Shown here: positions 1 to 64,000 of the stretch, one piece after another
Position numbering within the stretch: position 1 is the first letter of the stretch
How the letters are laid out: every line of letters begins with the position of its first letter
Source of the DNA: Eledone cirrhosa
Taxonomy: Eukaryota
Direction: 5' to 3'
NCBI GenBank assembly: GCA_964016885.1
Contig: OZ024763.1
Span: 30,132,001 to 30,196,000, forward strand
DNA length: 64,000 bases
Notes under the pieces: generated by a model
Told to the model about the DNA's origin: nothing
The model's input: the letters and a program-made list of their open reading frames with translations, nothing else
Databases searched by the model: none
Position numbers and translations under genes: made by a program

Positions 1-264
1 TTATTATGTTCACGTCTCTTATCATCAACACTTGCTATGGATTTCCCTCTTACATGTGAGATACACGGTTTGTTTATTAATCAACATTTACTCGAAGATG
101 TGTGTCGGGACATCGGGCGTAATACTTAGTCTTAACTTGAGGACACCGTACACCCCTATATATATATGTTTATCCCGGGTTCAATCGGCGGTAACCACAG
201 TAAGTAAGGTACTCATTACATAGCAGATTATAAATACTTAATAAATAATATTTAATATAGAAAT

Positions 265-316
265 GGCTTCTACAGGACTAGAACTGTTTCATTCGGAAAA
301 AATCATCAGGAAAGCC
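265..316 (-). ncRNA. Type I hammerhead ribozyme motif (family shared with 16526-16576)
   Basis: Minus strand GGCTTTC-CTGATGA-TTTTTTCCGAAT-GAAACAG-TTCTAGTC-CTGTA-GAAGCC: core, 4-bp stem III, GUA site, stem I with one bulge. A partial inverted copy follows (to ~359). Confidence 0.65.
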
Positions 317-3300
317 CTTGGTATCTTCCGAATGAAACCGTTCTAGTCCTGCAGGAGCCACACACACACACACGTATATATATGTATGTATATAAATATA
401 TATTTGTGTGTGTGTGTATTCATAAGCCCAAGTGTCTATGATGATAAGGTCCCCCTATCTTTGTATATTTATATGTCGATGTCTATTTCCACATGGCATC
501 TCTGGTCCTCGATGTTGTCACCGCCTGCTTTACGTAGCATCTTAACTATCTAATATTTATTCAGAGAGGTTCTCCCTTCATATCGCAAATATTCCTTTCT
601 GACTCACTGAAAACTTGTCTTCCATCATCGAGTAAAAGTGATCTACATAAAGGATCTGTCTGATGTTGCTATGTATGTATGTAGGGACGTATAGCTTGCG
701 AGGGAGTCTTGGTGACCCCACGTTGATATTCGGGGAGTCTTGGTGACCCCACGTTGATATTCGGGGTGTCTTGGGTATTTTGTAAAAGCTGACTGATCCA
801 TCTCTACCCTAGATCTGATTACAGGAGATAAAGTAGGAGAAAGCAAGTAAGAAAGAGATATAGAAGAAGAATCGACCCCAGTACTACACTGGTACTTCGT
901 TTTATCTACCTCGAATGGTGCTATAGTGGAACATTAACTTTGATGTACCTATATAAGTCATACCTTTTCTATACGTCTGTGTCTGTGTATGTAAGTATAC
1001 GTGGCGTTGCAAGTTCGGTTTTCATAAGTATCTCTGTGAAATTTTAACAAGAGCAAGCATGTGTCCTGATGGTTAGTCAATCGTTTTGAAGCTGGTATAT
1101 GGTATGTGTTTTTAATATGTATATATATTTACATAGAAGTGAGTAAATATGAATGTATGGGTATGTATATACATATATAGACAGTCGATTGACCATCGTC
1201 AGATCGGACCGACGAAACAATGTTTCCACTGGTTTTTCCAATTGCCAATACTATCTATCGGTCGAAACTCCAGGTGGAAATAAATAAATTAATTAATATG
1301 TGTATATATATATATATATTTATTAAAATATATATATAATAAAACAAGGACGAATGGGTACACCTTCATTACGTTTATTGGTTCGTGGCACGCGTTTCGC
1401 TATTCATCAGCTTAAGGTTCGTTCTGTATCGATCTAGCCCGCCCCTGTAATCAATAACTTGTATATATATGTGTGTGTATGTATATATGAAATCGCCCAC
1501 GGGACACCCTGGGGTAATCTAAATACACAGAGTGTGGGGTTAGCTGGTTTTAAATGATTACCCCCTCCTCATATTCCCTTGTTTATATACAGTATTGTAA
1601 TACATGGCAACCTTAATACTTAATAATATCGAGATGAAAATATAAATGTTAATACAGTATTCCAGAAGTAAAATAGAGATCTAATGAGAGGAGGTGAGTA
1701 TTATAACTTTAATAAGAAATAAAGATCTAAAGACGAGTGAAAACTTTCATCAACGAAATCGTAATGTACACCAACGAAAATATATGTCTACAGAATACAG
1801 ATTAGTAAAATAAAGTTAGAGCAAATAAATGAGAGGTCACTTAACTTTACATATTTAGTTTTATTTATATCGTGAAAAATGTTGATCTTCAGATATTAAA
1901 TTGTGGATGTGATTGTCTTTGTCTTTACGTGTTTGTTCGAAATCCTTTTTTAATCTTTGTCCTTCTTTAAACATAGTCTTTTTTTTTAAATTAATTTTAG
2001 ATTATTCGTACCTCATCTCTGTCGTCTCTTTTCATGGAGTCTACCTGTCCTGTTTATTGGTTTTATTTTAAAAGTAATCCATTGGAACATCAGATATTAA
2101 ATGAAATGTTACGTAAAAGACACACCATATGTTTATTCCAGGTATTTAGAGAGATGTCCACTGACAACAAAATAAGGAAATGCCATCATCCAGTAAAACT
2201 TGGTAATAATCCAGTCTCGTCACAGTCACCATTTACAGTAAACAATGGTAAGAACAAACAAAAACAAAAACAAGAGAACTATTCAGCAGTTAATGAAGTG
2301 AATACATAAAATTAAAAAAAAACATTCCTGAATAAAATAAATTGTTTACTTTCATTAAATTGTTTCTTTACTTTCTTTTATAAAACACACTTATAATAGA
2401 AATTAAGCACAGCATTGTAGGTTCAAATCTTACTTGCATGTATATATAGGAACCACGTTTAACAATTTACGGGTACGACGTACTAAGCTGGAATGAGGTA
2501 TGACATTATTGCAGACGGAGTTGTTGTAGGTTCAAATCAAGCCTAGAGCAATGAGAAATAAAGTCTAGATTTACTTTATGACTTCAAGGACGTCCCGAAA
2601 AAGCCATGAATGCCACTACATCGAGTTTTCAACTGAACAAAATGTAGTTTTATAAATATTAATTTTCACAACGAATTCGTACAGTCCCTATAATTTGCAC
2701 ACGCGCAAAGTTTTTGCATCAATTTTTGCGTTTAAGTCAGGCAAGAGTTATGTTTCTTGGCAAAAATTTCAAGTTTGTTTACAAAAAAAATCCTTTTGTT
2801 TAAAAAAGTTCGCCTGAATTTTGACCAAAGATTTTTCAATCTTTTCACTTCCGGTTTCTGTATTTTTCATAAAAAACAATAAATATGCTAGAAATAGCAT
2901 CAAAGCAACGCATATACATGTATACACACATAAATACATATGTTTATTTATTTATTATGAGTACAAATTAAAGTTTAAGCAAAGAATCGCTGCTTTCAAC
3001 TTGTTACGGGATCGTCTGAAACAATAGTTTATTTGAATTACTTCCGAACAAAATGTAGTTTTATAAATATTAATTTTCAGTGAGTTTTTATAACCGTCTG
3101 CGTGGACTAGTGGAGAAGCTGGTCTGGTGTTCGATCTCGGTCAGATTCCTGAAACTGCTATTTTTTTTTTTCATCTTATGAAAATTTAAAAAAATTATAT
3201 TTCTCGAGAGATTCCTGACTGAGATTGAACCCCAGACCAGCCCCTCTACTGTCTCAACACCTACCACTACGGCCACAGTGACAGATACAAAAATATTATC

Positions 3301-3617
3301 AAAATTAATATTTATAAACCTACTTTCTATTTTATAGAAAAATTGATGTAGTGGCGTTTATCGCATTCCCAATGATATTTGTTTCTACTTTAATGATATT
3401 AATACTTCAAAACGGTTCACTTTCATTTTTATTCTTCTCGAGCTTTCATAAAATATACCTTCATATAATTTATCCTTTCTCTAGGGTTGATTTCATCCTA
3501 CAACCTGATGATATGCAGGGACATTCATCAATGGTCATACCTGATTATTATTATATAGATATATATATATGTGTGTATGTGTGTGTGTTAGATTTGATCC
3601 TACAATGTTGTTCTCAG

Positions 3618-3810
3618 TAATAATTGTTTCTACTATTGGCACAAAGCCAGCAATTACCCAGTACATTACTGGTACTTTATTTTATCGACCCCGTAAGGAT
3701 GAAAGGCAAAGTTAACCTCGGCGGGATTTGAACTCAGAATGGCAAGGGCCGTAACTCTATGCGTCAAAGCATGGCGTCCGACCCTCTACCGATACTGCCA
3801 ATTCACCGCC
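3618..3810 (-). mobile_element. tRNA-derived SINE, family A (full length)
   Basis: A box TGGCAGTATCGG, B box GAGTTCAAATC, central GCCTTTCATCCTTACGGGGTCGATAAAATAAAGTACCAG; imperfect target duplication TGT(T/G)CTCAGTAATAAT. Confidence 0.85.
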
Positions 3811-4309
3811 CATTGTGCTCAGTAATAATGGTTTTCAATTCTGTCTTCCCTCCATCCTTGGTGTGTATATAAATGTATATATGTGATTTCAACATACAAC
3901 GACAATATATACATCATTATAAGAACAAATGATTGCATCTTCAACGGCAATACAATCTATCGAAAAGAGAAATTGATTGAAATGGAAAACTTACGGAGAC
4001 CTCATATAGGATTTTTCGGGGCATAAGACTCACCTTATTTTGAGGAAGATTTAATATGCAGCTATATTTATATATGGCTTGTATATACATATATACTTTA
4101 ATCTTCGTCTTCGTAGATCGAATGTGTAAAATGCAGGCTGGTTTTGACAGCCTAATTTTGAGGTAAAAAGTCGAATTGGGAATATGAATAAATTTGAATT
4201 TAAAGGTGACTAACCATATAAAAGAAAACAACACAGCAAATCAAGTGATAGTAATAACATTTCTTTACCTAACTAAATGCTGAGACTTTTAAAACTCTAG
4301 ATGAATATG

Positions 4310-4660
4310 TGAGATACCGCCTAGAATATTGTTTTGGGCCATGGTCAACCGACATTGAAAGGACAGAAAAGCTCTTGAAAGAATCCAGAGAAAACAAAAC
4401 ATAAAAGGCCAGAATTATTAAGAAATCTGTCATTAGTACACTATTCCAGATAAATGTAAAGACTTGAAAATATCAACATTAGTTCATTATACCAAGGACA
4501 AACATTTAGAATTACAACTTTGGAGGAGATTAATCAAACGAGTGACGTGATAGAAATATTTAAAATAATGAAAGGACTTCAAAATACAGTATTGTGGAAG
4601 AAAATGTAAATATAAGAGATGACCATTGTACTATGTATAAAAAATACAATGCTCCTTACA
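4310..4660 (+). pseudogene. Decayed CR1/L2-like LINE ORF2 3' fragment
   Basis: Paralogous to 5770-6310 (ATTACAACTTTGGAGGAGAT...ATAATGAAAGGACTT). Confidence 0.55.
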
Positions 4661-5769
4661 TTTATCCCAGGTATATAGAGGGGTGTTCCGATGTCCACTG
4701 TTTGTAAAATGATGCAATAAGGAAACGCCATCATCCAGTAAACCTTACTAATAATCCAATAACGTCTCAGCCGCCATTTACAGTAGAAAATAGTAAGAAA
4801 AATAAAAGTCATACTCAGCAGTTAATGCAGTGAAAACAAGCAATACTTATTTGTTACTTCCATTAATTTTATATTTTCTTTTTTTATTGCAAACATAATT
4901 TAATTAAGATTTATTGAATAAAATATTTTTCATTAACAATCTATATATTTATGGTTAATTTCTCTCTCTCAAGCTCTCCATCTATTTTTATATATATATA
5001 TATATATAATTTATGTATATATAAATATAATAGTAATGAACGAAAGATATAACACGGTATATAAATAGCACTTTGTTGGGACCTAACACTAAACACGTGA
5101 TGTTCACCGTTATCAGCTAAACACATTGCCAGTTCGCTTTCTGCAGGAGTGAAAGAAGGTCGAATTATTTATACCTCTCACATACATTGTTTTATTCATT
5201 AGATAACAATATAGAAGATAAAGAATGAATGTGAGAATGTCAGTCTTTTAAAAGTATAGTTTATTATATTAGAGGAAAATCTTGAATTAACGATAGTTTG
5301 TAAAACTAAACTTAAAATGGACGAAGCAACAATTGTAAGACAAATTGTTTACTGATAAGAAAGAGAAATGATTGCATCTTCAACGGCAATACAATCTATT
5401 GAAAATCGAAATGAGATATTGATTGAAATGGAACACACACGGAGATGTCTTACAGGATTTTCCGGAATATATTGTTTTGAGGAAGAGTTAAAAATAGGGA
5501 TATACTTATACATGGCTAGTATATACATATACATTCAAGATAAGAATATGATAATTAAAGTATATAAGACGCCAGCAGGTTTTAACATCGAATATTGATA
5601 TAAAAATGTGTCTTTTGTTTCAGCCACCCCCAACAAATTGGGAATATGTATCAATTTGAATTTAAAGATAGCTAACCATCTCACAGGAAAAAACCGATTA
5701 TAGGAATGATGAAATATTACTTTACCTAGCTAAATACAGAAATATTAAAACTCAAGATAAATGATATCT

Positions 5770-6310
5770 TTGATACTACTTAGAATATTATTTGCAGGTA
5801 TGGTCACCCGACTTCCTCAAAGGACAGAGAAGCTATTGAAGGAATCCAGAAAAGAGAAAAAGCATGAGATACCAGAATTCTCGAGAAGAAAGATGTAAAA
5901 ACTTAGGAATTACAACTTTGGAGGAGATAAAGCTAAGGGGAGACATCATAGAAATATTTAAGATAATGAAAGGATTTGAAATTACAGAAGGAATCCAGAG
6001 AAGAAATAAGCATGAAATACCAGAATTATTAACAAATCTGTCTTGACAAGAAAGGTGTAAAAATCTAGGAATTACAACTTTGGAGGAGATAAAACTAAGG
6101 GGAGACACGACAGAAATATTTATGATAATGAAAGGACTTGAAAATCAGAAGAAAATGTAAGAAGAGGACACCATTATACTGTTTATAAGATACAATGCTC
6201 TAAATACATCAGAAAAAATATTTTTCTCAAAGAGATATTGGTGATGGAATAATTTGTTTAATCATGGAGTAGACGACACAACAGTAAATGATTATAAAAA
6301 GATATGACAG
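5770..6310 (+). pseudogene. Decayed CR1/L2-like LINE ORF2 3' fragment with ~150 bp internal duplication
   Basis: Translates to LEYYLQVWSP and LGITTLEEIKLRGDIIEIFKIMKGFE, typical CR1 post-RT motifs; frameshifted. Confidence 0.7.
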
Positions 6311-7919
6311 ATGAAGAACGAATGAATAGATTGAAATATTTGTGATGCTGAGTAAAAATGAGCAGAAAGCATTGCAGTGAATTTGAACTTGCTATGGCAA
6401 TAAGAAAACTCAGTAAATCTCGCAACACTTTAAAAATATATCAACTGGCTTCGACATAACTACAGTTTAGTCGTCACTCCATGAATTGTTAACGGTGAAT
6501 ATTTTTTCATGACAATATATATATCTTCCATGATGTAGATTACAATAATTGTTTCTACTTTAGGCACAAGGCCAGCAAATTATCCAGTGCATTACTGGTA
6601 CTTTATTTTATCGACCCCGTAAGGATGAAAGATTACAATAATATCGGTGAAATTCATTAATTTCTTTGAAATACTTTCATTATTGTATTTAGTTACGTTC
6701 GTTAAAGATTTAATTTACTAAATACTTTTGATGTGTGTTTGTAGTTGACTAAATATTAACTTGAAAATTAGTTCATTATGCCTGCCTTCCAATCTCATGT
6801 TGATAAAGTATAATATCAATCAGGATAATGTCATAGACTTTCTACATGATCGTAATGTCATTTCTAAAACTAGGAATTACTCGAAAAGGTGAAAATATAA
6901 ACAAAACACAAAATCGTAATGTATACCTTCGAAAGTATATCTCTATAAAATATGTATTATTAGAAGAAAGTTTTGAGGAAACTAATCGGATGCGAGAGGA
7001 GGGGCATTAAGCTATATTTATGTCGTGAAAAATGTCTAACTTCAGACAGTAAATTGTGGCTGAGATTTTTTTTCTGCCATCAAGTATTTCTTTGAACGTC
7101 ATTTTTAAATATTTGTCTTTCTTTAAAGATGGATTATCTTTTGTAAAACTAATTTTAGATTATTCGTGGCTGGTCTGTGTGGTTTGTTTTGATGCAGTAT
7201 CTGTCTCGTAGACAGGTTAAATTTGATGAAGTGAAACATGAGTCTTGAAATTGAAATATTGCGTAAAAGACACACCTTATGTTTATCCCAGATATTGCAG
7301 TAGATGTCCTGATGTCTCTTGTTTGTAAAGTAAGACAAAAGACGACTACCAGTAAACCTTGGTAATAATCAAGTTTCGCCGTAGCCACCATTTACTGTAG
7401 AAAATGGCAAAAAAAAACAAAAGGCACACTGAGCAGTTAATGTATTGAAAGTCACAATAAAAAATAAAACTACTGAATAAAAATGTCTTACTTTAATTAT
7501 TTTGTTTTCTTTATTGCTAACACGAATCGATTAAATTGATCTCAGTATGTGACTGGTACTTTATTTTATCTATCCAAAAAATTGAAAATTAATCAGGGCC
7601 AGATTTTCACTGAGATGAGAACCCAGTATCATTGTAAGTTCAGATATTACACTGGTATTATCTCTATAGGAATCAGGTTTAACAATTTACAGACATATCG
7701 CCCGAGGTGGGAATCTTTCACACAGACAGACACACGCACACAAACCAGGTATGATAGATTTAAAGTTAGTAAACATTATTGCAGACGGAGACATTGTAGG
7801 TTCAAATCAACCATAGAGCGATAAGAAAGAAAGTGAAGATTTAATTTATGAAAGACCCAGGAGAATGAAAGACAAAGTAGCAATAACATTGAGTAAGACA
7901 TGAATGCCACCACATCAAT

Positions 7920-8330
7920 TTTGTTGGAAATAGAAAAGAAGGTTTATAAATATTAATTTTCCAAGTATTTTTGTAGCCGTCTCATTGGCCTAATGGTAGG
8001 TATGAGAGACGGTGGAGATCCTGGTCTGGGTCTCGATCTTGACCAGAATCTTCTTAAAGTTAGGGGGTTTTGCCAATTTTTTTCGTCTTTTTTCAATGCA
8101 AACGTAAAAAAAAATCTATGGTAAAATGAAAAAAAATTTTATTTACTTTTTTACGTTTTTAAAAAGCCCCCTTATTTTAAGTAGATCCTGGCGAAGATTG
8201 AACCCCTGACCATGATCTCCACCATGATCTCCACCGTCCTATCATTAGGCCAACGACACGGCTATAAAAATACTATGAAAATTAATATTTATAAACCTAC
8301 TTTTCTGTTTCCAAGCAAAATTCACGCTGT
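7920..8330. repeat. Imperfect inverted repeat carrying two convergent tRNA-like heads
   Basis: AGGTTTATAAATATTAATTTT...TGGCCTAATGGTAGG is mirrored by CCTATCATTAGGCCAA...AAAATTAATATTTATAAACCT; a related pair lies at ~3050-3330. Confidence 0.6.
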
Positions 8331-9619
8331 GGCGTTCATTTACTTCTCGGTTTTATTCGTGCTACAAACGGTCGACCTTGTCTTTTATCCTTCTACGGCT
8401 TTCAGAAGCCTACCTTCTCTTCAAATATTACCTTTTTAAAAAAGGTAATATTTACAAATTATCCGCTGTGATTGTTTCATGTGTTTATTTTAAATATATA
8501 TATATGTCAATCAATTTCTAGTTGATATAAAATGCTCGGATCTATTCATTGGAATCTTTGAGCTTATTCAACGGTGGATATGGCGCATGTCTCAGACATG
8601 ACTCCCTTAATTTAATTTAATTAATTTTGGATATATATATATATATATATATACATATACCAATTTTGTAAAAATTAAATAAAAGTAATTCTACAAACCC
8701 AGCAAAAGAAACTATTTAAAATGTATCTCTACAGAATATGAATTACTAAGATAAAGTTGGGAACAAATAAATCGAGGATCACGAAACTCTACATCTTTAG
8801 CTTTTATTTATATCATGAAAATGTTGATCGTTAGGCATTAAATTGTGGATGTGATTGTCTTTGTCTTCGAGTGTTTGATTGAAATCATATTTTACTATTT
8901 GTCTTGTAAATTTAAGGGGAGGGGACATATGTTATGTTGCTTATAAGAAATAATGCTCTGAAGACATCAGAAAATTTCAACAAAATCGTAATGTACACCA
9001 TTTAAAATATATCTCTACAGAATATAGATTATTAAAATAAAGTTAGGAGTAAATATATCGAGGATCACTAAACTCTATTTATGTAGTTTTATTTATATCG
9101 TTGATCTTATATGTTGATCTTCAGACATTAAATTGTGGCTGTAATTGTCAATGACTTCCAGTGTTTGTTTCAAATTATTTTTTACTGTTTGTCTTCTTTA
9201 AATAAATTTTAAATTACTCGTACCTCGTCTGTGTGGTTTCTTTGGATGCAGCCTCTCTGTCTTGCTTAGTGCTTTTGTAGATCGGTTAACTCTGATCTCA
9301 TGGAACACCTGCCTTATTGATACAACAAAGATGTCAACATGAGCATTTAGTTAAAATATAGCTTTACTTTGTTTTTCATCTCTCTAGGATTGATTTAATC
9401 CTACAATCATGATCTGTACTGATATTCTTCAACTATCCGACTTAAATATTATATATTTCAAATCCTTTTTACAGTTTGTCTTTCTTTAAACATTGTTTAT
9501 CATTGTAAAAAAAACTATTTCTAGATTATTCCAGACCTGCAACCTGTAAAAACCCAAAAGGGGAGTACCATGAAAATAAAGTGCCCCAAAACGGGGAGAA
9601 ATGGGGAGATTTTACATAA

Positions 9620-9796
9620 CTGTTTCTACTTTAGGCACAAGGCCAGCAATTACCCAGTGCATTACTGGTACTTTATTTTATCGACCCCGTAAGGATGAAA
9701 GGCAAAGTCAACCTCGGCGGGATTTGAACTCAGATCGTAAAGGGACGTAACTACGCTGGAAAGCATGGCGTCCGACCCTCTACCGATACTGCCAAT
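9620..9796 (-). mobile_element. SINE family A copy
   Basis: Near-identical to 3618-3810, slightly 5'-truncated. Confidence 0.85.
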
Positions 9797-10476
9797 GAAA
9801 GCTATACCCATTTTCACAAGGGAAGACATCTCTCGCCCACCCCAAAGTTGGTGGGAGATCTCCTCCGTCGGAAGGAGAGAGTTGATAAGTCAGAAACATT
9901 GTTTATCATTTTTAAAAACTAATTCTAGATTATTCGTAGCTCGTCTGTGTGGTTTCTTTTGATGCAGTCTCGCTGTCTTGTTTATTGGTTTTAACACACC
10001 TGTCGTAGACAGATTAAATTTGATCTATTGGAACATCAAACATTGAATTAAATTTTGCGTGAAAGACACACCTTACGTTTATCCCAGGTTTTTAGATAGA
10101 TGTTCCGATGTCTTGTTTAATGGTTTTATTTTAAAAGTGATCCATTGGAACATCAGACTTTAAAATGAAATGTTACGTAAAAGACACAGTTTTTGTTTAT
10201 CCCAGGTATTTCGATAGAGGTCCCGATGTCCTCTGACAACAAAATAATACAATAAGGTAATGCCATCATCCAGTAAAACTCGGTAATAATCCAGTCTCGT
10301 CTCAGCCGCCATTTACAGTAAACAATAGTAAGGAAAAAACAAAAACAAGAGAACTATTCCGCAGTTAATGAAGTGAATACATAAAATAAAAATATAACTA
10401 TGGAATAATGATTTTTAAATAGGCAAAAAACTCAAAACTATGGTGGAAGAAGTTATTCAGTCATGTATATTTTATA

Positions 10477-13400
10477 TCATCATCATCATCATCATCAGGT
10501 TTAGCGTCCGTGTTCCACGCTTGCATGGGTTTGGACGAGGGTTTTCCCACTTGAGGCAAGAGTGGTTGTCTTGCTCGCATAGGACTGTCTGGCGGGTTTT
10601 CTACAGTTGGATGCCCTTCCTAACACCAACCACATTTACAGTGTGGGGCTGGGAGGTTTTTACCGTCTTGCCTACACGGCCACATTTACAGCGTGGACTG
10701 TGTGTTTTTTGTCGTGACACCTACACGATCTCATTTGTTTCGGCCTGGATGTTGAGGGACCAACATAACTGTACATTGAAAGGGGCGGTGTGGATGGGGT
10801 GGAGGTGGTGGGACGGGGGGTGTTTTGATAGAGATGCCTACTGACTGTAGTAGGTTTTTACTTTGTATTTAGGTAAGGCGGGTCTTCTCTATTACTGAGT
10901 ACCGCCAAAGGTCTCGGTCCAGTGACATTGTCTTGGAGAGGTGTAAGCGTGTGAGGTCGGAATTTATCAGCTCGTCCCATGTTTTTCTGGGTCTGCCTAC
11001 TCCGTGGCTACCGTCTATCTTTATTGCCCTGCACTTTGTTATACAGCTGTCGTCTTTCATGCGCATCACGTGACCGTACCAATGTAGCCTTCTCTCAAGT
11101 AAACAACATCTGATCCCTCTTATTTCTAATTTTTTCCTTAGTTCGTTTATGCTTTGCCGTTCACGTATATTACTATTGCACATCCAGCGGAGCATGCAAG
11201 CTTCGTTCCTCTCTAGTCTGCGTATATCCTCTGCACACAATGCCCAGGTCTCACTGCCATGCAGCATTGCTGTTCGTATGCAGGCATCGTATAACCTGCC
11301 TTTCATTTTTAGGGAGAACCCTCTAGCGGCTAATAGTGGTATAAGCTCTCTGAACTTTTTCCATCCAGTTCTGACTCTAGCTACTGTACTTTCAGAGCAC
11401 CCTCCCCCACTGCTGATTTTGTCACCCAGGTAACGGAAGCTGTCCACTATTTCTATAGAACCCTCTGCGCAGTTGAAGGAGCTAGTATTTTGTGGGCACT
11501 TGCTGCTACTTATTGCACCAGAGCACCGGCCACATGTAAAATCTATGTTCTTAGTTAGCTTACCTGTGATCCCACTACATCTTTTATGCAGCCATACTTT
11601 GCATTTGGGACATAAAATGGAGTTTCTACCTACGCCTTTCCTACACACTGAGCATGGCCATTTCCCAGATGGGACTGCCGCCATATTTTCTTTCCTACAA
11701 ACTAGAACTTTTGTCTTAGCCAGGTTAATTTTAAGGCCTTTTGATTCTAGGCCGTGCTTCCATGTTTGGAATTTCTTCTCTAGTTCGGTCATTGATTCAG
11801 CTATGAGCGTTAGATCATCTGCGTATAGGAGTTCCCATGGGCAGCCGGTCTTGAACTCCTCTGTTATAGCCTGAAGGGCAATAATAAATAGTAGGGGGCT
11901 AAGAACAGAGCCCTGATGGACACCAACTTTTACGCTAAACTCTTCACTATATTCGTTGTTAATTCTAACCTTACTGACTGTTTCTTTATACATGGCTTGT
12001 ATAGCTCTCACAAGCCATTCGTCAACACCTAGTTTTCTAAGAGACCACCAGATAATGGAACGGGGGACTCTGTCGAAGGCTTTCTCCAAGTCGACGAAAG
12101 CTAAGTATAGGGGTTTACTTTTAGCTAGGTACTTCTCCTGTAGTTGTCGTACAATGAAAAGAGTGTCTGTGGTACTTTTGCCTGACACAAACCCGAACTG
12201 CATTTCATCTAGATCAATTCTCTCTCTGATTAGTTGCGCTATTACTTTTTCCGTGACCTTCATGACCTGGTCGATTAATTTAATGCCTCTATAGTTACTC
12301 CTATCTAGGGCATCTCCTTTTCCCTTATAGCAGTTAACGATGATGCTGCTACGCCAGTCCTTCGGAACAACCCCATTCTGTACGACTTGGTTAACTATCC
12401 GGGTGACCATGGTGTGTCCCACCGAACCGGATGCCTTCAGCATCTCAGCAACTATTTCCGAAGGACCAGCCGCCTTACCCGTCTTCATATCTTTGATTGC
12501 CTTGCTTATTGTACTACCCTGGACTAACACTGCTGGTCCCTCTATTGGGTCGATGTGGGGGAGACTGTCTTTCTCCCATTTGTTCTCCTCATTTAGAAGC
12601 CTTTCGTAGTGACACTTCCAAGCTACCTTCTTATCAGCGTCGGTGATGGCAAGTATGCCATCATCGTTAAGCACACACTTCTCCCCGACAATATCACGGT
12701 TTTCCTTGACACATTGCCTGGCAATCCTGAACACCTCACGTTTTTGGTCCTCACGTTGTAGAACATGCTTGAACTTTCTTTCCTCTGCTTCCCTTCTTGC
12801 GAAGTACACTTGTCTCCTAGCTTCCCTCCTGGCTACCTGATAGTCTTCTCTACTTCCCCCATCCCGCCATGCTTTCCAAGCCTGCTTTTTGGCCTTAATT
12901 GACTCCTCCACCTTACTGTTCCACCACCATGTTACTCTCCTCCTACCTACAGGCCTGCTCCAGCCACAGACTTCGTCTGCCGCCGTCAGCAGGTTTGCTC
13001 TCAGGAATTCCCACTGTTCCTCTATATTATACGACTCTAATTGCTCTTCCTTACTGTCGAAAGCGTCAAGTAATATGCTTTGAAATTTATTTCTGGCTAT
13101 GGGGTCCTTTAGCTTCCATATTTTTCTCCTGAGGATAGTCCTCTTCCGCTGTCTAGTACGTCTCGTCCTGACTATGAGGTCGCTAATTATCAGTCTATGT
13201 TGGGAGGTGAATTCTTCATGGGGGAGGGATTTAGTGTTAACAACAGACACTCTGTCACGTCTTCTGGTAAGGATATAATCTACCTGGCTTGTGTGTTCCC
13301 CCGATCTATAGGTGATCAAGTGATTGTCTCGTTTTTTGAAGTTAGTGTTACAGATAGTTAAGTTATTTGCGTCGCAGAATTCCAGGATTCTGGAGCCTTC

Positions 13401-14114
13401 CTCATTTCTAGTACCGAACCCATAGCCTCCATGGATTCCGTCATAGCCATCACAATGCTGTCCAACGTGACCATTTAGGTCGCCTGCAATAACTATATAG
13501 TCACTGTCGCTTATTTGGGAGGTAGCGAGCATCAGTGTCTCGTAGAATCTGTCTTTTATAGCACCGGGCAGTCCGGATTGTGGTGCGTACGCAGATATTA
13601 CTGTCACCGTAGTTTTATTGAGGACAAGTCTTATTTTAATTATTCTGTCGTTCACTCTATTTACGTCTATTATCTTATCTGCCCACTTTTCTGCTACCAT
13701 GATTCCTACCCCACCCAACCCATTGTCATTTCCCACCCAGAAAAGCTTATAGCATCGTTCTTTACCCACGATGAATCTAGCCGACCCTCCCCTCGACCTG
13801 GTCTCTTGAATACAACAAACATCGACCTCCTTACGTTCAAGCATTTCTACAACCTCGTTAGAGCGACCCTTTAAGGTGCCTACATTCATGGTACCAACTC
13901 TGAAGTTTTGGATTGCGTTTGGAGGGTGGGAGGGGTGGGGCGCGGGGGGGGATGGGGTTATGTTAGCCATCCTGGGCCGAAACAAGGCGGAGTGCTTGCA
14001 TTCTCGTCCACGAGGTGAATTTGTCTTTATCTTTGGCATTGTCGCTGAGCGTCCACATTTTTCTCTCTTCAACTCTCCAGAATTCCGTAGTCCATCCATC
14101 ATATCGAAAAGCAA
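10477..14114 (-). mobile_element. RTE-clade non-LTR retrotransposon (ORF, 3'UTR, (GAT)n tail); 5' boundary not resolved
   Basis: Single EN-RT ORF, ~370 bp 3'UTR, plus-strand (ATC)n tail at 10477-10497. Confidence 0.92.
10869..14114 (-). CDS. RTE LINE polyprotein: APE endonuclease, reverse transcriptase, PHD-like zinc finger
   Basis: Uninterrupted 1081 codons (first ATG at 14102). EN motifs GTMNVGTL, CIQET, SAYAPQ, GDLNGHVG, VDYIL, SQHR; RT motifs YRGIKL, QFGF, FVDLEKAFD, GVHQGSVLSP, YADD, FRYLG; RTE-type C-terminus GRPRKTW. Confidence 0.95.
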   Translation of the reverse strand: MLFDMMDGLRNSGELKREKCGRSATMPKIKTNSPRGRECKHSALFRPRMANITPSPPAPHPSHPPNAIQNFRVGTMNVGTLKGRSNEVVEMLERKEVDVCCIQETRSRGGSARFIVGKERCYKLFWVGNDNGLGGVGIMVAEKWADKIIDVNRVNDRIIKIRLVLNKTTVTVISAYAPQSGLPGAIKDRFYETLMLATSQISDSDYIVIAGDLNGHVGQHCDGYDGIHGGYGFGTRNEEGSRILEFCDANNLTICNTNFKKRDNHLITYRSGEHTSQVDYILTRRRDRVSVVNTKSLPHEEFTSQHRLIISDLIVRTRRTRQRKRTILRRKIWKLKDPIARNKFQSILLDAFDSKEEQLESYNIEEQWEFLRANLLTAADEVCGWSRPVGRRRVTWWWNSKVEESIKAKKQAWKAWRDGGSREDYQVARREARRQVYFARREAEERKFKHVLQREDQKREVFRIARQCVKENRDIVGEKCVLNDDGILAITDADKKVAWKCHYERLLNEENKWEKDSLPHIDPIEGPAVLVQGSTISKAIKDMKTGKAAGPSEIVAEMLKASGSVGHTMVTRIVNQVVQNGVVPKDWRSSIIVNCYKGKGDALDRSNYRGIKLIDQVMKVTEKVIAQLIRERIDLDEMQFGFVSGKSTTDTLFIVRQLQEKYLAKSKPLYLAFVDLEKAFDRVPRSIIWWSLRKLGVDEWLVRAIQAMYKETVSKVRINNEYSEEFSVKVGVHQGSVLSPLLFIIALQAITEEFKTGCPWELLYADDLTLIAESMTELEKKFQTWKHGLESKGLKINLAKTKVLVCRKENMAAVPSGKWPCSVCRKGVGRNSILCPKCKVWLHKRCSGITGKLTKNIDFTCGRCSGAISSSKCPQNTSSFNCAEGSIEIVDSFRYLGDKISSGGGCSESTVARVRTGWKKFRELIPLLAARGFSLKMKGRLYDACIRTAMLHGSETWALCAEDIRRLERNEACMLRWMCNSNIRERQSINELRKKLEIRGIRCCLLERRLHWYGHVMRMKDDSCITKCRAIKIDGSHGVGRPRKTWDELINSDLTRLHLSKTMSLDRDLWRYSVIEKTRLT

Positions 14115-15130
14115 CCAGTTAGGCGATAGTATGGGCCTCTGACTTATGATTGGTCCACGTAATAATGGTGGTGCGTGGGGGAGGGTGGGAGGGATGATGT
14201 GTTGTTAGCGAGAATGTAAGGTTTAAGATAAGATCGCCGTATTTTGGGCATAATTTAACAATAAATGAAAATACAAGATTTGTTTTGTTTAAGAAAATAC
14301 GATAGAGAAAATGCGGTGATAGGGAAAATATGATTTTTAGAGAAAAAATATGATATAGAATGATAGAATGGTGAAAATATGATATAGTGTGAAATTAGGA
14401 CATAGAACAGTCATTGAAATGAATGGATTCGAATGGAGAGAAGAATCGAGAAAAATATTTGGACGTTACTTTATACCGCAAGAAGAGCCATCCCAGAAAT
14501 AGCGAGTTGGCGATTGTGATTAATTTTGGTAGGGATTTATCTTATATGTATAGAGAGGGATGGGGGGGGGCAGGAACCAGCATGATGTATGGGTAGGGGG
14601 TAGAAGATGGGATGGAGCAGAGGTTAAGAGTTTAAATAGGTACTAGAAGTGTGTGTGTATATATATATATATGTGTGTGTGTGAGAGAGAGAATGAGAGT
14701 GAGTGTGTATGTGTGTGTGTGTATGGGTATGTGTGTGTGTATATGTGTATGTTTGTGGATATATATATTTATATATGTGTGTGTGTGTGTATATATATGT
14801 ATATATATATACACACACACAACCCACCAACCAACCACCAAAGCCACTAACACAAACACGACACACTCAATTATCTAAAGAAATTTTACCACTATTGGTT
14901 AGCATTAAAAATACTAGAACTTTCTACAGCCAAATCGAAAATTAACTACCATTGGTTTGTCTGATTAACAGACTAAAAGACCGATTGGTCGATTAGTTTA
15001 ATGTCGAATCGATTGATTCCTGACATCAATACGCTGACCAAACATCTAACCAAACATATTGATTGGAAACCAGTCTGGGAAGACATTATTTTGTTAGCTA
15101 AAATACGACCAATAATATTGTGTTATTGCA

Positions 15131-15143
15131 AGTAGTAGTTGTA

Positions 15144-15196
<53 letters not shown>

Positions 15197-15499
15197 GGTG
15201 GTGGTGGTGGTGGTGGTAGTAGTAGTAGTAGTAGTGGTGGTAGTAGTAGCTGTAGTAGTGGTGGTAGTAGTAGTAGTAGTAGTAGTGGTAGTAGTAGCTG
15301 TAGTAGTGGTGGTGGTGGCAGTAGTATCTGTAGTAGTAGTAGTGGTAGTAGAGTAGTAGTAGTTGTAGTAGTGGTAGTAGTAGTAGTAGCAGTAGTTGTG
15401 GTAGTAGTGGTAGTAGTAGTAACAGTAATTGTGGAAGTAGTAGTGGTAGTAGTAGTAGTAGTAGTAGTAGTAGTCGTAGTAGTGGTAGTAGTAGTAGTG

Positions 15500-15557
<58 letters not shown>

Positions 15558-15570
15558 TAGTAGTAGCAGC
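15131..15570. repeat. (TAG/TGG)n trinucleotide microsatellite
   Basis: Directly visible. Confidence 0.95.
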
Positions 15571-15579
15571 AGCAGCCGC

Positions 15580-15820
15580 CACCGTTTTGCGTCCATGTTT
15601 CCACACTTGCATGGGTTTGACGGGTTGTCCACGCCAGGAGGCAAGTCTGGCCAGAGTAGGCCATATCCACCAGCGAGGACTGAAAATTTGGCCAGGTATT
15701 TTACAACTGGGTGTCCTTCTTAACACCAACTACATTTACAGTGTGGGGCTGGATGGCTCCGTACTGTAAATGTGGTTGGTGTTAGGAAGGGCATCCAGCT
15801 GTAAAATACCTGGCCAAATA
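15580..15820. mobile_element. RTE-type 3' tail fragments, partly inverted
   Basis: GCGTCCATGTTTCCACACTTGCATGGGTTTG matches the LINE 3' end at ~10505-10535; 15680-15745 and 15763-15818 are inverted copies. Confidence 0.7.
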
Positions 15821-15822
15821 TA

Positions 15823-16168
15823 TCATCATCATCATCATCATCATTTTACGTCCGCTTTTCCCTGCTTGCAAGGGTGGAACGGGAACTGATTTTGGCTCGA
15901 TTTCTACAGCTGGATGCCCTTCCTAACACCAATTTCATTTACAGTGAGTGCTGGGTGCTTTTTTGCCGTGGCACCTCCACGACCACTTTGCAGTGGAATG
16001 ATAGGGACCCCAGTCCCTATCATCTCATTTCTACAGCTGAGTAAACTGAAGCAATGTGAAATAAAGTGTCTTGCTCAAGGAAACAACACATCACCCGGTT
16101 TGAGAATTGAACTCACAACCTTTCGATTGCAAGGGGAATGCTTTAACCACTAAGCCATGTGCCTCCAT
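15823..16168 (-). mobile_element. SINE family B: tRNA head, CORE-like domain, RTE-like 3' tail with (ATG)n
   Basis: Head TGGCTTAGTGG...GAGTTCAATTC; CORE-like CCTTGAGCAAGACACTT...CAGTTTACTCAGCTGTAGAAATGAG; tail GTTAGGAAGGGCATCCA shared with the RTE 3'UTR. Confidence 0.85.
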
Positions 16169-16313
16169 GCATATATATAGTTATGTAATAAACAATATAA
16201 GATAATTAATTCATTTACCAGTGGTTTCTTTTATTGTTTATTACATAACTAAAAAGCTCTGTAGCCTACATAGAGCACTCTCTTTTACTTTACCTTTCCT
16301 ACGGAAATGCTTC

Positions 16314-16334
<21 letters not shown>

Positions 16335-16355
<21 letters not shown>

Positions 16356-16510
16356 AAGGTGGGTAAAATTCCCGAGATCCATTGACGAGTTCTCTCCAGC
16401 GGTCTCTGTCCCTCATTATCGCTGCCATGTTCTGCATCTCCAACAGACCAGTGTCTGTCCTTAGGGCATCAACATACGTTAACCTTGGTCTTCCTTTTCT
16501 AGTGTGACCA
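16335..16510 (-). pseudogene. RTE-like LINE C-terminal fragment
   Basis: Translates to RKGRPRLTYVDALRTDTGL...MRDRDRWRELV. Confidence 0.7.
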
Positions 16511-16525
16511 TATTTAATATTGAAA

Positions 16526-16576
16526 AGCTTCTACAGGACTAGAACTGTTTCAGTCGTGAGAAATCGTCAGGAAGCT
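16526..16576 (-). ncRNA. Type I hammerhead ribozyme motif
   Basis: AGCTTC-CTGACGA-TTTCTCACGACT-GAAACAG-TTCTAGTC-CTGTA-GAAGCT: perfect 6-bp stem I, 4-bp stem III, GUA site; stem II weak. Confidence 0.7.
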
Positions 16577-16702
16577 CATGATGATTTCTCACGAATTAAA
16601 CAGTTCTAGTCCTGTAGAAGTTTTTTTATATTAAACATTTATACTCTGCTATGTATTGAGTATCTTACTTACTGTGGTTACCCTCAATTGAACCCGGAAT
16701 AA

Positions 16703-16735
<33 letters not shown>

Positions 16736-16868
16736 GGGGTAACAAATAATAGTTAAATGCAGTCCACTTGTTGTAATTGTTGTTATTGTTCTAATTGAAT
16801 GCCATTACTACTTCATATAGTAGCCTGTATATTCTTTTCTTGCCTGTGTATTTTCTTCATTCTCGCAT

Positions 16869-16974
16869 GCTCCGAAGATCTGACTAGTTATAATTTTGTA
16901 TTGGCGATCGAGTAACGTGAAAATAAGCGAATAGCGATCTCTAGACCTACCAGTTCAGAGAAACAATTGTCAGC
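16869..16974 (+). ncRNA. Hammerhead-like motif with CCGAAGA core and long stem II
   Basis: GCT-CCGAAGA-TCTGA...TCAGA-GAAACAATTGTC-AGC. Confidence 0.5.
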
Positions 16975-17150
16975 TATGAGATTAAAAACCTTTTTTGTAT
17001 AGCAAACCATGTCAACCTTCTTTCCTGATTTATATATATATATATATATATATTCTTCGGAAAATATATTTGCTCCATTCCAGAAACTAATTAGTTGGAA
17101 GTGATATTTTAGTAAGTAAGTTAATTTTATAATTTTCTTATTTTACGTCT

Positions 17151-17190
<40 letters not shown>

Positions 17191-17502
17191 AAAGGTATAT
17201 ATTGAGTTAGAAACTCAAAATAGCCTCTTACAATTAAATAGCTCAAAGAAAGAGGTTTTTCTGAGCCGTGTAATATAATTGAATATACAAGAGAGATAAA
17301 CACAGATATAGATACATACATGTATTTAAATTGTAAGGGACCAAGTTCGCTAGAGTGAAGAAACTATTAACTATTAACAATATTGTTTGCCTGACTCAAT
17401 TTAAAACAATCTATCAAGAAAAGGAATACAAACCAATATTGGGTAACTGCCGGAACACCCAAACAGCTTATGGTAAGCTGTTTCACAATTTTAGCGAAGG
17501 AA

Positions 17503-17567
<65 letters not shown>

Positions 17568-17714
17568 AAGTTAAATAATAAGTTAAATGTTTAAAATTTA
17601 TGATTCCAGTTCCTCAGAGAAATAACAACCTAACCAGGAACTGGACATATCAGAGTATTAACAAAATTATACACCTCAACAACATATGTACTTGTCTATA
17701 CCACACTAATTCAA

Positions 17715-17769
17715 ACTGCCTGAAGAGGTCACAACCAAAGATGGCTGTCACTGAAATATATATAGCAGT
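17715..17769 (+). ncRNA. Type I hammerhead ribozyme motif
   Basis: ACTGC-CTGAAGA-GGTCACAACCA-AAGA-TGGCTGTCACT-GAAATATATATA-GCAGT; palindromic stem III, AUA site. Confidence 0.75.
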
Positions 17770-17916
17770 AATAAATGAAGCTAAATTTTAAACATTTGAC
17801 TTTTTATTTAACTTTATTTTACATTACTCCGGAGTAACCAAACCAACCTGCGCACTTCGTCGAGTGCTCCAGCCTGCATACTGAGGTGTTGGTATACAAC
17901 CAACATATACTCAAAA

Positions 17917-18070
<154 letters not shown>

Positions 18071-18222
18071 CATATATATATATCGAATGTAGAAAAGTAA
18101 CACATGAGTTGATATATATAAAAACAAATAGTAGAAAGGAAAAAGATTCTTTCAGTAGAAAATGTTGAAGAGATTTTTTCCAGTGATATATCAAAACATT
18201 AATTTATTTACAAAACCGGTTT

Positions 18223-18410
18223 GGCGGTGGATTGGCAGCATCAGTAGAGGGTCGGACGCCATGCTTTCCAGCATAGTTACGTCCCTTTGCGATCTGAGTT
18301 CAAATCCCGCCGAGGTTGACTTTGCCTTTCATCCTTACGGGGTCGATAAAATAAAGTACCAGTAATGCACTGGGTAATTGCTGGCCTTGTGCCTAAAGTA
18401 GAAACAATTA
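18223..18410 (+). mobile_element. SINE family A, full length, long target-site duplication
   Basis: Starts GGCGGTGGATTGGCAG; ATTAATTTATTTACAAAACCGGTTT occurs at 18198-18222 and 18407-18431. Confidence 0.9.
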
Positions 18411-18512
18411 ATTTATTTACAAAACCGGTTTCAGCATTAAATGTATTGTCAATTGCGGATATGCAGAATATTATTAAGCTGCACATTTGTACAAATCGTG
18501 ATAATAGTAATA

Positions 18513-18683
18513 ATAATTGTTTCTACTTTTGGCACAAGGCCATCAAATACCCAGTACATTACTGGTACTTTATTTTATCGACCCCCGTAAGAATGAAAGG
18601 CAAAGTTAACCTCGGCAGGATTTGAACTCAGATCGTAAAGGGACGTAACTATGCTGGAAAGCATGGCGTGCGACCCTCTACCG
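18513..18683 (-). mobile_element. SINE family A copy, inverted relative to 18223-18410
   Basis: Same body sequence, 5'-truncated. Confidence 0.85.
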
Positions 18684-19035
18684 GTAGGAAATTTGTACAA
18701 ATATGCAACTTAACAATATTCTGCATATCCGCAAAGAAGAAGAAAAGGAAATATATTTTTAGTCAAAATTCCCCCCAAAAAAAGAAGAAAAGGAAAGAAA
18801 ATCAATTAATTTTAACCCTTTCGATGAGAAATCAACTGAAACCGCTCCTAGTTTTACAAACAAAACTATTTATTATAACCCTTTCGTAACAATATTTCTA
18901 ATGAAAGACACGAACAATGGTTTTCAAATAATTTTGAAAATAATCAAGAATTTGGGAGGATTTAGTAATATAACTAACTATCTGATTATTAAGCTGGTGT
19001 TTGGAACATAACTTAAAGATTCTTACATAAAATTA

Positions 19036-20780
<1,745 letters not shown>

Positions 20781-20866
20781 CAAAATGTAAATGAAAACAG
20801 CAAAGCAAACAACACAGTACAATGAAGAAATGTGTTAGTTTAACGCTTAAAATAATAGAAAAAGAG

Positions 20867-20902
20867 TCTTGAAGTTTCAGACACCAGTCCTTCATCAGAA
20901 GA
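20867..20902 (-). ncRNA. Minimal type I hammerhead motif (family shared with 55195-55230)
   Basis: TCTT-CTGATGA-AGGACTGGTGTCT-GAAACTTC-AAGA. Confidence 0.7.
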
Positions 20903-21132
20903 TAGAATGTGAAATAGAAAGATTGAATAAGAAGAGGAAGGAGAGAAAAATGAATGAGAAAAAACCGTGTGTGTATTTAGTCAGCTTGATAATGAGAAAG
21001 TTATATTCTGAAATTCCTCCAAATAACTGTTTATTTTCTAAATAATCTTGGAAAGCACTATAAATGCCAAAAATGAGAGGGAAAGGATGGAAAGAACAAG
21101 GACTATTAGACAAGTCAGAGCGATGTTTCAGC

Positions 21133-21450
21133 TGTAACCTGTGGACAAAATAGCAAAAGCATTTCCATGGACAATGGCCACCGACACTCATTGCAAGAAC
21201 CACTTCACCTCATGGGGCTCCTTCCTCAGATGGGCTGCTATTGATCCAATTTCATGGAGGAGGTTAGCTGTCCGAGCTCCAAGGGCACCTGAAGTCTCGA
21301 TGGCGACCAATGCAGAGAGAAAGCATCAGACAAACTCCGGTATTTGCTTGTCATCCAGCCCTCAGCATTGCAAGCCACAGTACCAGGGTTTGTGGCCGAG
21401 GCAACTAAGTTTGTAGGTGGAGAATGTGTCACAGCATGTTGTGTCCCAAC
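21133..21450 (-). pseudogene. CRE-like non-LTR retrotransposon C-terminal restriction-like endonuclease fragment
   Basis: Across frameshifts: WDTTCCDTF...AEGWMTSKYRSL...VAIETSGALG...LLHEIG...LQ*VSVAIVHGNAFAIL, matching the WDxT...ETxG...QRGNA pattern of CRE-clade elements. Confidence 0.7.
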
Positions 21451-21591
21451 ATTATTTGAAAATAACAGGTATTGCCTTTCATTAGAAATATGGTTAACAA
21501 AAGAGTTAAAGTTTTTATATTTATTTAAAAACCTGCCATCATAATTTTGTGTCAGAACCTTTGTAAAGTTATGTTCCAAATACCAGCTTAA

Positions 21592-21766
21592 CCCTTTAGC
21601 ATTCACATTGCTCTAATATACTATTGCATTTTCACATAAAGGCTTTACCTCACATAATATCGAAGCTATGACATTTTGATATTATTTATTCTGAGAACAA
21701 TACCTTAATGTCAGTACGAGCAGCAGAGAATTCTGGCCAGATATAACCGGTTTAAATGCTAAAGGG
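21592..21766. mobile_element. piggyBac-like MITE (175 bp)
   Basis: TTAA on both sides; TIRs CCCTTTAGCATT / AATGCTAAAGGG. Confidence 0.8.
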
Positions 21767-22054
21767 TTAATAATGAGAAATTGATATTACTAAAGCCTCC
21801 CAAATTCTTGATTATAAAAACTTCAACTCTTTTGTTACTATATATCTAATGAAAAACACTGCCTATTAAAAAAAAAATTTGTTTTCGCTCTAGCATGGTG
21901 GAGACCTAAATGTACTTGTGCCTGAATAACAATAATTGTTTCTACTTTAGGCACAAGGCCAGCAATTACCCAGTGCATTACTGGTACTTTATTTTATCGA
22001 CCCCGTAAGGATGAAAGGCAAAGTCAACCTTGGCGGGAAACAATATTAATAATA

Positions 22055-22375
22055 TTCACATCTAGAGTAAGGAACAAATATTGTAATAGACTGGGGTTCA
22101 AAGGCCCTCAACTCTTCGACAAGCTGCCAAGAAATTTGAGAGATCTGCATGGTGTGGACGTGGATGTTTTCAAGAAACATCTTGACACCCTGCTATCCAG
22201 GATCCCAGATAAACCCACAGCATGGTACAAAGGTAGCCTAAGGGCAGCAGCAACAAACTCCCTCTTACACCAATGGCCAGCCAACACAGGCTAGATATAG
22301 AACGTGTAGCAACAAGGCTGGTGCCCCAGCATGGCTTCAGCCAGATGGCTGGCACAGGTAAAAGGGTAAAAGGGT
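22055..22375 (+). pseudogene. CR1/L2-group LINE 3' end
   Basis: Translates to GFKGPQLFDKLPRNLRDLHGVDVDVFKKHLDTLLSRIPDKP...RAAATNSL; GGTAAAAG-repeat tail; related tails at ~22795-22840 and 48500-48550. Confidence 0.7.
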
Positions 22376-22914
22376 TTGATATTAGTATTGTTCACTCACG
22401 AATACACTGCCTACTATTTTCAAATAATTTGGAAAATAAACAAAATTTTGGAGGAATTTAAAAATATAACTAACTTTCTCATTATTAAGCTGGTGTTTGG
22501 AACATAACTTAACAGAGGTTGTTCCATAAAATTATGATGAAAGCTATTTAGATATATATATAAGCACATACAAACAAGATAAATGAAACCTTTTTTAAAA
22601 AGTGACTTTCTATGCGGATAACTTATAATTTGTGACTAACCAGTTTTCACTCCCGTGAGCTCATAAAAAAGATTTAATTATGCTGGAACTTCTAACACAT
22701 GTCTGGAATTGCATCTTATGTTATTTCTATGTATGAAAAGCATTAGAACATTAGAGTCAACTTCAACCCTTTTTTTATTATATATATATATATGCCCCAT
22801 CATAGCCCCAGCAGGATGGCTGGAATAGGTAAAAGAGTATATATACATATATATATAGATATAGACAAGAAGTATAAGTCAACAGGTTAAAATTAACTTT
22901 GTTTATTCATAGTT

Positions 22915-22973
22915 ACTGTTATATATATTTCAGTGATAACTGTTATGCAACAGTTATGACCTCATCAGACAGC
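22915..22973 (-). ncRNA. Type I hammerhead ribozyme motif (family shared with 17715-17769)
   Basis: GCTGT-CTGATGA-GGTCATAACTGTT-GCAT-AACAGTTATCACT-GAAATATATATA-ACAGT; 9-bp perfect helix in stem II. Confidence 0.78.
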
Positions 22974-23981
22974 TAGAAGTTGAACAGAAAAGAACAGAAA
23001 AACATAAAGATGAAATAAAGCTTATATATAACAGTGACTGTTAATAAACAAAATTTATTTTAACCTATTGAATTGTAGTTCATGTTTATAAACATAGTCC
23101 TCTGGAGTAAACAGACCCACCTGTGCACTTTGCCGAGTGCTCTACCCTGCATACTGAAGTGTCGGTGGTTAACCAACACATACTAGAATTAATATATATA
23201 TAATAAATGTGAAGACTAAAATCCAAAGAGGGCGCTCGATAAGGATAAATATATATCAAATATATAAGAACCATAGAGCAAATATTTATTAAAATAACAG
23301 ATTAAAGTTTAAGCAAAGAATCGCTGCTTTCACCCTTAACGAGATCTTCTCAAGATCCCGTGAAGGGTGAAAGCAGATGGGAGGCCAAATGGAGAATGGG
23401 GGCAATGATGGTTAGAAACAAAAATTACCGTATTTCCCAGCACCGAAGACACTTCGTCCTCGAGGTCACACCCTAATTTTGACAACCAAAAATAAAAAAA
23501 AAAATAATAAACAACCTTCGGCCTCCAGGACGCATGGTAGATTTCTGAGCCTTATTTTAGGGAAAAGATGTAGTGTCTTTGACATCAGTAAATAGGGTGG
23601 TTTGTATTTCTTTTAATATTTACTAATACAATAATTGTTTCTACTTTTGGCACAAGGCCAGCAATTATCCCAGTGCATTACTGGTACTTTATTTATTGAC
23701 CCTGTAAGGATGAAAGGCAAAGTTAACCTCGGCGGGATTTGAACTCAGAATGTAAAAATACAATAATGATTTCTACCATAAGCACAAGGCCAGTAATTTA
23801 GACTGAGGCGGGGGGGGGGGGGTTATTATTCTAGACCAAAGAGTAAGTTATTGTGGACTTTATGCGCAGATGTTGAAAAAAACAATGAAATAATTTTACA
23901 TAAATTTATGAAGAAGTAAAAAGTCCTTCTAAAATCAGGGAGTGTCTTATACGAAAGGGTATCGAATAGGCCAGCAAATAT

Positions 23982-24022
<41 letters not shown>

Positions 24023-24157
24023 CTGAATCTTAACCATCTACTATGTCAGGGTATGTCTCATGCCTCATCTTATTCTATTTGATGAGGACGTACTGTTGAA
24101 ATATGTATAATAAAATATACTTGATCACAAGAATATCTATTTTGTTAATATTTTGAA

Positions 24158-24198
<41 letters not shown>

Positions 24199-24292
24199 AA
24201 TATGATAAAAGAAGGCTTTCAAAAGTGCACCTGGTATATATATATATGATAAAGAACACAAGAGCGTCTACAACATCAAAAGATTTTTATTG

Positions 24293-24337
24293 GCTTACAA
24301 TGTTTCTTCCTTACGTAACCGTAGGATTCGTCAGAGC
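24293..24337 (-). ncRNA. Type I hammerhead ribozyme motif
   Basis: GCT-CTGACGA-ATCCTACG-GTTA-CGTAAGGAA-GAAACATTGTA-AGC. Confidence 0.65.
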
Positions 24338-24454
24338 TATAAAAGGGGTTTGGTTGGTGTTATGGACTCTACCAACCAAACATTCAAGAACAAAGAGTAA
24401 AGAGAGTAAAGAGCAAAAGTAGGGGACGATAAGTCTTATATATATATATATATA

Positions 24455-24643
24455 TAATTGTTTCTATTTTAGGCACAAGGCCAGCAATTACCCAGTGCAT
24501 TACTGGTACTTTATTTTATCGACCCCGTAAGGATGAAAGGCAAAGTCAACCTCGGTGGGATTTGAACTCAGATCGTAAAGGGACGTAACTCTATGCTGGA
24601 AAGCATGGCGTCCGACCCTCTACCGATACTGCCAATCCACCGC
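24455..24643 (-). mobile_element. SINE family A copy
   Basis: Near full length; directly abuts a perfect palindrome. Confidence 0.88.
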
Positions 24644-25084
24644 AGGTTTCGCTACATGTTATAAAGATCCATTATATATATATATATATAATGGATCTTT
24701 ATAACATGTAGCGAAACCTGATTTCTCTATTTTGGATCTTGAAACATTTGTTATTAGGTTAAATTGTTTTTTCATTAAAACTCCTTCATGTTGATTTTCA
24801 ACCACATCGGTTTGGGTCACTTTTGTCCCTGACAGAAATAACCCAAACCAAGAAAAAAAAGAAATTTACCTAATAACAAATGTTTTGATGATCCATAACA
24901 GAGAAAGCAGGCTTTGCTAAAATCAATTTTTTGTACATACTATAAAGATCCTTTTCATATATACCAGGTGTGCTTTTCAAACCCTTTCTTTTTAAAATCA
25001 TTTTCCTTATATAACGTGATCTCTATAGAAAGGCTTCGAATGTCTTTGTGTGTATAAACCTGTGGAAAATAAAAATATAACATC

Positions 25085-25120
<36 letters not shown>

Positions 25121-25229
25121 AATAAGGAAGAAATAAGACAAAAGTCAAGAATTGTTGGTTCAATTGAATCTTTACTAAATCTAGAAATATGTTACCTCAT
25201 CTCAGAAATATATATATATATAATATGTG

Positions 25230-25273
<44 letters not shown>

Positions 25274-25350
25274 CTTGTATATGATGTAATATATACATAT
25301 ATATTTACATATAAATGTATATGTATCATCATCATAGCCATGTATATGTA

Positions 25351-25392
<42 letters not shown>

Positions 25393-25460
25393 GTATCATA
25401 TTCATGTATACGCATGTGTGTTTGTGTGTGCATATATATATATATATATGTATGTATGTA

Positions 25461-25556
<96 letters not shown>

Positions 25557-25812
25557 GTATGTATATATATATATATATATACATACATACAGACAAACAG
25601 ACATCTAGATAGATTTATGTCCATATTCCTGGGAAGCAGGATGGAAAGGAAAAAAGAGAAGAAAGAGAGAGAAAGAAAGAGAAAGGTGAAGAATATATAA
25701 ACAGAAAAATAACAAAAATTTAAAATTTACCAGAAATAAAAAATGAAAAAAAAAATAGATATATATATAAACAACAAAAAGAATGTGTGTGTTCTGATTA
25801 TATTTTTAATTA

Positions 25813-25848
<36 letters not shown>

Positions 25849-25952
25849 TTTTTTTGTGTTGTTGGTAGTTTTTGTTTGTTTTTGAGAAGGATGGTCACTT
25901 TTGGAGAGGGCATGGGCGTGAACTTTACAGTAAGCTGGCAAGCAGTTCTGTG

Positions 25953-26005
<53 letters not shown>

Positions 26006-26017
26006 TATATATATGTA

Positions 26018-26074
<57 letters not shown>

Positions 26075-26124
26075 ATGTATGTACATGTGTGTATATACAT
26101 ATATATGTATATATATATATGTTA

Positions 26125-26164
<40 letters not shown>

Positions 26165-26207
26165 GTGTCTGTGTGTGAGTGTGTTTGTGTTAATATATAT
26201 ATACATA

Positions 26208-26245
<38 letters not shown>

Positions 26246-26409
26246 CATATATATATAGACACAAACACACTCACAAACAATATATATATAGATTGATAGA
26301 TACACATATATACATACATATATACATGCACATATATATATACATAAATATATATATATATATGCATATGACAATGATATATATATTCGTACATACAATT
26401 ATACATAAG

Positions 26410-26442
<33 letters not shown>

Positions 26443-26510
26443 GTATATATATATATTTATATATATATGTATATATAGAGATAGATAGATATACACACAT
26501 ATATATATAT

Positions 26511-26590
<80 letters not shown>

Positions 26591-27234
26591 CTGTTCCTTG
26601 TTATTTTGTTTTGTTTTTTTTATGGGAAAGAGGAGAAAATGTTGGAAATTTTACAAAAATAAAAAAAAACATAAATAAAGTAAATATTTAAAAAACTATA
26701 GAAAAAAAACATTAAAAAAATAAAAATAAAAATAAAAATAAAAATAAAAATAAAAATAAAAATAAAAATAAAAATAAAAATAAAAATAAAAAACAAAAAA
26801 AAACACCCAATCGTTTCACCAGTTATTAATATTATCATTATTATTATTATCATTATCATAATTATTATTATTAGCAGCATAATCAACAACAACAACGTCA
26901 ACATCATCAATTTTTTTGTAGGGGAGGGGGAATTGCAGGATTTTTTATATATATATGTATATATATATATTTTTTTTTTGTTTATTCATCGTCCTCATCA
27001 TCATCTTCATCATCATCACCAATAAGTTTTTTTTGTTAAAAAAGACATTTAAAATTTTTTTTTATATTATGTGTACGTGTGTGTGTGTACGTGTGTGTGT
27101 TTGTATGTATGTGTGTGTGTACGTGTATGTGCATGTGTGTTTGTATGTACGTTTGTATGTGCATGCGTATGTGTGTGTTTGTGTATGTACATGTATATGT
27201 ACGTGTGTTTACTTTTGTATGTATGTACATTCGA

Positions 27235-27267
<33 letters not shown>

Positions 27268-27497
27268 TTTGTGTATGTATGACTTTTGTATGTATATACA
27301 TAGGAGTGCAAACGTGTGTGTGTTTGTATGTACGTGTGTGTACATGTGTATGTTTGTACATACGTACATGTAAATGTGTGTATGTGTATGTGTGTGTTTT
27401 TTTCTGTCCTAATCTAATACTGACATGGTTAAATTAATAATAATAATAATAATAATAATAATGATAATAATAGTAATGATAATAAGATAAAAAGAAG

Positions 27498-27530
<33 letters not shown>

Positions 27531-27757
27531 GATATATATATATATATGTTTATATATATATATATAAAAAATGAAGAAAAACACAAATATAACTGTTCGT
27601 TGTAACAATTAGCTTTTAGAGAGAGGGAGAGAGAGAGTTTGAGTGAGTGAGTGAGAGTGGTGTGATGGAGAGAGAGTGTGTGTGAGAGTGAGCTCAGAAG
27701 AGAGAAAACATACACACATGCATATATATATATATAATCATATACATATATATAATC

Positions 27758-27792
<35 letters not shown>

Positions 27793-28013
27793 ATCATATA
27801 TATATACATATATATATATACACATATACACAAATATACATATATACAAATATACAAATATAAATATACACATATATATATATATATCATAGATAAATAT
27901 GCATATATATATATATATACACACACACACATATTCATTCATACATACATACCACTCCGACGTTCTCTCACATACAAACATCACACATCTTTCTATCTCT
28001 CATATGCACATAC

Positions 28014-28060
<47 letters not shown>

Positions 28061-28157
28061 CAGAGGTGGGTTATATCCGCAATAGCAGAACACTCAGTCC
28101 ATGGGGTGAGTCTAGTAGAAGTAGTTCCACAACAGTTAGTTTACCATTTCCAAGAAA

Positions 28158-28198
28158 CCGAGCTGATGATCTGAATAAAGTGAAACAATTGTTCTCGG
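28158..28198 (+). ncRNA. Type I hammerhead ribozyme motif
   Basis: CCGAG-CTGATGA-TCTGAATAAAGT-GAAACAATTGTT-CTCGG: perfect 5-bp stem I, palindromic stem III ACAATTGT, GUU site; stem II weak. Confidence 0.7.
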
Positions 28199-28226
28199 AA
28201 ATGGTGAACTAACTGTTATTGAACTA

Positions 28227-28273
<47 letters not shown>

Positions 28274-28304
28274 AGAACAAAAGATGGTTAAAAGAGTTCC
28301 ATGT

Positions 28305-28373
28305 ATTTTATTATGCGCATTTCAAAATCAAATATCATCATGCAATAATATTTGTGTTTTCATCAGATAAAAT
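28305..28373 (-). ncRNA. Type I hammerhead ribozyme motif
   Basis: ATTTTAT-CTGATGA-(CAAATAT/ATATTTG hairpin)-GAAATGCGCATA-ATAAAAT: 7-bp stem I, palindromic stem III. Confidence 0.75.
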
Positions 28374-28583
28374 AGGATTGCATGATGATATTTGTTTTCA
28401 TCAGATAAAATATTACTGCATTTTGATATTTGTTTTTGAAATGCGCATAATAAAATACATGGAACTCTTTTAACCATCTTTTGTTCTTATATATTATGTA
28501 TACTCCAGTCCTACAAACTGGAGAGTGCTTCTTATCCGATATCTGCATTGCTTTATTGTACTACAATAAAACTCACCTCCTAC

Positions 28584-28656
<73 letters not shown>

Positions 28657-28700
28657 ACAGTAAGACCTTTTAAATGTCCCACACGGCTGAAAATATACGG

Positions 28701-28938
28701 GAAATTGAAATTGCAGCTGGGGTCTTTTAAGAATATTTATTTATTTACTTTACCGGTTTCACAGTGCTTATGATATTCAAAAGTTAAATTGAGATGGAGA
28801 GTCTGTGTTTCTGTTGTGGTCACCACTGAAACACAAACTCTCCATCTCAATTTAACTTTTGAAAATCATAAGCACTGTGAAACCGGTAAAGTAAATAAAT
28901 AAATATTTTTAAAAGACCCCAGCTGCAATTTCAATTTC
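28701..28938. repeat. Long near-perfect inverted repeat (~110 bp arms)
   Basis: GAAATTGAAATTGCAGCTGGGG... mirrored by ...CCCCAGCTGCAATTTCAATTTC with few mismatches. Confidence 0.9.
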
Positions 28939-29050
28939 TTTTCTACACACACACACATATATATACATACATGCATATGCCACACTCTTCATTTCACACA
29001 CACATCCATACATATATACCATGCTCTGCTTCTCACACACATATATATAC

Positions 29051-29103
<53 letters not shown>

Positions 29104-29137
29104 CACACACACACGCGCATATATATATATATATATG

Positions 29138-29188
<51 letters not shown>

Positions 29189-30140
29189 GTACATACACAC
29201 ACACATATATATATATATACACATATGCAAACTGCACTCTCCCACACACATGCCTCTTTCTCTCACTTCTTTCTCTCTCTCTCACATTTACATATGTATG
29301 ACAAGCATCCTACAATGAGTCTACTCACGGAAATTGCCATGCAAGTGGCCGAGTATTCCACAGACACGAGTACCCTGAACGTAATTCACCAGAAGACTCC
29401 AGTGTGTGACGTGGCTGGGTCTTTGAATTACAGGGTACAGTCCATCTGGCAGGCTTGCACGCAGTCTCTGCCCACCCAATGTCACTCACAGGACTTGGAC
29501 TGACCCAAAGCTATGGTCAACAACACACGTACACGTGCACACACATACACATACTGATACACACACTTGTTACAATATTGATGTAAATATAGAGGAGGGG
29601 CAATGGGAGGAAGAGGGGGAGGAGGGGGGAAGAGGGGGAGAAGAAGACGAACAAGAAGGAAAGAGGAGGAAGAAGAAGAATGAGAGCAAGAAGGTAAGGA
29701 AGAAGAAAAAGAAAAAGAAGAAAAAAAGAAAAAAAGAAGAAAAAGAAGACGAAGAAGAAGAAAAAGAAAAAAAGAAAAAGAAGAAGAAAAAGAAAAAGAA
29801 AAAGAAATAGAAGAAAAAGAAGAAGAAAAAGAAGAAGAAAAAGAAAAAGAAGAAGAAAAGAAGAAAAAGATGAAGAAAAAGAAAAAGAAAAAGGAAGAGA
29901 AGAAGAAGAAAAAGAAGAAAAAGAAAAAGAAAAAGAAAAAGAAGAAGAAGAAGAAGAAAAAGAGGGGGGGGGGGGGGGAGAACGAAAGACAAAGATTTTC
30001 AAACAAATTTGGTCAAGAAAAACAAGAAAAAAAGGAAAATTACAAACAAACAAACAAACATTATATATATATATATATAGACAATAGAGAAGGTTGGTGT
30101 GGCTTACAAAGGTGGGGGGGGGGGGGGCTCCCTCAATCCC

Positions 30141-30703
30141 TCACTCCCCTGAGGAGTTGGCAATGGAATAGTCCTGACTCCTTGGACGCTTACTGGGTGG
30201 TGGCTGGTAGCAATAGTTGCTGCTGATGATGTTGTTGTTGTTGTTATTGCTGCTGCTGTTGTTGTTGTTATTGCTGTTGGTGTTGACGTTGGCGGAGAGC
30301 GTGGCGCCGAGGCGGAAGGGCACTGGGGCGAAGTTCATGCTGTTCCAGGCAGCCTTCAGTGTCGACGAGGACGAAGAGAAGTCGCCTGCCCCTCCCACCA
30401 CCCCTCCCCCCGCGCCTGTCGTTGCCGCGGCGGCAGCCGCCGCCGCGGCAGCCATCGCCGAGCCGCAGTAGTCCCCCATTAGCGGCCCGCCGCACCCTCC
30501 TCCTCCTCCTCCTCCCATCCCGCCCCCCATCCCGCTGTTGCTGCTTCCGCTGACGAACGACGACGACAGAGGCGACGGCGACGATGACAGCATGCTGCCC
30601 CCGTTGAAGAGGCCTGGACCACCTCCTCCACCACCGAAGCCGCTCAGGAGGAAACTGCCCCGACCCCGGCCGCGACCATGACCTTGTAAACCTCTCATTC
30701 CAC
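30141..30703 (-). CDS. Probable terminal coding exon of a host gene; Gly/Ser/Ala/Asn-rich low-complexity C-terminus
   Basis: GC/CpG-rich island in AT-rich DNA; acceptor TTTCTCTCTATTTTCAG|GT at 30704/30703; open to TGA at 30141; contains GRGRGRG and PPPSKRPR. Gene not recognised. Confidence 0.7.
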
Positions 30704-30861
30704 CTGAAAATAGAGAGAAACGGAGACAAACATTATAATTTTATTGCAACAGTGGGATAACATAGTAGAAATGTATACTACAGTAAAGTAAGGAGTGCGG
30801 GACTGTTTACAGAATATATTTTTTTAACCTGTTTGTAAAATAAGTTGGATTACTTTGAATA

Positions 30862-31051
30862 AATAATTGTTTCTACTTTAGGCACAAGGCCAGCAATTAC
30901 CCAGTGCATTACTGGTACTTTATTTTATCGACCCCGTAAGGATGAACGGCAAAGTCAACCTCGGCGGGATTTGAACTCAGATCGTAAAGGGACGTAACTA
31001 TGCTGGAAAGCATGGCGTCCGACTCTCTACCGATACTGCCAATCCACCGCC
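30862..31051 (-). mobile_element. SINE family A, full length
   Basis: Complete head GGCGGTGGATTGGCAG through GTAGAAACAATTA. Confidence 0.9.
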
Positions 31052-31576
31052 ATACTTTATTATAGTATAGATTCATTACTTTGAATAAATAATGAATCTA
31101 TACTATAATAAAGAAAGTTGTGCGGGACTGTGTCCAGAATATATTTTTTTAACCTGTTTGTAAAATAAGTTGGATTACTTTGAATAAATAATGAATGAAT
31201 ATTACATAATTTATCTACTAAATGTCGTTATTCTTGATTAAATATGAATAATATTGTTGCTTATTTAAAGATTCACTTCTTTAAAATTTTCAAATGTCAA
31301 CAGTCCCAGTTAGCGATCGCTTAAATAAACATTCATATATTTCCTTCACTAATTTCTCCTAATGCAGTTTATATATAATATCATCTTTTTTTAATGTATC
31401 CTAGATTATGTTACTGATTACATAAGACAGTGTAACAACGTCTTCATTTAATTTCTGTGTATATTGTCAATTACGATTTTATTTGATGTATCATATCTAC
31501 ATGTATATATACTTGCGTATAATATCAATATACACACTACACATGCCACCAGAAGGGTGGTTTTTCTGCTAGTATA

Positions 31577-31730
31577 TTTGGGAGAAGAAGGATTGGGTGG
31601 TAGAAATAATTTGGGAGAAGGATTGGGTGGTAGAAATAATTTGGGAGAAGGATTGGGTGGTAGAAATAATTTGGGAGAAGGATTGGGTGGGAGAAATAAT
31701 TTGGGAGAAGGATTGGGTGGGAGAAATAAT
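31577..31730. repeat. 30-bp minisatellite, 5 copies
   Basis: TTGGGAGAAGGATTGGGTGG(T/G)AGAAATAAT repeated. Confidence 0.9.
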
Positions 31731-32058
31731 AGTATGTTGATAGTGGGATAATGTGGTAGAAGGATAGGATGACAGAGGGATAGGCAGGCTTCCATGCAGT
31801 CTCTGCCCACCCAATGTCACTCACAGGACTTGGACTGACCCAAAGCTACAGTCAACAACACACATACATGTGCACACACATACACACATGTACATACACA
31901 TACACTCACTTTTACAATGTAAATATAGAGAAGAAGAATATACACATACCATATATATATACACACATCTACACACACATACATATATATATATACATAC
32001 TCATACACACTCATATATATACACAGATATATACACACATATATATATATACACATAT

Positions 32059-32111
<53 letters not shown>

Positions 32112-32719
32112 TATATACACACATATACACACAAATATATACTCATATACACATATATATAAACACATAAACATACATATAGACACACACACATACAAAC
32201 ACACACACATATATATATATACATACATACACTCACACACACATGCACACATAGACACACACATATACATACACATACATATATACACATACACATATAT
32301 ATATATACAGACACACACATATATATACACACATACATACACACATATATATATATATACACATACATACACACACATATATATATATATACACACATAC
32401 ATACACACACACACAATATATATACACACATACATACACACACACATATATCTATATATATATACTCATACACACACATATATATATACACACATATCCA
32501 CATATATACATATACACACAAGTATAAATGTGTACGTGTTCCAATATGTCCCCCGTTTTAAATTAAATTCCAATGCAAGCCATTAAAAAAATGCCTTGCT
32601 GCACATCCGTCGAGTTTATGCACGTGCTATTATCAAACAGTTGCACATACTTATGCATTAAATGCACATCTGCTTTGCATTTTATTTGCACCTGTGAAAA
32701 TCAAAAGAAACAACCCTTC

Positions 32720-33295
32720 CACCACACCGCCACCATCTCCACCAGCACCACCATCCCCACCACCATCCCCACCACACCACCACCAACATCTCCACCACCA
32801 CCAGCACCTCCACCAGCACCTCCACCATCTCCACCATCTCCACTCCCACACCACCACCAGCACCTCTGCCACCACCACCATCTCCACCACACCACCACCA
32901 ACATCTCCACCAGCACCTCCGCCACCACCACCATCTCCACCATCTCCACTCCCACACCACCACCACCAGCACCTCCGCCACCACCACCATCTCCACTCCC
33001 ACACCACCACCAGCACCTCCGCCACCACCACCATCTCCACCACACCACCACCAACATCTCCACCACCACCAGCACCTCCGCCACCACCACCATCTCCACC
33101 ATCTCCACTCCCACACCACCACCAGCACCTCTGCCACCACCACCATCTCCACCACACCACCACCAACATCTCCACCAGCACCTCCGCCACCACCACCATC
33201 TCCACCATCTCCACTCCCACACCACCACCACCAGCACCTCCGCCACCACCACCCTCTCCACTCCCACACCACCACCACCACACCATCTCCACCAC
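32720..33295. repeat. CCA-rich compound minisatellite
   Basis: Recurring CCACCATCTCCACTCCCACACCACCACCAGCACCTCC modules. Confidence 0.85.
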
Positions 33296-33472
33296 TGTTG
33301 CAAAAAAAAATGTAGACACATTTTGATGAGAATGTTGTTGAAGTGTGTATACATTTGGGGGGACACCCTGTGTGTGTATATATATATATATATGTGTATA
33401 TATATATATTGTATATATATATATGCAAGCGTGGATAAATTGACGTTAAATGGAAATGATGATGAGGATATA

Positions 33473-33521
<49 letters not shown>

Positions 33522-33532
33522 ATATATATATA

Positions 33533-33701
<169 letters not shown>

Positions 33702-33731
33702 ATATATATATATATATGTGTATATATACAC

Positions 33732-33776
<45 letters not shown>

Positions 33777-33816
33777 CATATATATATATATATATATATA
33801 TACATACACGGATGTG

Positions 33817-33868
<52 letters not shown>

Positions 33869-33869
33869 C

Positions 33870-33901
<32 letters not shown>

Positions 33902-34187
33902 GAATGTATATATATTACACACTTTGTTATTTTATCTCTGGCTCTAATCCATTAAAGAATTAATTAATATAGAAAGATGAAGCAACAACAGGGGATAGAG
34001 GTAGAGAGATGGGTGCAGATGAAGGGGTCAACCACATAAACCCTATTTAGATGACCTTTTAATAAGGGCTGGAAACATATGCTGATCTAACAGACCACCA
34101 CATCTTCCCCTTACTCACTTTTGTTTTGTAGAACATTAAAACATTTCATAATAAGATATAAGAAGAGCTTAAGTGGAGAAGGAACAG

Positions 34188-37100
34188 GTTTTGTAATAAA
34201 ATATAATTGTTTCTACTTTTGGCACAAAGCGAGCAATTACCCAGAGTATTACTGGTACTTTATTTTATCTACCCCGTGAGGATGAAAGGCAAAGTTAACC
34301 TCAGCGGGATTTGAACACAGACCGTAAAGGGACGTAACTCTATGCTACAAAGCATGGCGTCCGACTCTCTACCGATACTGCCAATGTTTTGTAATAAAAT
34401 ATAATTGTTTCTACTTTTGGCTCAAGGCCAGCAATTACCCAGTGTATTACTGGTACTTTATTTTATCTACCCCGTGAGGATGAAAGGCAAAGTTAACCAC
34501 GGCGGGATTTGAACTCAGACCGTAAAGGGACGTAACTCTATGCTACAAAGCATGGCGTCCGACTCTCTACCGATACTGCCAATGTTTTGTAATAAAATAT
34601 AATTGTTTCTACTTTTGGCTCAAGGCCAGCAATTACCCAGTGTATTACTGGTACTTTATTTTATCTACCCCGTGAGGATGAAAGGCAAAGTTAACCACGG
34701 CGGGATTTGAACTCAGACCGTAAAGGGACGTAACTCTATGCTACAAAGCATGGCGTCCGACTCTCTACCGATACTGCCAATGTTTTGTAATAAAATATAA
34801 TTGTTTCTACGTTAGGCACAAGGCCAGCAATTACCCAGTGTATTACTGGTACTTTATTTTATCTACCCCGTGAGGATGAAAGGCAAAGTTAACCACGGCG
34901 GGATTTGAACTCAGACCGTAAAGGGACGTAACTCTATGCTACAAAGCATGGCGTCCGACTCTCTACCGATACTGCCAATGTTTTGTAATAAAATATAATT
35001 GTTTCTACTTTTGGCTCAAGGCCAGCAATTACCCAGTGTATTACTGGTACTTTATTTTATCTACCCCGTGAGGATGAAAGGCAAAGTTAACCACGGCGGG
35101 ATTTGAACTCAGACCGTAAAGGGACGTAACTCTATGCTACAAAGCATGGCGTCCGACTCTCTACCGATACTGCCAATGTTTTGTAATAAAATATAATTGT
35201 TTCTACTTTTGGCTCAAGGCCAGCAATTACCCAGTGTATTACTGGTACTTTATTTTACCGACCCCCGTAAGGATGAAAGGCAAAGTTAACCTCGACGGGA
35301 TTTGAACTCAGACCGTAAAGGGACGTAACTCTATGCTACAAAGCATGGCGTCCGACTCTCTACCGATACTGCCAATGTTTTGTAATAAAATATAATTGTT
35401 TCTACTTTTGGCTCAAGGCCAGCAATTACCCAGTGTATTACTGGTACTTTATTTTATCTACCCCGTGAGGATGAAAGGCAAAGTTAACCTCGGCGGGATT
35501 TGAACTCAGACCGTAAAGGGACGTAACTCTATGCTACAAAGCATGGCGTCCGACTCTCTACCGATACTGCCAATGTTTTGTAATAAAATATAATTGTTTC
35601 TACGTTAGGCACAAGGCCAGCAATTACCCAGTGTATTACTGGTACTTTATTTTATCTACCCCGTGAGGATGAAAGGCAAAGTTAACCACGGCGGGATTTG
35701 AACTCAGACCGTAAAGGGACGTAACTCTATGCTACAAAGCATGGCGTCCGACTCTCTACCGATACTGCCAATGTTTTGTAATAAAATATAATTGTTTCTA
35801 CGTTAGGCACAAGGCCAGCAATTACCCAGTGTATTACTGGTACTTTATTTTATCTACCCCGTGAGGATGAAAGGCAAAGTTAACCACGGCGGGATTTGAA
35901 CTCAGACCGTAAAGGGACGTAACTCTATGCTACAAAGCATGGCGTCCGACTCTCTACCGATACTGCCAATGTTTTGTAATAAAATATAATTGTTTCTACG
36001 TTAGGCACAAGGCCAGCAATTACCCAGTGTATTACTGGTACTTTATTTTATCTACCCCGTGAGGATGAAAGGCAAAGTTAACCTCGGCGGGATTTGAACT
36101 CAGACCGTAAAGGGACGTAACTCTATGCTACAAAGCATGGCGTCCGACTCTCTACCGATACTGCCAATGTTTTGTAATAAAATATAATTGTTTCTACTTT
36201 TGGCACAAGGCCAGCAATTACCCAGTGTATTACTGGTACTTTATTTTATCTACCCCGTGAGGATGAAAGGCAAAGTTAACCACGGCGGGATTTGAACTCA
36301 GACCGTAAAGGGACGTAACTCTATGCTACAAAGCATGGCGTCCGACTCTTTACCGATACTGCCAATGTTTTGTAATAAAATATAATTGTTTCTACGTTAG
36401 GCACAAGGCCAGCAATTACCCAGTGTATTACTGGTACTTTATTTTATCTACCCCGTGAGGATGAAAGGCAAAGTTAACCTCGGCGGGATTTGAACTCAGA
36501 CCGTAAAGGGACGTAACTCTATGCTACAAAGCATGGCGTCCGACTCTCTACCGATACTGCCAATGTTTTGTAATAAAATATAATTGTTTCTACGTTAGGC
36601 ACAAGGCCAGCAATTACCCAGTGTATTACTGGTACTTTATTTTATCTACCCCGTGAGGATGAAAGGCAAAGTTAACCTCGGCGGAATTTGAACTCAGACC
36701 GTAAAGGGACGTAACTCTATGCTACAAAGCATGGCGTCCGACTCTCTACCGATACTGCCAATGTTTTGTAATAAAATATAATTGTTTCTACTTTTGGCTC
36801 AAGGCCAGCAATTACCCAGTGTATTACTGGTACTTTATTTTATCTACCCCGTGAGGATGAAAGGCAAAGTTAACCACGGCGGGATTTGAACTCAGACCGT
36901 AAAGGGACGTAACTCTATGCTACAAAGCATGGCGTCCGACTCTCTACCGATACTGCCAATGTTTTGTAATAAAATATAATTGTTTCTACGTTAGGCACAA
37001 GGCCAGCAATTCACCAGTGTATTACTGGTACTTTATTTTATCTACCCCGTGAGGATGAAAGGCAAAGTTAACCACGGCGGGATTTGAACTCAGACCGTAA

Positions 37101-40100
37101 AGGGACGTAACTCTATGCTACAAAGCATGGCGTCCGACTCTCTACCGATACTGCCAATGTTTTGTAATAAAATATAATTGTTTCTACGTTAGGCACAAGG
37201 CCAGCAATTACCCAGTGTATTACTGGTACTTTATTTTATCTACCCCCGTGAGGATGAAAGGCAAAGTTAACCACGGCGGGATTTGAACTCAGACCGTAAA
37301 GGGACGTAACTCTATGCTACAAAGCATGGCGTCCGACTCTCTACCGATACTGCCAATGTTTTGTAATAAAATATAATTGTTTCTACGTTAGGCACAAGGC
37401 CAGCAATTACCCAGTGTATTACTGGTACTTTATTTTATCTACCCCGTGAGGATGAAAGGCAAAGTTAACCACGGCGGGATTTGAACTCAGACCGTAAAGG
37501 GACGTAACTCTATGCTACAAAGCATGGCGTCCGACTCTCTACCGATACTGCCAATGTTTTGTAATAAAATATAATTGTTTCTACGTTAGGCACAAGGCCA
37601 GCAATTCACCAGTGTATTACTGGTACTTTATTTTATCTACCCCGTGAGGATGAAAGGCAAAGTTAACCTCGGCGGGATTTGAACTCAGACCGTAAAGGGA
37701 CGTAACTCTATGCTACAAAGCATGGCGTCCGACTCTCTACCGATACTGCCAATGTTTTGTAATAAAATATAATTGTTTCTACTTTTGGCTCAAGGCCAGC
37801 AATTACCCAGTGTATTACTGGTACTTTATTTTATCTACCCCGTGAGGATGAAAGGCAAAGTTAACCACGGCGGGATTTGAACTCAGACCGTAAAGGGACG
37901 TAACTCTATGCTACAAAGCATGGCGTCCGACTCTCTACCGATACTGCCAATGTTTTGTAATAAAATATAATTGTTTCTACTTTTGGCTCAAGGCCAGCAA
38001 TTACCCAGTGTATTACTGGTACTTTATTTTATCTACCCCGTGAGGATGAAAGGCAAAGTTAACCACGGCGGGATTTGAACTCAGACCGTAAAGGGACGTA
38101 ACTCTATGCTACAAAGCATGGCGTCCGACTCTTTACCGATACTGCCAATGTTTTGTAATAAAATATAATTGTTTCTACGTTAGGCACAAGGCCAGCAATT
38201 ACCCAGTGTATTACTGGTACTTTATTTTATCTACCCCGTGAGGATGAAAGGCAAAGTTAACCTCGGCGGGATTTGAACTCAGACCGTAAAGGGACGTAAC
38301 TCTATGCTACAAAGCATGGCGTCCGACTCTCTACCGATACTGCCAATGTTTTGTAATAAAATATAATTGTTTCTACGTTAGGCACAAGGCCAGCAATTAC
38401 CCAGTGTATTACTGGTACTTTATTTTATCTACCCCGTGAGGATGAAAGGCAAAGTTAACCTCGGCGGGATTTGAACTCAGACCGTAAAGGGACGTAACTC
38501 TATGCTACAAAGCATGGCGTCCGACTCTCTACCGATACTGCCAATGTTTTGTAATAAAATATAATTGTTTCTACTTTTGGCTCAAGGCCAGCAATTACCC
38601 AGTGTATTACTGGTACTTTATTTTATCTACCCCGTGAGGATGAAAGGCAAAGTTAACCACGGCGGGATTTGAACTCAGACCGTAAAGGGACGTAACTCTA
38701 TGCTACAAAGCATGGCGTCCGACTCTCTACCGATACTGCCAATGTTTTGTAATAAAATATAATTGTTTCTACGTTAGGCACAAGGCCAGCAATTCACCAG
38801 TGTATTACTGGTACTTTATTTTATCTACCCCGTGAGGATGAAAGGCAAAGTTAACCACGGCGGGATTTGAACTCAGACCGTAAAGGGACGTAACTCTATG
38901 CTACAAAGCATGGCGTCCGACTCTCTACCGATACTGCCAATGTTTTGTAATAAAATATAATTGTTTCTACGTTAGGCACAAGGCCAGCAATTACCCAGTG
39001 TATTACTGGTACTTTATTTTATCTACCCCCGTGAGGATGAAAGGCAAAGTTAACCACGGCGGGATTTGAACTCAGACCGTAAAGGGACGTAACTCTATGC
39101 TACAAAGCATGGCGTCCGACTCTCTACCGATACTGCCAATGTTTTGTAATAAAATATAATTGTTTCTACGTTAGGCACAAGGCCAGCAATTACCCAGTGT
39201 ATTACTGGTACTTTATTTTATCTACCCCGTGAGGATGAAAGGCAAAGTTAACCACGGCGGGATTTGAACTCAGACCGTAAAGGGACGTAACTCTATGCTA
39301 CAAAGCATGGCGTCCGACTCTCTACCGATACTGCCAATGTTTTGTAATAAAATATAATTGTTTCTACGTTAGGCACAAGGCCAGCAATTCACCAGTGTAT
39401 TACTGGTACTTTATTTTATCTACCCCGTGAGGATGAAAGGCAAAGTTAACCTCGGCGGGATTTGAACTCAGACCGTAAAGGGACGTAACTCTATGCTACA
39501 AAGCATGGCGTCCGACTCTCTACCGATACTGCCAATGTTTTGTAATAAAATATAATTGTTTCTACTTTTGGCTCAAGGCCAGCAATTACCCAGTGTATTA
39601 CTGGTACTTTATTTTATCTACCCCGTGAGGATGAAAGGCAAAGTTAACCACGGCGGGATTTGAACTCAGACCATAAAGGGACGTAACTCTATGCTACAAA
39701 GCATGGCGTCCGACTCTCTACCGATACTGCCAATGTTTTGTAATAAAATATAATTGTTTCTACTTTTGGCACAAGGCCAGCAATTACCCAGTGTATTACT
39801 GGTACTTTATTTTATCTACCCCGTGAGGATGAAAGGCAAAGTTAACCTCGGCGGGATTTGAACTCAGACCGTAAAGGGACGTAACTCTATGCTACAAAGC
39901 ATGGCGTCCGACTCTCTACCGATACTGCCAATGTTTTGTAATAAAATATAATTGTTTCTACTTTTGGCTCAAGGCCAGCAATTACCCAGTGTATTACTGG
40001 TACTTTATTTTATCTACCCCGTGAGGATGAAAGGCAAAGTTAACCACGGCGGGATTTGAACTCAGACCATAAAGGGACGTAACTCTATGCTACAAAGCAT

Positions 40101-40226
40101 GGCGTCCGACTCTCTACCGATACTGCCAATGTTTTGTAATAAAATATAATTGTTTCTACTTTTGGCACAAGGCCAGCAATTACCCAGTGTATTACTGGTA
40201 CTTTATTTTATCGACCCCGTAAGGAT
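34188..40226 (-). repeat. Tandem array of 30 full and 1 partial 198-bp SINE family A units
   Basis: ATAATTGTTTCTAC recurs at 34203, 34401, 34599, 34797 ... 40146; each unit is a SINE body plus linker GTTTTGTAATAAAAT; few variant sites. Confidence 0.97.
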
Positions 40227-40247
40227 AAAATATAATGATATTAATAT

Positions 40248-40570
40248 ATAATTGTTTCTTATTTAGGCACAAGTCCAGCAATTTTGGGGAAGGTGGGGAA
40301 AGTCGATTAAATCGATCCCCAGTGTATTACTGGTACTTTATTTCATCGGCCCTGTAAGGAGGAAAGGCAAAGCTTTCAATGCGGTAGAGCATCAAACAAC
40401 ATGCTTTACAGCATAGAGTTACGGCCCTTCACGTTCTGAGTTAACTTCGCCTTTGATCCTTACGGGGTCGATAAAATAAAGTACCAGTAATGTACTGGGG
40501 TTGATTTAATCGACTCCCCCCCCCCCAAAAAAAAAAATTGCTGGCCTTGTGCCTATATAGGAAACCATTA
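40248..40570. mobile_element. Two diverged SINE A-related fragments in opposite orientation
   Basis: Longer subfamily with an extra GTCGATTAAATC insert; minus copy ~40248-40370, plus copy ~40385-40570. Confidence 0.7.
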
Positions 40571-40841
40571 TTATTATCACTTTTATTGTTGTTGTTGTTG
40601 TTGTTATTATTGTTGTTGTTGTTGCTGCTGCTGCTGTATTTTAACACCATACATCACAGTTTCTGTGGCAATATTTATGACAGTATGGGTGTGTGTGTAT
40701 ATATGTGTGTGTGTGTGTGTGGGCCTGTATGTGTATGTGAGCACACACATACATATATATGTGTGTGTGTGCCTGTGTATGTGTGTGTATGTATGTACAC
40801 ATATATACGTCTGTGTGTCTGAGCCAGTGTTTGTATGTGTG

Positions 40842-40874
<33 letters not shown>

Positions 40875-40965
40875 ACCAATATATGTGTGTTTGTGTGTGT
40901 GTGTGTGTGTGTTTGTTTCTATGCCTGTGTTTGTGTGTGTTTGTCTGTGTCAGTATCTGCACCTA

Positions 40966-40999
<34 letters not shown>

Positions 41000-41511
41000 T
41001 GCATCTGTGTATGGGTGTATATGTATGTATGTATGTGTGTTGGGTGCCATATGTGTTAAGAAAATGTGTATTGCATATGCAAGTGCACACAAGCATGAGC
41101 ATGAGAATGCAAGCATGCATGCATGAACGCATCTATGCATGCAAATGATTGGTGGTGGCGGCGGTGGTGGTGGAAGTCAAGGGGAGGTAAGTAGGGAAGA
41201 AGGGGAGGTAAACAAGTTCTCATATTATAAAGTGGGAGAAGAATGAAATAGGTTAATTAATGGAAATATGCTTTCTGTCAAACACACACATACATATGGA
41301 TGGATACACACACACATACATACATATATATATATATATAGATACATAGATACATAGATACACACACATACATATAAATAGATACACACACATACATATA
41401 GATGGATACACACATACATACATATATATATAGATAGATACACACACATACATATAAATAGATACACACACATACATATAAATAGATACACACACATACA
41501 TATAAATAGAT

Positions 41512-41544
<33 letters not shown>

Positions 41545-41579
41545 CATACACACGCACATACATATATATATATACAGAT

Positions 41580-41668
<89 letters not shown>

Positions 41669-42001
41669 TACAGATACACATACACTCTCTCACACACACT
41701 CATATACACACATACAGATACAGATACACACACACAGACACAGATACAGATACACAGATACAGATACACAAACACAGATATACACTCACACACACACAGT
41801 TATGCACTTTCGCATACACACAATTACACACTCATATTCACACACACACACATACACACCCACCCACACACACTTACATACATCAAAACCTGCAAAATGC
41901 ATTCACATATATACACACACAAACACATATATACATATATACATATATACATATATATAGAGAGATAGATAGATAGATATAAATATATGTAAAATAAATG
42001 T

Positions 42002-42076
<75 letters not shown>

Positions 42077-42084
42077 TTTATGTG

Positions 42085-42119
<35 letters not shown>

Positions 42120-42637
42120 ATTTGTGTGTGTATATATGTATATATGTATGTATGTATGTATATATGTATGTATATATCAGTAGCTGCCTATGTAAGGTAG
42201 TGTTTAAGTATTGCACATCATTATATGATGCATTAAATGGTACTTTACTCCAGGGACACCTGGTCTCTAGTATCAGCATCATCATCATCATCATCATCAC
42301 CACTACCATCTCCATCAACATCATCACCAGCAACAACAACAACATCAACAACAACAGCATCATTCCCATCACCACCACCATCATCATCCCCACCACATCA
42401 CCATCAACATCACCATTATTTTCATCATTGCCCCTACCCCGCCCGTCACCATCACCGTCATCATCATCATCACCACCACTCCCATCACCATCATCGCCGC
42501 CACCACCACCACCATCACCACCCCACCACCATCATCCCCCTCACCATCACCATCATCACCATCACCATAATCATAATCATCGCCATCATGTTTATAAAGA
42601 TAATTGTTTCTATTTTGGGCACAAAACAAGTAAACAA

Positions 42638-43866
42638 GGTTGGTGTACGGAAGGACATCCAACTGTAGAAACAAAAATCCCCAACAAAACAGAAGATGTG
42701 GGCATGATGTGGTCCCCTGACAACCTGTCAAACCCCCAACAAAACAGATGTGGGCATGATATGGTCCCCTGACAACCTGTCTAACTCCAGAGTTTGACAA
42801 CCAGTCAAACCCCCAACAAAACAGATGTGGGTATGATGTGGTCCCCTGACAACCTGTCTAACTCCAGTGTTTGACAACCTGTCTAACTTCAGAGTTTGAC
42901 AACCTGTCTAACTTCAGAGTTTGACAACCTGTCTAACTCCAGTGTTTGACAACCTGTCTAACTCCAGAGTTTGACAACCAGTCAAACCCCCAACAAAACA
43001 GATGTGGGTATGATATGGTCCCCTGACAACCTGTCTAACTCCAGAGTTTGACAACCAGTCAAACCCCCAACAAAACAGATGTGGGTATGATGTGGTCCCC
43101 TGACAACCTGTCTAACTCCAGTGTTTGACAACCTGTCTAACTTCAGAGTTTGACAACCTGTCTAACTTCAGAGTTTGACAACCTGTCTAACTCCAGTGTT
43201 TGACAACCTGTCTAACTCCAGAGTTTGACAACCAGTCAAACCCCCAACAAAACAGATGTGGGCATGATATGGTCCCCTGACAACCTGTCTAACTCCAGAG
43301 TTTGACAACCACTCAAACCCCCAACAAAACAGATGTGGGTATGATGTGGTCCCCTGACAACCTGTCTAACTCCAGTGTTTGACAACCTGTCTAACTTCAG
43401 AGTTTGACAACCTGTCTAACTTCAGAGTTTGACAACCAGTCTAACTCCAGAGTTTGACAACCAGTCAAACCCCCAACAAAACAGATGTGGGCATGATGTG
43501 GTCCCCTGACAACCTGTCTAACTCCAGAGTTTGACAACCAGTCAAACTTCAGAGTTTGACAATCTGTCTAACTTCAGTGTTTGACAACCTGTCTAACTCC
43601 AGTGTTTGACAACCAGTCAAACTTCAGAGTTTGACAACCAGTCTAACTTCAGTGTTTGACAACCTGTCTAAATCCAGTGTTTGACAACCTGTCTAACTTC
43701 AGAGTTTGACAACCTGTCTAACTTCAGTGTTTGACAACCTGTCTAACTCCAGTGTTTGACAACCTGTCTAACTTCAGAGTTTGACAACCTGTCAAACCCC
43801 CAACAAAACAGATGTGGGCATGATGTGGTCCCCTGATAACCCGTCTATGGAAAATAGACGTTAAAC
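42638..43866 (+). repeat. Two-module minisatellite (25-bp and ~52-bp units) inside an RTE-tail-like element
   Basis: TGACAACCTGTCTAACTCCAGAGTT and CAAACCCCCAACAAAACAGATGTGGG... units; flanked by GAAGGACATCCAACTGTAGAAAC and ATGGAAAATAGACGTTAAA. Confidence 0.85.
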
Positions 43867-43887
43867 TGTGGGTGTGATAAACACCTC

Positions 43888-43940
<53 letters not shown>

Positions 43941-45103
43941 AGAAAGGTGTGTATGTGTGTGAGGCATTCTGTGTGTCTGTGAGGATGTGAGAGAGAGGTT
44001 TGTATGTGTGTGAGTGAGATTGTGTATGTGTGAAAAGGTGAGTGTGTGTGTGTGTGTGTATCTGAGAAGATGTATATGTATATGTGAGGGTGTGTGTGAA
44101 TGAGTGTGTCTGTGTATATGTGAGAGAAGTTTGCGTGTGAGGTTGTGCATGTGTGAGGTGTGTGAGAAGGTGTATATGTGTATGTGAGGGTGTGTGTCTG
44201 AGAGGTGTATGTGAGTGTGTGTGTGTGAGCTTGTGTATATGTGAGGCGTGTGTGTATGTGAAGGTGTGTTTCTTGAGTCACTTGTATGTGAGAGTGTGTG
44301 ATAGATGTGTGTGTGTGAGGTGTGTGTGACATATGTGTGTGTGTGTGTGAGGTGTGTGTGTGTGCGTCTTTTGTGTTTTAAGAAACTGTGTATTGCTTAT
44401 GTCTGACATGTATCATAGAAAGTGGGGGGATCTAGCAGGGTGGTGTGGAAGGGGTTAAGGAAATTGGGAGGGGGTGAAGAGAGATTGATAGAGTGGGAAG
44501 GAGAGAGAGTAGGGATGGGGAGAGGGAGAGAGAGTAGGGATGGGGAGAGGGAGATAGAGTGAGATAGAGAGGGGGAAGGGGAGGGGGAGAGAGAGGGAAA
44601 GAAAGAGAGGGTGAGGCAAAGAGATAGGGGAAGAGGGGGAGAGAGATGGCGATGAAAGAGAGAGTGATATAACGAGGGAAAGTAAGAGAGGGAGAGAGAG
44701 GATGATGAAATAGAGAGACAGAGGGAGCAGGAGAGAGGGGGGAGTGAGAGAGAGAGTGATATAGAGAGGGAAAGTAAGAGGAGACAGAGGGAGAGTGAGA
44801 GACAGAGGGGGAGAGAGAGAAAGAGAGAGGTAGAGAGAGAAGGATGAAGGGGGGGTTAAATCCAGGGAGGAAGAGAATAATAATAATAACATTAATAATA
44901 ATAATATTAAAAAACCCAAGGTGTGTGTCATCCACAAACTATGGAAGGTTGTTTGGAATTACAGCTGGGAGGAGGGAACGGTGTGACGGGAGAAGGGGGT
45001 TCTTCTAAATACAGATTGGCTTTATGTCAAAGGGTGATTGGAAGATGGGGGGGGGGGGGCCTTGTTTCTTGGGTTTTTTTTTCTTACCTAACTAGCAACA
45101 ATA

Positions 45104-45518
45104 TGGTGGTGATGGTGATGGTGGTGGTGATGGTGGTGATGATGGTGGTGGTGGTGATGGTGGTGGTGGTGGTGGTGGTGATGGTGGTGGTGGTGATGGT
45201 GGTGATGGTGGTGGTGGTGGTGATGATGATGGTGGTGGTGGTGGTGATGGTGATGATGATGGTGGTGATGATGGTGGTGGTGGTGATGGTGGTGGTGGTG
45301 GTGGTGGTGGTGGTGGTGATGGTGGTGGTGGTGGTGGTGGTGATGGTGGTGGTGGTGGTGGTGGTGATGGTGGTGGTGGTGGTGGTGGTGATGGTGGTGG
45401 TGGTGGTGGTGATGATGATAATGATGATGGTGATGATGGTGATGGTGTTGGTGGTGATGGTGGTGGTGGTGGTGATGGTGATGATGGTGATGGTGGTGGT
45501 GACGATATGTTGATGTTG

Positions 45519-45549
<31 letters not shown>

Positions 45550-45600
45550 TGATGGCTATGACGTTATAATGATGACAATGATGACGATGATGATGATGAT
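45104..45600. repeat. (GGT/GAT)n microsatellite
   Basis: Directly visible. Confidence 0.95.
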
Positions 45601-45723
45601 AATTATAGAGGTACAGCCATGGATGGCGGCAGTAAAATTTGAAGGTGACTGATGTTGAACTGATATAAAACAAATATATATATATATATATATATGTACA
45701 TGTATATATATATATATATATGG

Positions 45724-45775
<52 letters not shown>

Positions 45776-45821
45776 CCATATATATATATATGGTTATATA
45801 TATATATATATATATATATGG

Positions 45822-45969
<148 letters not shown>

Positions 45970-46111
45970 TTATATATAATATACATATATATGTATATGT
46001 ATATATATATGTATATGTATATATATACGTATATATATATATGTATATATATATATGGTTATATATATATATATATGGTTATATATATATATATGTATGT
46101 ATATATATGGT

Positions 46112-46152
<41 letters not shown>

Positions 46153-46154
46153 GG

Positions 46155-46367
<213 letters not shown>

Positions 46368-46498
46368 AATATATATATATATATCTTTTCATCCAAGTGT
46401 GATCCTAATATAAAAGTGTAAATTTGCCTCCTGTGTTTTGTTTGTTTCATTTATTAACTAATATATATATACATATATATAAAATACATATACATACA

Positions 46499-46556
<58 letters not shown>

Positions 46557-46657
46557 TATATATATATATACATTTATATATATATATATACATATATTCA
46601 TTTATATATACATATATACATACATATATATACATATACATATATACATATATACAT

Positions 46658-46692
<35 letters not shown>

Positions 46693-46821
46693 CATAGGTG
46701 AGTGTGTGCGTATATGTATACATACATTCACACACACACATATATAGATCCACATCTATAATGAAAAAAAAAAAATACACCCATCGCTATAATTAAAGTA
46801 AACAAAACCATAATAAAACTC

Positions 46822-46854
<33 letters not shown>

Positions 46855-47259
46855 GTGATGACAAGAACCATTATATAACATATAAACAGCATTCCCACCT
46901 CACACTCCCACCCCACACACCTCCATATACAACTGCAGTTGATTAAAACGACCCCCTTGACCTCACTGGTACTTCTTCTATCCAGGGGACACACTGTTAT
47001 AAAACCAGCCCTAAATTCCCTCTATTCTTATTACAGTGGTTGGTGTTACTGTTGTTGTTATTGCTGTTGTTGTTATAGTTGTTGTTATAGTTGTTGTTTT
47101 ATGGTTTAACCCCTTTAATACCAACCCATTTAAAACAAACCCCTGATTCTATAATACAAACATGTATATTTTAAAGTGTCTATATTTATATTGCAAAAAT
47201 AAAACCTTCCAGATCGAACCAAAGAAACTATTAGAAAGTTCTGTACATTTTTTTAACAC

Positions 47260-47977
47260 TTTACCATTTACATTACTCTATATTTACTATTGTATTTTCA
47301 CAGTAAAGGCTTTACCTCACATAATATCTCACATAACATTTACATTACTCTATATATACTATTGTATTTACATAGTAAAGGCTTTACCTCACATAATATC
47401 TCATTACATTTACATTACTCTATATATACTATTGTATTTTCACAGTAAAGGCTTTACCTCACATAATATCTCACATAACATTTACATTACTCTATATATA
47501 CTATTGTATTTTCACAGTAAAGGCTTTACCTCACATAATATCTCATTACATTTACATTACTCTATATATACTATTGTATTTTCATGGTAAAGGCTTTACC
47601 TCACATAATATCTCACATAACATTTACATTACTCTATATATACTATTGTATTTTCACAGTAAAGGCTTTACCTCACATAATATCTCACATAACATTTACA
47701 TTACTCTATATATACTATTGTATTTTCATGGTAAAGGCTTTACCTCACATAATATCTCACATAACATTTACATTACTCTATATATACTATTGTATTTTCA
47801 CAGTAAAGGCTTTATCTCATATAATTATCTCACATAATATCAAATCTATGAGATTTGGATGTTATTTATTTTGAGAACAATACCTTAATATAAGTATGAG
47901 TAGCAGGATACGGCCGGTTTGAACACAAAGAGGTTAGAGAATTCTGGCCCGATACGGCTGGTTTAAGTGCTAAAGGG
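47260..47977 (+). repeat. ~70-bp tandem repeat (~8 copies) inside a copy of the piggyBac-like MITE
   Basis: Unit contains AAAGGCTTTACCTCACATAATATC as in 21592-21766; ends with TGCTAAAGGG. Confidence 0.8.
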
Positions 47978-48552
47978 CAACAATTTGAAGGGTGGAAGTC
48001 AATTAAATCAGCCCGAATGCATTACTGGTACTTTATTTTATCGACCCCAGGTATTGCTGGCACTCATTTTCAGCTGAGTGTAATAGTGCAACATGAAATG
48101 AAGGTTTTGCTCAAGAACACAACTCTCAACCCAGCCCAGGAATCAAACCCATTACATTATGATCGTAACTCAAACACCTTTACCACTAGGTCACATGCCT
48201 CCACTACTGTCAATAAAACTGAAAAAAATAACAGTTACCCCCAGCAAAGATTTGAACTTGGGCCAGACTGAGCCACCACAAATAGTTAACTGTTTAATCA
48301 CAGACAATGTTAACGCTTCTACCAATTCGTTATCTATAAAACTGAAGAAAACAGTTAAATTACCCCCCAACCAGCCAGCCAACCCACCACCCCATTTAAA
48401 AAATAGAACTGAAATAGCAGAACCATGCTGTGTGTGTTGGGAGGGGGGGCTAAGGAGGTTAGATTAAGGGGGGAAAAAAGCAAGCAAAAAAAATATATTA
48501 CTCTTTTACCTGTTTCAGCCATCCGGCTGAGGCCATGCTGGGGCACCGCCCT

Positions 48553-48604
<52 letters not shown>

Positions 48605-48725
48605 TACAAATATACAAATATAACATATTTATGTATATATATATCACTATGTATATGTATATATATATGTGTCTATGTATATATATATTTATATATATAT
48701 ATGTGTGTATATATATATTTATATT

Positions 48726-48770
<45 letters not shown>

Positions 48771-48869
48771 TTATGTATATATATATCACTATGTATATGT
48801 ATATATATATATATGTCTATGTATATATATATTTATATATATATATGTGTGTATATATATATTTATATT

Positions 48870-48914
<45 letters not shown>

Positions 48915-49013
48915 TTATGTATATATATATCACTATGTATATGTATATATATATATATGTCTATGTATATATATATTTATACATATATATGTGTGTATAT
49001 ATATATTTATATT

Positions 49014-49064
<51 letters not shown>

Positions 49065-49163
49065 TTATGTATATATATATCACTATGTATATGTATATAT
49101 ATATATATGTCTATGTATATATATATTTATATATATATATGTGTGTATATATATATTTATATT

Positions 49164-49208
<45 letters not shown>

Positions 49209-49307
49209 TTATGTATATATATATCACTATGTATATGTATATATATATATATGTCTATGTATATATATATTTATATATATATATGTGTGTATATATATAT
49301 TTATATT

Positions 49308-49352
<45 letters not shown>

Positions 49353-49433
49353 TTATGTATATATATATCACTATGTATATGTATATATATATATATGTCT
49401 ATGTATATATATATTTATATATATATATGTGTG

Positions 49434-49464
<31 letters not shown>

Positions 49465-49471
49465 ATATATA

Positions 49472-49502
<31 letters not shown>

Positions 49503-49645
49503 TTATGTATATATATATTTATTTATGTATATATCTATATATATATATATATATATGAAAAGTGTAATTTTCTACACAAACCTCAATTTTCTCTATATAT
49601 ATATATATATATTTATTTATTTATGTATATTTATTTATATATACA

Positions 49646-49836
49646 TCATCATCATCATCATCATCATCATCATTTTACGCCCGCTCTTCCCTGCTTGCAA
49701 GGGTGGGACGGGTCCTATTCAGCACAGCATCTCCCCACTTGTCACGGTCCCTCGTCATCTCCACCGTGAGCTTCAGCGATCTGAGGTCTGTTCTCACCCA
49801 CCTCCGCCCATGTTTTTCGTGGTCCACCTCTACCAC
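49646..49836 (-). mobile_element. RTE LINE 3' end fragment with (ATG)n tail
   Basis: GPRKTW...[19 protein letters not shown] resembles the C-terminus of the 10869-14114 ORF. Confidence 0.8.
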
Positions 49837-49903
49837 ATATATATGTGTATGTATGTATATATATATATATATATGTGTATGTATGTATATATGTATATAT
49901 ATA

Positions 49904-49935
<32 letters not shown>

Positions 49936-50986
49936 CACACATATATAAACGCTGATTACAACATAACTACTGAACTGTTATAGATTGTTGCAGACGGGGA
50001 GGGCAGGTTGGTATTTCTTATTAAACAGATATAGAGAGCCTATAAGACAGAAGAGATGGGGGGAGCGGGGGGGAGGAGGAGAAAGGGTGGTGGGGAGCAG
50101 GAGGAGGTGAGATTAGACCCCCCCCCCCCCCCCCGAGTTCAATACAAGTAAGGGTGGTGGGACATGGTTGGAAGGGAGATTAGACCACAGTTCAATACAA
50201 GGAAGGATGGATGGATTAGAGAAATTAAATAAATTTCATTATGTTGGCTGTCAGCAGAAAATGGTGGTGGTTGTGGTGGTGGTGGTGGTGGTGGTGGTGG
50301 TGGTGATGGGTGGTGGTGGTGGTGATGGTGGTGGTTGTGGTGGTGGTGGTGGGTGGTGGTGGTGGTGGTGGTGGTGGTGGTGGTGGTGGTGGTGGTGGTG
50401 GTGGTGGTGGTGGTGATGGTGGTGGTAGTAGGGGTTATGTTAGTGGTAGTGGTGGTTGTGGTAGTGGTGGTAGTGGTAGTGGTGGTGGTAGTAGAGGTGG
50501 TGGCAGTAGGGGTTATGTTAGTGGTCGTGGTGGTTGTGCTGGTGCTGGTGGTGGTGGTGGTGATGTGGTGGTTGTAGTAGAGGTGGTGGCAGTAGGGGTT
50601 ATGTTAGTGGTAGTGGTGGTTGTGGTAGTGGCGGTGGTGATGGTGGTGGTGGTTGTAGTAGAGGTGGTGGCAGTAGGGGTTATGTTAGTGGTAGTGGTGG
50701 TTGTGGTAGTGGTAGTGGTGGTGGTGGTGGTGATGGTGGTGGTTGTAGTAGAGGTGGTGGCAGTAGGGGTTATGTTAGTGGTAGTGGTGGTGGTGGTGGT
50801 GGTGATGGTGGTGGTTGTAGTAGAGGTGGTGGCAGTAGGGGTTATGTTAATCAATGAAAGAATAAGAAAACAACCTGATCAGGTAGTAAATAATAATACA
50901 GATATTGAACCCATGATGTTGTGGTCATAAGTCCAACACCCTTACCACTAGGCCACGTAGATAGACAGACATACAGACAGACAAAC

Positions 50987-51032
<46 letters not shown>

Positions 51033-51060
51033 CGACAGACAGACAGACAGCAAGATAGAT

Positions 51061-52667
51061 TTATTTCTTTATTAGCCACAGGGGCACAAAAGAAGGGGAC
51101 AAATACAAAGGGGGAAGTTTACATACAATAAAAACGTGTAAAATGTTATCACAAATGCAATTTAAAAAATTAGTCGATTTTCCCCAATAGGGGGAGACAG
51201 TTTATATGGGTGACACATACCCCCGAAAAAAAATGTGCAACCCTCATCTCCAGGAGTACGAAGAGTTTGTACTCCCTTCCTCTCCTCCTCCTTTTCCTCA
51301 ACCTACAGGCTGATATAGATAGATAGATAGATATATTTCTTTATTAGCCACAGGGGCACAAAAGAAGGGGACAAATACAAAGGGGGAAGTTTACATACAA
51401 TAAAAACGTGTAAAATGTTATCACAGATGGAATTTAAAAGTTAGTCGATTTTCCCCAATAGAGGGAGACAGTTTATATGGGTAACACAGACCCCCGAAAA
51501 AAAATGTGCAACCCTCATCTCCAGGAGTACGAAGAGTTTGTACTCCCTTCCTCTCCTCCTCCTTTTCCTCAACCTACAGGCTGATATAGATAGATAGATA
51601 GATAGATAGGTAGATAGATAAATAGGTAGATATATTTCTTTATTTGTCACAAGGGCACACAAGAAAAGGGGACCATACAAAGACATATGGCGGGGATTTC
51701 ACATACATCATCATCATCATCATCATCATCATTTCATTTTACGTCCGCTTTTCCCTGCTTGCAAGGGTGGGACGGGAACTGATGCTGGCTTGATTTCTAC
51801 AGCTGGATGCCCTTCCTAACACCAACCTCATTTACAGTGAGTGCTGGGTGCTTTTATGCCGTGGCACCTCCACGACCACTTTGCAGTGGAATGATATGGA
51901 CCCCAGTCTCTATCACCTCATTTCTACAGCTGAGTAAACTGGAGCAATGTGAAATAAAGTGTCTTGCTCAAGGAAACAACACATCACCCAGGCTGAGAAT
52001 TGAACTCACAACCTTTCGATTGCAAGGCCAATGCTCTGACCACTAAGCCATGTGCCTCCACAGTCGCGTAGAAAAAGTTTTAACATGAAAATATAACAAT
52101 CGAAATCCCCAATAGGGGGGAGGCATTACAAATGGGTTGTTTTATACCCCGTAGATAGAACAACCCTCAACTCCAGGAGCATGTTGTGCAAGTGCTCCTT
52201 TCTTCCTTTCGCTCTCTTCTTCAACCTACAGGTTTATATACAAAGAAGGCCCAATCACTTGGACCATTCTCGGATAGATAGATAGATAGATAGATAGATA
52301 TATTTCTTTATTTACCATAAAGGCATAAAAAGAAGGGACAAATACAAAGGGGGAGTTTACATACAATCGAGTAAAAAGGGTATAAAATGAAAATAATCGA
52401 AAATAACCTCAAAAGGGAGGGGACGTGATGGGGGTTGCACACACCCCCGAAAAATTGTGCAATCCTTTGCCCGGGGAGCACATGGAGAAGGTGCTCCCCT
52501 CTCCTTCACTTCTTTACCTACAGGATGGTATACAGAGAAGGCCCATTTACACGAGCCATTCTCGCCACTATCACCCACCTTTCATAAAACTGCCTGTGGC
52601 CAAGCACCTCTCTCTCCATTCTTATCCTTCTTCCGAAGTGATATCGGAAGAAGTAAACCAGACTACG

Positions 52668-52668
<1 letters not shown>
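51061..52668 (-). mobile_element. Four 5'-truncated Tx1/L1-like elements separated by (GATA)n
   Basis: Copies at ~51061-51313, 51334-51583, 51632-52274, 52300-52668; each ends AATAAAGAAAT or close; the longest encodes SLVYFFRYHFGRRIRMEREVLGHRQFYERW. Confidence 0.7.
51706..52061 (-). mobile_element. SINE family B nested in the third Tx1-like copy
   Basis: Close match to 15823-16168. Confidence 0.88.
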
Positions 52669-52704
<36 letters not shown>

Positions 52705-53280
52705 ATAGATCAATGTAATAATTTGTTTATTTTTTTAATTAAGTAATCTGGTGGCTTTAGCAGGTTGGTTACAGTACCGGGGCAGAAGAGCTAACACACG
52801 AAAACAACAAGAAAAATTTACAAAAAAACACATTCTCAGCTCCCCACCCTCACCTCCAGCCTTCCATGACTGTCACCACTCTCATTCCTCCACCATCACC
52901 ACTCTCATTCCTCCACCATCACCACTCACAGCCCCACCACACTCTCACCATCACCATCACCACTCTCAGCCCCACCACCACCACCACACTCTCACCATCA
53001 CCATCACCATCACCACTCTCACCATCTCACCATGACCCCCCCCCCCTCACCACTCACCGCCCCCCCCCCTCCCTCTCCCTACCACGACAAACACACGACC
53101 CTCACCCTCCAACACTATGACCATCACCCCCAACTGTAATAAATATGTCATGTAAGATTTTCTTTAAGAAAGAATGTGAGATTAGTGGAATGAAGGTTTT
53201 CTGTTTGGGTGGGGTGTTTTAGGGGGGGGGTATTATTTCTATGAGAATGGACTGTGAATCATCAGCATCATTATCTCTCT

Positions 53281-53362
<82 letters not shown>

Positions 53363-53683
53363 CGTATCGAGAGAGAGAAAAAAAGGGAGGATAGGTGATA
53401 CATGTAGTTATTTGCCAAATAGCGTATGCAGAAGGTGCTCAATACTAGTGCCAGCAGTATTAAATATTAGAAGTGTTAATATTTAGTGGGCGAGAGAGTT
53501 AGCAGAGCGTAAGTACATGGAAAAGTAAGAAATCGGAGAAGAGACCGTTAATACATGTTTATTTAAAACAGCTTGGGCTTCTCAAGGGCATAAATAAACA
53601 AAAGTGTTCCTTACATGGACTGGAAAGTGTTTTGGCGGGGGGTAAGTTCACGTCATAGTTCATTCGTCGCAAATATATATTAT

Positions 53684-53988
53684 ATCGAAAGGTTGTGAGT
53701 TCAATTCTCAGACTGGGTGATGTGTTGTTTCCTTGAGCAAGACACTTTATTTCACATTGCTCCAGTTTACTCAGCTGTAGAAATGAGATGATAGGGACTG
53801 GGGCCCCTATCATTCCACTGCAAAGTGGTCGTGGTGGCGCCACGGCAAAAAAGCACCCAGCACTCACTGTAGATGAGGTTGGTGTTAGGAAGGGCATCCA
53901 GCTGTAGAAATCAAGCCAGAATCAGTTCCCGTCCCACCCTTGCAAGCAGGGAAAAAGCGGACGTAAAAATGAAATGATGATGAAATGA
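53684..53988 (+). mobile_element. SINE family B, 5'-truncated
   Basis: Reverse complement of 15823-16130. Confidence 0.88.
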
Positions 53989-54014
53989 TATATATATATA
54001 TATATATATATATG

Positions 54015-54229
54015 GAAGACGATCGACTTTGTTGTCAAATCGGACCGAGGGAACAATGTTTCCGTTGGTCTTTCCAATTGCTAATACTATCTATCGGTCG
54101 CAACTCCAGGTAGAAGGAGCAACGTGAAATAAAGTGTCTTGCTCAAGGACATAACGCATCACCTGGTCCAAGAATCGAACTCACAACCTTACGATTGCGA
54201 ATACAATTCTCTAACCACTCAGCCACACG

Positions 54230-54230
<1 letters not shown>
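54015..54230 (-). mobile_element. tRNA/CORE-like SINE with a different 3' part
   Basis: Head TGGCTGAGTGG...GAGTTCGATTC and CCTTGAGCAAGACAC; 3' part also present at ~1185-1280. Confidence 0.65.
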
Positions 54231-54267
<37 letters not shown>

Positions 54268-54450
54268 AAAGAGTCAGGACCCCAACGGCTGAGCTCCGGC
54301 CGTTTCAACAGCTAGTTCTGAAATAGCTGTTGAAATGGCCAGAGCTCTGCCGTCGGGGTCGTGACTCTTTCCCTATTTCCCACTCTACTACCCAGTATCG
54401 AGTAATCTGGTGCATTATGGTCCACCTGGTTTCTTACCACACTTCCTTTG

Positions 54451-54489
<39 letters not shown>

Positions 54490-54716
54490 TATATATAATA
54501 ATAATAATAATAATAGTAATAATAATAAATGTGAAGACTAAAATCCAAAGAGGGCTCGATAAGGATAAATATATATCAAACATATAAGAACCCTAGAGCA
54601 AATATTTATTAAAATAACAGATTAAAGTTTAAGCAAAGAATCGCTGCTTTCACCCTTCACGGGATCTTCTGTTAAGGGTGAAAGCAGCGATTCTTTGCTT
54701 AAACTTTAATCTATTA

Positions 54717-54748
<32 letters not shown>

Positions 54749-54920
54749 CGATATTAAACAAATGGAAACTATATTTATAAAACCATATTTATTTCGTTAT
54801 ATATATTTCTGGGATATCATATTAAAAATATGTTATGCCTACTCCAGAAACTGTTGAGTGCTTTTATATCAGTTATAAAATATTTACTCGTTGTAACCCA
54901 ACAATCTTAAATAAAACTTT

Positions 54921-54955
<35 letters not shown>

Positions 54956-55194
54956 CGGAGGAGGTGTAGTAAGGAACCAGATGGACCATAACGCATCAGA
55001 GTACTCGATAGTTAGGGTAGTAGAGTGGGTAATATATATACATGTGTGTGTGTGTTTGTGTGTGTGTATATACACATGTGTGTGTGGGTGTGTGTGTATG
55101 TGTGTGGGTGTGTGAACGTTAATTGAAACAAAGAAAACAACACAGTTCAATGGAGAAATATATTAGTTTAACGCTTGATACAGTAGGAAAAGAG

Positions 55195-55230
55195 TCTTAA
55201 CATTTCGGACACTAGTCCTTCATCAGAAGA
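55195..55230 (-). ncRNA. Minimal type I hammerhead motif
   Basis: TCTT-CTGATGA-AGGACTAGTGTCC-GAAATGTT-AAGA. Confidence 0.72.
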
Positions 55231-57075
55231 TAGAATGAGAAATAAAAGATGAAATCAAAAGATAATGAGTAAGAAGAGGGAAGGAACAGAAAAATATTTT
55301 TGAGAAAAAGCACGTATTCAGTCAGCCATTTTGATATTCAATATTTCATTTATTAATAATTCTAAAACGTGTTTCATTACAAGATAATATTTTTGGCCTA
55401 TGAAATCTGATACAATATATACTATATATACTGCCAAAGAATATTGTTACTACATCTCATGTGTGTGTGTATGTGCGTATGTTGTATGTATGTATGGTTT
55501 GGGAATTTGGCTCACAATTATAAGGTCATAAGTTCGATCCCCAGTGCCGTGGTGTGTCCTTGAGCAAGACACTTTATTTCATGTTGCTCCAGTGTCCACT
55601 CAGCTGGCAAAAATGGGTTTTACCTGTAATTTGAAGGACCAACCGTCACATTCTGTGTCACACCAAATCTCCCTGAGAACTATGTTAAAGGTATGCATGT
55701 GTGTGGAATGCATACATTCCTGTATGTTTGTATGAATGCATGTACATATGTAGTTGATCAACCGAAACTAGTGTACACAGGATAGAAATACGTATAACAG
55801 GGAATATGTAACAAATAAGCGAGGCAAATCCTAAACTACTACTACTACTACTACTACTACTACCACTACTACTACTACTACTACCACCACTACTACTACT
55901 ACTACTACTGCTGCTACTATTATTACTACTACTATTACTACTACTGCTGCTACTAATACGCTACTACAACTATTATTACTACTACTACTGCTGCTGATGA
56001 TGATTTTTTTCTGGCTATTTCATGAGGTTATTGATTTCATCATATCATTTTTGACAAAATGGGTACCCCCCACCCTCAGCACACACAACACTACCCACAC
56101 CACCACAACCACTGCCAATACCATCATTACCACCATTGACAAATGAAAACCACCGCTGCCCCCACTGCCACACCAATTGTTCACCCATCTCCAGCCTCAG
56201 ACAGCTCCACCATACCACACCCCACCATACCACAACCACCACACCCTACCCCACACCACACCCCACCCCTGCCACTACCAATGTCACTTCACTAAACCAA
56301 GCATTGTTAGAGCTGTCACTTAGAAGGGTGGTGGCAGTGGTGGTGGTGGTGGTGGTGGTGGTGGCGGTGGTGAAAGTGCTGGTGGTGGTGGTGGTCTTGG
56401 TGGTGGTAGTGGTGGTGGTGATAGTAGTGGTGGTGGTGTTAGTGGTAATGATCATGGTGTTATTGGTGGTGATGGTGGTGGTGGAGGTAATGATATTGTT
56501 AGCAGTGGTGTTAATGATATTAGTGGTGGTGGTGGTGGTGGTGGTGGTGTTAATGGTATTAGTGGTTGTGGTGGTGGTGGTGGTGGTATTAGTGGTGGTG
56601 TTAGTGGTATTAGCGGGGGAGGAAATGTTGGGGAGGCGGGGAGCTGTTTAGATTGAGAAGAGTTATATCAGTGTTTAGTGGTCAGTGATGCTTGAAAACT
56701 ACAACAACAACAATGACAACAATGACAACAGCATCAACAACAACAATGACAGCCTCAATAACAACAACAACAACAACAGTAATAATAACCACAACAACAC
56801 CAATGACAACAACAATAACAGCCTCAATAACAACAACAACAACAGTAATAATAACCACCACAACAACAACAACAACAGTAATAATAACGACAACAACAAC
56901 AACAACAATAACAGCCACAATAACAACAACAACAACAACAATAACAGCCACAACAACAACAATATGAAGATATTCAAGAAGACAGCTATGGTGAGAAAAG
57001 ATAAAAGTGGTCTTTTCCAGTTTGGTGACAATCTATGATTGAGTGTGTCTCTCTCTCTCTCTGTATAGATGTGTG

Positions 57076-57110
<35 letters not shown>

Positions 57111-57181
57111 CTCTTTCTGTATAGATGTGTATATAAAATTATGGAAGGTTTTTTTTTTTTTAAAATATAAATAAAAAGCAG

Positions 57182-57800
57182 CCAGTCCACACTGTAAAGT
57201 GGTTGTGTAGGTGTCATGAGAAAAGGCACCCAGTCCACACTCTAAAGTGGTTGTGTAGGTGTCATGAGAAAAAGCACCCAGTCCACACTGTAAAGTGGTT
57301 GTGTAGGTGTCATGAGAAAAAGCACCCAGTCCACACTCTAAAGTGGTTGTGTAGGTGTCATGAGAAAAAGCACCCAGTCCACACTGTAAAGTGGTTGTGT
57401 AGGTGTCATGAGAAAAAGCACCCAGTCCACACTGTAAAGTGGTTGTGTAGGTGTCATGAGAAAAAGCACCCAGTCCACCACTGTAAAGTGGTTGTGTAGG
57501 TGTCATGAGAAAAAGCACCCAGTCCACACTGTAAAGTGGTTATGTAGGTGTCATGAGAAAGAGCACCCAGTCCACACTGTAAAGTGGTTGTGTAGGTGTC
57601 ATGAGAAAAAAGCACCCAGTCCACATTGTAAATGCTGTTGGCATTAGGAAGGGCATCCAGTCGTAGAAACCTAGCCAGAAACAGTCCTATATGAGCGAGA
57701 CACAATCACCTGACCCAACTTGCCTCAAATAGGACAACCCGTCTAACCCATGCTAGCATGGAAAATGGACATTAAATGATGATGATGATGATGATGATGA
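57182..57800 (+). repeat. 48-bp minisatellite (~9.5 copies) followed by an RTE-type 3' tail
   Basis: Unit CACCCAGTCCACACTGTAAAGTGGTTGTGTAGGTGTCATGAGAAAAAG; then TTAGGAAGGGCATCCAG...CATGGAAAATGGAC and (ATG)n. Confidence 0.9.
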
Positions 57801-57949
57801 TAAACACTTTCAAATAAACAGTTTTGTATTATGGAAGCAAGGTCAGTTTCAGGGGTTTGGTATCAAAAAGGGTTAAACTTTCAAATTTTGGTCTAAGTCA
57901 CAAAGGAATATATAAAACTAACAGGACTTCCTAAATTTTAGGGGTTTAA

Positions 57950-57984
<35 letters not shown>

Positions 57985-59120
57985 GGGATATTTGTTTTGT
58001 TTCCTGGAATCTTGTGTCCCCACTATTGTAACCCTACCCCTAATCTTCCAGTAAAACAGCAAGAGGGGGAAGTTTAGGGCTTTGCAATGACAAATATCTT
58101 TTTAAATAGAATGTTTTTTTTCTTCTTTTTCTTTTGTCAAGTCTAAAGAAATTTAGGACAACTAAAAAAAATGAAAAAAATAGGAATTTTACTCAACCTG
58201 TCAGTGAATGTGTGTGTGTCTCTGTGTGTGTGTCTCTGTGTGTGTGTGTGTGTCTCTGTGTGTGTATTTATAACATCTTCATCCACATTATTGCTTCCAC
58301 CTGCATCATTACACAACCACCACCACCACCACCATCAATTCTAAACACAACACCACCATCACCACCACTACTACAACAACAAAAACCACCACCACCATCA
58401 CTACAACAACAAGAATCCCACCACCATCAATTCTAAACACAACACCACCATCACCACCACTACTACTACAACAAAAACCACCACTACTATCATCATCATC
58501 ATCATCATCAACAACAACCCCACCACCACCATTAATTCCAAACACACCACCACCATCACTACAACAACAACAACACCAACAACAAAGACAGCCAGACCAG
58601 TCATTCACTGAAGCATGTTTTCAAGATAAACAGATCCTCTCTTCTCTATGGTCAGTGGTGACACCCCATTCCAACCACCACCACCCACCCACCACTACCA
58701 CCACCACCTTAACAACCACACATTGCAACCCCAGACCCTCACCGGAACACCCCCAACCACCCAACATTTCATGTCCTCCCCCACCTTCCTTTCCACTACC
58801 CCCAGGAGAGGGGGGGGGGGGCACTAGGGAGATTGGAGGTGAAGATGGTTTAGTGTTATGTGTGGCTTTTAAGATTTCTACCACCACCACCACCACCCCT
58901 GGTATATCTCTTTTCCCAGAATCCTCTTCCTGTTTTTCTTCCTCTCTTTCTCCTTTCTCTTCTTCCTTTTCTACAGTTTCCTTTCATCTTTTTTTCTTCT
59001 TCCCTCCTCTTTCATAGTAACACTGTTGTCACTAATGGATGCCTTTCCTATCAGCAAACACTTTACAGTATGGACTAGGAGCGGTTTATCATATATATAT
59101 ATATATATATATATATAAAG

Positions 59121-59158
<38 letters not shown>

Positions 59159-59263
59159 ATAAATATATATGTGTTTTGCAACGGGTCACTTTGTGGCTCA
59201 ATGAAGAATTAATAAATTAAATAATCAGAGCTATATATCATAAAACATGTCTATAGAATCACC

Positions 59264-59340
<77 letters not shown>

Positions 59341-59429
59341 GAGGAGGTTATAGAACAGATACTCTATACTATTTCCTGTCAGCATGGCTTGGCAAGATAT
59401 TTAGAACGCTGGTTTGAGACCTTTATTTC

Positions 59430-59464
59430 CCTCTGAAGAAGAGATATTATCTCGAAAATTAAGG
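59430..59464 (+). ncRNA. Minimal type I hammerhead motif
   Basis: CCT-CTGAAGA-AGAGATATTATCTC-GAAAATTA-AGG. Confidence 0.65.
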
Positions 59465-59969
59465 ACGTTTAAAATAAATCTAAGGTAAAAGACGAATTGT
59501 CAACAATATCTTTTGCAATTGCATTCTTTTTTCTATGTCCATACCTGCATTGTTTTGGCTTTATTATACATATTCAAACGTTTATATATATATATATATA
59601 TAACCAAAAGTTAAACAAGGTTCATTGATTAATCAATGAATATAGTTTTACAATAGATTAGAAGCACTCAACAAAGAAGTTTTCTGGAGTTATTAATATT
59701 AATTCAAAATATTAATAAATATAGACATTCATGTGATCAAATATAATCATATATTTGAACACATGAATGTCTATATTTATTAATATTTTGAATTTATATA
59801 TATATACACATATATACATATATATAAACAATGAGTTATTTTGTTTGTTGATTATTCAACAAAGTTAATTTTACAACAGATTAGAAGCACTCAACAGTAT
59901 TTATCCAGAGTATCATTAATATCAATAATATTAATAAACGGAAAATATCTTAATAAAACCATATTTATT

Positions 59970-60022
59970 TCATTATACGTATTTCTAGGGTAATAATATT
60001 TAAGTACGCTTTCGTCAGATAA
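59970..60022 (-). ncRNA. Type I hammerhead motif, degraded stem II
   Basis: TTAT-CTGACGA-...-GAAATACGTATA-ATGA; paralog of 60532-60589. Confidence 0.55.
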
Positions 60023-60531
60023 AATGTAATAATTGGTGTAAAGATAGTGACACATCTTCATGTGAACTTCATGTTATAAGTTCAGTGAGGATATATATAT
60101 ATATATATCATAAAACATGTCTATAGAATCACCAGATAAAATATATACTGTTTCCTCTCCCAATTAGCATAATTAACCACATAAAAAATCAATTAGACCA
60201 AGCTATAAGAATAAAGGCTCCTATGAAGAAATCTCCGACAAATAACTGGTGATTCTATAGACATGTTTTATGATATATAGCTCTGATTATTTAATTTATT
60301 AATTCTTCATTGAGCCACAAAGTGACCTGTTGCAAAACACATATATATTTATGACTTTAGATATATGTATATGTAAACCTTTATATATATATATATGCAA
60401 AAGTTTTATTTAAAATTGTTGGGTTACAACAAGTAAATATTTTATAACTGATATAAAGCACTCGACAAGTTTTGGGAGTAGATATACGATATTAAACAAA
60501 TGGAAACTATATTTATAAAACCATATTTATT

Positions 60532-60589
60532 TCATTATACATATTTCAGGGATACCATATTAAAAATATGGCATGCCTTCGTCAGATAA
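60532..60589 (-). ncRNA. Type I hammerhead ribozyme motif
   Basis: TTAT-CTGACGA-AGGCATGCCATATT-TTT-AATATGGTATCCCT-GAAATATGTATA-ATGA. Confidence 0.72.
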
Positions 60590-60828
60590 AATACAATATA
60601 TAAACAGTTTTATAAATAATTTTGACGTACCATAAATATAAGCGACCATTAAGGTAGGAAGCCAGCTTCCTACCTTAATTTCCATTTGTTTAATATCGTA
60701 TATATATATATATATATATGTATAAATATTTCGTATCTCCAAAGAAATACAGTTTTAGGAAGCCGTAGCTATGCAAACACCAGGGGCTAACACCCTCTGG
60801 GGAGGTCCAGCAGAAGCAAGGGGGACAA

Positions 60829-60870
60829 CCGTCTATGCATTTCAGGCTTAACTGGCCTTCGTCAGGATGG
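60829..60870 (-). ncRNA. Type I hammerhead ribozyme motif
   Basis: CCATC-CTGACGA-AGGC-CAGTTAA-GCCT-GAAATGCATA-GACGG; palindromic stem III ATGCAT. Confidence 0.75.
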
Positions 60871-61009
60871 TCCTTCCCACCGCTTGCGACTGCTGGACTA
60901 GAAGACAGCTGAGAATATATACTTTTCTCACCTGTGTAAATGAGGTGATTAACGATCGTAAAATAATGAGTTTTACTATGAATTAACCGTTTTTTGTTTA
61001 ATTTCATTG

Positions 61010-61047
<38 letters not shown>

Positions 61048-61134
61048 GGAAAATTTGAACAGGAACAAAACAGAGAGGCAGTACAACGAATGTTTATTAA
61101 TTTCACGCTCTTGAGAGTGGGGTGGTGGTGGGGA

Positions 61135-61166
61135 ACGACGTTTCGGGCATAAGCCCTTCTTCAGGT
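61135..61166 (-). ncRNA. Minimal type I hammerhead motif
   Basis: AC-CTGAAGA-AGGGCTTATGCCC-GAAACGTC-GT: canonical core and GUC site, but only 2-bp stem I. Confidence 0.65.
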
Positions 61167-61299
61167 GAAAAGTGTGTGGGAAGGGAGTTCAAAGGGTGTG
61201 TAGGGGAGTGGTGGAGAGACATATAGCAAAAGGGGGGTAGGAGGAAACGGTGCAAATGAAATTAAAAATAAAAGCCTGATCAAAATAAATATATATATA

Positions 61300-61360
<61 letters not shown>

Positions 61361-61529
61361 CTATGTAGTTAAGGAGTTTGCTTTGGAAGCATGTGGTTTC
61401 AGGTTCATTCCAATTGAGTGACACCTTGGGCAAGTTTTTCTAATATTTTCACGTGTGTGAGTGTGTGTGTGCATGCGCGCATGAATATTCACATACACCA
61501 CACACCACATACACTAATACCACAGACAC

Positions 61530-62990
61530 AACCACACTTACTACTAGTACCACCACCACCACCACCACCACCACCACCACCACCACTACTACTACTAAAT
61601 TCATCACCACCACTACCACCACCACCACCACTACTACCACCACCACCACAACTACTACCACCACCACCACCAATACTACTAAATCCACCACCACCACCAC
61701 TACTACTACCACTACTACCACCACCACACCACTACCACTACTACAACTACCACCACCACCACTACTACTACCACTACTACCACCACCACACCACTACCAC
61801 TACTACAACTACCACCACTACCACTACTACAACTACCACCACCACCACTACTACCACTACCACTACCACCACTACTACCACTACCACTACTACCACTACT
61901 ACAACTACCACCACCACTACTACCACTACCACTACTACCACTACTACAACTACCACCACTACTACCACCACCACTACCACCCTCTAATTATTAACTTTCT
62001 TATCTGCCTATTTGCACATCACAACAGACTAACATCTTTCTTTCTAAGGGGACATGTGTGTATATATATATATATAATGTCTGTGTGTGTATGTATATGT
62101 ATATATGTGTGTGTATATGTATATAGATATAAGTGTATGTATGTCTATGTGTGTATATATATATGTCTGCATATGTATATAGTACATATATATTTGTGTG
62201 TATATATATATGTATATATATATATATGTGTGTGTATATATATATGTATATACATATATGTGTGTGTGTGTACAGTGTATGTATGTGTGTATATATATGT
62301 GTATGTGGTTGTGTGTAGATGGGCCATTGTGTGTGAGATTTGTCTTGTCCAACTCCTCTCTCTCCTTCTTTCCTCCTCTCTCTCTCCTCACTCAATCATC
62401 ACTCTCTCCTCCACTCTCTCTCACTCTCCTCTCTCTCTCTCACTCACTCTCTCTCTCTCACTCTCTCTCACTCTCCTCCTTTTTCTCCTCTCTCTCTCCT
62501 CTCTCTCTCCTCTCTCTCTCATCACTCTCTCCTCCACTCTCTCTCACTCTCTCATCCTCTCTCTCTCATCACTCTCTCCTCTCTCTCTCCTCACTCTCCT
62601 CACTCTCTCTCTGACCCCTTCAATACATATGCAGCCATGTGGAACCATGTACATGCTTACTTACACACACACACACATCACATATGTACAGGTACACATT
62701 AACAGAAACATACACACACACACATGCATACACACATACACAAACACCACAACACATGTGGACAACCACACAAACACACAGGCATACACACAGACATCCA
62801 CACAAACACATATACATACACATCACAGACATCCATACACACACATACATACACATAAGCACTCATACACACACAGGCACAAAAGCACCCATACACACAT
62901 GCACACACACAGACACGCATCTACACACACACACACACACATGAACACACATCTACATACACACACATACACACACAGAACACAGATAAA
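61530..62990. repeat. Consecutive (CCA/CTA)n, (TA/TG)n, (CT)n and (CA)n tracts
   Basis: Directly visible. Confidence 0.95.
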
Positions 62991-64000
62991 AACCTTTCAG
63001 AAAGAAAAAAGAGGATTGTGTTTTTTCTTCAAACAAATGAAATATAAAACCACATTAAATATAATTAAAAAAATAATATAATGAATAAAAAAAAACACAT
63101 ATAATATAAAAAGTATATAAAAAAATGTTAAAAATATTTATTTAAGAAAAAAAAAACCTAAATTCCAGCAAAAACAATGAAAAAAACAGGTAAAAATATG
63201 AAGAAAAAAAATGCCAACAAGTGAAAGTCATAAAATGGGAATTTTCTGTGGTGGAGAATATTGATAGGGGATTAGAGAGGTTGTATCAGGGGAGATAATA
63301 CTGTAGGGTAATGGTGGCGAGAGGGTGGATAAGGGTGGAGGGGTGGAGGAGGAGGGTGAAGGGGAGGAGGTGGGTGAAGGAGCGAGAGGGGAGATAACTC
63401 AGTAGGGTAATGGTGGGTAGAGGGAGGAGGAGGAATGAAGGGGAGAGATGGGGAGGAAGGTGGCAGATGAAGGAGGGGGGAGGTAATACTGTAGGGTGAT
63501 GGTGGGTAGAGGGAGGAGGAGGAGGAGAGGGGATGAAGGGGTGGTGGAGGAGGAGAGATGAAAGTGGAGGGGAAAGATGGAGGGAGAGGGGGAAGGGAAG
63601 TAACTCGGTAGGGTAATTGTGGATAGAGGAAGGGAGGGAACTAAACAGAAACTCTAGCTACCTGAGAGATGGTTGTGAAGGGGGCTGGACATGGAATATA
63701 GCAGTAGATACATTATGGTTGGTGACTGATAGATAAAGATGGTAGTTTAGCCCTTTACCATTCACATTACTCTACATATACTGTTGTATTGTCATGGTAA
63801 AGGCTTTATCTCTCATGATATCTCACATAACATTTACATTACTCTATATAGGGGTTGACCTGAGATGTGAAGGCTCAATGGTCACAGATAGGAAAATCTT
63901 TGAACAGGGTTTTCTGATTAACTTGGGGTTCAAACAACAACAACAACAGGTGCTAAGAGGGTGATGGGGTACTGTATTTAATATTTGAGGGTGACATTGG

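What the first reader, a model, noticed from the sequence alone, without database searches (positions are those of the whole stretch)
34188..40226. SINE converted into a 30-copy tandem array of apparently complete Pol III units
Seen: each 198-bp unit keeps A box TGGCAGTATCGG and B box GAGTTCAAATC on minus, and its only T4 run is in the linker (ATATTTTATT) just after the SINE 3' end. The first ~9 nt of the dispersed head are replaced by linker. Units differ at only a handful of sites and share variants (CTACAAAGC, TCTACCCCGTGAGG) not seen in dispersed copies here. Inference: a young SINE-derived satellite organised like a 5S/tRNA gene array. It may be a small-RNA or SINE source locus, a TFIIIC insulator cluster, or a nucleosome-phasing array.
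Basis: partly seen in the sequence, partly recalled or inferred. Interest (0 to 1): 0.75.

Follow-up and report, generated by a model that had tools for sequence, protein, structure and literature searches.

The report
Whole-SINE tandem array grown in place
One copy of a very common short jumping element, together with the short scar it left on landing, is repeated 30 times head to tail, likely by unequal recombination; the same genome holds many shorter arrays of this build, the layout is already described in clams, and nothing found here points to a job for it.

Summary
The array is real: 30 full 198-199-bp units plus a 100-bp partial unit at 34188-40230, SINE on the minus strand, A-box string in 30 of 30 units. 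The 'linker' is the target-site duplication (TSD): all 31 SINE 3' ends carry the same 20 nt, the last copy running into unique flank. The build is TSD-(SINE-TSD)n, published for the clam Scapharca (4-15 units, PMC11481361). A 9-unit block is duplicated and variants are recombined, which points to unequal exchange. The process is common here: 7,275 tail-to-head SINE junctions genome-wide, and 23 of 44 other multi-SINE loci hold 2-10 near-identical periods, each with its own linker. The T4 looks incidental (in the linker of 3 of these 23). One 'private' variant occurs at 726 other sites and no daughter copy was found. Pol III use is untested. Three look-ups of earlier scan notes showed no array of this kind. 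Verdict: the longest example seen of a known kind, likely neutral.

The parts
34188..40230 (-). Tandem array TSD-(SINE-TSD)n: 30 full units of 198-199 bp and one 100-bp partial unit
34188..34207 (-). Last copy of the 20-nt tail/TSD (15-20 nt is TSD; the first few bases overlap the SINE's ATT tail), followed by unique flank below 34188
   Evidence: 30 SINE ends continue into a head, 1 into flank, all after the same 20 nt
34188..34385 (-). Trailing unit u1, one of the two most diverged units (8 differences from the majority)
35575..35772 (-). Example majority-type unit u8: A box about 35770-35759, B box about 35703-35695, T4 at 35588-35585
35178..35376 (-). Unit u6 with a patch of six differences in about 40 bp, partly the dispersed-SINE states: likely gene conversion from another copy
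   Evidence: conversion is inferred
36169..39734 (-). Duplicated 9-unit block: u11-u19 (36169-37951) and u20-u28 (37952-39734), 3 differences in about 1.78 kb
   Evidence: 0 of 2000 order permutations reach it
40151..40224 (-). Leading 5'-truncated SINE (about 74 nt of 3' end) with the dispersed-SINE states at the core sites; with the TSD it forms a direct repeat of about 95 bp of the next unit's end
40225..40236 (-). 12-nt upstream TSD copy of the truncated SINE, identical to the first 12 nt of the linker
40237..40375 (-). 3' part and AT-rich tail of a longer, more diverged SINE variant into whose tail the two younger copies were inserted
   Evidence: order of insertion inferred
40382..40580 (+). 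Inverted, diverged SINE copy, head to head with the previous one (flank, not part of the array)

Best explanation
The array is 30 near-identical copies of one slightly 5'-truncated tRNA-type SINE, each followed by the same target-site duplication, and it likely grew in place by repeated unequal recombination as a likely functionless passenger. Shown: the linker equals the 3' flank of the last unit; a truncated SINE with its own 12-nt TSD and an older SINE are stacked at the 5' end; a 9-unit block is duplicated; variants are recombined between units; many shorter arrays of the same build exist, each with its own linker. Inferred steps: (1) this SINE family lands in the ATT-rich tails of earlier copies, so head-to-tail stacks are common; (2) here a 74-nt 3' fragment and a near-full copy landed at the same site, giving a direct repeat of about 95 bp (or the bare 15-20-bp TSD pair) at exactly 198-bp spacing; (3) mispairing and unequal exchange at that repeat made the first tandem units, and later exchanges, one offset by 9 units, plus gene conversion, took it to 30; (4) A and B boxes are intact because the array is young and the unit is the whole SINE, and the T4 is a chance part of the AT-rich target. 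Some Pol III occupancy or transcription may occur as a by-product.
For: All 31 SINE ends share the 20-nt linker and the last runs into unique DNA. TSDs of 10 nt or more flank 106 of 207 near-full copies from fetched loci, median 16 nt (the set includes members of other arrays). 7,275 tail-to-head junctions, 0 for the reversed control pattern. 24 of 45 multi-SINE loci, window included, have 2 or more consecutive periods at 94% identity or better (30, 10, 6, 5, 5, 4, seven of 3, eleven of 2), with different linkers and truncation points; the other 21 are mixed stacks or short of that threshold. 9-unit duplication with 3 differences, null mean 16.2, 0 of 2000 permutations; all four allele combinations at two pairs of common sites. 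T4 in the linker in 3 of 23 other arrays and within 24 nt of the 3' end in 27 of 207 copies, both 13%; four sister arrays, among them the 10-period one, carry a T4 inside the SINE body in every unit. 0 of 12 chromosome-placed arrays of 3 or more periods lie on C1-C4, 54% of the bases (post hoc), as expected if exchange per base is higher on small chromosomes (recalled). Same structure and proposed origin in Scapharca (PMC11481361).
Against: The window's array is three times longer than any other seen and is one of only 4 of 24 with a T4 in the linker, so a link between a complete Pol III unit and large size is not excluded (n = 1). The searches score only 40 candidates each and one missed this very array, so the size ranking is incomplete. 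No empty or two-unit allele was seen. The first step (TSD pair versus the 95-bp repeat, exchange versus rolling circle) cannot be read from one haplotype. In human cells four T's are reported as an efficient terminator (10.1101/2025.10.17.683076, passages), so the units may be transcribable.
Confidence: 0.8

Rival explanations
1. The array was laid down in one burst: a SINE+TSD circle excised by TSD-TSD recombination was amplified by rolling-circle copying and re-entered the locus, or reverse transcriptase re-primed repeatedly at one target; exchange only reshuffled it later.
For: Identical truncation point and linker in all 30 units; low divergence, mean 2.5 differences from the majority. Both routes give TSD-(SINE-TSD)n.
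Against: Three common polymorphisms at 37-47% frequency in mosaic order, only 3 of 29 neighbours identical, four-gamete patterns and a 9-unit duplication need several rounds of exchange; the graded series of 2-10 periods elsewhere fits stepwise growth. Serial independent insertions give unequal linkers and mixed variants (L052, L053, L066), unlike this array.
Confidence: 0.1
2. The array is a working Pol III gene cluster: it makes ~190-nt monomers or read-through multimers, acts as a SINE source, or serves as a TFIIIC boundary, and copy number is selected.
For: A box in 30 of 30 and B-box pattern in 29 of 30 units, one T4 per unit just past the 3' end; largest array seen; transposons are reported as largely unmethylated and often expressed in Octopus bimaculoides (PMC9476566, passages); snaR shows that Alu-derived Pol III genes can form tandem arrays (PMC3337139, passages).
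Against: No daughters: the best dispersed matches are 90-95%, 92% at most among 207 copies; 0 of 11 dispersed carriers of the core variant have the array's head variant or linker; the one outside match to head plus 6 nt of linker is a different haplotype, 91.9%. No spacer: T4 ends 12 nt before the next A box. Sister arrays amplify without T4 or with an internal T4. The monomer folds no better than shuffles, z 0.34; no tRNA or Rfam match in the array. Satellites were the more methylated repeats in PMC9476566.
Confidence: 0.07
3. The array, or its 9-unit duplication, is an assembly artefact.
For: No read spanning the array was seen; the two 9-unit blocks are nearly identical.
Against: 15 distinct unit sequences with shared, patterned variants; the blocks differ at 3 sites; a 54-nt contig of run X1 matches 40106-40159 over the linker-head junction without a difference at depth 74, against 2.9-10.1 for four longer X1 contigs listed (it has 25 and 29 letters on the two sides, below the tool's 31-letter bridging rule, depth is no copy number, and X1 may be the assembly's own sample).
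Confidence: 0.03

Closest known systems
TSD1-(SINE-TSD1)n tandem arrays of HCD tRNA-SINEs in the blood clam Scapharca broughtonii (PMC11481361; section 15 read whole, Discussion passages)
   Same: Mollusc tRNA-SINE; highly similar elements with one shared truncation point separated by the same TSD; proposed origin by unequal recombination between TSDs; found with mixed stacks and palindromes.
   Different: 4-15 units there, 30 here; truncated in the 3' tail there, by about 9 nt at the 5' end here, so both boxes and the whole 3' end are kept; here a nested truncated copy and a 9-unit duplication record the steps.
SINE-derived satellites (sSat) of squamates (PMC10702118; part 1 of 5 and passages)
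   Same: Tandem arrays from abundant tRNA-SINEs, a few to hundreds of units, many independent loci, unequal recombination proposed, longer loci nearer chromosome ends (this one is 0.52 Mb from its contig end).
   Different: sSat units are always shorter than the SINE; here the unit is nearly the whole SINE plus TSD. Only 2 of 21 placed arrays here lie within 10% of a contig end.
Multimers of full-length Dip/B1 SINEs in jerboa (as cited in PMC10702118, passage)
   Same: Head-to-tail full-length SINEs at high frequency; matches the 7,275 junctions and mixed stacks here.
   Different: Up to eight units; the passage describes multimers of Dip and/or B1, not one homogenised unit.
snaR arrays of great apes (PMC3337139; passages)
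   Same: SINE-derived Pol III unit with A and B boxes in tandem arrays made by DNA-level duplication.
   Different: snaR duplicons are kilobases long with flanks and give a known RNA; here there is no spacer and no expression evidence.
PcH-sat of the limpet Patella (PMC11121367; abstract only) and the amphibian Pol III tandem repeats PolIII/TAN, OAX, Rana/polIII, Hy/polIII (as summarised in PMC10702118)
   Same: 170-360-bp tandem repeats with SINE or tRNA similarity.
   Different: Those are high-copy satellite families (up to 10% of the genome), with partial or unproven SINE origin; this is a single 6-kb locus with its parent SINE dispersed all around.

Membership tests
TSD-(SINE-TSD)n array (PMC11481361) | More than 3 same-family, highly similar SINEs head to tail | tested here: met
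   30 units, mean 3.6 differences per 198 bp
TSD-(SINE-TSD)n array (PMC11481361) | Units separated by the same TSD, which also bounds the array | tested here: met
   Same 20 nt after all 31 SINE ends, last into flank; 12 nt of it upstream of the leading fragment
TSD-(SINE-TSD)n array (PMC11481361) | Same truncation point in all units (3' in the clam) | tested here: met
   Shared truncation, but at the 5' end, about 9 nt
tRNA-derived SINE | A and B boxes in the 5' head | tested here: met
   30 of 30 and 29 of 30; box patterns are recalled; the A-box string is also the family's commonest, 126 of 207, and departs from tRNA at one normally invariant A (recalled)
tRNA-derived SINE | Dispersed in high copy number with variable TSDs, 5' truncations and simple-repeat tail | tested here: met
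   9 copies in the window, 726 outside hits for one variant, TSD of 10 nt or more in 106 of 207, ATT-type tails
tRNA-derived SINE | 3' end shared with a partner LINE | tested here: inconclusive
   No match to the one LINE in the window; other LINEs not tested
Named SINE family (octopus OK/OR1/OR2, MetaSINE) | Match to the published consensus or central domain | not testable with these tools
   Consensus sequences are in figures or supplements that could not be read; the likeness to octopus SINEs is recalled only
sSat (PMC10702118) | Unit is a portion of the SINE, always shorter than it | tested here: not met
   Unit covers about 183 of about 192 SINE bases plus TSD; it works like an sSat but is not filed as one
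5S/tRNA-type Pol III gene array | Gene separated from the next by a non-transcribed spacer (recalled) | tested here: not met
   T4 ends 12 nt upstream of the next A box; the family's 5' end lies about 11 nt upstream of it
5S/tRNA-type Pol III gene array | Encodes a recognisable structured RNA | tested here: not met
   No ARAGORN or Rfam hit in the array; fold z 0.34
5S/tRNA-type Pol III gene array | Pol III occupancy and discrete RNA | not testable with these tools
   Needs ChIP and small-RNA data
SINE master (source) locus | Dispersed daughters with the locus's diagnostic haplotype | tested here: not met
   None found; exact-pattern searches miss mutated daughters

The most novel reading that the evidence does not exclude
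Because the landing site happened to supply a T4, this array is a spacer-less stack of 30 complete Pol III units that is actively transcribed (about 190-nt monomers and read-through multimers), a new-born SINE-RNA gene cluster or TFIIIC boundary whose dose changes with copy number, and its Pol III activity helped it outgrow its 2-10-unit sisters.
Probability: 0.08. Interest if true: 0.6.

Novelty: new member of a known kind. Interest (0 to 1): 0.27.

Why it matters
As a single locus it is ordinary. Its value is as the far end of a birth series inside one genome: single SINE, mixed stack, 2-10 homogeneous units, 30 units with a higher-order duplication, each locus tagged by its own TSD. That series allows a direct test of how satellites start and whether growth follows recombination rate (0 of 12 arrays of 3 or more periods on the four giant chromosomes, post hoc). 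It extends the clam TSD-(SINE-TSD)n class to what is likely an octopus and doubles its reported length. If the units were transcribed it would show how a Pol III gene cluster can arise from one SINE insertion.

Tried and rejected
Expression: no RNA holder listed. Reads on the left flank and first unit were swamped by dispersed copies and no piece spanned the stretch; RAD runs X7 and X8 gave almost only partly fitting reads; nothing on other individuals' alleles. Internal deletion in the unit: first suspected from the neighbouring longer SINE, rejected because the dispersed young copies have the same short form. Partner LINE: the LINE at 10869-14204 shares no 3' end with the SINE. Host gene: a candidate terminal exon at 30141-30702 (minus) has no Pfam, Atlas or longer-protein hit and no upstream exon was recognised by eye among filtered minus-strand ORFs of the window and 50 kb beyond (those ORF lists were not scanned against Pfam), so an intronic position is unproven. 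Subtelomeric rule: not seen for the short arrays (2 of 21), and the contig end shows no telomere repeat. 'Longest in the genome': not claimed, since one search missed this array; its 40 candidates were not fetched. Family name: not resolved. Lee et al. 2015 and Albertin et al. 2015 are not held. Paper searches listed no description of such arrays in octopus; subscription journals are not covered.
Full report
Observation. Tandem Repeats Finder gives a 198-bp period, 30.5 copies and 98% matches at 34188-40230. Splitting at a fixed anchor gives 30 full units (27 of 198 bp, 3 of 199 bp) and a 100-bp partial unit; 15 of the 31 pieces are distinct, units differ from the majority at 2.5 sites on average and from each other at 3.6. 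The only T4 on that strand of the majority unit is in the linker. ARAGORN and Rfam find nothing in the array. Nine dispersed copies of the same SINE, 88-94% identical, lie in the window. The window is G000:C24:30.13-30.20 Mb of a 30.68-Mb contig in a 3.0-Gb genome. The organism is likely an octopus: that rests on my recall of octopus repeats and on unchecked notes of this scan, not on a test.

The linker is a target-site duplication. All 31 SINE 3' ends are followed by the same 20 nt (ATTATATTTTATTACAAAAC on the minus strand); 30 continue into a SINE head that lacks about 9 nt, and the last continues into unique DNA. Because the SINE tail begins with ATT repeats, the TSD proper is 15-20 nt. 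At the other end the partial unit is a 5'-truncated SINE (40224-40151) with the dispersed states at the core sites; the 12 nt upstream of it equal the first 12 nt of the linker. Further upstream lies the tail of a longer, more diverged SINE. So three SINEs are stacked at one AT-rich site, and the array is TSD-(SINE-TSD)n. TSDs of 10 nt or more flank 106 of 207 near-full copies from fetched loci (median 16 nt; this set includes members of other arrays).

Growth by exchange. Three common polymorphisms (11-14 of 30 units for the minor state) are in mosaic order, only 3 of 29 neighbours are identical, and all four allele combinations occur at two pairs of sites. Units 11-19 and 20-28 differ at 3 sites in all; 0 of 2000 random orders reach this (null mean 16.2). 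Unit 6 has a patch of six differences, partly dispersed-type, likely a conversion tract (inferred). I infer that the 3' fragment plus TSD (about 95 bp), or the bare TSD pair, gave the first misalignment at 198-bp offset; the order of the two insertions and the first step cannot be read from one haplotype.

The process is common in this genome. A pattern for SINE tail followed within 3-17 nt by a SINE head has 7,275 exact matches, the reversed control 0. Of 45 multi-SINE loci examined (the window, one, 20 picked, 19, four from pattern listings; not a random sample), 24 have two or more consecutive periods at 94% identity or better: 30, 10, 6, 5, 5, 4, seven of 3 and eleven of 2. Each has its own linker, truncation point and variants; in several the linker matches the flank after the run (for example L057, L064, L076, L094). 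The rest are mostly mixed stacks with unequal linkers (for example L052, L053, L066). Periods run from 179 to 208 bp, so 198 is SINE length plus TSD. The window's array is the longest seen, but each search scores 40 candidates and one search missed this array, so longer ones may exist. Post hoc, 0 of 12 chromosome-placed arrays with 3 or more periods lie on C1-C4 (54% of bases; binomial P 9e-5, 0.003 after scaling by SINE density on C1; 0 of 11 against 11 of 28 within the 39 BLAST-picked loci, Fisher P 0.017; two unplaced contigs and one locus picked from a C1-only listing were left out of the placed list). This fits higher exchange per base on small chromosomes (recalled). Only 2 of 21 placed arrays lie within 10% of a contig end; this array is one, at 0.52 Mb, but the contig end has no telomere repeat.

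The Pol III reading. In favour: boxes intact, one T4 per unit just past the 3' end, four T's reported as an efficient terminator in human cells, with frequent read-through (10.1101/2025.10.17.683076, passages), and little methylation of transposons in O. bimaculoides (PMC9476566, passages). Against: T4 lies in the linker of only 3 of the 23 sister arrays and within 24 nt of the end in 27 of 207 copies, both 13%; four sister arrays, including the 10-period one, have a T4 inside the SINE body in every unit. The T4 ends 12 nt before the next A box, where the family's 5' end lies, so there is no spacer. The monomer folds no better than shuffles (z 0.34). Source locus: the head variant occurs at 726 other sites (756 less 30 in the array); the core variant at 11 other sites, none with the array's head variant or linker (all 11 examined); head plus 6 nt of linker matches 28 array units and one outside site with another haplotype, 91.9% identical; the closest of 207 copies is 92% identical. 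No daughter was found, though exact patterns miss mutated ones. Occupancy and RNA remain untested.

Assembly. One 54-nt contig of run X1 matches the linker-head junction exactly at depth 74, against 2.9-10.1 for four longer contigs listed; it falls short of the tool's bridging rule and X1 may be the assembly's sample, so this is weak support. The patterned variation argues against an artefact.

Surroundings. A candidate terminal exon at 30702-30141 (minus, AG acceptor after a pyrimidine tract) lies 3.5 kb from the array on the same strand; it is unidentified, so the array may be intronic but this is not shown.

Comparison. PMC11481361 (section 15 whole, other passages) describes TSD1-(SINE-TSD1)n arrays of 4-15 units in the clam Scapharca broughtonii and proposes unequal recombination between TSDs, citing Lee et al. 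2015 (not held). PMC10702118 (part 1 of 5 and passages) describes SINE-derived satellites whose units are always shorter than the SINE, and cites jerboa multimers of full-length SINEs. PMC3337139 (passages) gives snaR as the functional precedent; PMC11121367 (abstract) a limpet satellite with Nin-SINE similarity. PMC4758252, PMC4824008, PMC9659126 and PMC3531059 were seen as passages only; consensus sequences in figures or supplements could not be read, which leaves the family name open. Six paper searches listed no account of these arrays in octopus.

Verdict. Real; a new, long member of a known kind; likely neutral and grown in place (0.8). Burst amplification 0.1, working Pol III cluster 0.07, artefact 0.03. 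Interest 0.27.

Noticed in passing
window 10869-14204 (-): Open frame of 1,111 aa with endonuclease, reverse transcriptase and PHD-finger domains and a TGA-repeat tail near 10500: an apparently intact non-LTR retrotransposon, RTE-like by recall; its 3' end does not match the SINE.
   Followed up: partly
window 30141-30702 (-): GC-rich, low-complexity candidate terminal exon (Gly/Ala/Ser/Asn runs, RG repeats) with a clear acceptor; no Pfam, Atlas or longer-protein hit.
   Followed up: partly
window about 30750-31200 (-): A SINE at 30863-31052 sits between two copies of a roughly 90-bp stretch and next to a short extra piece: a local duplication around the insertion.
   Followed up: no
window 40237-40580: Two diverged SINEs head to head form an imperfect inverted repeat right beside the array's 5' end.
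   Followed up: partly
L076:3332-5337 (G000:C28, 84.47 Mb): Second-longest array seen, 10.2 copies of 196 bp, with a T4 inside every unit.
   Followed up: yes
L064 (G000:C1575): Array mixing full 202-bp and 5'-truncated 107-115-bp units that share one linker, with a repeated two-unit pattern.
   Followed up: partly
L021:1790-2300 (G000:C26, 18.096 Mb): Degenerate TTAGGG-type repeat, far from the contig ends, directly beside a 4-unit SINE array.
   Followed up: no
genome-wide: Arrays of 3 or more periods are absent from the four giant chromosomes in this sample (0 of 12); post hoc and from a BLAST-ranked sample.
   Followed up: partly
window 42718-43847 and 47265-47837: Unrelated minisatellites: a 25/52/77/254-bp higher-order repeat and a 72-bp repeat of 8 copies.
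   Followed up: no
window 51989-52052 (-): Weak Rfam tRNA hit (29.6 bits) that looks like the head of a second SINE family.
   Followed up: no
L098:6630-7270: Mixed stack of four or five SINE pieces about 50 kb from the array, one with the same tail variant as half of the array units.
   Followed up: no
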